DNA from: a virus
Taxonomy: Duplodnaviria > Caudoviricetes
Strand: one strand, 5' to 3'
Length of the DNA stretch: 60,075 nucleotides
IMG/VR virus record: IMGVR_UViG_3300009508_000005
Span: 1 to 60,075 of that record
Part shown: positions 1 to 60,075 of the stretch, one piece after another
Numbering within the stretch: the stretch's first letter is position 1
Layout of the letters: each line of letters starts with the position of its first letter
Notes under the pieces: model-generated
The model's database searches: none
Told to the model about the DNA's origin: nothing
The model's input: the letters and a program-made list of their open reading frames with translations, nothing else
Position numbers and translations under genes: made by a program

Positions 1-123
1 CCGATGTCCAGGAACCGCTGCACACGACTCTCCGCAATTGTCGACTTGGTACCCAGTCGGGCGGTAGCTAGCGCCTGTACAATCAGGTTGGTGTCCTCGT
101 CCGCTTCCTCGTACTCGGTTAGC
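1..123 (+). repeat. Terminal direct repeat copy 1 (circular assembly overlap)
   Basis: Identical to 59953-60075; lies inside the polymerase ORF. Confidence 0.95.
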
Positions 124-1004
124 GCCACCATGCCCTCGTCTGTCTTGGCGAACGCTTCCACCAGCAGTGCTCTGCCCTCTGCGTCCCGGCGCTTGGGGCT
201 ACGCTTCATTGGGATCGCCACGCCGTAGTAGCGCAGCATGTCCGCGAACTTGACGTTCGAGCGCAGCAGCTTCTGCGTCATATCCATACGCACGCCGTGC
301 TCAGCGCTGGGGTCCACGCCCAGTATGTTGGCGACTTCGGACAGTGTGGCAGCTTTGCGCTCCGCTAACTCGATACCCATAGCGCGGAGCAGGGGAACGT
401 CCAGTGCCAGACGCGCCTCGGCCCACATCTTTGTAGCGAGGTGGGCAATAAACAGCTCTGTCTTGGGGAACTTGGTCACCATCGCGTCCCACAGCATGCC
501 GCAGATTATGCTGTCCTTCACGCAGTAGTTGCCGTAGGCGGCCAACTCGTGGGGGTTGAAGTCAAGGCGGCGTTTGCCTGCTGCCCTTATCACCTCGTCC
601 CCCTTGTCGATAGGCAGGTTGTACATTCGAGCCAGGGCGCCCAGCGCGTTGCTCAGGTTCTTGCCGTCCGGCCCTTTGCTGCCGTGCAGGCGGCGCGCTA
701 GTTGTAGCGTACAGCCGTAGTACGCGGGGCGCACACCCAGCACCTCGGTGAGAACGAGCGCGTCGAACAGGCTGAGGTTATGGCCGATGACGAACATCTG
801 CGACCAGTCGAACGACTGCGCTATGTCCCGCAGGTACTCCAGCGTGCCGGTGTACCACGTCTGGGGTTGCCCCTTTATTCCTATGGCGAACCCGATCAGA
901 TCGAAGCGCTCGTCTCGAATGTATTCCTCGGCTGTCATGTTGGTTAGTGAGTACTTGGTAGCTGGGTCGTAGAATGTTTCGGCGTCGAACGTCCAATAGT
1001 TCAT
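1..1004 (-). CDS. DNA polymerase family A, N-terminal part (3'-5' exonuclease domain); continues across the join to 58797, ~719 aa total
   Basis: ATG at 1004 gives MNYWTFDAETFYDP (ExoI DxE motif); in frame with 58797..59975 through the terminal overlap; not in the ORF track because it runs off the edge. Confidence 0.9.
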   Translation of the reverse strand, partial: MNYWTFDAETFYDPATKYSLTNMTAEEYIRDERFDLIGFAIGIKGQPQTWYTGTLEYLRDIAQSFDWSQMFVIGHNLSLFDALVLTEVLGVRPAYYGCTLQLARRLHGSKGPDGKNLSNALGALARMYNLPIDKGDEVIRAAGKRRLDFNPHELAAYGNYCVKDSIICGMLWDAMVTKFPKTELFIAHLATKMWAEARLALDVPLLRAMGIELAERKAATLSEVANILGVDPSAEHGVRMDMTQKLLRSNVKFADMLRYYGVAIPMKRSPKRRDAEGRALLVEAFAKTDEGMVALTEYEEADEDTNLIVQALATARLGTKSTIAESRVQRFLDI

Positions 1005-1927
1005 GCTTCGCTCCCTGTGTTACCACGGTCTTCCCACCCTTGGCGGTAGCCGCGCTCCAGATCACGCAGTTGCTGGCTCTCGTCTTTCCAGCTTATTTCT
1101 TTGTCGGTGTAGCCGCAGCTGCGCAGGAAGGCGTTGACTTGCTCGTCGGTTGGGGCGCCATTACGTGACTTACTCATGGTTTGCGCCCCAGATAGTCGAA
1201 TTGATTCCGAGCCCATGTCAGCATAGTGCTCCCCGTCGTTGCCGTTGCGGGCTATGTTGTCCATGCGCGCGTCTTCGGGGTATCCGAGGTCCATACCTAC
1301 GAACCCCGCCACGGTGTCGAGCACATCCCTGGCGAGCCCCGCGTTTGTTGCTGTGTTTGTGGGGCCCGGTCGGCTGGATTCATAAGCGTGAATAAGCACC
1401 TCACAGTTAGGTCTGTGATCCTCGTATTCTGGTACACCGCAAGCGGAGCAGCAGGCGCTATTCACAGTTAGGGGTTCATCGCCCAGGCCAACCACGTTGC
1501 GCTCCGCGTGCGTGTAGTGGGTCACGTCCGCGTCTTTGTGTCGCTCGATCAGGCTGGCGCATATCTCGTTCAGGGACTCGATGTGCTTGCCGATCTGCAC
1601 CTTGGGGCGTGCTGGGCGGTCATCGGTGAGCATATCGTTGAGCATGGCGTCGCGCAGCACAACCAGGCTGCTGATGGCTTTGGTGATGTGGGATAGGCTG
1701 GATGCGTCGTCGATGTCCTCGCCCTCCCACCACGCGATCAGGTGCCGCAGCGTGGCGTCGTAGTAGACGCTGGCGCGGACACCCGCGTGCCGATAATTGT
1801 GGCGGCCGTACTTGCTGGCGCCCTCAAACATAGCGGTGGCGACTTCCAACATGACGTTGGCCGGTAGTACGGACATCGACACTTTGCCAATAGCTACGGC
1901 GTCCTTGGGGTTGGTGGGCTTATTCAT
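1001..1927 (-). CDS. dATP/dGTP diphosphohydrolase-like (DUF5664-type) domain protein with C-terminal extension
   Basis: NPKDAV..K, GASKYGRHNYR, YYDATLRHL.AWWEGEDID..S.LSH; start taken at MNKPTNPK; stop overlaps pol ATG (ATGA). Confidence 0.8.
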   Translation of the reverse strand: MNKPTNPKDAVAIGKVSMSVLPANVMLEVATAMFEGASKYGRHNYRHAGVRASVYYDATLRHLIAWWEGEDIDDASSLSHITKAISSLVVLRDAMLNDMLTDDRPARPKVQIGKHIESLNEICASLIERHKDADVTHYTHAERNVVGLGDEPLTVNSACCSACGVPEYEDHRPNCEVLIHAYESSRPGPTNTATNAGLARDVLDTVAGFVGMDLGYPEDARMDNIARNGNDGEHYADMGSESIRLSGAQTMSKSRNGAPTDEQVNAFLRSCGYTDKEISWKDESQQLRDLERGYRQGWEDRGNTGSEA

Positions 1928-2312
1928 TGGGCTTGTCCTGTTGTGTGGGTACGAAACCAACCTCGGCGCCGATGAATACCTCGTCGGGTATGTTCTCCCA
2001 CTCGTTGCGCAGTACGGTGAACTCGCCTTCGTTCCAGTAGCGCAAGAACGCCATAGAATCGTCGTCGCCCTCGCAGTTCTCCAACGCGTAAGCGATTGCA
2101 TATACAGCGGCGTCACTACCCGTGGTGGGCTCATCCGTTGTAAGCTCCATACTGCCCACGTGATCCATGGGCAGTAACAACGGGCGGCGGTGGTCAAACT
2201 CACCGTGATCTACGTCCGCAACGTCGAGGAAGTGCGAGGCTATATCCAAGCAGGCTTCCTCCAGGTTTTTCGCGTGTATGACGGTGTTGGCGGTGAAGTA
2301 AAACTGTTTCAT
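1920..2312 (-). CDS. Hypothetical protein
   Basis: Overlap-coupled acidic ORF in minus-strand operon. Confidence 0.65.
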   Translation of the reverse strand: MKQFYFTANTVIHAKNLEEACLDIASHFLDVADVDHGEFDHRRPLLLPMDHVGSMELTTDEPTTGSDAAVYAIAYALENCEGDDDSMAFLRYWNEGEFTVLRNEWENIPDEVFIGAEVGFVPTQQDKPNE

Positions 2313-2551
2313 TTCCATTCTCCACTCTTGATCTGGATCGGATGTGCGAACCGGTGGTACGGCTCCAGGCAGACGGCGTCCATATCGCACATGCGGTTGC
2401 CAAGGTGTTGGCGCAGGGACTCTGCAAAGGCTTCGTGGATGTCTCCATCGTAGCCGCCGATCCATTTAACCGCTTCGGTTTCGTACCACTTTCCGCTGGG
2501 CTTAAAGAAGTCCACACGTACAGACGTTGCGTCGTGGATATAGTGGGTCAT
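2309..2551 (-). CDS. Hypothetical protein
   Basis: ATGA-coupled ORF (VRVDFFKPSGKWY..E). Confidence 0.7.
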   Translation of the reverse strand: MTHYIHDATSVRVDFFKPSGKWYETEAVKWIGGYDGDIHEAFAESLRQHLGNRMCDMDAVCLEPYHRFAHPIQIKSGEWK

Positions 2552-2946
2552 ACCACAGCCTCCGCTTTCATATCCGACCATTCGCCGGTGTCCAGGTTAT
2601 AGCGCCCGTGCCATTCACCGACGCGAATAGGCAGACCGTGTGGGCTGCCGCTGGGCTTGGGCAGGACGATACGCTCTCCGTCCCAAGGGCCGCCCACGGC
2701 GACCATCAGGCGTTGTTTGGAGCCACGGTGTGTGCCTATGGGCGTAGGCTTGGGGATCAGTTTCAACGTCGGTGCGTCGCAGCGCAGCCAGACAGATGTG
2801 CCCAATCCCAACGCGGTGCGGTACGTTGGTCCTGAGAAATGAATCGCTGACCACTGGTCCGTGCTGGGGTTGTGCTTGAACAACAGACCATCAACCGTCT
2901 GGTGTGTGGTGCCTCGCGGCACCTCGTCCCACGAGTTCATAGGCAT
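2548..2946 (-). CDS. Hypothetical protein
   Basis: Coupled ORF with GGAG upstream. Confidence 0.65.
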   Translation of the reverse strand: MPMNSWDEVPRGTTHQTVDGLLFKHNPSTDQWSAIHFSGPTYRTALGLGTSVWLRCDAPTLKLIPKPTPIGTHRGSKQRLMVAVGGPWDGERIVLPKPSGSPHGLPIRVGEWHGRYNLDTGEWSDMKAEAVV

Positions 2947-2951
2947 GGTCG

Positions 2952-3599
2952 CTACTCCGTGGGTACGACGGTCAGGGCGGGCTTACTACGCGCCTGGCCG
3001 ATGTGTTGCAGGATGTCCAGCAGGTGCGCGGTCTGATACATGGCATCGGCTGCGGCGTCGTGTTGTGCGCCCTCGAACGGCGGTGCGATAACCTGGGGGT
3101 ACAGCTCACGCATCGTGCGGTAGTCGCGCTGGACGTAGTACGGGACGGGGTTCTTGAAGCCTGAGTAATCCATCATGGATTCCATCCAGGTGTGGTCTAT
3201 ACCACCGCACGACCATACGCCCTCAACCTTAGCGTTCTGGTCCTTGACGTAATCGTACCAGGCAATGAACGCTTGGGCGGCGTGGTTGATTGGCATGGCG
3301 GCTTCCATGAATACCCGGTCTTGTTCTTCCTCGGACAGTTCGTCGAACTTCTCGCTGTCTTTCAAGTCGGCCAGATCGGTTGTGGTGGTTAGGCGCTGAC
3401 GGGCTTCGTCGGATTGCTTCATCCACCACAGGGCGGTGCTGGCGCTGATGTCACGGCCTGGTTGGATACGCGGGTCTATGTTGACGTAGAACTGCTCCAG
3501 CAGCACGCCGGTGTCTGCGTCGAACGCAACGGCGCCGAGGGCCAGCAATACGGCGTTGGGCTTGAGGGACAGCGTTTCAAAGTCGATCATAATATGCAT
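2952..3599 (-). CDS. DEDDh 3'-5' exonuclease (exoribonuclease/exonuclease VIII N-terminal-like)
   Basis: HIMIDFETL, RDYRT, HDAAADA motifs. Confidence 0.85.
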   Translation of the reverse strand: MHIMIDFETLSLKPNAVLLALGAVAFDADTGVLLEQFYVNIDPRIQPGRDISASTALWWMKQSDEARQRLTTTTDLADLKDSEKFDELSEEEQDRVFMEAAMPINHAAQAFIAWYDYVKDQNAKVEGVWSCGGIDHTWMESMMDYSGFKNPVPYYVQRDYRTMRELYPQVIAPPFEGAQHDAAADAMYQTAHLLDILQHIGQARSKPALTVVPTE

Positions 3600-3645
3600 G
3601 GTGTTTCTCCGGGTTGTAATTAGGTAGTTACCAATAGGAAGTAAC

Positions 3646-3674
3646 TGTATAACTTTGTATTAGATAGAAGTCAA
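3646..3674 (-). promoter_or_regulatory. Sigma70-like promoter TTGACT-N17-TATACA
   Basis: Near-consensus hexamers with 17-bp spacer in AT-rich gap upstream of the exonuclease-polymerase operon. Confidence 0.6.
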
Positions 3675-3771
3675 GGCCAGCAGACGGAAAACCCGCAGCG
3701 GGCGATACTATCCACGAGGCCGTGGGCGGCCAGTATCACCGCCACCAGCAACGTGAACTTGGCGGCGCTGC

Positions 3772-4053
3772 TCACTTGCCTCGCTCCTTTTCAACCTGCT
3801 TCTTGATTTTCACGGCAGCAGCATACGCGGTGTCCAGATCCTCGAACTGGGCGCGCAGGAGTTCACTGTCTGCAATGAACTGGGATAGCACCGCCATCAG
3901 CTGGTCCGTGTGGTCGGGTGCCGTGCGTTCTAGCCCCCGCTGCAGCAGCGTGACCACTTGGGCATTAGCCGTGCGGTGGTCCTGCTCCGCTGATTTAAGT
4001 ACCCGCGCGTGCAGCGCGAGTGGTAGTCGTGCAGTAAATCGGTGGGTTGTCAT
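3772..4053 (-). CDS. Arc-like ribbon-helix-helix DNA-binding protein
   Basis: HRFTARLPLALHARV...A....RTANAQVVTLL fits the Arc/Mnt pattern. Confidence 0.8.
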   Translation of the reverse strand: MTTHRFTARLPLALHARVLKSAEQDHRTANAQVVTLLQRGLERTAPDHTDQLMAVLSQFIADSELLRAQFEDLDTAYAAAVKIKKQVEKERGK

Positions 4054-4208
4054 GCGTCACCTCCCTTGTTCGCCGCGTCCACTGCGCGTGCTAGTGCCCT
4101 GATGGGGCTGCCTGGATCCACGGAGGCAATAGCCATCATTCCCCGCGCTTCTGGCGAGTAGCTGAGGTGGTGAAACATCCGCATTTCTATTGTTTCTGGG
4201 CCGCTCAT
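4050..4208 (-). CDS. Small hypothetical protein (52 aa)
   Basis: MSGPETIEMRMF...; ATGA overlaps at both ends; below ORF-track cutoff. Confidence 0.5.
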   Translation of the reverse strand: MSGPETIEMRMFHHLSYSPEARGMMAIASVDPGSPIRALARAVDAANKGGDA

Positions 4209-4438
4209 ACGTGGTGCTCCTGTCTCATCTGGTTAATAGATTTGCTGCTCAGTGCGGATAACCAGCGCAGGCGGCTGGCCTCGTAGTCGTCGGCCTGTGC
4301 CCAAGCCTGTTGGGCGGTGTCGGCTGACCCTACCCACGCGCCGCAGAACCGCGCGACGTACTGTCCGCGCGACCTGCCGGTGCGCTCCAAGCGCACGGTG
4401 TAACGGCGGTCGCGTTTGGTGGTGCGTGTGCTGCTCAT
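4205..4438 (-). CDS. Hypothetical protein (paralog of C-terminal half of 7362..7859)
   Basis: RYTVRLE..G....YVARFCG motif shared. Confidence 0.6.
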   Translation of the reverse strand: MSSTRTTKRDRRYTVRLERTGRSRGQYVARFCGAWVGSADTAQQAWAQADDYEASRLRWLSALSSKSINQMRQEHHV

Positions 4439-4785
4439 AAAATTCCCCTGCGTTGTAGCTGTGACCCGCTGACATAGGTGCTTGGCCCTAGTAGCGCCTT
4501 GCGCGCTAGCCCGCGCCACGTTAGGGCGGCTATGTACTTGCGTCCAGTAACCAGCACCAACTTGGTCCGCTTGCCATACTTGACGACCTTTACGCGGGGC
4601 ACCTTGTCGCCGAACGCGCGGCGCATAGCTGGGCGACGGGCTGCCAATTCCCACATGACGGATGTGGGGGCTGTCCTCAGCTCCTGGTGTATCCGCGAAG
4701 CCACTGCCCTGGTTAGTGGGGATCCCAGTAGATAATCCAGTCTCTCCCTGATCCTGTTCAGATCGCAATTAGGGGTGCCGCTCAT
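4435..4785 (-). CDS. Hypothetical basic protein
   Basis: Coupled ORF starting MSGTPNC. Confidence 0.55.
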   Translation of the reverse strand: MSGTPNCDLNRIRERLDYLLGSPLTRAVASRIHQELRTAPTSVMWELAARRPAMRRAFGDKVPRVKVVKYGKRTKLVLVTGRKYIAALTWRGLARKALLGPSTYVSGSQLQRRGIL

Positions 4786-5075
4786 AGGTCCATCCCCCGT
4801 GCTGCGTTTAGTACTGCGTCGGTCCAGGTACTGCCCTGCTGCACTTTCAACTGCGCGGCACTGACCTGGGCGGGCGTCGCGTTGAGCTCTCGAAGTGCCT
4901 CCGCGACCAACAGCAGGTGATGCGTGGCTAGCGACTCGCGGTAGGGCTGCGGATCCGTTAGTCGCGGTGCCGGACCTGCCACATGGATGGCATACGACGC
5001 GCCCCAACTCTCGACGCTGATACGGTCTAGGGCGGTGTGCATGGCCCTGGTTATCTTTATTTGCCGCTGGCTCAT
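4782..5075 (-). CDS. Hypothetical protein
   Basis: Coupled ORF starting MSQRQIK. Confidence 0.55.
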   Translation of the reverse strand: MSQRQIKITRAMHTALDRISVESWGASYAIHVAGPAPRLTDPQPYRESLATHHLLLVAEALRELNATPAQVSAAQLKVQQGSTWTDAVLNAARGMDL

Positions 5076-5323
5076 GGCTTGTCCCCCGGTTGCTCTGCTT
5101 CGGGTGCGTATGCGTCGGCCCAGGCGTTCAAAAGTCGCGCCAATGTGCGCGCATTTTCGACGCCGGGTATGGCGACCATTTCGTCCGCCTCGTCGTCGCA
5201 TATCCACACGCGACCTTGCCCCTCGGCGCCATCGAAGGTGATCCGTACCGGGCGCTCCATTCCGATGTTCGACGCCTCACGCGGCGGCGGTGGAAGGATG
5301 ACGTCTTCGATAAAATCGGTCAC
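5072..5323 (-). CDS. Hypothetical protein
   Basis: GTG start with GGAG SD; coupled. Confidence 0.55.
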   Translation of the reverse strand: MTDFIEDVILPPPPREASNIGMERPVRITFDGAEGQGRVWICDDEADEMVAIPGVENARTLARLLNAWADAYAPEAEQPGDKP

Positions 5324-5580
5324 AGTTTGTTCTCCAATTGCTCTAGGGTATCCACCACAGCGCGCCAATACCGTGCGTCCTGCATAGCCTCGGTGGATAT
5401 GGCGGCGAAACGGGCGTCTTTGTATGTCCGCGCGTCGTGGCGTGAGTAGCGGGCTATCTGCACAGCTTTGCCCACCTGCCCCCGCGCGGATTCTATCTGC
5501 GCTTGGCGGGTCTGGCGGTCCCTGCGCTCCGCAGGTGATGGGTAGTACGTTGGGTAGTTAGATTTACTTGGGGCGCTCAT
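5320..5580 (-). CDS. Hypothetical protein
   Basis: Coupled ORF starting MSAPSK. Confidence 0.55.
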   Translation of the reverse strand: MSAPSKSNYPTYYPSPAERRDRQTRQAQIESARGQVGKAVQIARYSRHDARTYKDARFAAISTEAMQDARYWRAVVDTLEQLENKL

Positions 5581-5879
5581 GGTTGCGCCCTCGCAGTTTC
5601 GCGGACGGCGGCGCGCCAATCCATATCGGTCGCTAGCACCCGGGCGTGTTCCACGTCGTCGACGCCAAGTCCCAACAATCCGCACGCAATGCGCGCTTTC
5701 ATCGTCCGTGCGAGTAATCGGGCGCCTTCCAGGTCCAGAGTTCCTAGTGCCACGGCTGTGCCGTTGCGCTTGCGCGTGAACACCGTGTGCACTCCGTCGC
5801 CCTGGGGCGTTACTGTAACCTCGTGCTGCGCGGCGTCTATCGCCTTGCCTATTGCTATTTTATGCGTTGGTCGTTTCAT
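5577..5879 (-). CDS. Hypothetical protein
   Basis: MKRPTH start with GAGG SD. Confidence 0.55.
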   Translation of the reverse strand: MKRPTHKIAIGKAIDAAQHEVTVTPQGDGVHTVFTRKRNGTAVALGTLDLEGARLLARTMKARIACGLLGLGVDDVEHARVLATDMDWRAAVRETARAQP

Positions 5880-5901
5880 GGTTGCCTCTCTCGGGTGCCG
5901 C

Positions 5902-6198
5902 TCATGGCCTGCGGTATCTGCGGTGCGTCCTACCAGGGCGCACGACACATACGGCGGGGTTAATTGCGCGTTTTCGCGCGGTCGAACCGACGCTTGGCGC
6001 GCTTGCTGTTGTATATGCGGGTTCCTTGGCGGATCCGCACCGGGCGCATTCAAACATCACGTCGTATACTCCGCACGGTATAGGCCCGCCGTGGCGCTTG
6101 GCCCTGGTGTATACCCACGAGGTGCGCGGGCCTAGTTCCTCCCACTTGTGCCCAAACAGACAGCGGGCGGCGGCAAACAGCTTGCACAGTTTGCTCAT
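5902..6198 (-). CDS. Hypothetical Cys/His-containing (possible zinc-ribbon) protein
   Basis: CLFGHKW...CARCG. Confidence 0.5.
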   Translation of the reverse strand: MSKLCKLFAAARCLFGHKWEELGPRTSWVYTRAKRHGGPIPCGVYDVMFECARCGSAKEPAYTTASAPSVGSTARKRAINPAVCVVRPGRTHRRYRRP

Positions 6199-6557
6199 GG
6201 TTTCCGCACTCCGGTAATGGTGATTACATAGGCTTGTCGGCCTGCTCTGTCCTCGCGCTTCCACGTGTGCCGCACGCCCTGGCGGTGCAGCTGGTGCAGG
6301 TGCCATTGTGCGGCGGCGCTACTGTAAACAGTGATGGTTTCCCGCCCTCCTTTCTCCCGCAATATGTCGGCGCGGGGGATATGGCCGGGGCGTTCCTCGG
6401 ACCACATAGACAGCCGCGCGCGTCCTGCGGCAAGGGCGAACTGTAGTTCTGCCTTGGCAAGCTGTCGCTGGTGCGCTGTCGCTGGCGCTGCGGTTACGCG
6501 GCGGGCTTCTTCTGCTGCGCGTTGGAATTCGACTACCTTGGCTAGATTTACGCTCAT
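6195..6557 (-). CDS. Hypothetical protein
   Basis: Coupled ORF. Confidence 0.55.
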   Translation of the reverse strand: MSVNLAKVVEFQRAAEEARRVTAAPATAHQRQLAKAELQFALAAGRARLSMWSEERPGHIPRADILREKGGRETITVYSSAAAQWHLHQLHRQGVRHTWKREDRAGRQAYVITITGVRKP

Positions 6558-6844
6558 TTCGCTGCGCTCCCTTCCAGATTTACCCGTGCATATACGGTGC
6601 CCACTAAGCGCCCGCGCTCTTTTACCTGTACGCCGTTCGCTACGGGGTGCGTAGTGTAGTCGTCACGGTGCCCACAGCTCACGGACCAGCTGCCATAGCC
6701 GTTTGCCGATTTGTGCACGCCGGTTATCATTCCGGTCCTGGCGCGCTTCAATTTGTCGAACCCGTACTTTTGGACCAGTGCACGACGTATGATCGTATCC
6801 TCGGTCAGCGTCGGCATGGGCGGCAGTGCTTGCTGTGTGTTCAT
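6554..6844 (-). CDS. Hypothetical protein
   Basis: Coupled ORF. Confidence 0.55.
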   Translation of the reverse strand: MNTQQALPPMPTLTEDTIIRRALVQKYGFDKLKRARTGMITGVHKSANGYGSWSVSCGHRDDYTTHPVANGVQVKERGRLVGTVYARVNLEGSAAK

Positions 6845-7044
6845 GCGTCTGGATCCTCTGTGTTGAATACGTCGCGGGCGGTGGCTATCAATTCCGCTGC
6901 CTGCGTCTCAGTGATGCCGTGGGACTCCGCGAAGCGCCCCACACTTAGCCAGTTGTTGCGCCAGTCCAGATAAACAGCGGTCAGGTAGTCGCGGGCCTGC
7001 TGTTGCTGTGGCGGGTGCGTGGGGATTAGTGGCTCGGTTTTCAT
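6841..7044 (-). CDS. Hypothetical protein
   Basis: YLDWRNNWLSV.RFAE.HGI; GGAG SD. Confidence 0.65.
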   Translation of the reverse strand: MKTEPLIPTHPPQQQQARDYLTAVYLDWRNNWLSVGRFAESHGITETQAAELIATARDVFNTEDPDA

Positions 7045-7049
7045 GGTGG

Positions 7050-7358
7050 TCAGTCTCCAATAATAATTTTAAAAAGGCGGTGTTGTTGGTCGCGGGCGTG
7101 CTCCAGTGCCTGGCGTACCAGTGCACTGCTTGGGCATCGTTGGGCGGCGGCTTCTTCCTTGGCGGTATCCTGGCACGCGTGGTTATACGCGTCGGCGTCG
7201 GCCTGGGTGAATATATAACCATTAACGGCGCGATAACCTTTGTATGTGGGTTCTGCGTCGATCATGGCGCGCACGCGGGCGCGGTGCCGCTCGTGTATGC
7301 CTGGGTCTGGCGCGCTGATTACGGTCTGGCGCGCTGCGTGCTGTCCGGTGTCAATCAT
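7050..7358 (-). CDS. Hypothetical protein
   Basis: ORF with GGAG SD. Confidence 0.6.
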   Translation of the reverse strand: MIDTGQHAARQTVISAPDPGIHERHRARVRAMIDAEPTYKGYRAVNGYIFTQADADAYNHACQDTAKEEAAAQRCPSSALVRQALEHARDQQHRLFKIIIGD

Positions 7359-7361
7359 GTT

Positions 7362-7859
7362 TTATTGCTCCTGGCCAACAAAGGCCGCGTGTTCTGGGGT
7401 GCCTGGTGTGTACGGGGCAGTGCGTGCAGCGTTGTGCGTGTAACATCGGCCCCAAGCCTGGGCGGCGGTGCTGCATCCGAAAGCGCCGGGGCTGTCCTGG
7501 CTGGCGGGTAATGCCTCGCCACAAAAGCGGGCTATATAGCTGGGCTGGGCCTCGCCGTGGTATTCACGGGCGACGGTGTACCGGCTATCGCGCTGGATGG
7601 TGCGCAGGTCCGCGCCAGCGTACAGGTAGACTGCTTTGCGCCATTCGCGGCGGGCTTCGGTTAGGGTGTCGAAGCTCTCCCACATTATCCGACCTGGGCC
7701 TTTGTGGTCATGTGCTCGGACGTGATAACAGGCGCCTTCGTGCCATAAATCGACTACAAGGTCGCGCTTGTTGTCTGTGAGCTCAAAGCGCTGGATGTAT
7801 CCGCACGCCAGCGCATAGGCTGACAGACCGGATTTGGTTTTGAATACTGGGGTGGTCAT
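7362..7859 (-). CDS. Hypothetical two-domain protein
   Basis: LSAYALACGYIQ N-domain plus YIARFCG C-domain. Confidence 0.65.
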   Translation of the reverse strand: MTTPVFKTKSGLSAYALACGYIQRFELTDNKRDLVVDLWHEGACYHVRAHDHKGPGRIMWESFDTLTEARREWRKAVYLYAGADLRTIQRDSRYTVAREYHGEAQPSYIARFCGEALPASQDSPGAFGCSTAAQAWGRCYTHNAARTAPYTPGTPEHAAFVGQEQ

Positions 7860-7863
7860 GGTG

Positions 7864-8049
7864 TCATACCCCTTCGGTCACGGTGTAACACTCGCCAACG
7901 TGGTAGCCTGCTTTGCGGGCGTCTTCTAGTGCCTGGGTCCGGGCGTTGTCTTTGTTGTTGGTCAGTACGGGCCACGTTGTGCGCTGCCATGCGCTGTCCT
8001 GGTGCGTTTTGGTTTGCAGGGCGACGGTGTACGCGGTGTGGTTGGTCAT
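7864..8049 (-). CDS. Hypothetical protein
   Basis: MTNHTAY start, GAGG SD. Confidence 0.5.
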   Translation of the reverse strand: MTNHTAYTVALQTKTHQDSAWQRTTWPVLTNNKDNARTQALEDARKAGYHVGECYTVTEGV

Positions 8050-8309
8050 AGCTGTGCACCTCGTTCGGTTCGGCCATATGCTCGGGCCTGGTCGTCTAGT
8101 CGCTCGGCCAGGCGGGCGCTGCGTTTCGCGCTCTCGCGGTATGCGGCGGCGGTCTTGGCGTGCGTTGCTGCCTCGCGGCGTAGGTACTCGGCGCGGATTG
8201 CGTCCGGTTCTGTCGCGGCTGCGGCGGCGTGTCGATCCGCGTCGCGCTGGGCCTGGTTGGCGCGCTGGGTGTAATGGTCTACCCATTCATGCGGTGTTAT
8301 GTCTCTCAT
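8046..8309 (-). CDS. Hypothetical helical protein
   Basis: Coupled Ala/Arg-rich ORF. Confidence 0.55.
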   Translation of the reverse strand: MRDITPHEWVDHYTQRANQAQRDADRHAAAAATEPDAIRAEYLRREAATHAKTAAAYRESAKRSARLAERLDDQARAYGRTERGAQL

Positions 8310-8581
8310 AATGTGGGCGCCTTGAAGCTGTAGGTATTGCCCGCCGTGGTCATGCGGGTGTTTTCACGGGTTGGGCTCGTTGCCCATTGTGTGGGCAGTG
8401 CGACGGCAAGCGCGGGCGGTTGTCCTGGTTGGGCCAGGGTGCAGGTGGTCCAGCCTTGGCGGTCGCGGTCTGCGCGGACAATCTGCCAGGGCATCCCGTC
8501 TCGGTATATCGTCGCGCCTTCGAGCGGTGCGGCGGGTGGTAGTTGAGCGCTCTGGGTGCGCATGGTTATTAGCTGGGTCAT
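8306..8581 (-). CDS. Hypothetical protein
   Basis: MTQLITM start after CCGGAG leader. Confidence 0.5.
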   Translation of the reverse strand: MTQLITMRTQSAQLPPAAPLEGATIYRDGMPWQIVRADRDRQGWTTCTLAQPGQPPALAVALPTQWATSPTRENTRMTTAGNTYSFKAPTL

Positions 8582-8634
8582 GGCGGTGCTCCGGTGCTGC
8601 CCGGTTTCCCGGGCGGTGTGATTAGATGGCGGTG

Positions 8635-9198
8635 TTACTCGCCGAAATAAAACTGCTGGGCGTAGGTCAAAAGCGCGGCGTTGTCGCTGCCGGTGGTCGG
8701 GTACTCGGTCAGGCCGGTGCCCCAGTCGCTGTATTCCAGCCATACGCGGGTCGGTGTGCCTTCGTCCAGTTCTCCGACAAGCTGACAGTGCGGGCCACCA
8801 GTGCATAGCAGAATCTTAAATTCTTCGGCCTCCAGGGTTTCCCCCTGTGACTGCCAAGCGCTGCGCACTTCGACGGATAGCGCGTCATCCTGGATAACCT
8901 GCGCGGCTTCGTCCTGGTCGCGGCACTCGCCCGCGGTGGCTTCCAGCTCGGCCAGTTCGTCGTATTCCTCGCTGGTCATTGCGTGCTGGTGGCGTGCCCA
9001 GCTATCGAAGTCTACCCCATCGTTTTCCGGTATATCGTTAAAGTCCTCGCGTAGTTCTTCGCGGGCGTCGCGTAGTTCTTCGAGGCGGTCATAGTCGCAT
9101 TCCAAGGCCGCGACCATTGCGCAGACGCTGTTAATCTGGGCGCGGGCCTGGCCACGTGCGCTGTTTTCGTCTTCGTGGTTTTGAGTGGTGGTGTTCAT
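8635..9198 (-). CDS. Acidic hypothetical phage protein
   Basis: LSVEVRS.W...EFKILLCTGGP motif; CCGGAG leader. Confidence 0.7.
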   Translation of the reverse strand: MNTTTQNHEDENSARGQARAQINSVCAMVAALECDYDRLEELRDAREELREDFNDIPENDGVDFDSWARHQHAMTSEEYDELAELEATAGECRDQDEAAQVIQDDALSVEVRSAWQSQGETLEAEEFKILLCTGGPHCQLVGELDEGTPTRVWLEYSDWGTGLTEYPTTGSDNAALLTYAQQFYFGE

Positions 9199-9202
9199 GG
9201 TT

Positions 9203-9394
9203 TTAAGCTCCGGTGTTGATCGGCGTTATGGTGCCGGTTTTCAGGTTCAGACTGCGGCCCATCAGGCGGCATTCTGTTTTTGCGTCTTTGCCGGTAATCT
9301 CGCCGGTCTTGTACATTTCATATTGACTGCGGCAATACTCGGCCAGGTTGGCGTTGTCGGCGCCGTGGTTGTTGGTGTAGTTATATCCGTTCAT
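9203..9394 (-). CDS. Hypothetical protein
   Basis: MNGYNY start overlapping upstream stop. Confidence 0.5.
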   Translation of the reverse strand: MNGYNYTNNHGADNANLAEYCRSQYEMYKTGEITGKDAKTECRLMGRSLNLKTGTITPINTGA

Positions 9395-9633
9395 ATGGCG
9401 CGCTCGGTGTTGTTGAGGCTGATACGGGCAAAAACCTGATAAGTTGTGTGCTCGCTGCGATACTGGTTCATATACTCGCGGCTGGCGGTGGCGTTGCCGC
9501 ATGCCAGGGCCTGGCGGGTCAGGCGTAGCAGATCCTGCTGGTGTTTGATGCTGTCACGCATGGCCTGGGCGCGCTGTTCCTGGGTCCAGCGTGCGGCGGT
9601 GATTACTGGGGTATAGCGTAGGGGCTGGTTCAT
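9391..9633 (-). CDS. Hypothetical protein
   Basis: ORF in operon. Confidence 0.55.
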   Translation of the reverse strand: MNQPLRYTPVITAARWTQEQRAQAMRDSIKHQQDLLRLTRQALACGNATASREYMNQYRSEHTTYQVFARISLNNTERAI

Positions 9634-9647
9634 TGGATAGGTTCCTA

Positions 9648-9854
9648 TTAGACTATTTTAATACTGTTGCGGTTCGCGCCGTATCGGCGTTCGCAATAGT
9701 CTCGCAGCTCTTTAGCGTTCTGGCGGCTCCATGTGTCGCCGTCTCGGTTGTTTCCTACGTTGAAACGGTCGCCTTTGTTCGGTCCGGTTTTAATAGTGCA
9801 GCGGAAGTGGTAGTTGCTGTTTCCTGCCCAACATGCCTCGACTAATACGCGCAT
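9648..9854 (-). CDS. Hypothetical protein
   Basis: GGAGG SD. Confidence 0.55.
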   Translation of the reverse strand: MRVLVEACWAGNSNYHFRCTIKTGPNKGDRFNVGNNRDGDTWSRQNAKELRDYCERRYGANRNSIKIV

Positions 9855-9857
9855 AGT

Positions 9858-10043
9858 TCAAGCCTCCAATGTGTGGCCGTTATAAACGGCGAATGATTTG
9901 GGGTTGTTGCGGGCATACACTGCGGCCTTGGCGCGGATCTCTGCGAGTCTGTGCGCGTCTTGCAGCGCTAAGCTGTGCAGTGTGATGCGCGGGGCGCGAT
10001 TGGCGGCGCGGTTCAATATGTTGCGATAACTTACTGTGTTCAT
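9858..10043 (-). CDS. Hypothetical protein
   Basis: MNTVSY start after CCCGGAG leader. Confidence 0.55.
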   Translation of the reverse strand: MNTVSYRNILNRAANRAPRITLHSLALQDAHRLAEIRAKAAVYARNNPKSFAVYNGHTLEA

Positions 10044-10059
10044 TGGGCGCTGCTCCGGG

Positions 10060-10428
10060 CTAGATTTCAGCAAATACAAAATAGGCGTAGACGGATTCCG
10101 CGTCGTCTTCTTCCTGGGGCTCCAGGTCTCGGAAAAATGACCGCTGCCCCTTCTGGTTCGGTTTCATCCGGTTTATCGCCGCGTATGCTGCTCGTGTCGC
10201 TTGGTCGGCGGCGCGCTCTTCGTCTGGATTCACCATATCGGCGGCCAGTAGTCGCGCGGTGTCGCAGCTCCCCATCACTGCGCCTTCCGCTAGCTCGCTG
10301 CGAATCGCGCTTTTTATCTCTGACAGCTTTATGCCTGGGTAAACCGCTATTTGTACGTGTGGCATGTGGTGGCCTCCCCAGTAGCATGAAAGGCACGTGT
10401 CCACGTGGTTCAGTTCTAGTTTAATCAT
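10060..10428 (-). CDS. Hypothetical protein
   Basis: CCCGGAG leader; DTCL.CYW.GHH motif. Confidence 0.6.
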   Translation of the reverse strand: MIKLELNHVDTCLSCYWGGHHMPHVQIAVYPGIKLSEIKSAIRSELAEGAVMGSCDTARLLAADMVNPDEERAADQATRAAYAAINRMKPNQKGQRSFFRDLEPQEEDDAESVYAYFVFAEI

Positions 10429-10443
10429 GGCGTTGGCTCCGGG

Positions 10444-11151
10444 TTACAAAACTTGGTTTAGGTAGCGGCCCCACTGGTCGCCCATTGCTGCGGCGATACC
10501 GGGGAATGTGGCGGACCTTTCTAGCCATCGGCTGGCTGACGGGCCTAGACGGTTCTGCCCGCTGTCGGTTTGATTCGCCCATCGTTTTGCCTGCTTGCCG
10601 GTCGCGGTGGTAACTATGCGCGGATTAACCCATTCGCCCTGTGGCGGAACAACGAGCGGCGGCAATCCTTTCATCCATAGCCCGGTGCCCTTGCTGGCGT
10701 CGTCGCCAAACATATACGGGTGTATGACCTGCGACGGCGGGCACACGTTGCGGTTTAGCGTTGAGGGCGCGGGGTTCTCGATGCCTAGCAGAATATCCAG
10801 ATCCAGCAAACGCTGGAAATTCTCGAAAGCCTCGCGCTGCGCGGCCCTGCGTGCTGCACCCGTCAGTGTTCCGGGCTTGACGCGCTGATGATACCCCTTG
10901 CCGGGATAGCGTGCGAAGTCTGGGTCTTTGAGCGCCCACACCGACGCGACATTCAAAAAGGTGCACATAGGGTGGAACACGCCCGCATCCCACTTGCGCA
11001 GGGCCAAGGCGTCCCATACATCCATTTGCAAATGTTTGTCGGACGCGCCGCGAGGTGGCAGCAGGTCGCAAGTCCACACGTCGTGCCCTTGGCGCTCGAA
11101 CGCCTCGCGGGTCAGTTGGCAGGCTGAGTAGCCTATGATTACGCTGGCCAT
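10444..11151 (-). CDS. Short phage-type DNA (cytosine-5) methyltransferase-like protein
   Basis: REAF..GHDVWTCDLLP, WD..VFHPMC (motif IV-like), IENP (motif VI), HPY.FGD..SK.T.LW, RS.TFPGIA.AM..QW. Confidence 0.7.
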   Translation of the reverse strand: MASVIIGYSACQLTREAFERQGHDVWTCDLLPPRGASDKHLQMDVWDALALRKWDAGVFHPMCTFLNVASVWALKDPDFARYPGKGYHQRVKPGTLTGAARRAAQREAFENFQRLLDLDILLGIENPAPSTLNRNVCPPSQVIHPYMFGDDASKGTGLWMKGLPPLVVPPQGEWVNPRIVTTATGKQAKRWANQTDSGQNRLGPSASRWLERSATFPGIAAAMGDQWGRYLNQVL

Positions 11152-11366
11152 GATTCAACACCCATATCGTTTAGGAACGGGATCACTTGGTGGAACTCCA
11201 TGTACTCGGTCAGCGGGGTGATGACTATTTTAGTCCGCTTACCTACGCGCACTTCGTCCGCGCGCACAATCTGTATTTTACCCTGTTTCACGGGTACGCC
11301 GAGGTTGAACCCCAGACGGGTCTGGGCGGCGCGGACGGCGGCTTGTAGTGCGGCTATGTTGCTCAT
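11139..11366 (-). CDS. Hypothetical protein
   Basis: CCCGGAG leader. Confidence 0.6.
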   Translation of the reverse strand: MSNIAALQAAVRAAQTRLGFNLGVPVKQGKIQIVRADEVRVGKRTKIVITPLTEYMEFHQVIPFLNDMGVESWPA

Positions 11367-11398
11367 GCTGTGCGGCTCCGGGTATTAGGTAAAGCCGC

Positions 11399-11545
11399 TT
11401 ACGCGGCTATGATGCTGATTTTACGTGTAACGAACGCGCCGTTCTTTACTACGCGGTAAAATGATGAATACACGCTGAATACCAGCTGGTCCTGGTTGGC
11501 CTGTGATGCAGCTACTGCGCGAACTATTGAACTGTCGATAATCAT
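11399..11545 (-). CDS. Small hypothetical protein (48 aa), first gene of accessory operon
   Basis: MIIDSSIVRAV...; CCCGGAG leader; just downstream of promoter. Confidence 0.5.
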   Translation of the reverse strand: MIIDSSIVRAVAASQANQDQLVFSVYSSFYRVVKNGAFVTRKISIIAA

Positions 11546-11590
11546 GGCGGTGGCTCCGGGTGCTGTTTGTTTATGTAATCTACAAAACGA

Positions 11591-11619
11591 ATAATAGCAT
11601 GTAATGACGTCATTGCGAC
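11591..11619 (-). promoter_or_regulatory. Extended -10 promoter (TGcTATTAT) with palindromic operator AATGACGTCATT in spacer
   Basis: Extended -10 at 11591-11599; 12-bp perfect palindrome at 11603-11614. Confidence 0.55.
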
Positions 11620-11660
11620 GCCGTGGTTAGATCGTTTTAATCTAGGCCACGGCGCTGTTA

Positions 11661-12140
11661 TTACTTGCTGCGCATCTGCTCCAGCAATGCATCATTGTGA
11701 GCTTTAGCCTCCGCTGCTAGACGGTCGAACTCGTCGGGCTGCGCTGCCTGGGCGAAAACGTCGGCGGCTGTAGCTGGTTGCGGATCCGCTGCGGGCTGCG
11801 CGGCTGGCGTAGGTGCGAAGGTCATCGGTGTGGGCTGCTGCGGTGCGGTCCAGTTCGCCAGCTGCTCTGGTGTTGGTCGTGGCGAGTTATCCGCCAGTGG
11901 TCTGAGTGTGGTGGGCCAGCGTTGCAGATATGCGGTGTACTGCTCCGGGGCGTGCGTGTGCAACCACTCTTTGAAAGGTAGCGTCAACAGCCCTGCGTCG
12001 GTCTCCATCTGGATTAGCTTATCCAGGGCTGTGCGTAGGGCTGACGACGTGTCGCGCGCTCCCAGGCTCTTTAAGTACGCTAGGTGGGACTGATTAACGC
12101 GACCCTGTAGTTGCACGTTGTTTGATGGGCGGTTCTTCAT
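11661..12140 (-). CDS. Putative ribbon-helix-helix DNA-binding protein with P/A/Q-rich tail
   Basis: MKNRPSNNVQLQGRV (beta) NQSHLAYLKSL (helix) TSSALRTALDKLI (helix); CCAGGAG SD. Confidence 0.5.
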   Translation of the reverse strand: MKNRPSNNVQLQGRVNQSHLAYLKSLGARDTSSALRTALDKLIQMETDAGLLTLPFKEWLHTHAPEQYTAYLQRWPTTLRPLADNSPRPTPEQLANWTAPQQPTPMTFAPTPAAQPAADPQPATAADVFAQAAQPDEFDRLAAEAKAHNDALLEQMRSK

Positions 12141-12187
12141 GGCGGTTACTCCTGGTTGTGTGAACTCGTAGATTAGCAGACAGTAGG

Positions 12188-12955
12188 GCAAAACGTATAC
12201 GCTTTTGATAAACACGTATACCGATTGGCTTAGATTTGAGGGAAAGCGTATACGTTTCCGCTAATTGGGACTAAAAGCGTATACCGATTGGCTTAATTTA
12301 AGGGTAAACGTATACCGATTGGCTTAATTTAAGGGTAAACGTATACGCTTTTAGCTCTATTTAGCCTTAATTAGCCTTATTTTAGTGTGAAAACGTATAC
12401 AGAAACCGTGCTCGCCTTAATACAATCTGCACAGTTTAATACAGTTGGGCCTCGTAAGTACTTGATTTCTAAGGTATTAGGCAGACTAGGCAGAAAAGCA
12501 ATGAAAAAACAGTATAGTATTCCCCAATGGGAAGGGAAACGTATACGTAATGGCTAGGTTAATTAGTGGGGAAGGGCGGGGCGCTACATCCCTTATCCCA
12601 CCTGGCTTAGCCCGCGCACGCGCGTAGTATGTTCTAAAAAAACGTTACTATTATTACTATTCTGCCTGAAAAGGCTCTAGCATGGGCATTTCAGCTAGGC
12701 AAAACACCAGCAGATCCTCGAAAAGTGTGTCATTACAACGAAAACGTATACGCTTTTGGCTGGAATAAGGCCCAAATAAGCCTAAATAAGCCTAAAAGCG
12801 TATACGTTTTGGCTTAAATAACGCTAATTAGGGCCAATCGGTATACGCTTTTAGTGGAAACGTATACGTTTTTAGCCAATCGGTATACGCTTTTAGTCTT
12901 ATTTAGCGGAAACGTATACGCTTTTAGTCCTATTTAGTGGAAACGTATACGTAAC
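12188..12955. repeat. Mirror-symmetric array of 15 GTATAC-core boxes; candidate replication origin, packaging or partition site
   Basis: Cores at 12195,12216,12248,12279,12310,12341,12395,12541,12746,12800,12841,12862,12883,12914,12945; left and right arms are imperfect inverted repeats. Confidence 0.9.
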
Positions 12956-12958
12956 CAG

Positions 12959-13025
12959 GCGCGCTGCACGTTAAATCCCACGACTAACTCCCCACGTTCC
13001 CCGCTACATTTAACGTGCAGCGCGC
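12959..13025. repeat. Perfect 18-bp inverted repeat (GCGCGCTGCACGTTAAAT) with 31-nt loop
   Basis: 12959-12976 is the reverse complement of 13008-13025. Confidence 0.85.
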
Positions 13026-13416
13026 TACGTACAGTGCTTAGCCGCTAAACCCCCCACATACAGCCCTTATTTAGCATAGCCCCCGACTGGCCAGCTTAGT
13101 GCTGCCCGCTAATTAAGCCCCCAGCTAACAGGGCGTCCTGCTCAGCGCTAAGCGCTTAACCCAAGCACCCAGCGGGAAGGCCCCCACCACCCAGGACAAC
13201 GGCCAGTCCACACCACCAGGAAGGCTTAACGTCCCTTGGGCTAGGAGACGGGGTGCTGGGGGGTGAGCGCGGCGCGGGGTATATGCTTATCCCTTCCACG
13301 TAGACCACAGCACCCAATTGCCGGAACTGACACACCTTAATACAGAATTTCCCCGCTAAAATTTCTAGGCTAATTTTTCCCAGCCCTAAATTTCCCTGTT
13401 AATTTTAGCCCCGCGC

Positions 13417-13445
13417 TTGACGACTTAATTCCCCAGGACTAATAT
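13417..13445 (+). promoter_or_regulatory. Sigma70-like promoter TTGACG-N17-TAATAT
   Basis: Near-consensus; preceded by A/T tracts; opens the rightward arm. Confidence 0.65.
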
Positions 13446-13546
13446 CGCTCCTGCCATCCTCTCCGGGTATGGAAGTAGGGGCTGTCGCTTGGCGGTGGCA
13501 GCCCCCGCGCTTAACTCGGAGAACGGATCAACCTGGAGACTAGCCA

Positions 13547-14032
13547 ATGATTATTAAGCACCAGCAACAGCCAACTAATAACTCCTGCGTTTCCGCCTGC
13601 ATCGCTATGCTGACAAATCAGTCCGCAGACAAAATTGCGGGTTTGTACAACGACAAGTACCACGCCCAAGAAATTACCGAGCGCCAGATACTCAGCATGG
13701 AGGGGATACCCTACTCTGAGTTCTACCCCATGAACCCACAAACAGTGCAGCTCCCTGGCGTGTACTGGGTGGAAGTCCCAAGCCTAAATCTGCCCGGTAT
13801 AAATCATGTGCTGCTCATGGAGGCCGACGGTGAGTTCTACTGGGTACACGACCCGCAGCACGGGACAGGTAAAAAATACTACTCAGCCCAAGACCCAGAG
13901 GATCCGCTTGGATTCAAGCTACTGTCCTGGACGACCCTCGCCCATGTGCCGCTCAGCTTCATAGCCGAGAAGTACGGCGTACCGGTACCCGAGGTAGTCT
14001 CGGCACCCCAACACACTGACGCAGGTAACTGA
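13547..14032 (+). CDS. Peptidase C39-like (papain-fold) protein
   Basis: QQPTNNSCVSACIAML (Q-x5-C), HVLL, HDP catalytic-triad pattern; GGAG SD. Confidence 0.7.
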   Translation: MIIKHQQQPTNNSCVSACIAMLTNQSADKIAGLYNDKYHAQEITERQILSMEGIPYSEFYPMNPQTVQLPGVYWVEVPSLNLPGINHVLLMEADGEFYWVHDPQHGTGKKYYSAQDPEDPLGFKLLSWTTLAHVPLSFIAEKYGVPVPEVVSAPQHTDAGN

Positions 14033-14034
14033 CC

Positions 14035-14364
14035 GTGGAAGAGCAAACGATAGAACTAGCAACCGTAGTCCAGAACTGGCACAAAAAACGCATGGACCAG
14101 CTGGAAGTCCTGCGCGGTGTGGAGGAAGGAACTGAACTCCGTTTCGACGCAGGGAGCACCGATGTGCCTCCGCTGTCGGGTCGGGAAGCAGATCTGTTCC
14201 GACTCGGGATGATCACCGGTATGGATATGTTCAAAGCGCTGCCGTTCACCTTGGAGCGCAATGAGACCGACGATGACGATGATCTCGACGATGATCTCGA
14301 CGATGACGATGATCTCGACGATGATCTCGACGATGACGCGCTTGAAGACGAAACGCACGGCTGA
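14035..14364 (+). CDS. Hypothetical protein with highly acidic repeat tail
   Basis: AGGT SD, GTG start; DDDDDLDDDL repeats. Confidence 0.7.
   Translation: MEEQTIELATVVQNWHKKRMDQLEVLRGVEEGTELRFDAGSTDVPPLSGREADLFRLGMITGMDMFKALPFTLERNETDDDDDLDDDLDDDDDLDDDLDDDALEDETHG
14269..14337 (+). repeat. Tandem GACGAT/GATCTC repeats encoding poly-Asp/Leu
   Basis: Directly visible. Confidence 0.85.
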
Positions 14365-14410
14365 TATGATCAGTCGCGGCTTGCCCTCCGACACGGACAT
14401 CAGGGGGTAG

Positions 14411-14730
14411 GCTGCATTGCAAAGACCCGACGGGGGACGCCCCGAAATGCGTGAGCGCGGCGGCTCAGCGACTCGCTCGAAAGGCAGGTATCGTGGGTTC
14501 GATTCCCACCACGCACCTCGGGTCTTTGCAATGCAGCACGCAGTGAAATTGGTTGCCGAGGGAAATCAGTAGTGAACGGCAAGGTGCGCACCAAGCCGCT
14601 AGCGAAACAAAGTACTTGGGGCAGGCTGCGCAACTACCGGACTCGACGCGAGTACGCCAATTGGGTCAATGAAAACAGTACCGGACCCGGTAGATGCCGC
14701 TGGATCATACCCAGCACCAATTTCACTGCG
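14411..14730 (+). ncRNA. Candidate structured ncRNA: tRNA-like module within 20-bp stem (14411-14537) plus second domain within 15-bp stem (14539-14730)
   Basis: Perfect inverted repeats 14411-14430/14518-14537 and 14539-14553/14716-14730; canonical T-arm GTGGG-TTCGATT-CCCAC; no credible ORF. Confidence 0.6.
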
Positions 14731-14775
14731 CCCCGCTAGAAAGGCACATGGGAATCCCCACCTACCCACCTCCGC

Positions 14776-14804
14776 TTGACCCCCTGTTGCAAACGCTCTA
14801 CTCT
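14776..14804 (+). promoter_or_regulatory. Sigma70-like promoter TTGACC-N17-TACTCT
   Basis: Hexamers with 17-bp spacer upstream of 14862 ORF. Confidence 0.5.
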
Positions 14805-14861
14805 TCGTGCTACACGGGCGACGCCCGCTGATCCCTGAAATCATGCACGAGGTACTACCCC

Positions 14862-14993
14862 ATGGCACTAGCGACCGATAAGTACACCCAGACCGAAACG
14901 CGTGAGAACCAAGCGCGCAAACTCAACAAGCTGCTGGAGTACATCGAGGCGCTGGAAGCGCGCATCAAAGTCCTCGAAGACGCGGCTGCTTAA
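14862..14993 (+). CDS. Small coiled-coil protein (43 aa)
   Basis: MALATDKYTQ...LEARIKVLEDAAA; GAGGT SD; below ORF-track cutoff. Confidence 0.65.
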   Translation: MALATDKYTQTETRENQARKLNKLLEYIEALEARIKVLEDAAA

Positions 14994-15023
14994 TACCCCC
15001 GAAACTGCTTACGAGGTGTAACT

Positions 15024-17282
15024 ATGCTGGGTACGATCAACCCGCAGACAGCGCGTCTGCACACTCCGACGGTTGTGTACCCAGGCAGGGACCACGTCAC
15101 CACGGTGCAGGTATCCCGGTTCGATGGCCGGCGTTACCTGCCCGTGAACTTCGACGACCTCACCCGCGTAGTACTGTCGTTCTACCAACTGGACGACGTC
15201 ATACTGTTTGACTCCGCCACCACGGCGGACGTATTCAGCTGGGCAGGGGATACGATCGAGATTGATCTGACCCTGTTCGCCATGCCGGCATCGGTACTCC
15301 GGTGCCAGATCCTGCTGTACGACGCGGAGCACGAGCGCGGCCAAGTGCTTGTCGACGACATCGACACCGTACTGGAGTTCGACTTCCGCGACATCGTGGT
15401 CTCGGGAACTCTGGCGCCTCCTGTGGGTACCCCGGCTACTCTCGCTGATTTGCAAGCGGCTATGGACGCTCACGTCGCTGAGGCGGATCCGCACACCCAG
15501 TACCTGAACAAGACCCGTGGCGACCTACTGTATGACCCACTGGGGAGTGCTGCGACTGCCGCAGGCGCGGCTGTAAGCGCCCACGTGGATGCGACCGACC
15601 CGCATACCCAGTACCTGAACGAGACGCGGGGCGACAGCCGGTACGTGGCGCTGGAACCGGGCAAAGGACTGTCGGCTAACGACTTCACGGACGGTCTGAA
15701 AGACAAGCTCGACGAGGTAGCAGATGGCGCGACAGCTAATCAGGCCGACGCCTACCTGCTAGCTCGTGGAAACCACACCGGTACCCAGCTCGCAGCCACT
15801 ATCAGCGACTTCGACTCCGCAGCGGAAGCAGCGGCCCCGGTGCAAAGCGTGCAGGGCAGAGCAGGCGCCGTAGTTATTACAGCTGCCGATCTGAGCCTGG
15901 AAGAGGTAGATAACACCAGCGATGCAGATAAGCCACTGAGTGACGCGGCAGTGGCTGCGCTTAATCTCAAGCTGAACGCTTCGCTAAAAGGCGCAGACAA
16001 TGGCCTTGCTGAGCTGGATAACGACGGCAAGGTTCCGCTAAGCCAGATCAGCGACGCAGTGCTTGGGCAGCTGAGCTATCAGGGGTTGTGGAACGCGAGC
16101 ACCAACACGCCAACACTGCCAAGCACTCCAGCCCAAAAGGGCGATTACTACATTGCCAGCGTCGCCGGCACTCAGTTCGGTATTGAGTTTGATGTTGGCG
16201 ACTGGCTGGTATCTGACGGCGCGGCTTGGGGTAAGGTAGACAACACCGACGCGGTGGCCTCGGTCAACGGCAAGAAAGGCGCTGTCACAATTACCAAGGC
16301 TGATGTTGCGCTGGGTAATGCCGACAATACCGCGGACGCCGATAAGCCGGTTAGCGGCCCGCAGCTTACAGCGCTTAATCTAAAAGCCGACAAGACCGAT
16401 GCCCGGTTCACTGACGCCCGCGAATGGACTGCAACCGAAGTGCCACAACTGGAAGCCGAAACAGGCGAGGCGACTACCGCGCGCAAGTGGACTTCGCTGC
16501 GCGTGCGGCAGGCGACCACGGCTTGGTGGGCTGGGCTAGGCACTTCATTCGGCAGAGGCTTTGTGAGTCTTGTAGACGCGGCGGCGGCGCGGGTGAAGCT
16601 GGGGCTTGGTACATTCGCTACGGCGAACTACGACACAGCTCCTTTCTCAAATCTTATGCCTGATAGCGGGCGATTTGCCGGGAAGATGAACCCGCTATCA
16701 CTAACAGTCGGGGCGTTTCAATCATCCCCGTTGTTGCCCGGATTAAATGGGGGCACGCACGCTAGCGGCGGCAAGTTCGCGCACGGCGCGGGTGGAAGTA
16801 CAGAGGCCGTTACTAGCTTACTTGCGGCTATGGGTCGAGCCGGGGCTATTTATGGAGTGGAGTTTTATGTTGATGAGTTCACCTGCGGCTCTGGTACAGC
16901 CAACCCGAGTGTTGGTTTAGATGGTGTCACACGGTATTACGCAGTAACTGATACATCCGGGCGAGCTATGTTCCAAGCGAAAGGTAAGAGCACGTTTGCG
17001 ACTTGGCTAAGAGTCGCCGAGGGAAGTATGCATTCCCGGGCGGATGGGCAAATAAAGAATGGAGTGCCCATTCCCAGCTCGACTGCATTTACTCCGGCAG
17101 ACGGGTGGTTCCATTTCCGGACAGTTCAGACGTCTACAACGGGGTACGCGACAAATAATCCGGGGTTCGCAGGGTTGCCAGGGACAAAGATTCAGATGGC
17201 ATGTTCCGGCTTTTTCGGTGGGATTGTCGATACCGGCATTCATGCGTCGCCACTAGCCGCAAACAACGAATTGATGGGGTAA
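15024..17282 (+). CDS. Tail fiber protein
   Basis: H...DPHTQYL repeats, GKGLSANDFT, VQSVQGRAGAV/VDNTSD.DKP fibre repeats, G.WNASTNTP. Confidence 0.88.
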   Translation: MLGTINPQTARLHTPTVVYPGRDHVTTVQVSRFDGRRYLPVNFDDLTRVVLSFYQLDDVILFDSATTADVFSWAGDTIEIDLTLFAMPASVLRCQILLYDAEHERGQVLVDDIDTVLEFDFRDIVVSGTLAPPVGTPATLADLQAAMDAHVAEADPHTQYLNKTRGDLLYDPLGSAATAAGAAVSAHVDATDPHTQYLNETRGDSRYVALEPGKGLSANDFTDGLKDKLDEVADGATANQADAYLLARGNHTGTQLAATISDFDSAAEAAAPVQSVQGRAGAVVITAADLSLEEVDNTSDADKPLSDAAVAALNLKLNASLKGADNGLAELDNDGKVPLSQISDAVLGQLSYQGLWNASTNTPTLPSTPAQKGDYYIASVAGTQFGIEFDVGDWLVSDGAAWGKVDNTDAVASVNGKKGAVTITKADVALGNADNTADADKPVSGPQLTALNLKADKTDARFTDAREWTATEVPQLEAETGEATTARKWTSLRVRQATTAWWAGLGTSFGRGFVSLVDAAAARVKLGLGTFATANYDTAPFSNLMPDSGRFAGKMNPLSLTVGAFQSSPLLPGLNGGTHASGGKFAHGAGGSTEAVTSLLAAMGRAGAIYGVEFYVDEFTCGSGTANPSVGLDGVTRYYAVTDTSGRAMFQAKGKSTFATWLRVAEGSMHSRADGQIKNGVPIPSSTAFTPADGWFHFRTVQTSTTGYATNNPGFAGLPGTKIQMACSGFFGGIVDTGIHASPLAANNELMG

Positions 17283-17285
17283 TCC

Positions 17286-17660
17286 ATGAGAATACTTAGA
17301 GACGGCGCGTACTTTTCAGAAGTCGGTGATATTCATTTGGTAGCAGTTGCCATGGGCGAGGATGTCTCACGCTACAGCTTTCATCCAGACGATCTTGCAG
17401 CGCAACAACGCAGTGAGTTCAAGGATTCACGCGCGGCACTCGTCGCTGCTATTACTGTAACAACAGCCGCAGGCAATACGTTCGATGGCGACGAGCGGTC
17501 ACAGGAACGAATGGCCCGCAGCATCACGGCGCTGGATGAGCGTGAAACAGTTCTGTGGGTGTTACACGACAACAGCGTGATCGATGCAAGCCGTGACGAG
17601 CTGCGCGAAGCGTTGCGTTTGGCTAGGGCTGCTCAGGCTGCGCTATGGGTACAAGGGTAG
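17286..17660 (+). CDS. Tail fiber assembly/chaperone protein (DUF4376-like)
   Basis: GNTFDGDE.SQ.RM...W.L.DN motif; follows fibre gene. Confidence 0.75.
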   Translation: MRILRDGAYFSEVGDIHLVAVAMGEDVSRYSFHPDDLAAQQRSEFKDSRAALVAAITVTTAAGNTFDGDERSQERMARSITALDERETVLWVLHDNSVIDASRDELREALRLARAAQAALWVQG

Positions 17661-17719
17661 GGATGCCGGTACTGCAAACTTCACCGGCCATATAACTAGG
17701 ATTTTCAGGGCGAGGCCAC

Positions 17720-18130
17720 ATGAAATATTACAGCGTGAAATACAAGTCAGGCCGCAGTCACCCCGGCACACAGGAGTTCTGGAAAATCACTATCGACTCT
17801 AAGCATGAAGGCGATTTGGGTTTGCTGGAGCACGAGAAATTGCACGTTCAAAACTGGTACGCAGTGACGATACTGTGTTGGCTTATCACCGGCGCGCTGG
17901 CCTATTGGGTAGCACCCATTATTGGCTGGCTGGCCGTGCTCGCACCCTTTGCCAAAAAGGCGCTGTACCGAACCAAGTGGTATCGCGTGTGGGCTGAGTT
18001 GCGCAGCTACAAGGCGCAGCTCAAGGTTGGTGTTGGTCCCGGTCTCCCTTATGGAAGCAACGAGTTCGCTGTACAAGCAATGACCGGCCACGGCATGGAC
18101 GAAGACGACGCGCGCAAGGCACTGGAGTAA
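17720..18130 (+). CDS. Hypothetical membrane protein with HExxH motif (possible zinc metallopeptidase)
   Basis: HEKLH, hydrophobic stretch, downstream ELRSY. Confidence 0.55.
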   Translation: MKYYSVKYKSGRSHPGTQEFWKITIDSKHEGDLGLLEHEKLHVQNWYAVTILCWLITGALAYWVAPIIGWLAVLAPFAKKALYRTKWYRVWAELRSYKAQLKVGVGPGLPYGSNEFAVQAMTGHGMDEDDARKALE

Positions 18131-18133
18131 AGT

Positions 18134-18676
18134 ATGGACCCCTTCGCTTGGAACGAACCGGAAGAGCCGCGAGCAATGCGCGAGCCCGTCTTCGATGGAA
18201 CAGACCCACTCGCCATAGTTCGTAGTATCCCCGCGCACGTCCCACTGTCTCCGGTGAGCGCGGCTAAGCGCCCCGAGTGGGATATGCGGTTGGTCATCGA
18301 CTATGTGCTGGGTGCGAGCAAGGAGGCTATCTGCGAAGAGTATGGCCTGATGCCGCACCACTACGACCGGATCGAGCAGGACATTGGGTTCCTCGGCAAA
18401 GTCGCCGCGTTGAAAAAGGAGCTTGAGAAGGATGGGGCGACGTTCACACTCAAGGCAAAAATCCAAGCGGAGTCCCTGATTGACGTGTCGTACAAGATGG
18501 CGACGGACCCGAACACCGACGACCGCGTGCGGGCCAAACTGATCGGTGACACGGTCCGATGGGCCGGTCTCGACAAGACGGGCGCGTCCGTTGACTCCAC
18601 CGGGGGGTTCTCAATCAGCATTAACCTGGGCGGTCATCGCGGCAACGTCATCGACGGGGAGTCGCACGAACTATGA
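18134..18676 (+). CDS. Terminase small subunit (putative)
   Basis: Directly upstream of and coupled to TerL; GGFSISINLG C-terminus. Confidence 0.7.
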   Translation: MDPFAWNEPEEPRAMREPVFDGTDPLAIVRSIPAHVPLSPVSAAKRPEWDMRLVIDYVLGASKEAICEEYGLMPHHYDRIEQDIGFLGKVAALKKELEKDGATFTLKAKIQAESLIDVSYKMATDPNTDDRVRAKLIGDTVRWAGLDKTGASVDSTGGFSISINLGGHRGNVIDGESHEL

Positions 18677-20106
18677 GCGTAAACTACACGCCTACCCCCT
18701 CCGGGGCCGCACTGATCACGAGCGAGAAAAAGTACTCGTTCATCATCGGACCCGTTGGTAGCGGCAAATCAGTGGCGTGCCTGTTCAAGATCCTGTACCA
18801 CGCGAAGCGGCAGGTACCCAACCCCGAAGACGGCATCCGGTACACACGGTTCGTGGTCGTGCGTAACACTAACCGGGATCTACAGGACACCACGCTAAAG
18901 TCGTTCTTCCAGTGGTTCCCACCGGGCAAGGCGGGGGAGTGGAAGGCTACCCCGAAGAACTTTATATTTCGGTACGACGACGTGCACTGCGAAGTCATGT
19001 TCCGCCCACTGGACACCCCAGAAGACGTTTCCAGCGTTCTATCCCTGGAGATTACGGGGGCGATGATCGACGAGTTCGTTGAGATCCCACGGGAGATTAT
19101 CGACGCCCTGCAGTCCCGCTGTGGGCGGTACCCATCCAAGAAGGAAGGCGGCTGCACGTGGAAGGGGATGTGGGGCGCGTCCAACCCTGGGGTCGAGGAC
19201 TCCTGGTGGTACGACTGGCTGAACTTTGAGTGGCCCGAGGAAGAGGGCGGCATCGTCGCACAGCAGCGTGTCCTGAATTACTTTCTACAGCCCAGCGGGT
19301 TTTCCCCCGATGCAGAGAACTTGGAGAACCTACCTCCGTACACCAAGGACAGCAACGAGTACTACATCGAGCTGGCCGACGGCAAGACTGAGTCGTGGAT
19401 CAAACAGTTCATTGAGGTCGAGTGGGGCTATAGTCAGCGGGGCAAACCCGTGTACAAGACGTTCAAAAAAGCAATGCATGTGGCCACTGGTCCGCTCCGG
19501 TACAACCCGAACCTGCCTATCATCATGGGATTCGACGCAGGGTTGACCCCCGCCGCCGTGTTCACACAGCAGGACAGCTTCGGTCGCGTGCTAATCCTGG
19601 CGGAGATAATTTCCGAGGGCATGGGCGCCAAGCGGTTCTGCCGTGAGAAGGTCAAACCGCTGATCAATAGGATGTTTCCTGGGTGCCGCCTGATGGTCGC
19701 AGCTGACCCCGCCACCAAGCAGCGCGCGCAGACCGACGAGAAGACGGTCGCTAAGGTGCTTGAGGAAGAACTGGGCGTGAAGGTACAGCCCGCGAGAAGC
19801 AACGACTTGGCCTCACGGTTGGGCGCGGTGGAAGACCGCCTGATGTTGCTGACCGAGGCTGGCCCTGCGCTCCTGGTGGACCCGTCGTGCAAATATGCGA
19901 TCCAAGGGTTCGTCTCCGCGTACCGATATGCGATCAACAAGAAGGGTGCGGTAGCCGACACGCCCGAGAAGTCGCACCCCCATTCAGACCTTGCGGACAG
20001 TATTCAGTACGCTTGCATGGCGCACAACGAGGGCGTCGCCCGCGACGCCCGTGCTAGAAAGTTTGCTAATCATCCGGTACAGTCACGCAACACATACGTC
20101 TACTAG
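18673..20106 (+). CDS. terL: Terminase large subunit
   Basis: Walker A GPVGSGKS, VVRNT, Walker B AMIDE, ASNP, nuclease GFDAG and HSDLADSIQY. Confidence 0.95.
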   Translation: MSVNYTPTPSGAALITSEKKYSFIIGPVGSGKSVACLFKILYHAKRQVPNPEDGIRYTRFVVVRNTNRDLQDTTLKSFFQWFPPGKAGEWKATPKNFIFRYDDVHCEVMFRPLDTPEDVSSVLSLEITGAMIDEFVEIPREIIDALQSRCGRYPSKKEGGCTWKGMWGASNPGVEDSWWYDWLNFEWPEEEGGIVAQQRVLNYFLQPSGFSPDAENLENLPPYTKDSNEYYIELADGKTESWIKQFIEVEWGYSQRGKPVYKTFKKAMHVATGPLRYNPNLPIIMGFDAGLTPAAVFTQQDSFGRVLILAEIISEGMGAKRFCREKVKPLINRMFPGCRLMVAADPATKQRAQTDEKTVAKVLEEELGVKVQPARSNDLASRLGAVEDRLMLLTEAGPALLVDPSCKYAIQGFVSAYRYAINKKGAVADTPEKSHPHSDLADSIQYACMAHNEGVARDARARKFANHPVQSRNTYVY

Positions 20107-20117
20107 GGCACAGCACA

Positions 20118-22220
20118 ATGGCCGACGAAGGTACTAAGTTAGATATAGACAAGACTCGGCTCGTTGCGCTGGGCAAGACGTTGAAATCAAGATACTCCGA
20201 GTACGAGAAGGCGCGCGCGTCGCTAGAGCAGCAGTGGATAAAGAATTCTCGCCAGTACAAGGGGGAGTACGACCCGTCCGTACTGGAGGGGTTGAATACG
20301 GACCAGTCTCGGGCGTACCCGAAAATCACGCGAGTGAAAGTGCGCAGCTTGGTAGCAAGACTGCACGCCATGCTGTTCCCTGCCGGGGAGAAAAACTGGG
20401 GCGTCGAGTCGTCCCCCCGCCCGAAGTTACCTCTGGACCAGCTGACTAAGTTGGTCGAGCAGTGGCAGATGGAAAACCCGGAAGGGACCACCACACAGGA
20501 AGACATGGACCTCCTGGTTAAGAAGTTCGCGCTGGAGACCGCCGACAGGATGGAGAGCGTGATCGACGATCAGCTCTGCGACACGTCGGACGAAACCTCT
20601 GTGGACTACTCGATGAACGCGCGCAGCGTGATCTACTCCAGCGTACTGCAGGGGTGCGGCGTACTTAAAGGGCCGATGACCGTGGCCGACGCAGGTGGCG
20701 TTGTACGGGTCGAAAATGGCGTCCCCTCGGTTATCGACGTCGAGACTTACCGCCCCTACTTCGAGTGGGTATCCCTGTGGGACTACTACCCGGATCTGTC
20801 CGCGAAGACGTTCAAGGGCATGGAAGGTCAGTTCCAGCGCCACGTTTACACTAGGTCGCAGGTGTCCGCTTTGGCGGAACGCGATGACTACATGGGGGAC
20901 GAGATAACCCAGTACCTAACGGACCACACGGAAGGCAACTACCGGAAGCGGGATTATGAGACCCAGCTGGATACCATGGCTGCGGAGAAGTCCCAGACCC
21001 AACCCGCTGAGAACCGGAAGTTGGAGCTGATGGAATACTGGGGCGATGTCCTCGGGGCCGATCTTCGGGCCTGCGGGCAGGAAGTAAAAGACTCAGACCT
21101 CAGCAAGACATTGACCGCGTGTATCTGGATCATTGACGACGTCGTTGTCAAGGCTGCTGTTTCCCCGTTCGGGCGTCAGTTCTCCATGTATCACCAGTTC
21201 GTATTCGAGGAAGACGAGATCAGCCTGACGGGCAGTGGGCTCCCGCTGATCATGCGAGACAGCCAGATGGGGGTATCCACATTCACGCGTATGCTGGTGG
21301 ACAACGCTGCGTCGGTCTGCGGGCCGAACGTGGAGGTCGATGTAGAGCAGCTGTCCTCGAACGACACGGACCTAGTTATTCGCCCGTTCAAGGTGTGGCG
21401 CAAGGACAACGCATCGCCCACTGGGGGTAACGCGGTGATACCGGTGAAGTTTGACGCCCACATGAATGAGCTGCAGTCCGCTATCCAGATGTTCCGCGAG
21501 TTGGCCGACACGGAAACATTCGTGAACCCCATGACCGGCGGGGACATGGAGAACATGCCGTCCGAGGCGCTGCGCACGCAGGGCAACATGTCGATGGCGA
21601 TGGGTAGCGCCGCACTCCCGTTCAAGGACGTGGTGCGCAACTTCGACAAGTTCACCAGCAGCGTGATCAGCTCGTTGGTGCAGTGGAACCTGGAGTACCA
21701 CGAGGACCGCGACCAGCTGCAGGGCGATTTACGCCCCGTGGCTAAAGGCGCCAGCAGCCTGATGGCGAAAGAGATCCGCGCGTTTACGCTGGACAACCTA
21801 TCCGCCACGTTGACCCCGGAAGACCGGGTGTATATCAACGAGGAAGAACTACTGAAAGAGCGACTGGCCTCACGTGACCTGCCACTGGCTAAGCTGCTGG
21901 CGGCACCAGACGAGGTCAAGCGCCGCAAGGAAGCCAACGCACAGCAGGCCCAGAAGCAGACAGAGCAGAACGACGCGATGTTCCAGGCCGAGCTGAAAAC
22001 ACTAATGACCGAGGCGCTGAAAGACACGGTCCAAGCCCAGAAGAACCTCGGGGCTATGGACGCGGACATCGCTAAGGTGTTCTTGGACGCCGTAGAGCAA
22101 GGGGTAGACATTGACGCACTCAAGCAAGCAGTCACAATGGCTGCAGGTCAAAGAGCTGCTGCGCCTGGAAACGGCGCTGGCAGCGGCACTGGAGAAAGCC
22201 CTGACGTCGGAGCTGCGTAG
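20118..22220 (+). CDS. Portal protein
   Basis: 700 aa after TerL; GCGVLKGP, WDYYPD, coiled-coil C-terminus as in podovirus portals. Confidence 0.88.
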   Translation: MADEGTKLDIDKTRLVALGKTLKSRYSEYEKARASLEQQWIKNSRQYKGEYDPSVLEGLNTDQSRAYPKITRVKVRSLVARLHAMLFPAGEKNWGVESSPRPKLPLDQLTKLVEQWQMENPEGTTTQEDMDLLVKKFALETADRMESVIDDQLCDTSDETSVDYSMNARSVIYSSVLQGCGVLKGPMTVADAGGVVRVENGVPSVIDVETYRPYFEWVSLWDYYPDLSAKTFKGMEGQFQRHVYTRSQVSALAERDDYMGDEITQYLTDHTEGNYRKRDYETQLDTMAAEKSQTQPAENRKLELMEYWGDVLGADLRACGQEVKDSDLSKTLTACIWIIDDVVVKAAVSPFGRQFSMYHQFVFEEDEISLTGSGLPLIMRDSQMGVSTFTRMLVDNAASVCGPNVEVDVEQLSSNDTDLVIRPFKVWRKDNASPTGGNAVIPVKFDAHMNELQSAIQMFRELADTETFVNPMTGGDMENMPSEALRTQGNMSMAMGSAALPFKDVVRNFDKFTSSVISSLVQWNLEYHEDRDQLQGDLRPVAKGASSLMAKEIRAFTLDNLSATLTPEDRVYINEEELLKERLASRDLPLAKLLAAPDEVKRRKEANAQQAQKQTEQNDAMFQAELKTLMTEALKDTVQAQKNLGAMDADIAKVFLDAVEQGVDIDALKQAVTMAAGQRAAAPGNGAGSGTGESPDVGAA

Positions 22221-22353
22221 GGCGCTAAGCAACGTGGCGAAGGCTAACGATGTGGTAGAAGTTCGCCGCCACCAGGGAGAAGTCCGCGCACTGAATGCGG
22301 TGATGCGGGAGCTAGGGTGCAAAAAACAAGCCACTGAGCTTGACATTGAATAA
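22111..22353 (+). CDS. Small hypothetical head-module protein overlapping portal 3' end
   Basis: RRHQGEVRAL motif typical of small genes between portal and scaffold; start uncertain. Confidence 0.5.
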   Translation: MTHSSKQSQWLQVKELLRLETALAAALEKALTSELRRALSNVAKANDVVEVRRHQGEVRALNAVMRELGCKKQATELDIE

Positions 22354-22374
22354 CGACACAGGTAAATAACCACC

Positions 22375-23388
22375 ATGAGCGAAGAAAACGAGTTCGACGA
22401 AGCATTTGACGGAGCGTTCGCCGCAGCGACAGGCGGGGAACCAGCCGCCGACGTAGAGGTTCCTACCTCCCCCGCCGCCGCGCCCGCAGCAGAATCCACT
22501 GATGGGGATACGCCGGTTAAGGACGAGCCCGCAGCAGAATCCGCTGATGGGGATACGCCGGTTAAGGACGAGCCCGCAGCAGAATCCGCTGATGGGGATA
22601 CGCCGGTTAAAGACGAGCCCGCAGCAGAATCCGCTGCCTCTGGCGCGGACGGTGACGTCCCCAAAGCGCCAGCCGCCGTAGCCCCCGTGGTCCCTGCCCC
22701 GGTACCGCAGCCCCCGCTGGATCCGCAGTTCATCGCGCAGGCGGTAGCTGAGCAGATGCGCAAGCAGCAGGCGTCCCCGGACCCTGCGCCGACCGCAGCA
22801 CCCGAGGCGTATGTGCCGAAGACTGCGGACGATTTCTTGACAGCTGAGCAGAAAGCAGCGCTCGCCGTGTTCGATAGCGACTGGAACGACGTGGCCCCCG
22901 TGGTCCGTGACCTCCTGGCCGCGACAATACAAGCCGAGCGTGCTAACATTCGGCAGGAAGTGATGGCAGAGGTAGGGCAGACTCTGGCGCCGGTTCAGCA
23001 GCTTGCTGCTAAATCGCAGGGCGACGCCTTTAACTCCGCTGTCGAAGCGGCCCACCCCGACTGGCGCGAAGTAGCGCAGAAGTTGCCGGAGTGGATCGAA
23101 TCGGACCCCTTGGTACGCGACCGTTTGATGGACGTTTACCAGAATGGGACCGCGCAGGAAGCGATTAACCTGATCTCCAGGTTTAAACAAGCGACAGGCC
23201 AACCGAGTGCAGCGCCAGTTAAACCAGCCTCGCCAGCCCCGCAAGTAACGCCTAAAGCAGCGCCGTCCAAAGCAGCCTTGGCTGCTACAATGGCCCCGCC
23301 ACGGGCTCAACGCAGTGCAACAACTGCAGCTAAGGATCCCGCCGACTTCGATGCGGCGTTTGAAGAAGCTGCGAAACAAACTGGTTGA
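22375..23388 (+). CDS. Capsid scaffolding protein (putative)
   Basis: Acidic P/A-rich, before MCP; AHPDW motif; FD.AF at both termini. Confidence 0.75.
   Translation: MSEENEFDEAFDGAFAAATGGEPAADVEVPTSPAAAPAAESTDGDTPVKDEPAAESADGDTPVKDEPAAESADGDTPVKDEPAAESAASGADGDVPKAPAAVAPVVPAPVPQPPLDPQFIAQAVAEQMRKQQASPDPAPTAAPEAYVPKTADDFLTAEQKAALAVFDSDWNDVAPVVRDLLAATIQAERANIRQEVMAEVGQTLAPVQQLAAKSQGDAFNSAVEAAHPDWREVAQKLPEWIESDPLVRDRLMDVYQNGTAQEAINLISRFKQATGQPSAAPVKPASPAPQVTPKAAPSKAALAATMAPPRAQRSATTAAKDPADFDAAFEEAAKQTG
22482..22636 (+). repeat. 45-bp tandem repeat (~3.4 copies; PAAESADGDTPVKDE)
   Basis: Units start 22482, 22527, 22572, 22617. Confidence 0.9.
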
Positions 23389-23420
23389 CTTGACCGACTG
23401 GTAACTAGAGGAAATACATC

Positions 23421-24473
23421 ATGGCTTATGCAGGCAATGCTTACGGCGACCTGACTCCGCGTCAGTCGGCCTTCTCCGTCGTTGAGTTCTTGAAGCGCGC
23501 TCTACCCCTTTTGACTATCGAGAAGTTCGGTACTCAGAAGCCGCTGCCTAAGAACGAAACCAAGACCATCAAAATGCGCCGCTACTTCCTGATTGGCGGC
23601 ACTGGTGCGTACTCCGGTAACGCCGGCGCGTACAACATGCCGTTGGCTACTACCCCGCTGACCGAGGGTGAGACCCCCACTGGCACCAAGATGGGCTACA
23701 AGGACTACTCTGTAGACATCGCGCAGTACGGCAACTGGACTGGTTTCAGTGACTTCGTGCTGGATCTCCACGAGGATGTCCCGCCGGTCATCAAAGAGTT
23801 CAGCGACATCTTGGGTGAGCAGGCAGCTACCACCAAAGAGACGCTGACGTACAACGTGTTGAAGGCGGGTACCAACGTGTTCTACGCCAACGGCTCCGCG
23901 CGTACCAGTGTGAACACTCCGATCACCAAGGGTATGATTCGCCGCGTGACCCGCGCGATGAAGAACCAGAACGTAATGAAGATCACTACTGTTCTGGCCT
24001 CCACGCCGAACTACAACGTGCAGCCAATCGAAGCCGCATACGTCGCGCTGGTTCACCCGAACTGCGAGAACGACGTGCGTGAGATCGACGGCTTTATCAA
24101 CGTCGCCAACTACGCGCAAGGCAAGGCGTTCGAGGGTGAGATTGGTAAGGTGGAAGACGTTCGCTTCGTCAGCTCCACCGTGTTCACCGCGTTCGCAGAC
24201 GGCGGCGGCGCCTACGCTGGCAGCGGCACTGACATGCTGTCTACCACGGGCACCAGCGCTGACGTCTATCCGATCCTGTTCCTGGGTAAGGAAGCGTTCT
24301 CTATCATCCCACTTCGCGGTAAGGAAGCGGCCATGATGAGCGTTGTCTATCCCAAGGCGTCTGAGTCTGACCCGCTGGGCCAGCGCGGCGTAGTATCTTG
24401 GAAGATGTACCACGCTGCTATCATCACGAATGATTTCAACATCATTCGCGGCGAAGTAGCCGCCACCGCGTAA
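23421..24473 (+). CDS. Major capsid protein, N4-gp56 family
   Basis: YGDLTPR, LTEG.TP, QYG, GEIGKVEDVRFV, DPLGQRG.V.WK. Confidence 0.92.
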   Translation: MAYAGNAYGDLTPRQSAFSVVEFLKRALPLLTIEKFGTQKPLPKNETKTIKMRRYFLIGGTGAYSGNAGAYNMPLATTPLTEGETPTGTKMGYKDYSVDIAQYGNWTGFSDFVLDLHEDVPPVIKEFSDILGEQAATTKETLTYNVLKAGTNVFYANGSARTSVNTPITKGMIRRVTRAMKNQNVMKITTVLASTPNYNVQPIEAAYVALVHPNCENDVREIDGFINVANYAQGKAFEGEIGKVEDVRFVSSTVFTAFADGGGAYAGSGTDMLSTTGTSADVYPILFLGKEAFSIIPLRGKEAAMMSVVYPKASESDPLGQRGVVSWKMYHAAIITNDFNIIRGEVAATA

Positions 24474-24489
24474 TGTGGTGAGCTAGTCG

Positions 24490-24520
24490 ACAAACCCCGC
24501 CCAGTGCGGGGTTTGTTTTG
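24490..24520 (+). terminator. Rho-independent terminator after major capsid gene
   Basis: ACAAACCCCGC-loop-GCGGGGTTTGT followed by TTTG. Confidence 0.85.
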
Positions 24521-24528
24521 TCCAATAC

Positions 24529-24557
24529 TTGATCAAACCGCTGTGTCAGGCGATACT
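24529..24557 (+). promoter_or_regulatory. Sigma70-like promoter TTGATC-N17-GATACT
   Basis: Immediately after MCP terminator. Confidence 0.45.
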
Positions 24558-24591
24558 GCGACCCATACCAAACAAACAGGGCTTGACTCCA

Positions 24592-24837
24592 ATGGATAGA
24601 ATCTATATCGAACCTGCCGAGAACGGCCTAATCCTCCGCTACGACGACGACAAGATCCGGGACGCAAACCGGAAGAGCGGGTCGAAGTGGAAGGATCCCG
24701 AGGTTAAGAAGGTGTACCCCGATGCAGCGAGCATGCTGCAGGATCTGACCAACGTTCTCCCAACGATGAAACCACGGACCGCTAGCGCAACCGACGAGTT
24801 CGCTGAGTCCTTCGCAGAAGCAACCACCAAAGAGTAA
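24592..24837 (+). CDS. Hypothetical protein
   Basis: MDRIYIEPAENGLIL start. Confidence 0.65.
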   Translation: MDRIYIEPAENGLILRYDDDKIRDANRKSGSKWKDPEVKKVYPDAASMLQDLTNVLPTMKPRTASATDEFAESFAEATTKE

Positions 24838-24842
24838 CCGCA

Positions 24843-25268
24843 ATGACGACTGAAACTGAGAGCAACGAGCCAACCGAAACTACAGTAAAACCGCAGCAGC
24901 CCACCCCCCGCACCAATGCAGGGAAAGCAGCTGCCAAGTCCAGCAAGGGTAAGTCGACTGCCGCCAGCAAAGCGGACGCCGAACCTGCTTGCGTGGACCT
25001 CACTAAACCTGCGGACCACGAAGACGAGGACCACCCCCCGGTCATTATGCGGCTGCACTCTAGCGACAAGTTCCCCCCTAATGGGCAGCCGTTCGGCGTC
25101 AATGGGCGGTTCTTCGCGCTCAAAGCGGACGTGTGGTACCGAGTGCCTGGGTTCTTGCCACTGAGCATTTCTGACGTCGTGGAAGACATGCCGATCAAGG
25201 ACGAGAACGACCGTTTCGTTGGCACCCGAGCAGCCAAGCGGTTCCCATACGAAATCTTTAAGGCGTAA
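24843..25268 (+). CDS. Hypothetical head-module protein
   Basis: PFGVNGR...VP....RFPY motif. Confidence 0.65.
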   Translation: MTTETESNEPTETTVKPQQPTPRTNAGKAAAKSSKGKSTAASKADAEPACVDLTKPADHEDEDHPPVIMRLHSSDKFPPNGQPFGVNGRFFALKADVWYRVPGFLPLSISDVVEDMPIKDENDRFVGTRAAKRFPYEIFKA

Positions 25269-25271
25269 ACC

Positions 25272-26021
25272 ATGACCCTCCGAGAGCTGCTGGAAGAACT
25301 TCGGTCGCAGATCCTGCGGGACACTTCGTCGGCCGTAGGGGCAGCAGCCTCGGAGGGCGCACTGCACTCCGACGAGTCGCTTATTAACTACATCCGCGAC
25401 GCGGAAGTTAAGTTTGCGATACGGACTGCGTGCCTGCGGGATAGCCGCACTGATTCTGTGTGCCTAATCACCTTGGTGGAGGGGCAGTCTGAGTACGACG
25501 TGAGTAAGCGGATCATCAACGTGTTCGGTGCGCGGTACGACGGGCGCATTAACTTGGGGCCGATTGGGTTCACCAACGAGATAACCCCCCGCGCTAACCT
25601 GTCTCCCAGCGTACCAACCCAGTACAGCACCACCCCCGGAGAGCCGCGATTCTTCTACACGGACTCGGGCAGTGGCGTCATTGGCGTGGTGCCAGCCCCA
25701 GGCCCGGAGCACGCCGGCAAGACCATACGACTGACTGTTACGCGCAAGCCCTTGGTTCCTCTGACTAAGTCGAACCTGTCTGCGGAGCCCGAGATCCCGG
25801 AGGAATACCACTTGGACCTGCTGGGGTGGGCGGCGTTCCTGGCGTTGTCTAACAACGATTCGGAGATCAACGGGGATCCAGCGAACATTTCCATTATTAT
25901 GGCGCGCAACAACGTGCACAAGAAACGGTTCAACGACGCCGTGGATGAATGCAAGACGCAGATTAAGAACGCTAGCGCGGGTACCGTATCTTTCGCTACC
26001 CCCGGCGCAAACTGGAGATAG
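25272..26021 (+). CDS. Head-tail adaptor / tail tubular protein A-like
   Basis: MTLRELL..LR..ILRD, L.EGQ.EY, PEIPEEYH..L..WA. Confidence 0.75.
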   Translation: MTLRELLEELRSQILRDTSSAVGAAASEGALHSDESLINYIRDAEVKFAIRTACLRDSRTDSVCLITLVEGQSEYDVSKRIINVFGARYDGRINLGPIGFTNEITPRANLSPSVPTQYSTTPGEPRFFYTDSGSGVIGVVPAPGPEHAGKTIRLTVTRKPLVPLTKSNLSAEPEIPEEYHLDLLGWAAFLALSNNDSEINGDPANISIIMARNNVHKKRFNDAVDECKTQIKNASAGTVSFATPGANWR

Positions 26022-26024
26022 GCC

Positions 26025-27197
26025 ATGGCTACTGTTATAGACCCCCGCACTGGACTGCCCGTGCAGGTGCCCTCGCGCACTGGATTGGCAGCGGCTACTC
26101 AACCCAACTTGGGCGGTCAGTTGGCGGATACTATGTACTCCAAGCTACCTAATCGCGCGGGCGCGCAGATGCCGGCGCCAGCGCGGAGGCAAGGGCTGGC
26201 AGCGGCTACTCAACCCAACTTGGGTGGTCAGTTGGCGGACACTATGTACGCGTCTCTGCCGCCATCCACGTTCGCGCAGATCCCCGTTGCCGCGCCCAGT
26301 ACCGCACCCACTACTGCGCCGGTCGCCCCCGCTGCGGCAGCACCAGCTCCCGTGGTAACGCCAGTGGCTGAGCCAGTAGCCCCGTTGGATGTGGCGTCGT
26401 TGAACCGGCAGGTAGCGGAGCGCATCGAGTTGTCGCGCCCCGAAGCTGGGATCCTGCAGCCCGCAGAGCGCGGCAATTATAATCAGTACAACACGGATCA
26501 AGCCGCGTTGGCGCAACGGGCAGCCCCCACCAACGGAATCAACTTCGGGTTCGGACCCGACAATACTGCCCGCGACTACCTAGACGCTGCGGCCGTACGT
26601 GACGCCCAAGCTGCGGAGCAGGCTGCCCAGCGCAGAACTACTGCTCAGAACAACATTCGCCGTAGCCAGCTAACGAACGCCGCGCAGAGTGACGACGTCA
26701 ACGAACGCCGCGTCGCGCTGCAGTCTCTGGCAGCGCTCGACGCTGGTGAGCAGCAGGGTGCTTCGGAGTTGGCTAACACGGGTCGCGCACGTATTAACCT
26801 GCAAGGGCAGATGGAGCAGGCGAGGACTGCGGGGGACGCGGCGGTGCAGGCCGCTCAACTTCGGTCCCAAGGTACACTGGCCGGCGCTGCCCTGGGGCGA
26901 GAAGCTACGCTGGAGGCTGCACGGATAAAGGCGTCTGGTGGCGTGGCTACTGAACAAGCAAAGGCGACCAGTCCGACGTCACTACTGGCCGCGCAGCGAG
27001 CCCAAGGTGAGCTGCAGCGCCAGCAGATGATCAACGACGCCATGCAGGCAGGCGACATCGAGACTGCCATTGCACTCGCCGGTGGTGGGCGTGCGTCCGA
27101 TAAGGCGTATACTGACCCCATCACTGGGGCGCCCCTGTCTCCCGAGGCGATTTTCCAACTACAACAGCGCCAACTGCAGCAGTTGCAGGGCCAGTAA
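26025..27197 (+). CDS. Putative internal virion (ejection) protein
   Basis: A/Q-rich helical; duplicated GLAAATQPNLGGQLADTMY; precedes giant protein. Confidence 0.6.
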   Translation: MATVIDPRTGLPVQVPSRTGLAAATQPNLGGQLADTMYSKLPNRAGAQMPAPARRQGLAAATQPNLGGQLADTMYASLPPSTFAQIPVAAPSTAPTTAPVAPAAAAPAPVVTPVAEPVAPLDVASLNRQVAERIELSRPEAGILQPAERGNYNQYNTDQAALAQRAAPTNGINFGFGPDNTARDYLDAAAVRDAQAAEQAAQRRTTAQNNIRRSQLTNAAQSDDVNERRVALQSLAALDAGEQQGASELANTGRARINLQGQMEQARTAGDAAVQAAQLRSQGTLAGAALGREATLEAARIKASGGVATEQAKATSPTSLLAAQRAQGELQRQQMINDAMQAGDIETAIALAGGGRASDKAYTDPITGAPLSPEAIFQLQQRQLQQLQGQ

Positions 27198-27218
27198 CAC
27201 CACAAGACGAGGTAGGAA

Positions 27219-30200
27219 ATGGCCGAGCAATACAGCCCAGGTCTACTTGCACGAGCTTACGAGCTGCAAGCCGCAGAAGCCGCGAGACAGAAGGCAGCGC
27301 AAGCAGCAGCCGCGCAGGAAGCCGCAGCAGTACGCGAAGCTACACGGGACCGCACAGCGGGGGAGTTCGCAGGAGACACTGCGGCTGCCGCGTTGCAGAC
27401 AGCGGTGGGTCTTGGCGGCGCTGGCTACGGGTTGGCGAATATGGCTACCCTTGGGGTGGCCGACCGGGTGCTCGGACTGTCAGAGAATTTTGACCGGACG
27501 CAGGACATAGTGGAGGGGTTCAAGTCTGCCCCGCTAAAGGCGCGCAAAGCGGAAATGCAGCGCAGGTTCGACGAGGAAGGGGTCGGCGCTGGCGCAGGGT
27601 ACTTGGCTAGCACCCCATCGGTACTGGGAGACTTCGCTGTTCAGTCTGCCGGGTACCTAATTCCTGGGGCTGCCGCCGCACGTACTGCGGGTAGGATCGC
27701 TGCCGCTGGTACCGCAGCGCGGGGTGGGTCGTCCCTAGCCCAAGCGGGCAACGCCCAGCGCGCGGCTACCCGCGCAGGTCTGGTGGCCCAAGGCGGGCAG
27801 ACCGCTGGATACATGAACATCGACGCCATCAACGCTGCACGCGACGCTGGCCGGTCGGAGGGTGAGCAACAGGCGTACGGTTTGGGTGCTGGTGCAGTAG
27901 GCGCCGTGGTAGGCCCAGCCATATCTAAACTGACAGGTGCTGCCCAGCTGGAAGCCCGTGCGGCCCAAGCGTTCGGCGGGGCGGCGGTACCGGCAGGTGC
28001 ATCTGGACTAGCCAGTCGTGTGGCTGTAGGTGCAGGACAGCAGGCGGTCGAGGAAGGTGCGCAGGAGTCTTACGAGCAGGTAGTCCGTAACATCGCTGGT
28101 GGTAACGACCTTGGGGATCAGGTTGCGCAAAACGCGGCTATCGGTGCGATCCTCGGGTCTGTACTGGGCGGTGGCATGGGTGCTACTGGGCGCAGTGTTG
28201 GGGCGGACGAAGCTGCTAAGCTGCGCACGGATGTCGAGCGCGAGCTACTGCGGTACAACATGGACCAGAGGGGCGTACTGGCCCCTAGCGCGTTGTCCGA
28301 CTGGACTGGCCCTGCCGGTGCCGGAGACAATGCGGCTATTCTTGACGCGCAGACCGCAGCGTTGTCTTCGCAGCTACCCGTGGTTGGTGAGGGTACCGCC
28401 GAGGAAGTGGCTGCGGTTACTGGTGCGGAGCAGATTGACGTCGCCGCTGCCGCCGAGGCAGGACAACTAGACGCCGAGCTGGAGGCACTGGCTCGGGACC
28501 AAGACGCTGCCCAAGCCCGCGAGACCACTGCCAACGTGGATGCTCCGCTATCTGAGCAGCTGCCGCAGGTGGAAGAACTCACCGGCGCTCGCCGTATACT
28601 GGCCGAGCGCGGAGCCACACGCATCCCCCGTGCTCAGGTGCAGGAAATCGCCCCGGAGGAAATTTTCCTTGGACCAGACAATGCAAGTGCCACCGATACT
28701 TATAAGCAGCGCGCTCCATTGGCAGGTGTGCGCCAGCGCTTTGGTGAGGATACTGCGGCAGCCGAGGCCCAACGACGTGGCCCAGATGCCCTTCCACTGG
28801 AAGACGTGCAGCAGTACTTTGGCGCAGCAGAGGCGGGCCGCCAATATGGCAAGCGCCAGCAGACCGCCGCCGAGGTGGAAGCGCCCGCCGCGCCAGTCCC
28901 GATTGACCTGAGCGTGCCGAAAACTAAACGTGACTACCTGCGGGATGTTCGCGCCGCAGTCGCCGGCACTAGCGGGCAGGATCCCAAGCGCCTGAGTGGC
29001 AAGGCTTGGAATGAGTTGCTTGCCGGCGCAGCTGCGGAAGGGATCGCCCCCACCAGCCCAGACTTCGCTGCCTACATGGGGCACCACGCGGACTTAGCAC
29101 TGCGCACTGCCAACGAGCAGGGTACAGCTGAGTCCAGCGTCATGGCCGCCGTGTACAACGCGTATCCGCTGACAGCCGAGCAGCAGCTGGATGCCTCGGA
29201 CCGCTGGGGTGGATTGCCCGCCACGGAAGCATCAGAGGACGCTATATTCGGTGCTCGCCCAGAGCCCAAGGTTGCGGACAGTGACATCGTTCGCCCACCT
29301 GCCGGCCGTGAAACACTAGGATCCATGCTCGCTGCCCTTGGGGGCATCAGCATGGATTATCAGATGGACATTACCGGGGACAAGGGCAAGAAGGCGAACA
29401 AGGGGTACCGTACGGGTAACCTGTTCCAGCGCTCCGGCACCAGCATAGACGACGCGGCCAAGGCAGCGTGGGAAGCTGGGTACATGACGGACGTGGACTA
29501 CGCTAACCTGGGTGGGGTGCCTAAGCTGACTGAGCTACTGCAGCGCGCGTACTCAGGTGAGCCAGTGTTCCCCGTCGGGTCTCAAGCGTTCGAGAACCAG
29601 ATGGAAGCGCAGCTGCTGGAACGGCAGCAGACTGAGGCGGCTGAGGGTGCTAGCGCACCAGCGCAGCAGCAAGAGCAGGATGGTGAGACGGATACCACGT
29701 TCGCGGACCACTTGCAGTCGCTGTATGTAGCAGGTACCGCCGAGGAACTGAACCGCACGGTCATCGGGGTGCGCAGCAGCCCAGCGTTCGCTGAGTACTC
29801 CTATGAACAGAAGCTGATCATGGAGAACCGCATCGCGGAGCGCTGGAGCGAGTTGGATGGCATCGACTTCCACTTAGCGGACACAGTTGCTCCCAAGAAA
29901 ACCACGGTGGATGCGCGCCGGTTCGACACCATGGTCAAGTCAGCTCCGGCTAGACTCGGGGTGGAGGTAAGTGGGGTCTCTACGGTTGCGGACCTCAGCG
30001 CTGTGCTGGGCCGTCAGATGCCCGCTAATACCAAGGGTGTCTACACCCAAGAAGGGCAGCTCTATATCGTGCGGGAGAACCACACGGACGTAAAAGACGT
30101 GGCGTTCACCATCGCCCACGAGCAGGGCCACTTGGGGTTGGATAAACTACTAGGCACGCACCTGCGCAGCGCCACTCGTCGCATGTGGGCCAACTCGGCT

Positions 30201-33200
30201 ATGCGCAAGCGGATCCAGCAGAAAATGCTAGACCTGAAACTCAATGCGGAAGGCGAAGCAGCCCCCGCAGCCAGCCGCTCCTTGGCCGCTGAGGAAGTGC
30301 TGGCAGACATGCTGGCGTCTGGCGAGCGCATAAACAAGGACGTATGGGCCAAGCTGCGCGCCGGGGTCAAAGAGTTCTTTGCCAAGCTGTTCGGTGTGAG
30401 CGACTACATAGTAACCAACGGGGAAGTAGACGGGCTGTTGCAGTCTGTCGCCCAGGTTATCAAGGGTGACGTCACCCCGGAGGGCGCACGCACCCCGGAT
30501 ATGCGCGCTTGGTTCACTGACACTACTAACGCAGCGAAAGCGGACGACAAGTTCTCCAAGGTCAACGCTGACCTGGACGCCACCATCGACGCAGCACGAG
30601 CGGAACTGTCTTCCCAGCGCCTGCCACCCGTGGCCGACTTCTTGAAGAGTGCGGGGGAAGCGTCTGCCACCAACGCGAAGACCCTTTGGTCACAGGTAAA
30701 GAACGGCAGTCTAAAGGACGTGCTGGTCAAGAACTTCATGCACCTAAACCAGCTGTCCGCGTTCTACGACAAGCTGTTCGCGGGGCGCATTGGGGCGCTA
30801 GCTGACGAAAAGTCCGCCATGGAAGCGGCGTTCAACAAGATGAACGCTCGGGATAACGAGCTGTCGTATGAGGGCGAGAAGCTGGGCAAGCAGTCAGTCA
30901 ACGACTTCGCCCGCGAGTGGTCCGGGTTTGGACGCCGTCAGCCAAGCAAGCACCGTGCGCTCAACACCATGATGCAGTACTCCACGTTCTACAAGGTGTT
31001 CCCGGACCGCGCGTGGGATAAGCAGGGCAGCGTGGACTACAGCGCGGCTGGGTACACCGAGGTAGACCGCAAGGCCGCGTTGGCCAAGGTCCAGCAGATG
31101 TGGAGCGCTGTGGGTACCGAGGGGCAGTCGATCTATAAGCGGTCCCAGGCGATCTACGAGTCCCGTTGGAACGAGCGCTACGATGCGCTGACCAAGGAGC
31201 TGGACCGCATTGGCAAAGTGAACAAGGAGTACGGTGGCGACACCAGCGTTGTGGACGGGAAGATCGTCAAATACAAAGCGGACATACGCTTGGCGCTGGG
31301 TAAGTTGAAGGAAGGCCCGTACTCGCCACTCCAGCGCAATGGGGAGCACACCGTAGTGGTCACCGACGCCGGCACTGGGGCGGTAATCCACTTCTCAGCG
31401 TACGACACCAAGGAAGCGGCCCAAGCTACCAGTGGGTCTCTACGGGAGCAGTACGCTGCGGACAACTCCGCTGGCAACTACAACGTGATTGTGTCGACCC
31501 GTGCGGACTTCGACTCTCGCTTGGGCGGTACCAGCGTGGGGAATGTGGAGTCGCAGCGCCGCACAATCTTGGCTGACGTGGAGTCCATGCTGCCCGCAGG
31601 TATCGACGACGCAGCGCGGGCACAGGTGGCTAACACGGTGTCGAACGCACTAACCGAAGCGTACCTTGCTGGGCTGCCTGACCGCGCATTCATGAAGCAT
31701 GCCAAGACCCGTAAGAACGTCGACGGGTTCGACCTCGATGCGTTCCGCGCTTTCGCGGATTACTCCCTGCGATCCGCGCGGGACATCGCGGGTATTCAGT
31801 TTGACGGGCGGATCGCCAGCGCGCTCAACTCGGTGGAGACGTTCGCTAAGGACATCACGCTGGGTAAGATGCGCCCCGACGGGACCAAGGGTGTTTACAC
31901 CGGGGACACCGCGCTGATCCGTACAGTAGCCGACGCGGTTAAGCGCCAGCATGCGGCGAGCTTGGACGTGACTGAGAACAAACTGGTCAACGGACTGTCG
32001 CAGGCGGGGTTCATGTGGTTCATGACTTCCCCCAGCCAGATGTTCCTGAACGCCACCCAGACCCACTTGGTAGCGCTGCCCCGTTTGGCCTCCCAGTATG
32101 GCGGGGGCCGTGCGGCGAAAGAGATCCACAAAGCCATGGCGCAGTTCGCCAAGTCGAAAGGCAGCCTGCTCGGTACCGACTCGGTACTGCGTAAGAGTGG
32201 GGAAGTCCGAGATCAGGTGATGCTGGACGTACTGCAGCAGCTGCATGACGAAGGCCCGCTGGATCTCACGCAGGCGCACCAAGTGTCTGAGTACGCTGGT
32301 GGTCGTAATGCGGCACTGACTCCCTATATGAGCAAGGTGGTGGAGTTCGCTTCGATGTTTATGCACCGGTCGGAGGTATTCAACCGGGAGGTTACGTCCG
32401 CTGCCGCAGTGCGGTTGGAGTTGGATAAGCGCGGCGGCTCACTCCCAGCGAAAGGGTCCGCTGAGTACGACACCTTGGTGGCGGAAATGACCAAGCTGGG
32501 TACCCGCGCCATTGACACTACCCACTACAACTACGCACAGTCGAATAAGCCCGCAGTCATGCAGGGCGCCGTGGGCAAGTTGGTGTTCCAGTTCCAGCAG
32601 TACCGGTTCCACACCCTGGCTATGATGGCCCGTGACATCCGCAACGCGCGGCTGGGCAAGGCAGTTATGGACCCAGTAAATAAGGCCATGGGCAAGGACG
32701 TCGTGGCCCTCAGCCCGCTGGATGCTGAGGAAGCACGCGAAGCTCGAGCTGCGTTGTCTTGGCTGCTCGGCATGCAGCTTGCATTCACCGGTGCTGCAGG
32801 GACAGTCTTGGCCCCGTTCGCGTTCGGCATAGCTGACGCGTTCCGGGACGATGACGACCTGACAGACAGCCGCACGGACTTCATTAACTACGCTGGCAAG
32901 TATATGTCGCACGGCGTGCTCGCGGGGCTGGTGGACACGCAGCGGGTCAGTGCTGCTACACTGATACCCTACTATGGCGAGAAAGGGTACGAGCCAGTGG
33001 GCGGCAAATCATCTGACCTGTTCGAGTATCACCTGATGCGGAACCTCGGCCCGTGGGTCGGTCTGCTGGGCGATGCTGTCAACGGCGGGTCCGCACTGAT
33101 GAACGGCGACGTGTACAAAGCGTCCCAAGGGCTGCTGCCTAAGCCGTTCCGTGATGCTGTCAAGTCGGTGAACGAGACCGCTGGGGGCATCCGCGACCAA

Positions 33201-33575
33201 CGAGGCGTGCTGTACGCTGAGCCTAGCGCACTGTCGTCTGTGACCAGCTTCCTCGGTCTGCGCAGCGCTGAGCGTCGTGACGTCGAGGGGGTGCGGTCTT
33301 CCATCTACCGGGCGAATAAGATTTCCAGCAACGCCCGAGATCGCTACCTGACTAAGCTAGCCTTGGCTCAGTCCGAGGGCGACATGCAGGGTATGGCGGA
33401 AGTCCGCCAAGAGATCCAGGCGTGGAATAGTAAGTACCCGGATCTGGCTATCACTGGGCAGGAGCAGCGCCGTGCGATAGTATCGCGTGCGCGGGCGCAG
33501 TCCATAGCCAGCCAAACCGGAGTCCCTATGGGTAGACTCCCTGGACCAACCATCGACGCGCTGCTAGGACGATGA
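27219..33575 (+). CDS. Giant internal virion / polyvalent protein (zincin HExxH and PLxRFG-like motifs)
   Basis: 2118 aa; G/A-rich N-terminus; IAHEQGH...AEEVLA; YSPLQRNG; FQFQQY. Confidence 0.8.
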   Translation: MAEQYSPGLLARAYELQAAEAARQKAAQAAAAQEAAAVREATRDRTAGEFAGDTAAAALQTAVGLGGAGYGLANMATLGVADRVLGLSENFDRTQDIVEGFKSAPLKARKAEMQRRFDEEGVGAGAGYLASTPSVLGDFAVQSAGYLIPGAAAARTAGRIAAAGTAARGGSSLAQAGNAQRAATRAGLVAQGGQTAGYMNIDAINAARDAGRSEGEQQAYGLGAGAVGAVVGPAISKLTGAAQLEARAAQAFGGAAVPAGASGLASRVAVGAGQQAVEEGAQESYEQVVRNIAGGNDLGDQVAQNAAIGAILGSVLGGGMGATGRSVGADEAAKLRTDVERELLRYNMDQRGVLAPSALSDWTGPAGAGDNAAILDAQTAALSSQLPVVGEGTAEEVAAVTGAEQIDVAAAAEAGQLDAELEALARDQDAAQARETTANVDAPLSEQLPQVEELTGARRILAERGATRIPRAQVQEIAPEEIFLGPDNASATDTYKQRAPLAGVRQRFGEDTAAAEAQRRGPDALPLEDVQQYFGAAEAGRQYGKRQQTAAEVEAPAAPVPIDLSVPKTKRDYLRDVRAAVAGTSGQDPKRLSGKAWNELLAGAAAEGIAPTSPDFAAYMGHHADLALRTANEQGTAESSVMAAVYNAYPLTAEQQLDASDRWGGLPATEASEDAIFGARPEPKVADSDIVRPPAGRETLGSMLAALGGISMDYQMDITGDKGKKANKGYRTGNLFQRSGTSIDDAAKAAWEAGYMTDVDYANLGGVPKLTELLQRAYSGEPVFPVGSQAFENQMEAQLLERQQTEAAEGASAPAQQQEQDGETDTTFADHLQSLYVAGTAEELNRTVIGVRSSPAFAEYSYEQKLIMENRIAERWSELDGIDFHLADTVAPKKTTVDARRFDTMVKSAPARLGVEVSGVSTVADLSAVLGRQMPANTKGVYTQEGQLYIVRENHTDVKDVAFTIAHEQGHLGLDKLLGTHLRSATRRMWANSAMRKRIQQKMLDLKLNAEGEAAPAASRSLAAEEVLADMLASGERINKDVWAKLRAGVKEFFAKLFGVSDYIVTNGEVDGLLQSVAQVIKGDVTPEGARTPDMRAWFTDTTNAAKADDKFSKVNADLDATIDAARAELSSQRLPPVADFLKSAGEASATNAKTLWSQVKNGSLKDVLVKNFMHLNQLSAFYDKLFAGRIGALADEKSAMEAAFNKMNARDNELSYEGEKLGKQSVNDFAREWSGFGRRQPSKHRALNTMMQYSTFYKVFPDRAWDKQGSVDYSAAGYTEVDRKAALAKVQQMWSAVGTEGQSIYKRSQAIYESRWNERYDALTKELDRIGKVNKEYGGDTSVVDGKIVKYKADIRLALGKLKEGPYSPLQRNGEHTVVVTDAGTGAVIHFSAYDTKEAAQATSGSLREQYAADNSAGNYNVIVSTRADFDSRLGGTSVGNVESQRRTILADVESMLPAGIDDAARAQVANTVSNALTEAYLAGLPDRAFMKHAKTRKNVDGFDLDAFRAFADYSLRSARDIAGIQFDGRIASALNSVETFAKDITLGKMRPDGTKGVYTGDTALIRTVADAVKRQHAASLDVTENKLVNGLSQAGFMWFMTSPSQMFLNATQTHLVALPRLASQYGGGRAAKEIHKAMAQFAKSKGSLLGTDSVLRKSGEVRDQVMLDVLQQLHDEGPLDLTQAHQVSEYAGGRNAALTPYMSKVVEFASMFMHRSEVFNREVTSAAAVRLELDKRGGSLPAKGSAEYDTLVAEMTKLGTRAIDTTHYNYAQSNKPAVMQGAVGKLVFQFQQYRFHTLAMMARDIRNARLGKAVMDPVNKAMGKDVVALSPLDAEEAREARAALSWLLGMQLAFTGAAGTVLAPFAFGIADAFRDDDDLTDSRTDFINYAGKYMSHGVLAGLVDTQRVSAATLIPYYGEKGYEPVGGKSSDLFEYHLMRNLGPWVGLLGDAVNGGSALMNGDVYKASQGLLPKPFRDAVKSVNETAGGIRDQRGVLYAEPSALSSVTSFLGLRSAERRDVEGVRSSIYRANKISSNARDRYLTKLALAQSEGDMQGMAEVRQEIQAWNSKYPDLAITGQEQRRAIVSRARAQSIASQTGVPMGRLPGPTIDALLGR

Positions 33576-33623
33576 GCAGCGCACCCCTGGGGAGACCTAT
33601 ATGCCGGCTTATAAGGGTAGACC

Positions 33624-34037
33624 GTGACTGTGGACGCTGACATCCAAGGACTTAAAGTTGGGCTCGCGTCGGTTACTAACTCGGTCGACAAAATGAGCGC
33701 GAAGCTGGACACCATAATGGCTGTCCAGATCGAGGTGGCTAAGCTGCAGTCTGAGCAGCGCCAACTCACTTCGTCGCTGGAGCGCGCGTTCAGTGCAATA
33801 GGGGACAACCGACTGCGCATAACCACACTAGAAGACAAGGTGACCCGGTCGTTTGGGTTCGTCCGAGGTGCTATGTTCTTCGGGGCCATCTTGTTTGCAT
33901 TCATCCAGTGGTACGCCATAGACCAAGTAACGGAACTCAGGGCAGTAGGCCCGCAACTAACTGCAATGGATCGCAGGATTCTTTTGGTCGAGCAGCTGAC
34001 CGGCCGATTTATAACGACCCCCGAGGGCAACAAATGA
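33624..34037 (+). CDS. Coiled-coil protein with one TM helix (lysis-associated, holin/antiholin-like)
   Basis: TM GAMFFGAILFAFIQWY; coupled to endolysin. Confidence 0.55.
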   Translation: MTVDADIQGLKVGLASVTNSVDKMSAKLDTIMAVQIEVAKLQSEQRQLTSSLERAFSAIGDNRLRITTLEDKVTRSFGFVRGAMFFGAILFAFIQWYAIDQVTELRAVGPQLTAMDRRILLVEQLTGRFITTPEGNK

Positions 34038-34495
34038 GCAAGTTCAAACTTAGCAAGCGGAGCCTTGGGCGTATGGAAGGCGTGCACCCTGATATGGTAA
34101 AGGTGGTGCACCGAGCCATCGAGCTGACCGAGACTGACTTTGGCGTTACTGAGGGACTGCGCACTGTGGAGCGCCAGCGCACGCTGGTAGCGTCCGGCGC
34201 ATCCAAGACGATGAATAGTCGGCACATCACGGGTCACGCTGTGGATCTAGTGGCTTACATCGGCACGCAGATACGCTGGGACTTCGGCCTGTACTACAAT
34301 TTAGCCGCGGCTATGCGCGCAGCTTCCAAGGAGCTGGACATCCCCGTGGTGTGGGGCGGGTGCTGGCACCTACTGCATAAGACAGACGACCTGGACGCGG
34401 CCGTGGCTGACTACGTGGCACGTAAGAAACGGCAGGGTGGACGTGCTCTGCTGGACGGCCCACACTTTGAGCTGTGGCGTGAGGTGTATTCATGA
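34034..34495 (+). CDS. Endolysin, M15 family (L-Ala-D-Glu) peptidase
   Basis: EGLRT..RQ, S.HITGHAVD, WGG.W, DGPHFEL; start MSKFKLSKRS. Confidence 0.92.
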   Translation: MSKFKLSKRSLGRMEGVHPDMVKVVHRAIELTETDFGVTEGLRTVERQRTLVASGASKTMNSRHITGHAVDLVAYIGTQIRWDFGLYYNLAAAMRAASKELDIPVVWGGCWHLLHKTDDLDAAVADYVARKKRQGGRALLDGPHFELWREVYS

Positions 34496-34695
34496 AATTG
34501 ATAGACGACGTGCGCAACGCGCCTAAGTTCTGGAGCATCCGCCTGTCCGTACTGGCGGCGGCGCTGAGCTCCATGGAGGCAACCATGCCCCTGTTCCGTG
34601 GGACACTGCCTGACGGTACGTTCGCAGTACTATCTATGGTGGTGGCTATGGCGGCTGTCGTCGCCCGCACAGTTAAGCAGGAGCGGTTGAAGTGA
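34492..34695 (+). CDS. Holin (two TM segments)
   Basis: MKLI...KFWSIRL, hydrophobic helices, AR.VKQ end. Confidence 0.75.
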   Translation: MKLIDDVRNAPKFWSIRLSVLAAALSSMEATMPLFRGTLPDGTFAVLSMVVAMAAVVARTVKQERLK

Positions 34696-35069
34696 CTGTG
34701 CCTTGGCAGGCCATAGCGCTAGTCGTCGTGGCGTCTGCGAGCTTCGGGTCCGGGGTGCTAGTCACCCACTGGAAACAGGGTAACGATGCGTTCCACGAGC
34801 TAGAGCGAGAGAACGAGCAGCGCGCACTGGTGGACGGGGTTGTGGCAGCGGTAACTAAATCGACGGTCGAGGCCATCGGGGAGATCCAAATTGAGAACCG
34901 CAATGTTTACCAGCGGACGCGGACGGAAATCGTTCGTGAGCCTGTTTATACTGAGTGCTTGGTTCCTGCTGTCGGGAGCAGCCTGCTCAACGAAGCCCGC
35001 AGCCCCTCTGGTAGCGCAGGAAGCGCTGCTGCAAGAGTGCCCACCGATGCCACTAATCCCGGTGAATGA
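34692..35069 (+). CDS. Inner-membrane spanin (Rz-like)
   Basis: N-terminal TM, coiled region, PVY..C motif. Confidence 0.75.
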   Translation: MTVPWQAIALVVVASASFGSGVLVTHWKQGNDAFHELERENEQRALVDGVVAAVTKSTVEAIGEIQIENRNVYQRTRTEIVREPVYTECLVPAVGSSLLNEARSPSGSAGSAAARVPTDATNPGE

Positions 35070-35187
35070 CGCGGGGGAGATCCCAATGGGGGAGCTGACC
35101 TTGGCGGACATCGAGCTGGCTGGTATGTACCGGGTATGCGCGGAATGGCACCGGGGACTAATCAACGCAGTGAGGGCGCACCAATGA
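34891..35187 (+). CDS. Outer-membrane spanin lipoprotein (Rz1-like), overlapping Rz
   Basis: Hydrophobic signal ending GAAC, LLQECPP, Y..C...H..L; start uncertain. Confidence 0.7.
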   Translation: MRTAMFTSGRGRKSFVSLFILSAWFLLSGAACSTKPAAPLVAQEALLQECPPMPLIPVNDAGEIPMGELTLADIELAGMYRVCAEWHRGLINAVRAHQ

Positions 35188-36404
35188 GTGAGTTTATCCA
35201 GCGGGAGAATTGGGCCAAGGGCATCAACAACCGGGACAACTCACTCGACGTGGCTGGCGGGTTCGTGCGCGACAGTGTGAACGTGGACCACTTGTCTAGT
35301 GGTGTGGTGGCCCTGCGGTCTGGGTTCCAGTCGGTGTACACCGGCACCAATGTTCGTGGGGCATTGGGCGTAGGTGACTATGTCCTGGTAGCTGACGGCG
35401 AGGATCTGGTGGCGTTCAACGCTGCTAGTGACTCCGCGACAGTGGTGGGTGCTATTGCCGGCGCCGGACTATTCGCAGGTGACGTGCTCAACGGCGAGCT
35501 GTTTTTCGCCACGGAGAACCAGTGCTTGCGATTTAAGCAGGGGGTTCTCCGCCGGTGGGGCGTGCCAACGGTTACTGCGCAGCCTGTCCCGTCACTTACC
35601 ACGGGTGGGCTGATGCCTGGAACGTACCAAGTGGCTATGACCTGGATGAACGACTTCGGGGAGGAAGGCGGTACCCGAGGTGGGGTGTCGATCACGGTAG
35701 CCGAAGGACAGGCCATCGAGGTAACACTGCCAGCTATGACGGGGTACACGCCGCGCTTGTATGTCAGTGCGGTGAACGGGGCGACCTTCTACCTGCAGGA
35801 CACTGGCGCCGGCAATAAGCGGGTCAACTCGGTGCGTGACGACTTGGAACGCCTAGAGACTATGCACCTACGTGAGCCTGTCCCTAGCGCGCAGATTGTC
35901 ACGCAGGGCAGCATGATGCTCATGGTAGACGGATCGGTGCTGTGGAACACCATGCCGATGGCACCTCACTTGCGGCAGCCTATGCGTGGGTTCGCGCAGT
36001 TCGCGGAGCCTATTGGGTTCGTGGGTAGTGTCGATGACGGCGCGTTCGTCAGCGCAGACCGTACGTTCTTCCTGCGCGGGGTGGAGTCTGACGAGCCCCA
36101 GCTGGTGGAAGTACAACCTACTGCGGGGGTGCCGGGAACACTAACCAAGGTGCCCACCACCGACGGGAAAAGCAGCTCCCGTGTTGCGTGGATGACCAAG
36201 GATGGACTAGCGATTGGGTCCACCGGTGGCGCAGTTGAATTGGTAAGTCAAGCTAATTTCGCTCCGCAGTTGGCTGCCACAGGAAGCTCAGGTATAGTTG
36301 TGCACAATGGAAACCAGCAGGCTGTGACAGTTATGCGTGGTGGCAAAGGGTCGAACCCACTGGCGGCGTCTGACTCATACGAAGCGGAGATAGTACCGAC
36401 ATGA
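35184..36404 (+). CDS. Tail protein (nozzle / tubular protein B-like)
   Basis: W.KGINNR, RD.VNVD, LRSG; beta-rich; start MSEFIQRE. Confidence 0.65.
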   Translation: MSEFIQRENWAKGINNRDNSLDVAGGFVRDSVNVDHLSSGVVALRSGFQSVYTGTNVRGALGVGDYVLVADGEDLVAFNAASDSATVVGAIAGAGLFAGDVLNGELFFATENQCLRFKQGVLRRWGVPTVTAQPVPSLTTGGLMPGTYQVAMTWMNDFGEEGGTRGGVSITVAEGQAIEVTLPAMTGYTPRLYVSAVNGATFYLQDTGAGNKRVNSVRDDLERLETMHLREPVPSAQIVTQGSMMLMVDGSVLWNTMPMAPHLRQPMRGFAQFAEPIGFVGSVDDGAFVSADRTFFLRGVESDEPQLVEVQPTAGVPGTLTKVPTTDGKSSSRVAWMTKDGLAIGSTGGAVELVSQANFAPQLAATGSSGIVVHNGNQQAVTVMRGGKGSNPLAASDSYEAEIVPT

Positions 36405-36925
36405 ATGCACACGACGTCCAAGGCAATAGCGGCCGGTTAGGTTTCGTATGGCAGGGGGAGATTACACTGCCCTCTGGCATCATCCTCCCAGCGGGGCCGC
36501 CCGTTAAGAATATCATCCCGCAGGTGGGTATCAACCACTTGGTGGGGCTGCTGCGTGGTACCACGTCAGTCATATCGAACTGGTATGTAGGCGTGGGTGA
36601 GGGCGACTTTGTTCCCACGTCGGCAACCGATTCGTCCGTACTGCAGAGCAGCGTGCAGGAGTCCACTGCGTACAGTGAGTCTACCCGCCCTCTATGGAAC
36701 AACACGTTCGACGGTACCTCGATCATCACCAACTTGGCGAACCGAGCGGAGTTCAGCTTCACGTCAGCCAAGCGTCTGTACACTGGGTTCCTTGCCGCAT
36801 CGTCCACTAAGGGCGGCGCATCCAGTACCCTACTGTCGATAGCGCGGTTCACCAGTCCGTACGACGTACCAGCGGGCAGTACTTTCCGACTGGCTGTGTC
36901 CCTGACTCTGTTGCCGGAGGTCTGA
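36401..36925 (+). CDS. Putative tail structural protein
   Basis: KNIIPQVG, WYVG, ESTAY...RP; in tail module. Confidence 0.6.
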   Translation: MNAHDVQGNSGRLGFVWQGEITLPSGIILPAGPPVKNIIPQVGINHLVGLLRGTTSVISNWYVGVGEGDFVPTSATDSSVLQSSVQESTAYSESTRPLWNNTFDGTSIITNLANRAEFSFTSAKRLYTGFLAASSTKGGASSTLLSIARFTSPYDVPAGSTFRLAVSLTLLPEV

Positions 36926-36927
36926 TC

Positions 36928-37323
36928 ATGGGGATGACAGCGTACGCTACCCTGCAGACCTTGCAGTATCGCCTAACAGCGGAGACAGTCGACGCCCGCC
37001 CTACTGGGTGGGAAGTTAGCCTGCACTCCGGGGCTCCAGGTACCGACGGCACAGCGAACGAGATCACCGACGCTAACTACGTGCGTCAGTCCATCGGATT
37101 CGACGTGGATGTGACCAACCCGGCGCTGCCTTTTTTGGCAAACGACGCGCTTATTACTTTTCCTGCTGCTGACGCGGCGTTCAATGTGACCCATGCGGTC
37201 GTGTGGAGCACTGATGGCGGAGACCCAGAGGTCAGCCAGCGTCTGCAGGTAGACAAATCAATTGCCATAGGTGAGGCCGCGACCTTTGCCGTGGGTGAGT
37301 TCACCGTTGGAGGTAACGCCTGA
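36928..37323 (+). CDS. Putative tail structural protein
   Basis: VSLH...PG..G.ANE....YVRQ..F, ITFP.A, THA..W. Confidence 0.65.
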   Translation: MGMTAYATLQTLQYRLTAETVDARPTGWEVSLHSGAPGTDGTANEITDANYVRQSIGFDVDVTNPALPFLANDALITFPAADAAFNVTHAVVWSTDGGDPEVSQRLQVDKSIAIGEAATFAVGEFTVGGNA

Positions 37324-37763
37324 TGAAACGCAGCACAGGACTACGCAACTACTTGCTAGCCACGGGGTCTTTCAAAGGCGCCATGGACGGTAAGATAATC
37401 AAGATGTTCGGTGGCACTATCCCAGACAGCGCAGACGCTGCAATTGGCGGCGCTACTCTGCTCGCTACGATCACCCTGAACAACGACGGCACCACGGGGC
37501 TTACCCTGGCGGCGTCTGCGGCTAGCGGCCAGATCACGAAGAACTCCAGCGAGGTGTGGGAGGGACTTATCGTCGCTACTGGCACTGCTACGTTCTTCCG
37601 CATGCAGACCGCAGCCGACGACAACGCGCTGTCCACCACCGCTGTTCGCGTCCAAGGTACGATTGGGCTGGCCAGCGCGGACATGCTGCTCAGTAACACC
37701 ACGCTGACCTCGGGCAACGTCCGTCGCATAAACTCGTTTGTAGCGTCCATCCCCGCAGGCTAA
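37323..37763 (+). CDS. Putative tail structural protein
   Basis: STGLRN, G..P.SADA, GTATFFR. Confidence 0.65.
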   Translation: MKRSTGLRNYLLATGSFKGAMDGKIIKMFGGTIPDSADAAIGGATLLATITLNNDGTTGLTLAASAASGQITKNSSEVWEGLIVATGTATFFRMQTAADDNALSTTAVRVQGTIGLASADMLLSNTTLTSGNVRRINSFVASIPAG

Positions 37764-37775
37764 GAGGGTCGTCTG

Positions 37776-39578
37776 ATGACCAACCGCCTAGTAAAGCTGG
37801 CGCGTAGCGAGTATGTACCAGCGGTGGAAGAGGTCATCGGGAACCCTGCGTACTGCACCACTACAGTGCGCACTGTCCCAGTCACCCGGCTGGTGTATGT
37901 GCAGTCTGGCCTGTCGCAAGCCGAAGCCCTGCAGTTCCTGCTAGACAACCCGGAGTACGAGGGTGTGTCCGTGGGGCAAGGGTCGTGGCAGCCCGTTACT
38001 ACCTATGAGCAGCGCACCATTGTTCAGTGCTACCCAGAGACCCTTCCGGTCGAGGGGCGCGACTCAACCACGAATTACAACAACCTGCCGGGGTGGAACG
38101 CCGGTGCCCGCTCCATAGCAGCCACGTCTGGGGATCTGCAGGCTACGTTCGACTTCCTCACCAGTGGCGTTGGTATGGTTTGCGGGCTGGCATCCCCAGG
38201 CGCGGACACCTCCGCCCTTGGCTCTGTGCAGCATGGACTGATGTTCACCGGTGACACCCTCGTTGTGGTGGAGCAAGGCACTATAGTTGCGGACAGCGGA
38301 ATCGAGCTGGACGTGGACACCGTGGTATCTGTCGTGCGCCTTGGCGACGTGATCACCTACTACGTGGACGACTGGTCCTTTGCTAGCACCGTGCCCTCCC
38401 AAGGGCCAGTGGTACTTATGGCTGTGCTGTACATCGCCGGTGACTACGTCGATAACCCGGTTATGACCCCGCTGGTGGCTATGTCAGCGCGCGCCCCGTG
38501 GGGCTGGAATGACGCATTTGAAGCGTCCGCAATGCGGGTATCTTCCTCTTGGGGTTGGGGTGGGTCAGCGGCACTGAACGACGGGTTCGTGGATATGCAG
38601 ATCCCCGTCGACATGGTGGCTAGCGACTACGACTTCGCCGTGGTGGATATGTCTCTCGATGGGATGACCTTGCGCTTGGAAGGAGGGTTCCCCGAGGTGT
38701 CGTCCTCCACCGTGGACATGCAGATCCCCCTGGTTATGATCTCCCAAGTAATCGACGTCGACATGGTGCAGGCGGACGTGGAGTTCCCTGTAGACATGAT
38801 CGCCGGCGACTACGACTTCGCCGTGGTGGATATGTCACTGGGCGGGTTGGACGGCCGCGCTGTGGTTAGCGACGACCCCGAGGGCACTGGCTCCGCAGCG
38901 GAGTTGCTGTTCGCCGTCGACGCGTACTCCAGCGACCCTGTTATCTACGCAGTACTAAACAGCACACTGCGCGCTGGATCCACACTGGACGTGCTGATCT
39001 CGATAGACGCTGCGCTGCAGGACTACTTGCTGCCCAGCGACGAGGCCAACGCCACCCAGGTGCTAACCGCTATTATCCAGTCGGGGATTCGCTGCAGTGA
39101 TAGCGCTAGTACTATTCGCGCCGCAGTACTGCAGTACGTGACCAATATTGTCACTGGCGCAGTCGGTCGGTACGACGGCTACGACTTCTCCGGTTTCTGC
39201 TCTACCTCCCGTGCCAGTTTCGGGTGGAAGCCAACGGGCCTGTTCAAACTAGGCGCGATGGGTGATGACGGGCTGCCTATCCAAGCGCTGGTGGACTTCG
39301 TGGCCGAGGACTTTGACACGCCCACTGTCAAGCGCCTGCGCGCTGTGTACTTCGGGATCCACACGGACGGCCAGTTGCTCGCCAAGATTACGGACGACCG
39401 TGGCGACGAGGTTATCTACCACGTGGAGCCGTTCGGTACCGAGTCCAGATTGCGTGCGCAGCAGGGGCGGTCCGCTCGCCACTGGCGTCTGCAGCTGCAG
39501 ATTATCGACGCAACCGAGGCGGACCTTGATAACATTGAGTGGGTGGCGGGATCTACTTCACGCCGCATGACGAGGTAA
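37776..39578 (+). CDS. Putative tail protein with internal VDM..DYDFAVVDMSL repeats
   Basis: 600 aa acidic beta-rich; GWNAGARS. Confidence 0.6.
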   Translation: MTNRLVKLARSEYVPAVEEVIGNPAYCTTTVRTVPVTRLVYVQSGLSQAEALQFLLDNPEYEGVSVGQGSWQPVTTYEQRTIVQCYPETLPVEGRDSTTNYNNLPGWNAGARSIAATSGDLQATFDFLTSGVGMVCGLASPGADTSALGSVQHGLMFTGDTLVVVEQGTIVADSGIELDVDTVVSVVRLGDVITYYVDDWSFASTVPSQGPVVLMAVLYIAGDYVDNPVMTPLVAMSARAPWGWNDAFEASAMRVSSSWGWGGSAALNDGFVDMQIPVDMVASDYDFAVVDMSLDGMTLRLEGGFPEVSSSTVDMQIPLVMISQVIDVDMVQADVEFPVDMIAGDYDFAVVDMSLGGLDGRAVVSDDPEGTGSAAELLFAVDAYSSDPVIYAVLNSTLRAGSTLDVLISIDAALQDYLLPSDEANATQVLTAIIQSGIRCSDSASTIRAAVLQYVTNIVTGAVGRYDGYDFSGFCSTSRASFGWKPTGLFKLGAMGDDGLPIQALVDFVAEDFDTPTVKRLRAVYFGIHTDGQLLAKITDDRGDEVIYHVEPFGTESRLRAQQGRSARHWRLQLQIIDATEADLDNIEWVAGSTSRRMTR

Positions 39579-39583
39579 CGACA

Positions 39584-40534
39584 GTGACTAACTACAGCGA
39601 CACTACGGGCCAGCTCTTCGACACCGTCACCACGGCGCTGGATCGTGCGTCGCTGAGTGCCGCGCGTATCGGGGGCAGTGCTAAGCCGTCCCTGAAAGAG
39701 ACAGGCTTCTCCCTCCAGATCCCGGACCTCAACATGGGGGAGCCGCCGAAGTTTAGCGACCTCTTGGACGGGTCCGATAGTGCGGGGGTGATAAACGCCG
39801 AGATCAATGACCAAGTGGATGAGTGGCTTGCGAAGTACTTCCCGTCCATTAACTCCGGGTTCCAGAACGTACCGGATGACTACCTGATCGGCGTTGTCAG
39901 TCAGACCAAACCGTACGGCGCGGACTCCACCGTTCTGGAGTTGGTATGGCAAAAGCAGCGCGACCGTGCGTACCGCACCTCGAACAGTGAGAAGCAGACG
40001 CTGTACTCGCGGTTCACATCTGCGGGATTCACTCTACCACCGGGCGCGCTGGTTGACGCCGTGGCTCAGTCGGAGCAGCGCGCTACTGACTCGATCCTGG
40101 ACGCAAACCGCGATGTGGCACTCAAGGACGCGGACATCAAGGTGGACATTCTCAAGCACGCAGTGGGTATCGCTGCCAGTTTGAAGCAGGGGATATTGAA
40201 CACCAGCGCTGAGTTCTTCCGCACTTACTATAAGGCGTACGACCTGGACGTGGATAAGATGCGTACCCGCGCCTCGGCCTACAACTCGTACTACCAAGCA
40301 CTGTCTACCTACTACGGGGTCGAAGTGTCCATGGAAGGTCTGCGTCTTCGCGCTGGTCAGACCACGGCGGAGGTGGACAACAACATCGACCGTAACCGCA
40401 TTAGTGTCTACGCCGAGGACGGCGCTGCCGGCGCTCACGCCCAAGCAAGCCGTGGCTTCGCAGACATTGCAGCCTCCGCCTCCACCGCAGCAGGCACGCT
40501 GGTGGCAGAGATCGAGACTGGCGGCTTAGCGTGA
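39584..40534 (+). CDS. Putative virion protein
   Basis: GTG start with GAGGT SD; F..AGFTLPPG motif. Confidence 0.6.
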   Translation: MTNYSDTTGQLFDTVTTALDRASLSAARIGGSAKPSLKETGFSLQIPDLNMGEPPKFSDLLDGSDSAGVINAEINDQVDEWLAKYFPSINSGFQNVPDDYLIGVVSQTKPYGADSTVLELVWQKQRDRAYRTSNSEKQTLYSRFTSAGFTLPPGALVDAVAQSEQRATDSILDANRDVALKDADIKVDILKHAVGIAASLKQGILNTSAEFFRTYYKAYDLDVDKMRTRASAYNSYYQALSTYYGVEVSMEGLRLRAGQTTAEVDNNIDRNRISVYAEDGAAGAHAQASRGFADIAASASTAAGTLVAEIETGGLA

Positions 40535-42318
40535 TCCGGCGCTCGCTGTCAGTTGGCGGGGTCCGCTGGCTGCGGCGGGCTCAGACCTTAGCAGGCATCA
40601 TCAAGGCCAAGGCGGGGGTCAAGCGGGAGGTTCAGGACGGGTATATCTTGGAGGGGCGCAAGAGTAATAACGTGCGTATCGCCACGGTGCTCGACCCACT
40701 CAGCCTGCTGTTCTTTGTCGGCCCTGGTCCGTTCGCCCCCACTGGTAGCTTTGACGGCGGGTACGGATCTACGGACACCCCCACTACTGAGATGGCCCGC
40801 GACAACCTGAACTGGTACTGGCATGTGGATCCACTGCCGCTGGCGGACACCCCATGTCGTAGGCTGTACACCGTGCGCCGTGCTAGTCTCCGGGCGCGCA
40901 GTGAGGCCGACGCTGATACCTCGGCAGAGTACAATGCGTTCCAGCACGGCTCCTTAGAATTCGATACTGGGTACCGCACCTACGGACTGTCCACAGCGAA
41001 AACGATCACGGTCGGTGGGTCGCAGCGCGTTGTGTACTACCGCACGGTTGCGAACCCCGTGTTCTACGCGTTTACGTTCAGCACCTACTACGGATACCCG
41101 AACGGGTCATTCAACGCGGAGGGTGGGTTCGTAACGTCAGATCCTGGTGGCGGAGCGTACGGCCTCGCCATGGACAGCGACTGGTTGGAGAACTACCTTG
41201 GCGACGGATCGCAGGTGGTGATGGATTGGCCCGAGGGGGGTACCAACCCCTACACCATCTGGACCAGTGACAGTGACGGTAGCCGGTTCCAAGCTCCGTG
41301 GATCTACGGATCACTGGTAAGCCATGGTAGTGGGCAGGCTGTGTGGCAGGTGTGCGGCCGCGTTACCCAGGCTCCAGGTGGAACCCGTGATTACTGGGGA
41401 TCTCGTAAGTTAGTCGCCCTGCGAGTAGTGGTAACTGACAACGGCGCCGACGTGTCGCCTACTGCGGTACCGGGCGCAGTTACTTACTACGACCCTGCGC
41501 TCAGCAGTGACCCTGCCCGCGTACCAGACCCTGACGACTCCCCGGATATGTGGCGCCGCAACTCGTTCTGCGCTCCGGCTATCGGTCCGCACGGCGCCAT
41601 GGTTATCGGCCAGACTGTACAGCAGGACGTTGGGTCGCTCGTGTCCCAGTACAGTGCCGTGCTGCTTACCACGTCAGGTGCGTTCGTGGAGCTCGACCTT
41701 ACCGCTGTGGATCCCCGTCGCAAGACTTGGTTCATTGGGGGCGACGAGGTCGATGGTATCGTGTACATGCTGAACCCCTACCTGCGCGATGGTGTCATGG
41801 CGGTGGTCGACGCATCGAACGGGTCCGTCATCGAGGTAGCTGTGCCAACGTGGAAGGCTCCGCTGGCTACTGAGTCCGCAGGTCGCTACTCCGAGGACCA
41901 CATGCGCAACCAAGTGACGTGGATCGGGGACAATCTGCTGGCGTTCCCCGTGGCTGACGCAACGGGACTCACGGTGGCGCTCGCTACTTACGACGTAATC
42001 ACCGGCGCTGTGGTGGTGTCCGCGCCCATGTTCTCCGACACACTCACTAATATGCGCGGTGGTGTATCCAAAGTGGGCGTTGTGCAGCGCCAGATTACGG
42101 CCGAGGACGACACCGTTACCCCCGCTGTCCTACTCGCTGGCTACAACAATGGCACGCTGGCGTCCAGGGTAGCTACCGGGCGCTCCTATATCAGTTACGA
42201 TTCTGGTGTAACATGGAGCCAGATCAGTTCTATCTACGGCCCGTCCAGGGCTATCGGCGTCGTCGGCAACGGGCTCTACTACCCCAAGCCGGGGCAGATG
42301 TGGAGACCGCAGGTGTGA
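40531..42318 (+). CDS. Putative tail/receptor-binding protein (beta-propeller-like; Asp-box S.D.G.TW)
   Basis: SYDSGVTW near C-terminus; aromatic/Gly-rich. Confidence 0.55.
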   Translation: MIRRSLSVGGVRWLRRAQTLAGIIKAKAGVKREVQDGYILEGRKSNNVRIATVLDPLSLLFFVGPGPFAPTGSFDGGYGSTDTPTTEMARDNLNWYWHVDPLPLADTPCRRLYTVRRASLRARSEADADTSAEYNAFQHGSLEFDTGYRTYGLSTAKTITVGGSQRVVYYRTVANPVFYAFTFSTYYGYPNGSFNAEGGFVTSDPGGGAYGLAMDSDWLENYLGDGSQVVMDWPEGGTNPYTIWTSDSDGSRFQAPWIYGSLVSHGSGQAVWQVCGRVTQAPGGTRDYWGSRKLVALRVVVTDNGADVSPTAVPGAVTYYDPALSSDPARVPDPDDSPDMWRRNSFCAPAIGPHGAMVIGQTVQQDVGSLVSQYSAVLLTTSGAFVELDLTAVDPRRKTWFIGGDEVDGIVYMLNPYLRDGVMAVVDASNGSVIEVAVPTWKAPLATESAGRYSEDHMRNQVTWIGDNLLAFPVADATGLTVALATYDVITGAVVVSAPMFSDTLTNMRGGVSKVGVVQRQITAEDDTVTPAVLLAGYNNGTLASRVATGRSYISYDSGVTWSQISSIYGPSRAIGVVGNGLYYPKPGQMWRPQV

Positions 42319-42848
42319 TCGACGTTCATGTTCTGACTCACAGCGGCACCAAGCCTGCGTGGCTGGAAAGATGTCTCCGCTCGCTTGCCCGCGAGGATGT
42401 TACCGTACACGTGGTCGCTGGGGTAGAAGGCAGCGTGGGCGCAGGGCGCGCGAAAGGATACGCGCTCGGCAGTTGTGAGTTCGTGAGCTACGTGGATTCA
42501 GACGACTACGTTATCCCCGGCGGTTACGCGCTGAGCTTGGAAGCGATGGCTACCCACAGAGCTGTCGTACCTCGGGAGTTCGTTGAGTACGGCGATGGCC
42601 GCAGGCACAGATTTACCAAGTCGGGGCACAACGGGGTAGTATATCGGCGCGCAGACATAGAACCGCTGATACCGGCGATGCATGCAGCACCTTACGCAGT
42701 AGACGTGTTGACGCGCAGACAGCTAAAGCCCGCGAAGCTCGAGCATATTGGTTACGTCTGGACAGTTCATAAAGGTGGCTGTCATTCACTGCTTTCACTA
42801 GAAACAATAATGCAGGAGGAAGCACAATGGCTTCTTACGGCCCGGTAA
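42315..42848 (+). CDS. Glycosyltransferase family 2 (GT-A)
   Basis: WLERCLRSL, GRAKGY.LG..EFVSYVDSDD (DxD). Confidence 0.8.
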   Translation: MIDVHVLTHSGTKPAWLERCLRSLAREDVTVHVVAGVEGSVGAGRAKGYALGSCEFVSYVDSDDYVIPGGYALSLEAMATHRAVVPREFVEYGDGRRHRFTKSGHNGVVYRRADIEPLIPAMHAAPYAVDVLTRRQLKPAKLEHIGYVWTVHKGGCHSLLSLETIMQEEAQWLLTAR

Positions 42849-43925
42849 TACTGCGGTTCTTCTCCTTCGACGAGAACACCTACAGCGTGGGTGAAGCAGC
42901 GGTGTTCACGCAGAGCGAAGCCTCGTATGGCGACCCGACTGCAATCTACACGAGTGTGTACCCACTCAACGAGGGCATCTTGTCCGTTCCCTTCGACTAC
43001 ACGGACACCGCCACGTCGATAAACATCCTCAACGATGACGTTCCGGACGGACTGGAATTCATCGACGTTGAGTTCATACCAGTTGTGGCGGGGGTGAGCT
43101 TCCCTATTGACCCACTGAACCCGCCGCCCGAGCTGACTATGGTACTCTCCAACTATTACGCTGGTGGTGTAGTACAGATCGGGGCGTACTCCGGCGGTGA
43201 GTTCTTTGCCATGGGTGAGCAGGAACTGACCATAGACGACAACTTCGGCCTGTACACCTTGTACCTGACCGCGCTGCCAGTGCCACAGGTAGCGTCGTTC
43301 TGGACCGGGTATGTAAACACTTACGAACTGGCTGACACGACTATCCCGCTGCCTCCGCCCCCGGATGTCGGGTAGTACTGGGTCGGGCAGGGCGGGTACT
43401 ACGCTGGTATCATCACGCAACCCGGTGGCGACCAGTACCATATTATTGTGGCAGACAAGGCGCTCGAAGCATCTGGCCTGTCATGGCGGTCTAATTTCGT
43501 TACCACCCCCGGCGCTTACAGCAACATTGACGGCCCAGCTAACACCGCTGCTCTGGTAGGGATCGCCGCGAGCACCCCGGCTGCTGACTACTGCGCCGGC
43601 CTGACTGTAGACGGACACAGCGATTTTTACCTTATGTCTGGGGCTGACTATGACGACAACGTAGATGGCGGCTGGGAATTCTGTGATGCGTACTTCCTGT
43701 GGCAGCAGCTTGCCCCCTCCCGGAACGTGGAGAACTTTAAGTCAGGCCAAGCGCAGGCGTTTAGCTCAAGTGAGTTCTACTGGTCAAGTACGGAGTCTAA
43801 AGACGGGGGGGGCGTACTACGGCTATGAGGCGCAAGTAACCCGCCTGTCAGACGGGGCTGTGAACATATCATTTGTCACCGGCACCTTTGATCTTGTGCG
43901 ACCTATACGCCGGGTGCCGGTGTAG
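42827..43925 (+). pseudogene. DUF1566/C-type-lectin-fold tail protein interrupted by in-frame TAG (43373-43375) and a frameshift in a G8 run (43805-43812)
   Basis: PPPPDVG*YWVGQGGYYAG continues in frame to DGPANT...YWSSTE; removing one G joins to ...VRPIRRVPV*, ~365 aa. Confidence 0.7.
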
Positions 43926-43940
43926 CCGGGTTTGCGGCCT

Positions 43941-44288
43941 CTAAGCACCGGTACGCACGTGCGCGTAGTCAGTGTAGCGGACGATCTGGCGAGTCTCCGC
44001 GTCTCGCTGCTTGGTCCACTTCTTGATCTCGCGCACGGTGTACACGGTGACTACCACGTCGTTGCGCACGATCAAGATAGCTCCGCCGGGGGTACGGTGG
44101 TACGTGCACTGGGGGTGCCACTCGCTGCCCTGTTTCTTAGCCAGGGTCAGGCGGCGCAAGCAGTTGACTATGGCCTTGCTGGGGCGACGCAGATCCTCCA
44201 GCTCCACCAGTGCATTCAGGTGAGGGCAGCGTTGGCGCCACCGGTTCATCGCATGATTAGAAAAGTTCATGGGCGGTAGTACCTCCAT
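43941..44288 (-). CDS. Hypothetical basic protein
   Basis: FSNHA..RW..R and VVVTV pattern resembling DUF4258/RelE-like small nucleases (weak). Confidence 0.5.
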   Translation of the reverse strand: MEVLPPMNFSNHAMNRWRQRCPHLNALVELEDLRRPSKAIVNCLRRLTLAKKQGSEWHPQCTYHRTPGGAILIVRNDVVVTVYTVREIKKWTKQRDAETRQIVRYTDYAHVRTGA

Positions 44289-44740
44289 AGGTTCTTTATT
44301 GGTTTGCCTTTGCTCCGCGCGTACACCACGCAGTTGCCTGTCCCACCGGCGGTACCATCATGCAGTGCCAGCACCGCAGACGTGTGGTCCACCATCCACT
44401 CGTTGCGCGTCTGCATCTTATGTGCGGCGTACCCGCCCTCACAGACGTAGACTATCTTGGACGCGTAGCTAAGGTACAGGCGGTACAGCTCTTGGCTGCG
44501 GGATGGCCAGTTACCCTCCTGCCCATGGAACGGCACAGCGGCGAGGAACGGAATGCCCAGGTCCATGCACGCTGCGGCCACTGCTTGGTCCCACCCCAGC
44601 GCCATACCGGTGACCACCCCGGTGGGGGCGATCTCCTTGAGGTGGGTGTACGCCAGCCGCTCCAGTGCTACCTGCACCGACCGATCGTATCCGCCGAGCT
44701 TGTCCGGGCGGTGCCCGGTGACGCAGATTATCTTACTCAC
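44267..44740 (-). CDS. SLOG superfamily protein (YspA/DUF1273-like)
   Basis: ICVTGHRP.KLGGY, TGMALGWDQ, MQ.RNEWMVD, GGT.NCV.YA. Confidence 0.85.
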   Translation of the reverse strand: MSKIICVTGHRPDKLGGYDRSVQVALERLAYTHLKEIAPTGVVTGMALGWDQAVAAACMDLGIPFLAAVPFHGQEGNWPSRSQELYRLYLSYASKIVYVCEGGYAAHKMQTRNEWMVDHTSAVLALHDGTAGGTGNCVVYARSKGKPIKNLWRYYRP

Positions 44741-45011
44741 TGGCGCGCTCCTGCCGGGATGCGGGGGCGCCCCCGCAGTGGCGGTAAACCCACTTACTTT
44801 TGCACCCAGGGCAGAGCAGCTTAACGGCCATCAGCGCTTCGTCCAGCAGCGCCTTAGTCTCGTCGCATTGCTGCTCAAGAGCCGCTATCCGCGCCTTGTC
44901 TGCTGCGCTCGCTGCCCCTTGCTTTGCTGCTGTCTCACATGGTCCGCACAAATAGCCAGCCACGCACCTCTCTCCGTGCCCTGTAGTCCGTCCGCAAGAT
45001 TTATCGCTCAT
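44733..45011 (-). CDS. Hypothetical Cys-rich/coiled-coil mosaic protein
   Basis: Two CxxC pairs flanking ADKARIAALE. Confidence 0.55.
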   Translation of the reverse strand: MSDKSCGRTTGHGERCVAGYLCGPCETAAKQGAASAADKARIAALEQQCDETKALLDEALMAVKLLCPGCKSKWVYRHCGGAPASRQERASE

Positions 45012-45448
45012 GGCTTTGCTCCTTGGTGCCCGGTGCGAAACATTTCCTGGATGGTCCGCAGGTCTTCATCTAAGGGTTCGTGGCGAAGGTAAAGCACTAC
45101 AGCTCTCGGGTGCCCTGCGTCCCGGCCGATGCCGGAAAGCTCAATTGCGGCGGGGGCTGGCGATGGTTGCGGGGCGGTGTAGAACGGGATGCCAATGCCT
45201 TTCTTGCATTCCCACCAAATTCGGCGTGGCCTTCCGTCTATAAGCTGGCCCGGCTCGCTGCTTTCCGCAACCCACGCCAGCGGCTCCTGCTCCACCCGCT
45301 CAGCAGGCGTGGGGGACGTGCGGCACACCTTGCAGACTATGCGGCGCTTGTGTCCATAGAACGATCCTTTGCAGTTGCAGCAAATGCATTCGTACTTACC
45401 TTCGCCGCCTGCGTAGTCTTCTGGGAAGCTCTTTGATTCTTCACTCAT
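45008..45448 (-). CDS. Hypothetical mosaic protein with zinc-ribbon
   Basis: Y.C.C..C...F.GHKRR..C..C; PAERVEQEP linker. Confidence 0.6.
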   Translation of the reverse strand: MSEESKSFPEDYAGGEGKYECICCNCKGSFYGHKRRIVCKVCRTSPTPAERVEQEPLAWVAESSEPGQLIDGRPRRIWWECKKGIGIPFYTAPQPSPAPAAIELSGIGRDAGHPRAVVLYLRHEPLDEDLRTIQEMFRTGHQGAKP

Positions 45449-45481
45449 AAATTTCTCCGGGTGGGTAATGCCGCTGCCGCG

Positions 45482-48457
45482 CTACTGCACGGCGCCTGCG
45501 GGTTCGATGTAAGTGCCAGCGGCTACGCTGCCAACGATGGATGCGCTGCCAGACAGCGCGGGGTTGTTGAAGTCGATCAACCAGCACCACGTCTGGGCGC
45601 CGCTGAACTGAGTGCCTTTGCCCAGCGTCTGCTTGCGCGCGGGGTCCAGCAGGATGTTCTTCGACATCAGCTCGCCCTGCACTTGCTTGACGTCCATGCC
45701 CCTGTCCTGGCAGAACTTGCGGAAATGCGCCCGGTCGAAGAACAGCTTGCCAGTGTGGCGTTCCAGTCGGATTCGGAGCTGGTCACTGGATGGGTGGATG
45801 GACACTTGGGCCAGCGTAGTGCCTGCTGCTTCGCTCTGCAGCACCAGCATGGCACGCAAGTTGCTGTTGATATAGTCGGACACCATCGACTCAGCAGTGC
45901 GGACAATGTCGGTAATCGTGGTACGCATGCCCTGGATGGTGCGGACGGAGAACGCGAACAGCCGCGCTATGTCCACGTTGGTCATGCCGATCTCGTTGGA
46001 GACCTCGAACGCAGCCAAGATGGTGGCCGGCACGGCGGACCAGAACCGCTCCGAGCTGCTGACACCCGCTGCCTTATCCACTTCGCGGATCCACTCGCGC
46101 ACTCGACCGTGTACCTTCTCCATGTTCTGGATGACGGCGCGGATAAAGGGTTCACCTGCTACACCATAGTGGTTGTTGAGCTGGTCGAAGTTGGCGTCGG
46201 CCTCTTCCTTAGTCAGTGTGTTTGGTGGTACCCGGTATTCAAATATGCGGCTGGCTTCCGCCGAGGCGTCGCCCTTCGCCATAGACAACCTGCTGTGCAG
46301 TGAGGCGTTGGATGTAGACAGTAGCATCGTGTTCCAGTTGCCGAAGTTCTCCTGTGCTTGGCCGTTCTGCTGCAGCTTCTGGCGGCCCTGCCCCTGGGTG
46401 ATGGCGTACGCCAGGTCACTCACGCGCTCAGGGTCCAGGTTGGTGATCTCGTCGTGTGTGACGGGCAGGTTGTTGAGCGTGCCGATCTTGGCGTAGAAGC
46501 CCTTCCACGTATCACGCTCCATGTTCACCCAACCCATCGTAGGTCTGCCCCAGATCGAGTTAGCACACAACGCTGCTGAGGACTTGCCTGTGCCGCGATC
46601 ACCGACGACGGACACGATGGCACCATTGAAGTTGGTGAACCTGAACAGTGGAGCTGCCAGCCCCACTCCGAACGCGAACTGGTGCCCCTCCATACCAGGG
46701 CGCTCGAATATAGCGACGATCTTCTTCCACCCTTCCAAGTCACCCTTGGGCGGGATCCAGTTCAGTGCGTTGCGGATGTTCGTGCTCGGCTCGATGGGGG
46801 TGGACCCGGTTGCACGGACGACGAGGTCGGGCAGTACGAACGATGCGTCATCGTCCTGCCAGCCCAGCTGGGCGTACACGGTTTCAGCCCGCGCGCATTT
46901 CTGTAGTTCTCTTAGATAGGCAACCATATATTGTGTCAAAACCTCTACTTTGCCAGTGTCGACCATGACGCCTGCATCACCTAGCTTGCGGGTCAAAGAA
47001 CGACGGTCATAGAAATCGGCGGCAGGGATGTTGCGCTCCTGCCAACCCTCGTGTGGTAGCCACATGCAGACGACTACGCACAGTGCGTCTTGGCGCTGGT
47101 CAAACACAAGCTTGGACGGGTAGATGTCGAACTCGTAGATCACCTCGTCGAAGTCGATCCCTGTGTCCTTACTGTCCATGTTCATAGCGATGTAGCAGGC
47201 GTCAGCCTCCCGCATCTTTACCCGCTTGAACGGGTGCGGTGGTGGGGGCAGCGCTACTTGCACCATCGCATTGGTCGCTACGTCGTGCACTTCCACGGTG
47301 GGTGCTGGCGCTGCTTCCAGCTCACGTGCTGCTTGCAGCGGCGTCTTGATGTGGCCCCGGTACTTGCAACCAGCGCAGAGCGTTGGGTTGTGCATTTCAA
47401 ACGTGCTGCACAGGGTAGGGCCAGTGCCGCTGTTTTCGTGCTGGATAATCTTGCTGTCCACGTTGTCCACGCTATAGCCGGAATAGCCTTGGCTCATTGC
47501 GTGGATACCCTTGTGGCCTTTCTCCGCGAACCGCAGGCAGCCGATCATCGCGTACCACTGCGGCTCGCTGACTGCACCTGGGTTCTGCAGCTGCCACAAT
47601 AACTGCGGGCACTTCTTGACCACGGCACTGGCAAGCGGTGGGGCGATGCCGGCCCCTTGCGCCGCGTCCACGTTAATATTAACCGCGGGGATCAGGTTGC
47701 GCAGGTGCTCTGGTATGGCGCCCAGCATGCTCTGCGGCTCGACGTACTGCTGTGGGACGGACACTGCGTACTGGTCTTTCAGTCGGTCGATCAGTCCAGT
47801 CATAAAGTCGGTGTCGCTGACCACGCCCTCGACGCCTACCTGGACTGGACGCGGGGTGCCCGTCTTCCAGTTGAACGTGCCGACCGGGCGTAGGACAGAC
47901 GCAGGGTCTGACGTACGCGACGGGTCCGCGCGGAGCTTAGCACTGACTGTCAGCGCCTTGAGGGTCGCTGCGTATTTGTACCACTCCGACGCATCTAATG
48001 GCTGGGTGAGCGGCCAGTACACGTGGATACCACCGCCCGAGCTGGTGATGAACGGCTTGGGCAGGCCCATCTGCGCGATGAACGACTTGAGCGCGGTGAG
48101 CGCTTCGGGTACAGACGGGTACTTACTTGCGTCGTCCGGGCCGATGTCGATGTCCAACCAGAACGCCTTGGTCTGGTCGCTGTTCTTCCCGCCCCGGATC
48201 TTAACTCCGGCCGCGTCGCGCTGAGCCTTGTTCATGTGCGTGAAGTCTTCGCGGACTGTAGACAGCGCGAAGAACACATCGCGGCCATCGGTCTCGGACA
48301 GGTGCGACGCAGCAGCGGCAGCGGACTCGATGGACGGGTAGCAGGAGTGCTTGTGGTACTTGTGGGTCTCGCCGTCCTTTACAAATGAGGTCGGGACGGA
48401 GAGCAAATAGAGCCCTTCGCTCGGCCATACGAGGCGCAGAAAGTTAAGCGTATTCAC
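45482..48457 (-). CDS. DNA primase-helicase (RepB/AEP-like primase N-domain, DUF927 helicase C-domain)
   Basis: FWLDID, SSGGGIHVYW, D.ASVLR.VGT.N, C..C cluster, Walker A G.RGTGKS, HDE. Confidence 0.88.
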   Translation of the reverse strand: MNTLNFLRLVWPSEGLYLLSVPTSFVKDGETHKYHKHSCYPSIESAAAAASHLSETDGRDVFFALSTVREDFTHMNKAQRDAAGVKIRGGKNSDQTKAFWLDIDIGPDDASKYPSVPEALTALKSFIAQMGLPKPFITSSGGGIHVYWPLTQPLDASEWYKYAATLKALTVSAKLRADPSRTSDPASVLRPVGTFNWKTGTPRPVQVGVEGVVSDTDFMTGLIDRLKDQYAVSVPQQYVEPQSMLGAIPEHLRNLIPAVNINVDAAQGAGIAPPLASAVVKKCPQLLWQLQNPGAVSEPQWYAMIGCLRFAEKGHKGIHAMSQGYSGYSVDNVDSKIIQHENSGTGPTLCSTFEMHNPTLCAGCKYRGHIKTPLQAARELEAAPAPTVEVHDVATNAMVQVALPPPPHPFKRVKMREADACYIAMNMDSKDTGIDFDEVIYEFDIYPSKLVFDQRQDALCVVVCMWLPHEGWQERNIPAADFYDRRSLTRKLGDAGVMVDTGKVEVLTQYMVAYLRELQKCARAETVYAQLGWQDDDASFVLPDLVVRATGSTPIEPSTNIRNALNWIPPKGDLEGWKKIVAIFERPGMEGHQFAFGVGLAAPLFRFTNFNGAIVSVVGDRGTGKSSAALCANSIWGRPTMGWVNMERDTWKGFYAKIGTLNNLPVTHDEITNLDPERVSDLAYAITQGQGRQKLQQNGQAQENFGNWNTMLLSTSNASLHSRLSMAKGDASAEASRIFEYRVPPNTLTKEEADANFDQLNNHYGVAGEPFIRAVIQNMEKVHGRVREWIREVDKAAGVSSSERFWSAVPATILAAFEVSNEIGMTNVDIARLFAFSVRTIQGMRTTITDIVRTAESMVSDYINSNLRAMLVLQSEAAGTTLAQVSIHPSSDQLRIRLERHTGKLFFDRAHFRKFCQDRGMDVKQVQGELMSKNILLDPARKQTLGKGTQFSGAQTWCWLIDFNNPALSGSASIVGSVAAGTYIEPAGAVQ

Positions 48458-48466
48458 ACACGCCTC

Positions 48467-48796
48467 CTATTTTTTAGCGTTCAGTTTCAGGAGCAGGGAG
48501 GCGATAAGTTCGCGTCGGTCGGCGTGCTTGGCGGTGCTCTTGAATGAGTGGTAAGGAGTGCCACCCTTAGCAGCGTTGAACGCATTCAGTGCGTTAATGC
48601 CATCAGTTACTGGACGGGCCCGGTGCCAATACAGACGGTGTACTTCTGCGTTGCCTCGGGCAGCGCGGATCCAGCGACAGAACGTGTTCGGGTTAATGTT
48701 GAATATGGCAGCGCAATCACGGCCACTGGTCCCTGTTGCGGCGCAGAACGCCAGCAGCAGTGCCAGGAAATCGGCCCTTTCTTTTTCGTTTAACAT
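48467..48796 (-). CDS. Putative HTH DNA-binding protein
   Basis: SGRDCAAIFNINPNTFCRW helix-turn-helix pattern. Confidence 0.6.
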   Translation of the reverse strand: MLNEKERADFLALLLAFCAATGTSGRDCAAIFNINPNTFCRWIRAARGNAEVHRLYWHRARPVTDGINALNAFNAAKGGTPYHSFKSTAKHADRRELIASLLLKLNAKK

Positions 48797-48816
48797 GTGT
48801 TGCTCCTTGTGAGTTT

Positions 48817-48834
48817 GGGGGTCCGAAGACCCCC
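48817..48834 (-). other. GGGGGUC-UUCG-GACCCCC hairpin after SSB gene (stability or processing element)
   Basis: 7-bp GC stem with cUUCGg tetraloop on minus strand; no U-tract. Confidence 0.6.
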
Positions 48835-48847
48835 GCGCCTGACTATC

Positions 48848-50440
48848 TTAATCGTCGAAGCCGTCGAACACACTAGGATCAACGCCGGTCATTACTTGCG
48901 GCTGGTTCACAGGTTGCTGTGGAGCCTGCTGTTGCTGGGGTGCAGGCTGGCCGAAACCACCACCGCCGAACGCGTCGGGTGCTGATTGCTGCGGCTGCTG
49001 CTCGTACTGCTGCGGCTGCTGCTCGTACTGCTGCGGCTGCTGCTCGTACTGCTGTGGAGCTGCTTGCTGCTGTGGAGCTGCTTGCTGCTGTGGAGCTGCT
49101 TGCTGCTGTGGAGCTGCTTGCTGGGTAGTAGTGGGGCGTGGCGCTGCGCCACCCAGGCCCATTGCCTCGTCCTCAGCCATTTCCGCTTTGGTGCGACGCG
49201 CCTTACCTTCCATAGCCTTACCCGGCACACGGCCCGATGGCAGTACCGCAGGGATGCCACCTGCAGGTGCAGTCTGTTGCTGGGGAACCGCTTGTTGTTG
49301 TGGAGCCACTTGCTGCTGTGGAGCTGCGCCACCGAACACGTCGGCTGCAGACTGCGGAGCTGCGCCACCGAACACGTCGGCTGCTTGCTGCGGTGCTTGC
49401 TGCTGCGGTGCTTGCTGCTGCGGTGCTTGCTGCTGCGGAGCCACGTACTGTTGTTGCGGTGCTTGCTGCTGCGGTGCTTGCTCAGGGTTGTAGTTGTTGG
49501 GCGCAGCCGAACCGTAGCGCTCGACCGGAGGTGCCATGTACTGCTGGGGGGCTGCTTGCTGCTGGGGGGCTGCTTGCTGCTGCGGGGCTGCTTGCTGCTG
49601 CGGGGCTGCTTGCTGCTGCGGCTGCTCGTACTGCTGTGGAGCTGCTTGCTGTGGAGCCACGTACTGTTGTTGCGGCGCCTGCGGTTGGTGCGCAAGGGCT
49701 GGTTGGGCTGGAGCTGTGGGCATGCGCAGCACTTGGACGTCAGCCAGACCAGCGAACATCCGGGCTTCCTCGGTGCTGTGGCGCTCTACGACGACGGGCA
49801 TGGCCTGCTCATTCACGTAGCCTACCGGGCGAAATTTCAGCTTGGGGTACGACGCGTCCTGGTCGAACGTGAATTCAGTCACGACCGCGAAGTAAGGAAC
49901 TTGCGGGGGCAGGTTACGCAGGAACCCGCCAAAGTCGGCCATCGAGGCTGCGGGAATAGCCAGCCGCAGGATCTCGCCCCGTGGGTTATTCGGGTCGATA
50001 ACAGCGATGGTCTTCTTGTCGGTGCATGCCTTGGACTTCGCCTGGGTCTGCGGGTTGATCTTCGACCCGAACACGTTCTGGGGGCACGCCGCGCAGGTAC
50101 CGCACTGGGGCTTCTCACTATCTGCCCGTGGGGTAACACCATCGTCGGAGGCACACACTGGTGGAGACGCGTCGTCGTCCGGGTTCCACGCGGTGTCGTA
50201 GAACGTCTTGGTCATGCCGGGGTTAGCGTGCAGGATGACGAGCTGCAGGGCCAGCGCGTTAGTAGGCGTCTTAACCGAGCCTCGTACCACGGCGAAGCGG
50301 CCACCTTTGATGCTAATGTGGTTGACGGACTCACCACCGGTACCAGCGGCAGCGGCTTTGTTAGCTTCGGCAGCGGCGGTTGCATACTGCTGCATGTAGG
50401 CAGGGAGCTGCGCCTGCTCAAATGGGATTACTTGGTTCAT
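48848..50440 (-). CDS. Single-stranded DNA-binding/annealing protein with very long Gln/Ala/Pro-rich linker and acidic tail
   Basis: ISIKGGRF, P.C.SDDG..P, C..CPQN.FGS, KAC, F.FD....PKL.F; ends FDGFDD. Confidence 0.75.
   Translation of the reverse strand: MNQVIPFEQAQLPAYMQQYATAAAEANKAAAAGTGGESVNHISIKGGRFAVVRGSVKTPTNALALQLVILHANPGMTKTFYDTAWNPDDDASPPVCASDDGVTPRADSEKPQCGTCAACPQNVFGSKINPQTQAKSKACTDKKTIAVIDPNNPRGEILRLAIPAASMADFGGFLRNLPPQVPYFAVVTEFTFDQDASYPKLKFRPVGYVNEQAMPVVVERHSTEEARMFAGLADVQVLRMPTAPAQPALAHQPQAPQQQYVAPQQAAPQQYEQPQQQAAPQQQAAPQQQAAPQQQAAPQQYMAPPVERYGSAAPNNYNPEQAPQQQAPQQQYVAPQQQAPQQQAPQQQAPQQAADVFGGAAPQSAADVFGGAAPQQQVAPQQQAVPQQQTAPAGGIPAVLPSGRVPGKAMEGKARRTKAEMAEDEAMGLGGAAPRPTTTQQAAPQQQAAPQQQAAPQQQAAPQQYEQQPQQYEQQPQQYEQQPQQSAPDAFGGGGFGQPAPQQQQAPQQPVNQPQVMTGVDPSVFDGFDD
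48985..49680 (-). repeat. Tandem 15-, 18- and 21-nt repeats encoding APQQQ, AAPQQQ and QQYEQQP
   Basis: Directly visible. Confidence 0.9.
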
Positions 50441-50477
50441 TAGTTATTTCCTTTCAGGTTAGTTGGGCTATCGCCCG

Positions 50478-50882
50478 TTACTTACTACGACGGATTTCAA
50501 GCACGCGCTCAGACGTTACCTCGATGCCGTCAGGCAGATTACCTTCGTTCTTTTCCATGTACTCGTCGACTGACTTGGACGCAGCGCGCAAGGTTATCAG
50601 TTCGATCTGCCCCGTGCGCTTAATGAACGCGATGAACTTCTCACGGTCCTTTATGTTCACGAAACGCTTAGTCTTGGTGATCAGCGTGCCGGCATCGAAG
50701 CTCCCGCCTTTCGCACCGGTCTGGTTCAGCTGACCCAAGAGCCACGCTTCGCCTTTAGCCATTTCTGCTTTGATGCCAGCGGTGGCCTTCTTGTGCTCAG
50801 CGTCCATCAGGGCCAGCTTATCGCGGCGGTCCAAGATCCCTTGGATAATATCGTTGGTCAAGTTGCTAGGTTCGCCGCTCAC
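50478..50882 (-). CDS. Conserved-type phage replication-module protein (coiled-coil)
   Basis: GT.....,D...F..FI, LPDGI pattern; adjacent to SSB. Confidence 0.65.
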   Translation of the reverse strand: MSGEPSNLTNDIIQGILDRRDKLALMDAEHKKATAGIKAEMAKGEAWLLGQLNQTGAKGGSFDAGTLITKTKRFVNIKDREKFIAFIKRTGQIELITLRAASKSVDEYMEKNEGNLPDGIEVTSERVLEIRRSK

Positions 50883-50883
50883 G

Positions 50884-51252
50884 TTACACCTCCAGAGATT
50901 CAGTGATAGCCGCTACGCGGGCGGCCATCTGGTCCAGCTTAAACTCCACGTCTGAGATATTGCTGGCTATTGGTGACATCGGCGGCTTGGCCGCAGCTGG
51001 TGTGGAGCAGTCGAGCTGCCCGCCTGCCGGGGGTTTCATACTGACCGGGGCTAGGCGCTTCGCCAGCGTGGTAACTTCTATCTCCAAGGAGCTAACCGTG
51101 GACTGCAGGCGTAGTATCTGGGCAGTGATGGGGCGGTCTTTGCCTATGGAGGGCATCTTGGCTGGGCCGGCCGGTGCGGGGGTAGGTGTTGCACCGGGGT
51201 GAACAGGGCCACCCAAGCTAGGTGCGCCGCGCATGAGTTCTTCTTCTGTCAT
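50884..51252 (-). CDS. Hypothetical coiled-coil protein
   Basis: MTEEELMR start after ACCCGGAG. Confidence 0.6.
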   Translation of the reverse strand: MTEEELMRGAPSLGGPVHPGATPTPAPAGPAKMPSIGKDRPITAQILRLQSTVSSLEIEVTTLAKRLAPVSMKPPAGGQLDCSTPAAAKPPMSPIASNISDVEFKLDQMAARVAAITESLEV

Positions 51253-51307
51253 GGTAGTTCTCCGGGTTGTTGAATATAAATAAGGGCAGCTATGCCCTAC
51301 GTGGATC

Positions 51308-51336
51308 ACTCTAGTAGCTGTACTACTTTGTGTCAA
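51308..51336 (-). promoter_or_regulatory. Sigma70 promoter TTGACA-N17-TAGAGT
   Basis: Perfect -35, 17-bp spacer, in intergenic gap. Confidence 0.7.
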
Positions 51337-51340
51337 CTAA

Positions 51341-52936
51341 TTAATTCGAGGGAAGCCCTAATTCGTTCTTGAACATAGCGAGCACAGCGTCCTGCATGCC
51401 CTGCTTAGTCTTGAGCATCGAGTACACTTCCAACTCCAGCGGATTAGATGCGATGCACGCTACCGTCATGGCGTTGACCTGCCCCGGCCTGTCCATGCGG
51501 TTGTTCGCCTGCTCGAATATCTCTAGGTCCATGACGGGTCCGAACCACACTGTCAGGTCGGCACGGGTCAGGGTGAGCCCGTGTGCTGTGGTGGCAGGGT
51601 GGGCTACCAGTACCTTGCGCCTTGGGTCTTGCTGGAACTCCGAGAATATCCGCTTACGTTCCGTGCGACTGACGCTGCCGTCTACTACCTCCACGTCGAA
51701 CTGCGGTTCTTCGTCCTCCGACCCCTTGGCGTACTCGCGCAGGTGCTCGGCTACCCGCATCAGTGACTTGGTGTAGGGAACGAACACGATCACGTTGTTG
51801 CTGGACCCATCGACCAGATCCGTCAGCACACTCAGACGCGGCTTGGCGTCCAGGTAGTGCACGTCGCTGAACTGGTCGTACACCGCGCCGAGGGAAATCT
51901 GCAGCAGCTTCTGCATCTTAGTAGCCGCGTGCGCTGCAGTGATGTCTATACCGCGCACCTCTGCTACTAGCTCTTTGCGCATGCCGTCGTAGGCTTCGCG
52001 CTGCTCCTTGGTCATTTCCGCCATTAAGGTGGTGAACGTGATCGGCGGTATGTCCAGGCAGTCTTTCTTGCGGAACCGGATACTGGGCTGCAACGCGGCG
52101 CACGCGCGCTCGAACGCATCGGGCTTAGGGATCCACTTGTACTGGGTAATCTGGATCATCAGGTCGTCACGGAACGCGGTGAAGTACCCAGGCAGACTGC
52201 GACCCCCCAGCAGCTTACCCAGCCCCCACACCTGCGTTGGGTCTTTGGGGCACGGCGTACCGGTCAACAACCACATGAAGTCCGTGGGCTTGACCAATTT
52301 GCTGAACAGCTTGTGTCGCTTGGACTGGGAGTTACGGACTGCACCAGCCTCGTCGTAAATGAACAGGTTAATGTCCGCGCGCTTCTCTAGTTCCTTGGCT
52401 ATAACAGCCAGTCCGTCGTGGTTAATGATGTAGAAATCGACGTCTTCTTTTAGCTTTTTCAACCGGCGGTCACGGCTGCCTGTCAGGATAGCGAACGAGC
52501 GTCGAGACAATAGGTTGCTTAGGATCTCATCCGCCCACACGCTGTCTATCGTGGACTTCGGACACACGATGACGCACTTGCGCACCATCTTCGTACGCAT
52601 TAAGTAGTCCGCAGCCCAGATGGCACTGAGCGTCTTTGCAGTGCCCATTTCATTGAGGCAGATGCACCGGGTGTTCAGGGTAAAGAACTCGGCGGTGGTG
52701 ACCTGATGCGCCATCGGGCTGGGGTACTTGCTCGGCCAATCATAGAAGTAGCGGATCGGACTAGGTGCTTTGATCCCCAGGTTGCGCAGTACTCGCGCCG
52801 CTTCAATGTCGAACTTGACCTGGGTATAGATGACCCCGTCGAGGGTTACGGTGCGCGACTTCGGTATGTACTGGGTAACTCGACCTGGGTCTCGCAGCTT
52901 TAGAACGAGCGACTTGGATTCAAGATGTACTTGCAT
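51341..52936 (-). CDS. SNF2-like superfamily 2 helicase
   Basis: EMGTAKT, YDEA, LTGTP, HGLTLT, QANNRMDRPGQ. Confidence 0.9.
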   Translation of the reverse strand: MQVHLESKSLVLKLRDPGRVTQYIPKSRTVTLDGVIYTQVKFDIEAARVLRNLGIKAPSPIRYFYDWPSKYPSPMAHQVTTAEFFTLNTRCICLNEMGTAKTLSAIWAADYLMRTKMVRKCVIVCPKSTIDSVWADEILSNLLSRRSFAILTGSRDRRLKKLKEDVDFYIINHDGLAVIAKELEKRADINLFIYDEAGAVRNSQSKRHKLFSKLVKPTDFMWLLTGTPCPKDPTQVWGLGKLLGGRSLPGYFTAFRDDLMIQITQYKWIPKPDAFERACAALQPSIRFRKKDCLDIPPITFTTLMAEMTKEQREAYDGMRKELVAEVRGIDITAAHAATKMQKLLQISLGAVYDQFSDVHYLDAKPRLSVLTDLVDGSSNNVIVFVPYTKSLMRVAEHLREYAKGSEDEEPQFDVEVVDGSVSRTERKRIFSEFQQDPRRKVLVAHPATTAHGLTLTRADLTVWFGPVMDLEIFEQANNRMDRPGQVNAMTVACIASNPLELEVYSMLKTKQGMQDAVLAMFKNELGLPSN

Positions 52937-53034
52937 TGCGCTCTCTCATGGTCTTCTCCACCGTTATCCCTTACTATCGTTCGAGGCCGTGCTGCTCCCA
53001 CGGCCTGTGTCGTTGTGATTTCCCCTGACCGCCT

Positions 53035-53298
53035 TCAACCCGCCGGGGGGTTTTTTGCGGGGCCAGTAGACCCCTTAAACCGGAACTCCGTGTGGGGGGC
53101 CAGGTGGTACGGGCGGGAAAAACTAACGCTGCTCCCGTCGTCGCAAATGACCTCCGTAATCTCTTGGGTGTGCTCGGTGTTTAGTTTCAGCGTTGATTCC
53201 ATGACCCCGAGGAAGCCGGACCGAGTCACCTCAAACCAGTCGCTCACGCGTTCCCCCGTGGCGTTTTGTAGCGCGACCTTCGCAGTAATTATGTTCAT
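53035..53298 (-). CDS. Hypothetical protein
   Basis: Coupled ORF, AGGAG SD. Confidence 0.55.
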   Translation of the reverse strand: MNIITAKVALQNATGERVSDWFEVTRSGFLGVMESTLKLNTEHTQEITEVICDDGSSVSFSRPYHLAPHTEFRFKGSTGPAKNPPAG

Positions 53299-53504
53299 AG
53301 TCTTGCTCCTGTGGACTCCACAGCGCCCTCGATCTCCAAGCGCATCATTGTGATAATTAGCTCAATCATTTTAGGCGCCGCGTTCAGCGGGGGGATCTCG
53401 ACCTTGTCGTACTGCACCCCCTGGTGGCGGAGCTGCGCTTGAATTGCACGCCGGCCGGATCGTAGTTCGGTTACAGTGGCCCAGCGGATGGGTAGGGTTC
53501 TCAT
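53295..53504 (-). CDS. Hypothetical protein
   Basis: Coupled ORF. Confidence 0.5.
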   Translation of the reverse strand: MRTLPIRWATVTELRSGRRAIQAQLRHQGVQYDKVEIPPLNAAPKMIELIITMMRLEIEGAVESTGARL

Positions 53505-53827
53505 GGGGTCTTCCTATCTTGGCGGTTGTTTCCAACGAGGGAGCGCTGGCCGAGGTCTAGCGTCCACTTGAACTCTGCTTTGCAGTCAGAGCACATGAGC
53601 TTGTCCATGCTGCGCAGCGCGCACAGTGGCCCGCCGCAGTCAGGGCAGGGGCGTTTAATAATCTCGGTCAAGTGTATATGCCTCAATGCCTTTTCAGTAG
53701 TAACGCGGATCTTGCCCGTTTGCAGCATCAGGTTCACCGTGGATGTGACCATGCCGAGTTCGTCAGCGACGCGCTCTTTGCTCCACCCGAGGTCGTTGAT
53801 TATGGTCCACATTTCGTTCCTAGTCAT
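53501..53827 (-). CDS. HTH plus zinc-ribbon protein
   Basis: LGWSKERVADELGM..STV; CPDC...CSDC. Confidence 0.6.
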   Translation of the reverse strand: MTRNEMWTIINDLGWSKERVADELGMVTSTVNLMLQTGKIRVTTEKALRHIHLTEIIKRPCPDCGGPLCALRSMDKLMCSDCKAEFKWTLDLGQRSLVGNNRQDRKTP

Positions 53828-53838
53828 TGCGATGGTTC

Positions 53839-54198
53839 CTAGAATGGTATGGAGTTGGGGTCGGTGTGGTCGATTCCGTGCTTCTCGCACAGAGCCAACA
53901 AGCGCTCGACCTCACGCTCCAGTCGCTCCTGCTCTGCGTGGATGCTTGACCGGTAGTTCTTGCCCCCGCCGTCGGAGTAGAAAACGGACTTCCACAGCTC
54001 GACGCGTCGGGTGGCCTCGACTGCGAACCAGTCGTCCTCCTTGCCCAGTAAGTAGTTAGCCGACCTCAGCTTCGACACCGTGTGTGCTAGGTCGTGGGCA
54101 CAACGGCGGCCGAACTTCGTCAGCATTTCGTTCAGCTCTTTCAGCTCCGTGTCCGTGTAGCCACGGTACTTAAACCGCAGTCTCAGGTTACTCAGCAT
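53839..54198 (-). CDS. Hypothetical protein
   Basis: ORF with GGAGG SD. Confidence 0.55.
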   Translation of the reverse strand: MLSNLRLRFKYRGYTDTELKELNEMLTKFGRRCAHDLAHTVSKLRSANYLLGKEDDWFAVEATRRVELWKSVFYSDGGGKNYRSSIHAEQERLEREVERLLALCEKHGIDHTDPNSIPF

Positions 54199-54529
54199 TG
54201 GTTGCCCCCTCCTGCCCGGACAGTGCTTCGTCAGCCAGCGCTATGACACCCGTGCTCGTGAGGTTCCGTGCGTCCCTTCCTATTCGGCGTAGCACCGCTT
54301 CCAACTCCGCTATCCGCGCCTTGTCTGCTGCGCGCGAGGCTTCGTGACCGTACTTGAAAGTGAGGGCGTAATCGGTGTTTATGTCCTGAGCTTCTTCGAC
54401 CATCCGAGCAAGGACCGAACAGGCAACTGTCTTTTGGTTTTCACAAATCCGCTCAATCCTAGCCAATGGCGCTCCCCTGGCCATCGCCGCAAGCGTCTTG
54501 GTGATACGCACCTCCGGCTTATCAGTCAT
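54188..54529 (-). CDS. Hypothetical mosaic protein
   Basis: ADKARIAELE module. Confidence 0.55.
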   Translation of the reverse strand: MTDKPEVRITKTLAAMARGAPLARIERICENQKTVACSVLARMVEEAQDINTDYALTFKYGHEASRAADKARIAELEAVLRRIGRDARNLTSTGVIALADEALSGQEGATNAE

Positions 54530-54708
54530 GTCGTTTCCTCGATCATGAGCAGGTCAGAATCAAGCACTTCACACCATACAACGTCAGGCGCATCTACCTT
54601 CGCAAACTGGTGCCAGTACCCGTTGCTGCTCCAGTTATGCCCTAGGTAGATTAAGCGCTCCGGCTGGTGCTTCCAGTTGTAGCGCCCGCCAACGGTTAGA
54701 TCAGTCAT
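54526..54708 (-). CDS. Hypothetical phage protein
   Basis: GGRYNWK.QPERL.YLG...WHQFAKV..P..VWCEV. Confidence 0.65.
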   Translation of the reverse strand: MTDLTVGGRYNWKHQPERLIYLGHNWSSNGYWHQFAKVDAPDVVWCEVLDSDLLMIEETT

Positions 54709-54835
54709 GGCTTTGCTCCCATCCTTTGCAGCGGCACGGCGTACCGGCCTTGTTGAATGTCCCGCAGTGACGGCATTCGATGCGACCACGGCGGGCCAAT
54801 TGGGTTATCAGTCGGTCGAGAAATTTACCGATCAC
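54701..54835 (-). CDS. Small Cys-rich hypothetical protein (44 aa)
   Basis: VIGKFLDRL...CRHCG...CRC; fills the gap between neighbours. Confidence 0.4.
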   Translation of the reverse strand: MIGKFLDRLITQLARRGRIECRHCGTFNKAGTPCRCKGWEQSHD

Positions 54836-54838
54836 GGC

Positions 54839-56047
54839 TCACCCCTCCTGCTGGCGGTGGGCGGCTAGTGCGCGGGCTGCGATCTGCTTCAAGTAATTCG
54901 GGTCAGACGAAAGCTGCTGCGCGTAGAATCCCTCTAGTTTCTCGTCACTTTTAAGCCGTTTTTTCATAAACGTAACCGGGCTGACGATCTCTTCCAGCGC
55001 CTCAACCAGCCCAGTAGTCCGAGACTCCATTTCGCGAAAGTGGGCAGCGGTGGCCAGATCAACCAGATGCCGGATGCGTTCAAGGTCTGCCGCGCCGCCT
55101 TGTGCCAGCCCAGCAACATACCTGTCAGTCATTTCCTTGTCATAGCCAAACACAAATCCGTCTGACCCATCGTTGTGCCGGTACTGACGCAACGCCTCAA
55201 CCAGCCCAGCAACATCCGGCGCGGCAGGGGCTTCAAGTAGTCTGATGCGCTGTAGCTGTTGTTCGCTAATCAGATAGCGCGTCTCTTCTCCGTCTTCGTT
55301 TACCGGCTCGCTAATTCGGATCTCGTTGAACAGCGTATGCTCTGGATTGTGCGCGGCAGGGGCTGGCTCTTTGGCTTTCAACCAGTCGTGCATCGCCATC
55401 ATGGCGTTAGCAAACCAGCCAACCATCAAATCGTGCTGACCTGCATGCCCTGGGAATGTCTGCACAAATAGGTCTGCCCACGCCTTTGCATCGGGGTTAT
55501 AGTGAATGCTCCGGTCGTATTCGACACACGACGGTTGCCACGGGTCGGCAGGGGCTGGCGAGGGCTGGGTGGTGGTTGTTTTGCTACCCTCATCAATGAG
55601 GGAGGCAGGTTTCAAATAGAGCGGCGTAACTCCGAAATTTGGCCGTTCGCTGGCCACAACAAAATCGTGCTGATACCCACCGTCGCCGTCAGGCTCTGCG
55701 GTCGTCCATCCATACGGCTCCTGCTCCACCCGCTCAGCAGGGGCAGGGGCGGCGATGTAGTCGGAGTCTTGGAACTGCATCCACGCCGCTATACGATATG
55801 CAGAATAGTATGTTTCATCTGCTGTTCTGTAGTCGTAAGAGTGTTCATCGTAAAGCTCTTTAAGCACTACGCGCTGACCATTATCTAGCCTGGCAATAAA
55901 CCACTCAGACCCATAAGGATTTGGCGGGCATCCATCGTGCCATACACCCTCCGGAACAAACCCCCGCGCCTTCTCAGCCTCAAGCGCCGCAACCCTTGCC
56001 AGCGCTTCGGTAAGGCGTGATTCCAAGTGTTCTGCTAGTGGGTTCAT
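54839..56047 (-). CDS. Mosaic accessory protein (Ead/Ea22-type modular)
   Basis: Short modules joined by APAP, ERVEQEP and GLVEAL linkers; lower GC. Confidence 0.65.
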   Translation of the reverse strand: MNPLAEHLESRLTEALARVAALEAEKARGFVPEGVWHDGCPPNPYGSEWFIARLDNGQRVVLKELYDEHSYDYRTADETYYSAYRIAAWMQFQDSDYIAAPAPAERVEQEPYGWTTAEPDGDGGYQHDFVVASERPNFGVTPLYLKPASLIDEGSKTTTTQPSPAPADPWQPSCVEYDRSIHYNPDAKAWADLFVQTFPGHAGQHDLMVGWFANAMMAMHDWLKAKEPAPAAHNPEHTLFNEIRISEPVNEDGEETRYLISEQQLQRIRLLEAPAAPDVAGLVEALRQYRHNDGSDGFVFGYDKEMTDRYVAGLAQGGAADLERIRHLVDLATAAHFREMESRTTGLVEALEEIVSPVTFMKKRLKSDEKLEGFYAQQLSSDPNYLKQIAARALAAHRQQEG

Positions 56048-56048
56048 C

Positions 56049-56417
56049 TTATAAGTCCTCCTTACGTTCTACGAATGTTATGTCGGTGCGGGCGTACCGC
56101 GCGCTGCTCTGGGGCATAGTGGAGTGAGCTACTACCGCGAGCACTGCTGTGCAGTTGCTCAGCTCCAGCACCTTGCGGCCCGTGAGGGTCGTAGCACCCG
56201 GCAGCTTTACCCACCACGTCTCGCCTATTGAGGGGCTTGGGGTAAGGGACTTGAAACCCGCCAGCACACCCAGCCCCACCCGACGGCGGACCCGCTCCTG
56301 TGCCAGCTCGGTGCCGCTCTTTGTTGCTCCGGCAAGGCACTGGTCACACCATTCGGTACCAGTCCCATAACCTACGAACCCGCTGTCTTTGCATTTAGCG
56401 CAACATGGTTCACTCAT
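56049..56417 (-). CDS. Hypothetical protein with N-terminal zinc finger
   Basis: C..C.DSG......WCD.C. Confidence 0.55.
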   Translation of the reverse strand: MSEPCCAKCKDSGFVGYGTGTEWCDQCLAGATKSGTELAQERVRRRVGLGVLAGFKSLTPSPSIGETWWVKLPGATTLTGRKVLELSNCTAVLAVVAHSTMPQSSARYARTDITFVERKEDL

Positions 56418-56824
56418 TTCAGCTTCTCCGTCGGTACCCAGCGTGTCTCGCCGGTCGCCATGTCAGTCATTGTGTGCCCAGTACATAGGGCGCCTTTGTT
56501 CTTGCGTTCCAGGTGTGCTACTACCCGGACGTTGCTGCCTAGTACGAAGTCCAGCAGGGGCAGCGTGGTCATGTTCAGCACCATCGAGCTACCACCCCCA
56601 GCAGCGCAGTCGTCGAGCCATATCTGCTGCAGTTTGGTCACCTCGAACACGTCCAGCTTCTTCGCTTCCACCCCAATGAAGTGCCCGTCGGGGGCGCGGC
56701 GTACCAAGTCGTCCGGGCGGCCGTTCTTGCCCATGCCTGTCTGCGCCGCTCGGTCGTACTTAGCGTTGTGCTTTTTGTACAGTTTGACCGCTGCGTCCTT
56801 GACCTTGCCCTCGGGGGTAGCCAT
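56414..56824 (-). CDS. VRR-NUC / Holliday junction resolvase-like nuclease
   Basis: MATPEGKVK, G.PD, FIGVEAK, T.LQ, AGG. Confidence 0.85.
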   Translation of the reverse strand: MATPEGKVKDAAVKLYKKHNAKYDRAAQTGMGKNGRPDDLVRRAPDGHFIGVEAKKLDVFEVTKLQQIWLDDCAAGGGSSMVLNMTTLPLLDFVLGSNVRVVAHLERKNKGALCTGHTMTDMATGETRWVPTEKLK

Positions 56825-57132
56825 TATCTGCGCACCCTGGACCAGCAAATCGCTACGGCTTCCTTGGTGAACGTGGAGTAATCGTCGAACTCCACCCACG
56901 TCAGCTCTATCCCCCGCAATTTCTCGCACCCCCACCGGGAGTCGAAGCAGACGAACATAACAACCGTCCCGCATGCCAGCTGCGCTCGCATATCTTCCCG
57001 AGACACACGCACTACCGGGGCCGCTACTCCGTGCCTTTCCAAGAACTGGTCGAACCCTCGACGCGCACCTTTAGCACTGTCATATACCTTAGCAATAAGG
57101 GCACCCATACCTATCTCCTGTTGCGCCACCAA
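56824..57132 (-). CDS. Hypothetical protein
   Basis: ORF in operon; EKLRG.EL..V.FDD motif. Confidence 0.5.
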   Translation of the reverse strand: MVAQQEIGMGALIAKVYDSAKGARRGFDQFLERHGVAAPVVRVSREDMRAQLACGTVVMFVCFDSRWGCEKLRGIELTWVEFDDYSTFTKEAVAICWSRVRR

Positions 57133-57227
57133 TGGCGCAGGTCGTAGAACACATACACTGCTGCGACCACGGAGAAGTAAATTACCGCGATGGCGGCGGC
57201 ACCTACTGCAAAGTGGACGAGCACCAT
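57111..57227 (-). CDS. Small membrane peptide (38 aa)
   Basis: MVLVHFAVGAAAIAVIYFSVVAAVYVFYDLRHWWRNRR; GGAGG SD. Confidence 0.5.
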   Translation of the reverse strand: MVLVHFAVGAAAIAVIYFSVVAAVYVFYDLRHWWRNRR

Positions 57228-57228
57228 G

Positions 57229-58002
57229 TTAAGCCTCCGCTAGTTTTTTGCGACGCAGCTTCTCTTTAGACTCGAACCAGAACTCGCACGTCTTGACGTC
57301 GCACCAGCCGCACAGTCCGGATGGACGCGGAGGGAAGGTGTTGGTCTCCCAAGCGCGCACTACAGCGTGGTACTTGCGGTCAATCTCGTTCCATATAGCG
57401 GGTAGTTGGTCGCGGGTGTGCGTTATCGGTTTGCCGATCGCTTCCTTTGGTGGTAGCTGCAACCAGATATATGCGCCCTTAACCACGTCGATCTCGGGGT
57501 AGTCAACCAGGGCGGACGCGTTGTACATAGTGAGCTGCGCCGGATCCTCTTTCTTCTTTCCCGATTTGTGATCGAATACCTCAGCCAGTCGCAGGTGAGG
57601 GTAGATGATAGTGACGTCGATCTTGCCCCGCAGGAACCCGAACTTGTCCCAGTAGCTGGCGCTTTCCTTCTGCTTGCCGATAGCGAACTTGCGCTCCGGG
57701 AGGATGGTGCCCCCCTTATTCGCAGCGCGCTGCAGCAGCGCATCGCTGACCCACTGGTAGTCGGTCATGTTCTGCCCTGTGCGCTTGTTAAGCTCAGGCG
57801 GGATGCGCACCTGCCCATTGCTCGCCACTGCCATTTCCAAATGGTGGTGAGCGTGGTCGCCCCATATCGAGTCGGGTGAAGACTCGAACTTCACGGATTT
57901 GAGCACATGCTTGGCCTCGTACATACGGGGGCAAGTCATGTAGGTGTCCAAGCTACTGTGGGTCTGCGTCGGTATGTTGATCGCAGGTATAAGTTGACTC
58001 AT
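57229..58002 (-). CDS. PD-(D/E)XK exonuclease (Cas4/RecB-like)
   Basis: SSL..Y.TCP, G...H..LE, RGKID, DHKSGK, QL..Y, CGWC...C. Confidence 0.88.
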   Translation of the reverse strand: MSQLIPAINIPTQTHSSLDTYMTCPRMYEAKHVLKSVKFESSPDSIWGDHAHHHLEMAVASNGQVRIPPELNKRTGQNMTDYQWVSDALLQRAANKGGTILPERKFAIGKQKESASYWDKFGFLRGKIDVTIIYPHLRLAEVFDHKSGKKKEDPAQLTMYNASALVDYPEIDVVKGAYIWLQLPPKEAIGKPITHTRDQLPAIWNEIDRKYHAVVRAWETNTFPPRPSGLCGWCDVKTCEFWFESKEKLRRKKLAEA

Positions 58003-58334
58003 TTCGGTACGTCCTTATTGCACTTAGCGTAGGATCCGGTGGTTACCGGTACCCACTGGTATGTAGTTACGCGGCCGCTTACCCGCTCGCACCGCGACTC
58101 CTGAACCACCCCGCAATCTCGGCACGCTCTTCGGGGCGGGGCGACGCCGACGAACCAGTCTACCGTGTAGGTCCACCGGTGCGGAGACGGCGCTGTTGCT
58201 CGGCGGTATACCCAGCGTACCAGTAGACCGAATACCGCCCCCGCTGCGAATATAGCTATCACATATAGCGCGAACGCTACCCACATAAGCAGGTCCATTT
58301 CAGTGGTTGTCAGTTGCATCACCTGCCCCTCCAT
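57999..58334 (-). CDS. Hypothetical membrane protein with C-terminal CxxC
   Basis: Long hydrophobic segment; CRDCG. Confidence 0.55.
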   Translation of the reverse strand: MEGQVMQLTTTEMDLLMWVAFALYVIAIFAAGAVFGLLVRWVYRRATAPSPHRWTYTVDWFVGVAPPRRACRDCGVVQESRCERVSGRVTTYQWVPVTTGSYAKCNKDVPK

Positions 58335-58738
58335 TTCTTAGTCCAGAACGGCTGGCTGCGCTTGGGCGGGAGACGCAAAGTGCGCGGGCTTTCCACCACC
58401 TGGAAATCATCTATGACCCCCATCCGACCGGGCAGCAGCTCGTCCAAGTCCGACGCCTCCACGTCCGCCAGCTCGTCGAGCCAACACGAGTCCGGTATTG
58501 AGGCCCCCCGGACATGCGGCGTAGCAACCACCAACTCACTGGCGGGGACACCCAGCGACAGATACAGGTCGTGCTGCTCTTGCGTCACCACTAAGCGGAA
58601 CTCAGGGCGCGCAGGGTCTTCCAGTCGCGTCCGCAGTTGCTCTAGCAACCGCACGGTCCTCTCTACGGCACGTGAGGTAATGCCCTCGGGTCGCGCATTC
58701 TCGGCGGGGAGGGGTGTTTCCGTTGGGTCTGCTTTCAT
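58319..58738 (-). CDS. Hypothetical protein
   Basis: ACCCGGAG leader. Confidence 0.55.
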   Translation of the reverse strand: MKADPTETPLPAENARPEGITSRAVERTVRLLEQLRTRLEDPARPEFRLVVTQEQHDLYLSLGVPASELVVATPHVRGASIPDSCWLDELADVEASDLDELLPGRMGVIDDFQVVESPRTLRLPPKRSQPFWTKKWRGR

Positions 58739-58764
58739 GGCGGTCTCCGGGTTTCTTGTATTAA

Positions 58765-58793
58765 ACTGTATTAGATAGAACCAGCGGCGTCAA
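58765..58793 (-). promoter_or_regulatory. Sigma70-like promoter TTGACG-N17-TACAGT
   Basis: Intergenic after polymerase; shares TTCTATCTAATACA with promoter at 3646-3674. Confidence 0.55.
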
Positions 58794-58796
58794 ACT

Positions 58797-60075
58797 TTAT
58801 TTCGCGTCGCTGTACCGCACGCCTATGTCGCCCTCAGCTTTGACCGGTAGTGACGGCCACCACGTAGGGGCTTGCGACATTTCCTCGATCATAATAGCCA
58901 GGGTCTCGTCGGCTCTGTCCTCACGTACCAGCGCTACCGGTTCGTCGTGGGTAGACATTACGATCCCCTCGCCCTGCCGTTCGTAGGTACCAATGCGGCG
59001 CTCGATGCGGCACTTCTGCTCGAACACTACGTCACGGGCGAGCTTCTGGGTCACGTTCTGGATAACCTTTCCGCCGTACACTTTGCGGATCTTGCGGTCT
59101 TCCTTGTCGTCGTACACCCAGTTCGTCTCCACCAGCCCGTCGTAATTCAGCATTTCCTCTTGGCGTAGGTTGTGGTACTCCATACGCATGCCGTTGGGAA
59201 AGCGGATCGCGTTGTGCTCAACGAAGCAGAACCCCCACTGATCCAGGTAGAACCCGCCGCCGGCGGCCATCTTCGGGATAGCCCGCTGCGCGTTGTACCA
59301 ACTCTGCACGATAGACCTCCGCTTGCCGCGATACACGTCCACGGTTTGCTGCGCTTCCAGCTCAGTCAGGCGCATACCCGACATGATACGTGCAGCGCGG
59401 CGGAACGACTCAGCCCCCGACTGGAACTGCAGCTGCAGCTCTGCGGTCTTGCCGTGCTGGCGCTCAGCCTCGTCGGCTTTGGTGATAGGGCGCCCGTAGA
59501 AGCTGGTAGCGAAGTCGCAGTACAGATCCCCGCCCGCGCGCAATACGCTGATGCTGTCCTCCTGTCCACACAAGTGGTGGCACGTACGCAGTTCGATGTT
59601 GGCCGAGTCAGCCACGACGATACGGAACCCAGGTGGCGCTATCACTGCATCACGCAAACCGGCGACGTGCGCCTGCACACCCACTTCTTTGTTGGACGGG
59701 TCCGTACACCACACGTTCAGTTCCCGATCCATTACCGCCACGACGATTTTGCGGTTCGCTTTGTCGCGCCCGTACTTGCGCTTAAACAGATATGAGAACC
59801 CGACGGGTGTAATAATGAGGGATCCATTCGGGGTGCGGGGGGTAATCGACTTGGTCCGCGTCAGGTTCTGCATGTTGATGCCCTGGGTACCCGCGTAGCG
59901 GTCGCAGTGCGACTTGCCATACATGTAGGGCACCGGTAGCAATCCGCGCTGGCCGATGTCCAGGAACCGCTGCACACGACTCTCCGCAATTGTCGACTTG
60001 GTACCCAGTCGGGCGGTAGCTAGCGCCTGTACAATCAGGTTGGTGTCCTCGTCCGCTTCCTCGTACTCGGTTAGC
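58797..60075 (-). CDS. DNA polymerase family A, C-terminal polymerase domain
   Basis: INMQNL, motif A VVADSANIELR, motif B RQHGKTAEL, motif C STHDE. Confidence 0.92.
   Translation of the reverse strand, partial: LTEYEEADEDTNLIVQALATARLGTKSTIAESRVQRFLDIGQRGLLPVPYMYGKSHCDRYAGTQGINMQNLTRTKSITPRTPNGSLIITPVGFSYLFKRKYGRDKANRKIVVAVMDRELNVWCTDPSNKEVGVQAHVAGLRDAVIAPPGFRIVVADSANIELRTCHHLCGQEDSISVLRAGGDLYCDFATSFYGRPITKADEAERQHGKTAELQLQFQSGAESFRRAARIMSGMRLTELEAQQTVDVYRGKRRSIVQSWYNAQRAIPKMAAGGGFYLDQWGFCFVEHNAIRFPNGMRMEYHNLRQEEMLNYDGLVETNWVYDDKEDRKIRKVYGGKVIQNVTQKLARDVVFEQKCRIERRIGTYERQGEGIVMSTHDEPVALVREDRADETLAIMIEEMSQAPTWWPSLPVKAEGDIGVRYSDAK
59953..60075 (+). repeat. Terminal direct repeat copy 2 (circular assembly overlap)
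   Basis: Identical to 1-123. Confidence 0.95.

Follow-up and report, generated by a model that had tools for sequence, protein, structure and literature searches.

A 60,075-nt stretch of phage DNA (class Caudoviricetes; hereafter the window) carries an array of short palindromic boxes beside the gene of a small protein, P0001, which raises two questions: which protein reads the boxes, and which process would the resulting complex serve? A first-pass annotation had described the array as mirror-symmetric and helically phased, placed it next to a putative ribbon-helix-helix (RHH) gene and proposed an origin, a packaging site or terminus, or a segregation element as the candidate for a new system. 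Here, we examined the array, the neighboring protein and their counterparts in related phages, and weighed the functions that such a locus may have.

Boxes, arms and core

The window contains 20 GTATAC sites where 8.86 ± 2.66 would be expected, and 15 of these 20 sites fall within 12195–12950. The 15 cores of the first-pass annotation and their spacings were reproduced exactly by the site listing: 21, 32, 31, 31, 31 and 54 bp in the left arm, 146 and 205 bp on the two sides of a central box, and 54, 41, 21, 21, 31 and 31 bp in the right arm. The full box exceeds GTATAC and forms a 16-bp near-palindrome, AAA(A/G)CGTATACG(C/T)TTT, with five variant half-sites that read GCCAATCG in place of the box consensus. 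When a 15-mer was searched with at most three mismatches, 22 strand-matches were found, all within 12190–12955, where 1.15 were expected; the 16-bp palindromic boxes are confined to the array and absent from the remainder of the 60-kb genome. A chance origin of the array was rejected, since none of 100 shuffles reached either the 20 GTATAC sites or the 22 matches of the 15-mer. The array covers ~750 bases, with two arms around a 345-bp core that holds one central box, and the features of the region are as follows.

11661–12140, minus strand: gene of P0001 (159 aa; open reading frame and translation), first gene of the leftward (early) block
12149–12175, minus strand: leader of P0001, with an AGGAG ribosome-binding site at 12149–12153 and a weak possible −10 hexamer, TAATCT, at 12170–12175
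12187–12408: left (gene-proximal) arm; seven boxes with cores at 12195, 12216, 12248, 12279, 12310, 12341 and 12395
12409–12536: core segment b; box-free, with an A-rich run at ~12490–12512
12537–12551: single central box, core at 12541–12546
12552–12737: core segment a; a GC-rich island followed by an AT tract, partly alignable with the cores of two relatives (G001 and L056); candidate unwinding element
12738–12955: right (distal) arm; seven boxes with cores at 12746, 12800, 12841, 12862, 12883, 12914 and 12945
13417–13445, plus strand: promoter-like site TTGACG-17-TAATAT of the rightward (structural) block; consensus match only

The helical phasing claimed earlier is better than chance in the random-set test for both arms and for the array as a whole: the seven left boxes gave R = 0.957 at 10.5 bp (matched by 4 of 5000 random sets), the seven right boxes R = 0.941 (11 of 5000), and all 15 boxes R = 0.884 at 10.4 bp (0 of 5000). 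The claimed mirror symmetry held for the sequence of the arms, which contain inverted copies of each other (12243–12296 and 12871–12924, 93% over 54 nt; 12318–12372 and 12774–12828, 80%), but only loosely for their spacings, which read from the outside in are 21, 32, 31, 31, 31 and 54 bp against 31, 31, 21, 21, 41 and 54 bp. The left arm also contains a 31-bp tandem unit (12275–12305 and 12306–12336) whose copies are 97% alike. As for the AT-rich core, its central box is present at 12541, but only in comparison with a genome of 60% GC does the core count as AT-rich: its GC content is ~44%, with a GC-rich island at ~12560–12625 and one 30-nt AT tract at 12632–12661, and the lowest GC of the array region is found in the arms. 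This tract is the single stretch in the 60,075 bases with at least 21 A/T in 25 positions, and the 12 lowest-GC segments of 200 bp all lie within 12101–13000.

Other signals were sparse. Near-matches to DnaA boxes numbered 8 in the window against 6.7 expected, with none in the array, a search for CTAGGCAR gave nothing above chance, and the GC skew had no clear switch at the array. Rfam models run on 11000–15200 at E up to 1 returned sub-threshold rows only, no tRNA was found in the 60-kb window, and megablast of the array region against phages gave no match.

That chance or an assembly artefact produced the array has a practically negligible probability. The k-mer contigs of one sequencing run (X1) do break at 12307/12317, where the 31-bp tandem unit splits them. 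Against an artefact, one Logan contig spans 12317–14000 and another 11000–12307, and a run from an independent sample and study (X2) contains 100% identical sequence minus one 31-bp unit (joint 12277>12309). Because the same array is found on independent metagenome contigs, it is not an assembly artefact, and this doubt, voiced in the first-pass annotation about the symmetry, is settled by the contigs of the two runs and by homologous arrays at five further loci.

P0001 and its covariation with the boxes

The start codon of P0001 is preceded by AGGAG at 7 nt, and box 1 occupies the would-be −35 position of its gene. The protein has a predicted N-terminal DNA-binding dimer domain (~residues 1–64), a Pro/Ala-rich linker and a C-terminal helix (~residues 125–159). 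Two copies of residues 1–80 were predicted as a homodimer with an ipSAE of 0.82, against 0.00 for the best of three controls, with at least 94% of contacts agreeing among runs and a partner pLDDT of at least 85. The ipSAE mark was reached by 20 of 30 proteins whose solved structures are pairs of one chain and by 1 of 23 whose solved structures are single chains, counts that are only rough because our own alignment was used. The predicted interface comprises residues 5–27 and 31–64, and helix positions 38/42/45 make self-contacts and also touch residues 14–23 of the partner chain, which we read as the pattern of an intertwined RHH dimer, the form that residues 1–80 are predicted to take.

The nearest Atlas clusters of P0001 were RHH_1, RHH_5, RHH_9, VapB and NikR, all below threshold and used as leads only, as were the Atlas structure rows of RHH_1, VapB and NikR (TM 0.46–0.52, below threshold). 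None of the 21 members of the family examined matched an RHH model of Pfam, even with E as high as 5, Pfam and PHROGs placed P0001 in no family, and sequence and profile searches of the PDB gave chance-level rows only. A word-indexed search of 5.8 billion proteins and a HMMER search of 1.84 billion representatives each returned P0001 itself as the sole match, as a 115-aa call starting at Met45, and tblastn with P0001 and its G001 homologue found no match among phage records. AlphaFold2 monomers of these two proteins were poor (pLDDT 57.5 and 41.2), as expected for an obligate dimer. With Pfam and PDB negative and the monomers poor, the RHH fold rests on the dimer prediction and the sequence pattern. 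Judged by this prediction and by the covariation described below, P0001 behaves like the N-terminal RHH with a flexible tail that had been proposed.

A common layout of gene, arm, AT-rich core and arm is found in the window, in Pseudomonas phage Rollin and in several metagenomic contigs, and the syntenic genes of Rollin and G001 are weakly similar to that of P0001. The comparison of strands with boxes rests on six loci, of which four are short metagenomic contigs that do not reveal other genes. These six loci have five types of N-terminal strand, and each type has an unrelated box.

Window: strand VQLQGRV; box AAACGTATACG
Rollin: strand VKFSLSL; 25-bp palindrome AAAGGTAG...CTACCTTT
G001 and L055: strands YTRSVYL and YTRSAYL; box CGGTTAAGCATT in both
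L056: strand VRQNTLL; box ATCTTCCGTGCCACG
L057: a further strand type with a further box

Proteins of the L056 type and of G001 diverge over residues 1–26 (11 of 25 identical) and match over residues 27–75 (48 of 49), and the inter-box DNA of these two loci in the counterpart of core segment b is identical at 115 of 122 positions, with the boxes replaced in place. All 13 box sites of G001 lie inside its array (0 for the reversed control pattern), and three central boxes stand at the position of the single central box of the window. The box-to-box distance across segment b is 146, 145, 144 and 145 bp in the window, G001, L056 and L057, and site spacings of 21–22 and 31 bp recur among the window and its relatives. 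The strand/box covariation at the six loci indirectly supports the N-terminal strand as the putative specificity determinant, and from these sequence comparisons the boxes and the neighboring protein very probably form a cognate protein/site pair. As a caveat to the covariation, many small early genes differ as well among the window, G001 and Rollin. The co-conservation of array and gene in relatives, which the first-pass annotation had suggested as a check, turned out positive, and stronger than expected because the specificity co-varies.

Symmetry and phasing, in turn, belong to this phage but are not family-wide. Phasing was not significant in G001 (R = 0.55; 638 of 3000 random sets equal or better), L057 (1139 of 3000) or Rollin (2333 of 3000, with just four boxes), and the 2470 of 3000 obtained for L056 is a count flawed by a double-counted palindromic core. 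Mirror symmetry is not conserved, because the G001 boxes point mostly one way in both arms (nine forward, four reverse). Repeats upstream of TerL at two other loci (L043 and L034) were rejected as arrays since spacings divisible by three mark them as coding repeats, and a cluster of CTAGAGGAA (L030) has no RHH-like neighbor visible.

Proteins conserved in the window, G001 and Rollin include the prim-pol helicase, the SNF2 helicase, PolA and proteins of 109, 134 and 530 aa. The box specificity follows neither TerS nor the prim-pol helicase. TerS is 65% identical to that of the window in G001 and 69% in Rollin over its full length (residues 1–180), and the prim-pol helicases of these two phages share 59% identity with that of the window, over residues 1–980 and 1–972, respectively. 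As both are conserved across phages with unrelated boxes, the small terminase and the primase-helicase are not the box readers.

Candidate functions of the array

Our preferred reading, held tentatively and at somewhat less than even probability, is that the array is an iteron-type replication origin in which specificity is supplied by a separate RHH subunit that carries a conserved C-terminal helix for recruitment. The boxes would be the cognate binding sites (iterons) of P0001, which would dimerize through its N-terminal RHH-like domain, read the box with its first strand and place one dimer on each 16-bp palindrome; since the 15 sites lie on the same helix face, they could assemble into one wrapped nucleoprotein complex. 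This complex would cover the one stretch of the genome that is both AT-rich and free of genes, from which the early and late units face outward on either side, and would mark and organize the origin, with the divergent transcription that flanks the array aiding melting and the promoter-proximal box probably letting P0001 regulate its own gene. The conserved C-terminal helix, tethered by its flexible Pro/Ala linker, would bring in a conserved partner, for which the primase-polymerase/SF3-type helicase is the most plausible guess; the replication set of the phage comprises this prim-pol/DUF927 helicase, an SNF2 helicase, PolA and nucleases.

In favor of an origin, 15 sites in two arms surround the only strongly AT-rich tract, and the same layout is found in the relatives. 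The constant length of segment b, the recurring spacings, the replication genes of the phage and the lack of sigma-70-like sites inside the arrays of the window, G001 and L056 point the same way. Against it, Pfam and PHROG searches placed P0001 in no known initiator family (Rep_3, O, RepA, winged-helix helicase), and the missing DnaA boxes, the featureless GC skew and the lack of significant phasing and of mirror symmetry in relatives also count against it. RHH proteins mostly act as repressors or bind centromeres, and we know of none that acts as the origin-binding initiator of a phage; a literature search found no description of an RHH/iteron module in a phage origin. The origins of SaPIs contain 6–12 iterons divided by a central AT-rich region (PMC9371898), and the lambda origin contains iterons and an AT-rich tract that are bound into the O-some (PMC7466680).

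A more specific form of the origin reading would have recognition performed by a separate RHH adaptor, its strand exchangeable together with the 13–15 iterons, while the conserved C-terminal helix loads the prim-pol/SF3 helicase on the AT-rich core between the arms. We regard this version as rather unlikely in full; if true, it would imply replicon specificity types within one phage lineage and a bacterial-virus counterpart of the papillomavirus E2/E1 logic.

The coordinates of the genes, with the leftward block ending at 12140 and the rightward block starting at 13547, confirm that the array lies where transcription diverges, as had been annotated. This brings in a transcription switch or immunity-like module, which is possible though on balance somewhat unlikely: the RHH protein would be an early repressor or activator that coats the arms, maybe loops the core, and shuts off or times the divergent units or blocks superinfecting phages of the same specificity, and swapped specificities would be heteroimmunity types. 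Regulation of transcription is the usual role of RHH proteins, specificity that diversifies is classically seen in repressor/operator pairs, and the P0001 gene heads the early block directly beside the array. In the window and L056, the gene-proximal box stands at the would-be −35 position upstream of a −10-like hexamer, and a perfect TATAAT precedes the gene in L056, G001 and L055. In phi29, according to PMC3100819, the change from early to late transcription proceeds through a multi-site nucleoprotein complex between divergent promoters.

Several observations speak against such a switch. Scans with the sigma-70 consensus found no promoter-like site inside the arrays of the window, G001 and L056, and since the two candidate promoters are located beyond the arms and directed away from them, the 13–15 upstream sites would be superfluous for simple repression. 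The rightward promoter-like site lies 470 bp beyond the array, which leaves the right arm without a promoter within that distance. The interval between the last box and the −10-like hexamer, counted by hand, varies (~12, 30 and 105 nt in L056, G001 and L057), hand-read hexamers of this kind being weak indications; for P0001, too, TAATCT is a tentative −10, as the consensus scan called no promoter there. Finally, no box occurs elsewhere in the genome and no integrase was found.

An improbable alternative is a ParR/parC-like centromere, in which wrapping of the array by the RHH protein would create a segrosome, coupled through the C-terminal helix of the protein to a filament-forming or ParA-type NTPase, either phage-encoded and unrecognized or host-encoded. 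The complex would then position or segregate phage genomes, such as those in a carrier or plasmid state. Insofar as the dimer model and the sequence comparisons can tell, the architecture and the covariation fit the ParMRC pattern of a repeat array with an N-terminal-RHH adaptor and a C-terminal tail, and the bipartite, phased array has no second copy in the genome. ParR of type II ParMRC systems (R1, pB171, pSK41, pCW3 family) is likewise a small protein whose N-terminal RHH dimer binds many repeats beside the parR gene and whose C-terminus contacts the partner (PMC2099191); it wraps the repeat DNA as a solenoid on a protein scaffold, and ParR/parC pairs fall into specificity families that do not cross-react (PMC9426499). 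The ParR sites, however, are described as contiguous direct repeats (PMC9426499), whereas those of the phage are palindromic and 21–54 bp apart over 750 bp. P0001 also differs in that its sequence resembles neither a ParR nor any Pfam model. The replicon, a 60-kb phage, brings replication genes of its own, and its array encloses a conserved AT-rich core.

The gene content also argues against a centromere. The ParA-type ATPase model PF13614 had 0 matches at E up to 0.1, while its control was matched in 14 of 14 genomes; the search for ParM with StbA_N also gave 0 matches, but its control was silent too (0 of 14 genomes), which makes this search uninformative. No actin-like or tubulin-like protein was recognizable in the Pfam scan of 20 open reading frames of the leftward block, a 402-aa open reading frame had no hit in PDB, Pfam or Atlas and no actin- or tubulin-like resemblance in Atlas, and a 530-aa one gave nothing from PDB or Pfam. 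These PF13614, Pfam and PHROG searches bear out the earlier statement that no ParA or Rep initiator is recognizable. No homologue of the P0001 family was found by tblastn in 72,556 plasmid records, neither an integrase nor a plasmid replication gene was found, and the set of genes resembles that of a virulent phage. On the other side, the wider group does include temperate members, as seen from a distant relative (TerL 46% identical) that has integrated into the chromosome of a Burkholderia.

A packaging site (pac) or genome terminus, with the arms bound around a cleavage site or acting as inverted terminal repeats, is highly improbable. SPP1-type pac sites consist of two bound arms around the cut site, the record of Rollin begins inside its array with an N gap there, and the contig of another relative (G002) ends beside the homologous region; assemblies, however, break at repeats, which accounts for both of these breaks. 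The packaging or terminus role put forward in the first-pass annotation is disfavored by the conservation of full-length TerS alongside unrelated boxes in G001 and Rollin and by the contigs of two runs that cross arms and core with neither loose ends nor piled-up molecule ends, although contigs cannot show molecule ends. It is also disfavored by the end repeat of the record, which is 123 bp long and lies inside the PolA gene and not at the array, as expected from the assembly overlap of a circular or permuted genome.

Relation to known systems

RHH repressors (MetJ with its met-boxes, omega of pSM19035, CopG, Arc/Mnt of P22) read bases with the N-terminal strand, bind cooperatively to repeats and autoregulate. 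Their operators are short, with 2–10 contiguous sites that overlap the promoter, whereas the phage array has 15 spaced sites over 750 bp and no internal promoter-like site, and P0001 adds a long linker and a conserved C-terminal helix. In papillomaviruses, the hinged E2 dimer binds palindromes by an AT-rich origin, recruits the SF3 helicase E1 and also regulates transcription; as this is a eukaryotic virus with unrelated folds, the likeness is an analogy only.

In lambda O, the DNA-binding N-terminus varies and the loader-contacting C-terminus is conserved. The likeness of the array to ori-lambda lies in phage-protein dimers on repeats by an AT-rich tract, in the formation of a nucleoprotein complex and in the help of nearby transcription (PMC7466680). 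In contrast to the 4 iterons of lambda (6 in Stx phages), which lie inside the O gene, 13–15 sites in two arms lie outside the gene here; P0001 is not an O homologue, and no gene for a P/DnaB loader was recognized. SaPI origins with their self-loading Rep helicases likewise have iterons in two sets around a central AT-rich region, cognate specificity and a phage-related SF3-type helicase with a primase (PMC9371898). The SaPI helicase, however, reads iterons of 5–6 bp with its own winged-helix C-terminal domain, whereas the phage helicase is conserved across unrelated boxes and recognition would fall to a separate RHH protein; the phage array, made up of 16-bp palindromes, is also several times longer.

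To call the locus a new system, as the first-pass annotation did, is too strong. It comprises a new candidate DNA-binding protein family (~40 clusters at 90% identity) without Pfam, PHROG or PDB relatives, together with a variant of RHH-plus-repeat-array and iteron-origin logic. An origin function would make the array the first mapped control element of an almost unstudied 60-kb phage clade, whose only cultured member found is Rollin, a phage on which we found no paper, and would reveal a type of initiator that is not described for phages. As a switch or a centromere, the complex would still be unusual in its size and its bipartite form. In either case, the specificity determinant is readable from natural variants in which ~20 residues change with the box, whereas the remaining residues and the neighboring DNA are near-identical, and these variants make a ready-made system for sequence recognition by the RHH strand and a possible source of orthogonal protein/operator pairs.

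Architecture and genomic setting of the box array

GTATAC occurs at 20 sites in the window against 8.86 ± 2.66 expected, a count that 0 of 100 shuffles reached, and 15 of the 20 fall within 12195-12950 at exactly the spacings listed in the first-pass annotation. The full box is a near-palindrome longer than the hexamer, AAA(A/G)CGTATACG(C/T)TTT, that is absent in this extended form from the remaining five GTATAC sites of the genome; a variant half-site, GCCAATCG, stands at five places among the boxes. Searched as a 15-mer with up to three mismatches, the box gives 22 strand-matches (1.15 expected), every one in 12190-12955. The boxes are helically phased, as had been proposed: Rayleigh R reaches 0.957 for the seven left-arm boxes and 0.941 for the seven on the right, values equalled by 4 and 11 of 5000 random sets, respectively; taken together, the fifteen boxes give 0.884 at 10.4 bp, which 0 of 5000 sets equalled. 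The mirror symmetry described earlier held in part: the two arms are inverted copies, with identity up to 93% over 54 nt, and their spacing patterns mirror each other only loosely. Neither phasing nor mirror orientation is conserved among relatives. Phasing is not above chance in the relatives G001 and L057 (equalled by 638 and 1139 of 3000 random sets, respectively), and the G001 boxes, nine forward and four reverse, are intermixed in both arms.

The concern that the array might be an assembly artefact can be dismissed. Contigs of sequencing run X2, from a different sample and study, show zero differences from the window except that one 31-bp unit is absent (joint 12277>12309). In run X1, possibly the source of the record itself, 11000-12307 lies on one contig and 12317-14000 on another, and the sole break is at the 31-bp tandem unit. 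Mean word depth in X1 was 40.7 on the contig with the core and right arm versus 24.3 on the 22.6-kb contig leftward, contig depth not being equal to copy number.

The window is an entire virus record, rated 100% complete. Its 123-bp end repeat falls within the PolA gene, so the ends of the record reflect an assembly overlap rather than a terminus; the earlier idea of a packaging site or terminus at the array is very improbable. The leftward block extends downward from 12140, crosses the record ends and reaches about 44.5 kb; among its products are a prim-pol/DUF927 helicase, an SNF2 helicase, pieces of a family-A polymerase and nucleases. Rightward genes start at 13547 (tail fibre, TerS, TerL, portal, major head protein, a 2118-aa virion protein and endolysin). 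This makes the array the one place in the genome where transcription diverges, in line with its first description. Base composition is at its most extreme here too: all 12 of the 200-bp windows lowest in GC fall within 12101-13000, and 12632-12661, in the core, is the sole stretch of the genome with at least 21 of 25 A/T.

Immediately past the last box lies an 18-nt inverted repeat (12959-13025; perfect arms, 31-nt spacer), which is probably not a terminator, since no T-run follows it. Short motifs of the GCTAA/TTAGC, GCTTAA and GCTAATTAAGC types cluster between the boxes and next to them (12150-13450), with GCTAA in 18 copies (~10-fold enriched). Motifs of these types are also dense in the homologous region of every relative (L001, L050, L056) regardless of box type, and a conserved second protein might bind them.

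The neighbouring protein and its relatives

Gene beside the array
11661-12140, minus strand: RHH-like protein gene (P0001, 159 aa), AGGAG 7 nt ahead of the ATG

The public gene call begins only at Met45, so the N-terminal domain is missing from it. P0001 had zero matches in Pfam, PHROGs and PDB, and only its self-match among 5.8 billion proteins and among 1.84 billion representatives. Two copies of residues 1-80 gave a predicted pairing score of 0.82, while none of three controls exceeded 0.00, with runs sharing at least 94% of contacts and a partner pLDDT of at least 85. Among proteins of solved structure, 20 of 30 one-chain pairs and 1 of 23 single chains reached this mark, a calibration that is only rough here because our own alignment was used. 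Predicted contacts join the helix at ~38-45 to itself and to residues 14-23 of the opposite chain, a pattern that we read as an intertwined ribbon-helix-helix (RHH) dimer. Several RHH families are among the Atlas neighbours of P0001, each under the tool's bar, and RHH Pfam models matched 0 of 21 family members; we therefore call the protein RHH-like and not a proven RHH member. The putative RHH assignment made at first pass is backed by a predicted dimer and not by a Pfam match. P0001 and its relatives form a new protein family.

A TerL search identified a single cultured phage, Pseudomonas phage Rollin (74.5% identity), plus 43 IMG/VR loci. The Rollin record starts within an array whose boxes differ from those of the window, being a 25-bp palindrome AAAGGTAG...CTACCTTT; a syntenic gene there codes for a 141-aa protein built like P0001. 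G001 (TerL 76%) carries 13 copies of CGGTTAAGCATT, all inside 657 bp of its 61-kb genome, adjoining a syntenic 188-aa gene. The three proteins align weakly (27-30% identity). The G001 protein has 29 relatives (39 by profile search), in which hardly any change is seen in residues 27-75 or in the C-terminal helix, and residues 1-26 come in discrete types.

Wherever DNA could be obtained, each N-terminal type had a box of its own. Locus L055, with nearly the N-terminal type of G001, has the same box; the box is ATCTTCCGTGCCACG in L056 and CTAAAGTA(T/A)TACTTTAG in L057. G001 and L056-type proteins share 11 of 25 positions in residues 1-26 versus 48 of 49 in residues 27-75, and the DNA between their boxes is identical at 115 of 122 positions, the boxes being swapped in place. 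L057 has tandem RHH-like genes (614-985 and 982-1368) beside one array, in which one palindromic box occurs five times and a second palindrome once; the product of the first gene, 123 aa long, is a paralogue that differs in its C-terminal half (also P0032/P0033). TerS (65% and 69% identity in relatives with other boxes) and the prim-pol helicase (59% over its full length across differing boxes) do not change with the boxes. Array and gene are thus kept together in relatives, with box type tracking residues 1-26, and mainly from this covariation we infer that the neighbouring protein probably reads the boxes via its N-terminal strand.

A more distant relative, G002 (locus L053, 130-1930; TerL 60% identical), is without the RHH/arm system. 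It has a palindrome, TTCCCTAG..TAGGGAA, in four copies, one per small intergenic gap, and a TACTATT/AATAGTA repeat cluster with opposite orientation on two sides of a centre; the window AT tract also holds TTACTATT twice. L030, a distant integrated relative of the same phage type as Burkholderia anthina prophage L061, has about ten CTAGAGGAA boxes in both orientations around a box-free centre (5260-5640), 2 kb upstream of TerS, with no RHH-like neighbour seen.

Conserved plan and candidate function

Relatives share one order of parts: the gene-proximal arm is followed by a box-free segment of constant length and then by one to three boxes in the centre, after which another box-free segment, with the AT tract, leads to the distal arm. 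Box to box, the fixed-length segment measures 146, 145, 144 and 145 bp in the window, G001, L056 and L057. Consensus promoter scans called none inside the arrays of the window, G001 and L056; candidate promoters lie outside the arrays and are directed away. The main alternative to an origin, a transcription switch or immunity-like module, is possible but somewhat less likely.

We tentatively regard the array as a candidate iteron-type replication origin. Its anatomy is origin-like, being a unique locus of 13-15 sites with an AT-rich conserved core between them and outward-facing transcription units on both sides, in a phage that encodes its own helicase-primase. Counted against an origin are the lack of a DnaA box in the array region and of a clear GC-skew switch at the array. 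Also against it, we know of no RHH protein that acts as a replication initiator. The RHH-like protein might be an adaptor whose conserved terminal helix recruits a conserved partner, which fits its layout of a variable, putatively DNA-reading end, a Pro/Ala linker and that helix. Sites split by an AT-rich centre resemble SaPI origins, in which a central AT-rich region divides 6-12 iterons, as outlined in PMC9371898, and the pairing of repeated sites with an AT tract resembles the lambda origin of iterons plus AT tract outlined in PMC7466680.

A centromere of the ParR/parC kind would share this protein architecture and the specificity families, as outlined for ParR/parC (PMC2099191, PMC9426499), but it is improbable here. 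No NTPase was found by ORF scans of the leftward block, comparison of a 402-aa ORF or a ParA-type search, in agreement with the first-pass remark that a ParA-type partner is not recognizable, and 72,556 plasmid records held no relative of the protein family. Overall, the original observation of the array is confirmed and its interpretation is supported in part.

To the right of the array lies a G-rich element, GGGG..TGGGGGG..GCGCGG...ATGCTTATCCC-like, conserved in four genomes including G002; A/T-tract runs come after it, up to the rightward promoter-like site.

Positions of the G-rich element
13240-13300: window
1230-1300: L001
2380-2450: L050
30-100: L009

Two further window proteins have homologues in neither G001 nor Rollin. 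One (1001-2203, minus strand; 400 aa) has at its N-terminus a dATP/dGTP diphosphohydrolase domain (PF18909, E 2.6e-25), hinting at nucleotide-pool editing or a modified base. The other (10444-11151, minus strand), four genes from the array, is DNA methyltransferase-like (phrog_757, E 4.9e-36) and without a Pfam match; GTATAC is a palindrome of the kind targeted by DNA methyltransferases, and a link to this protein was not found. The 10-mer GCAGCAAGCA recurs 12 times at 49061-49607, within a 530-aa ORF of unknown function (48848-50440, minus strand), which suggests a coding tandem repeat. The 115-bp gap past the RHH-like gene (11546-11660) contains a long hairpin and a TGACGTCA-type palindrome, and ACTATAGGC..GGCTCTAG stands at the matching place in Rollin and G001.
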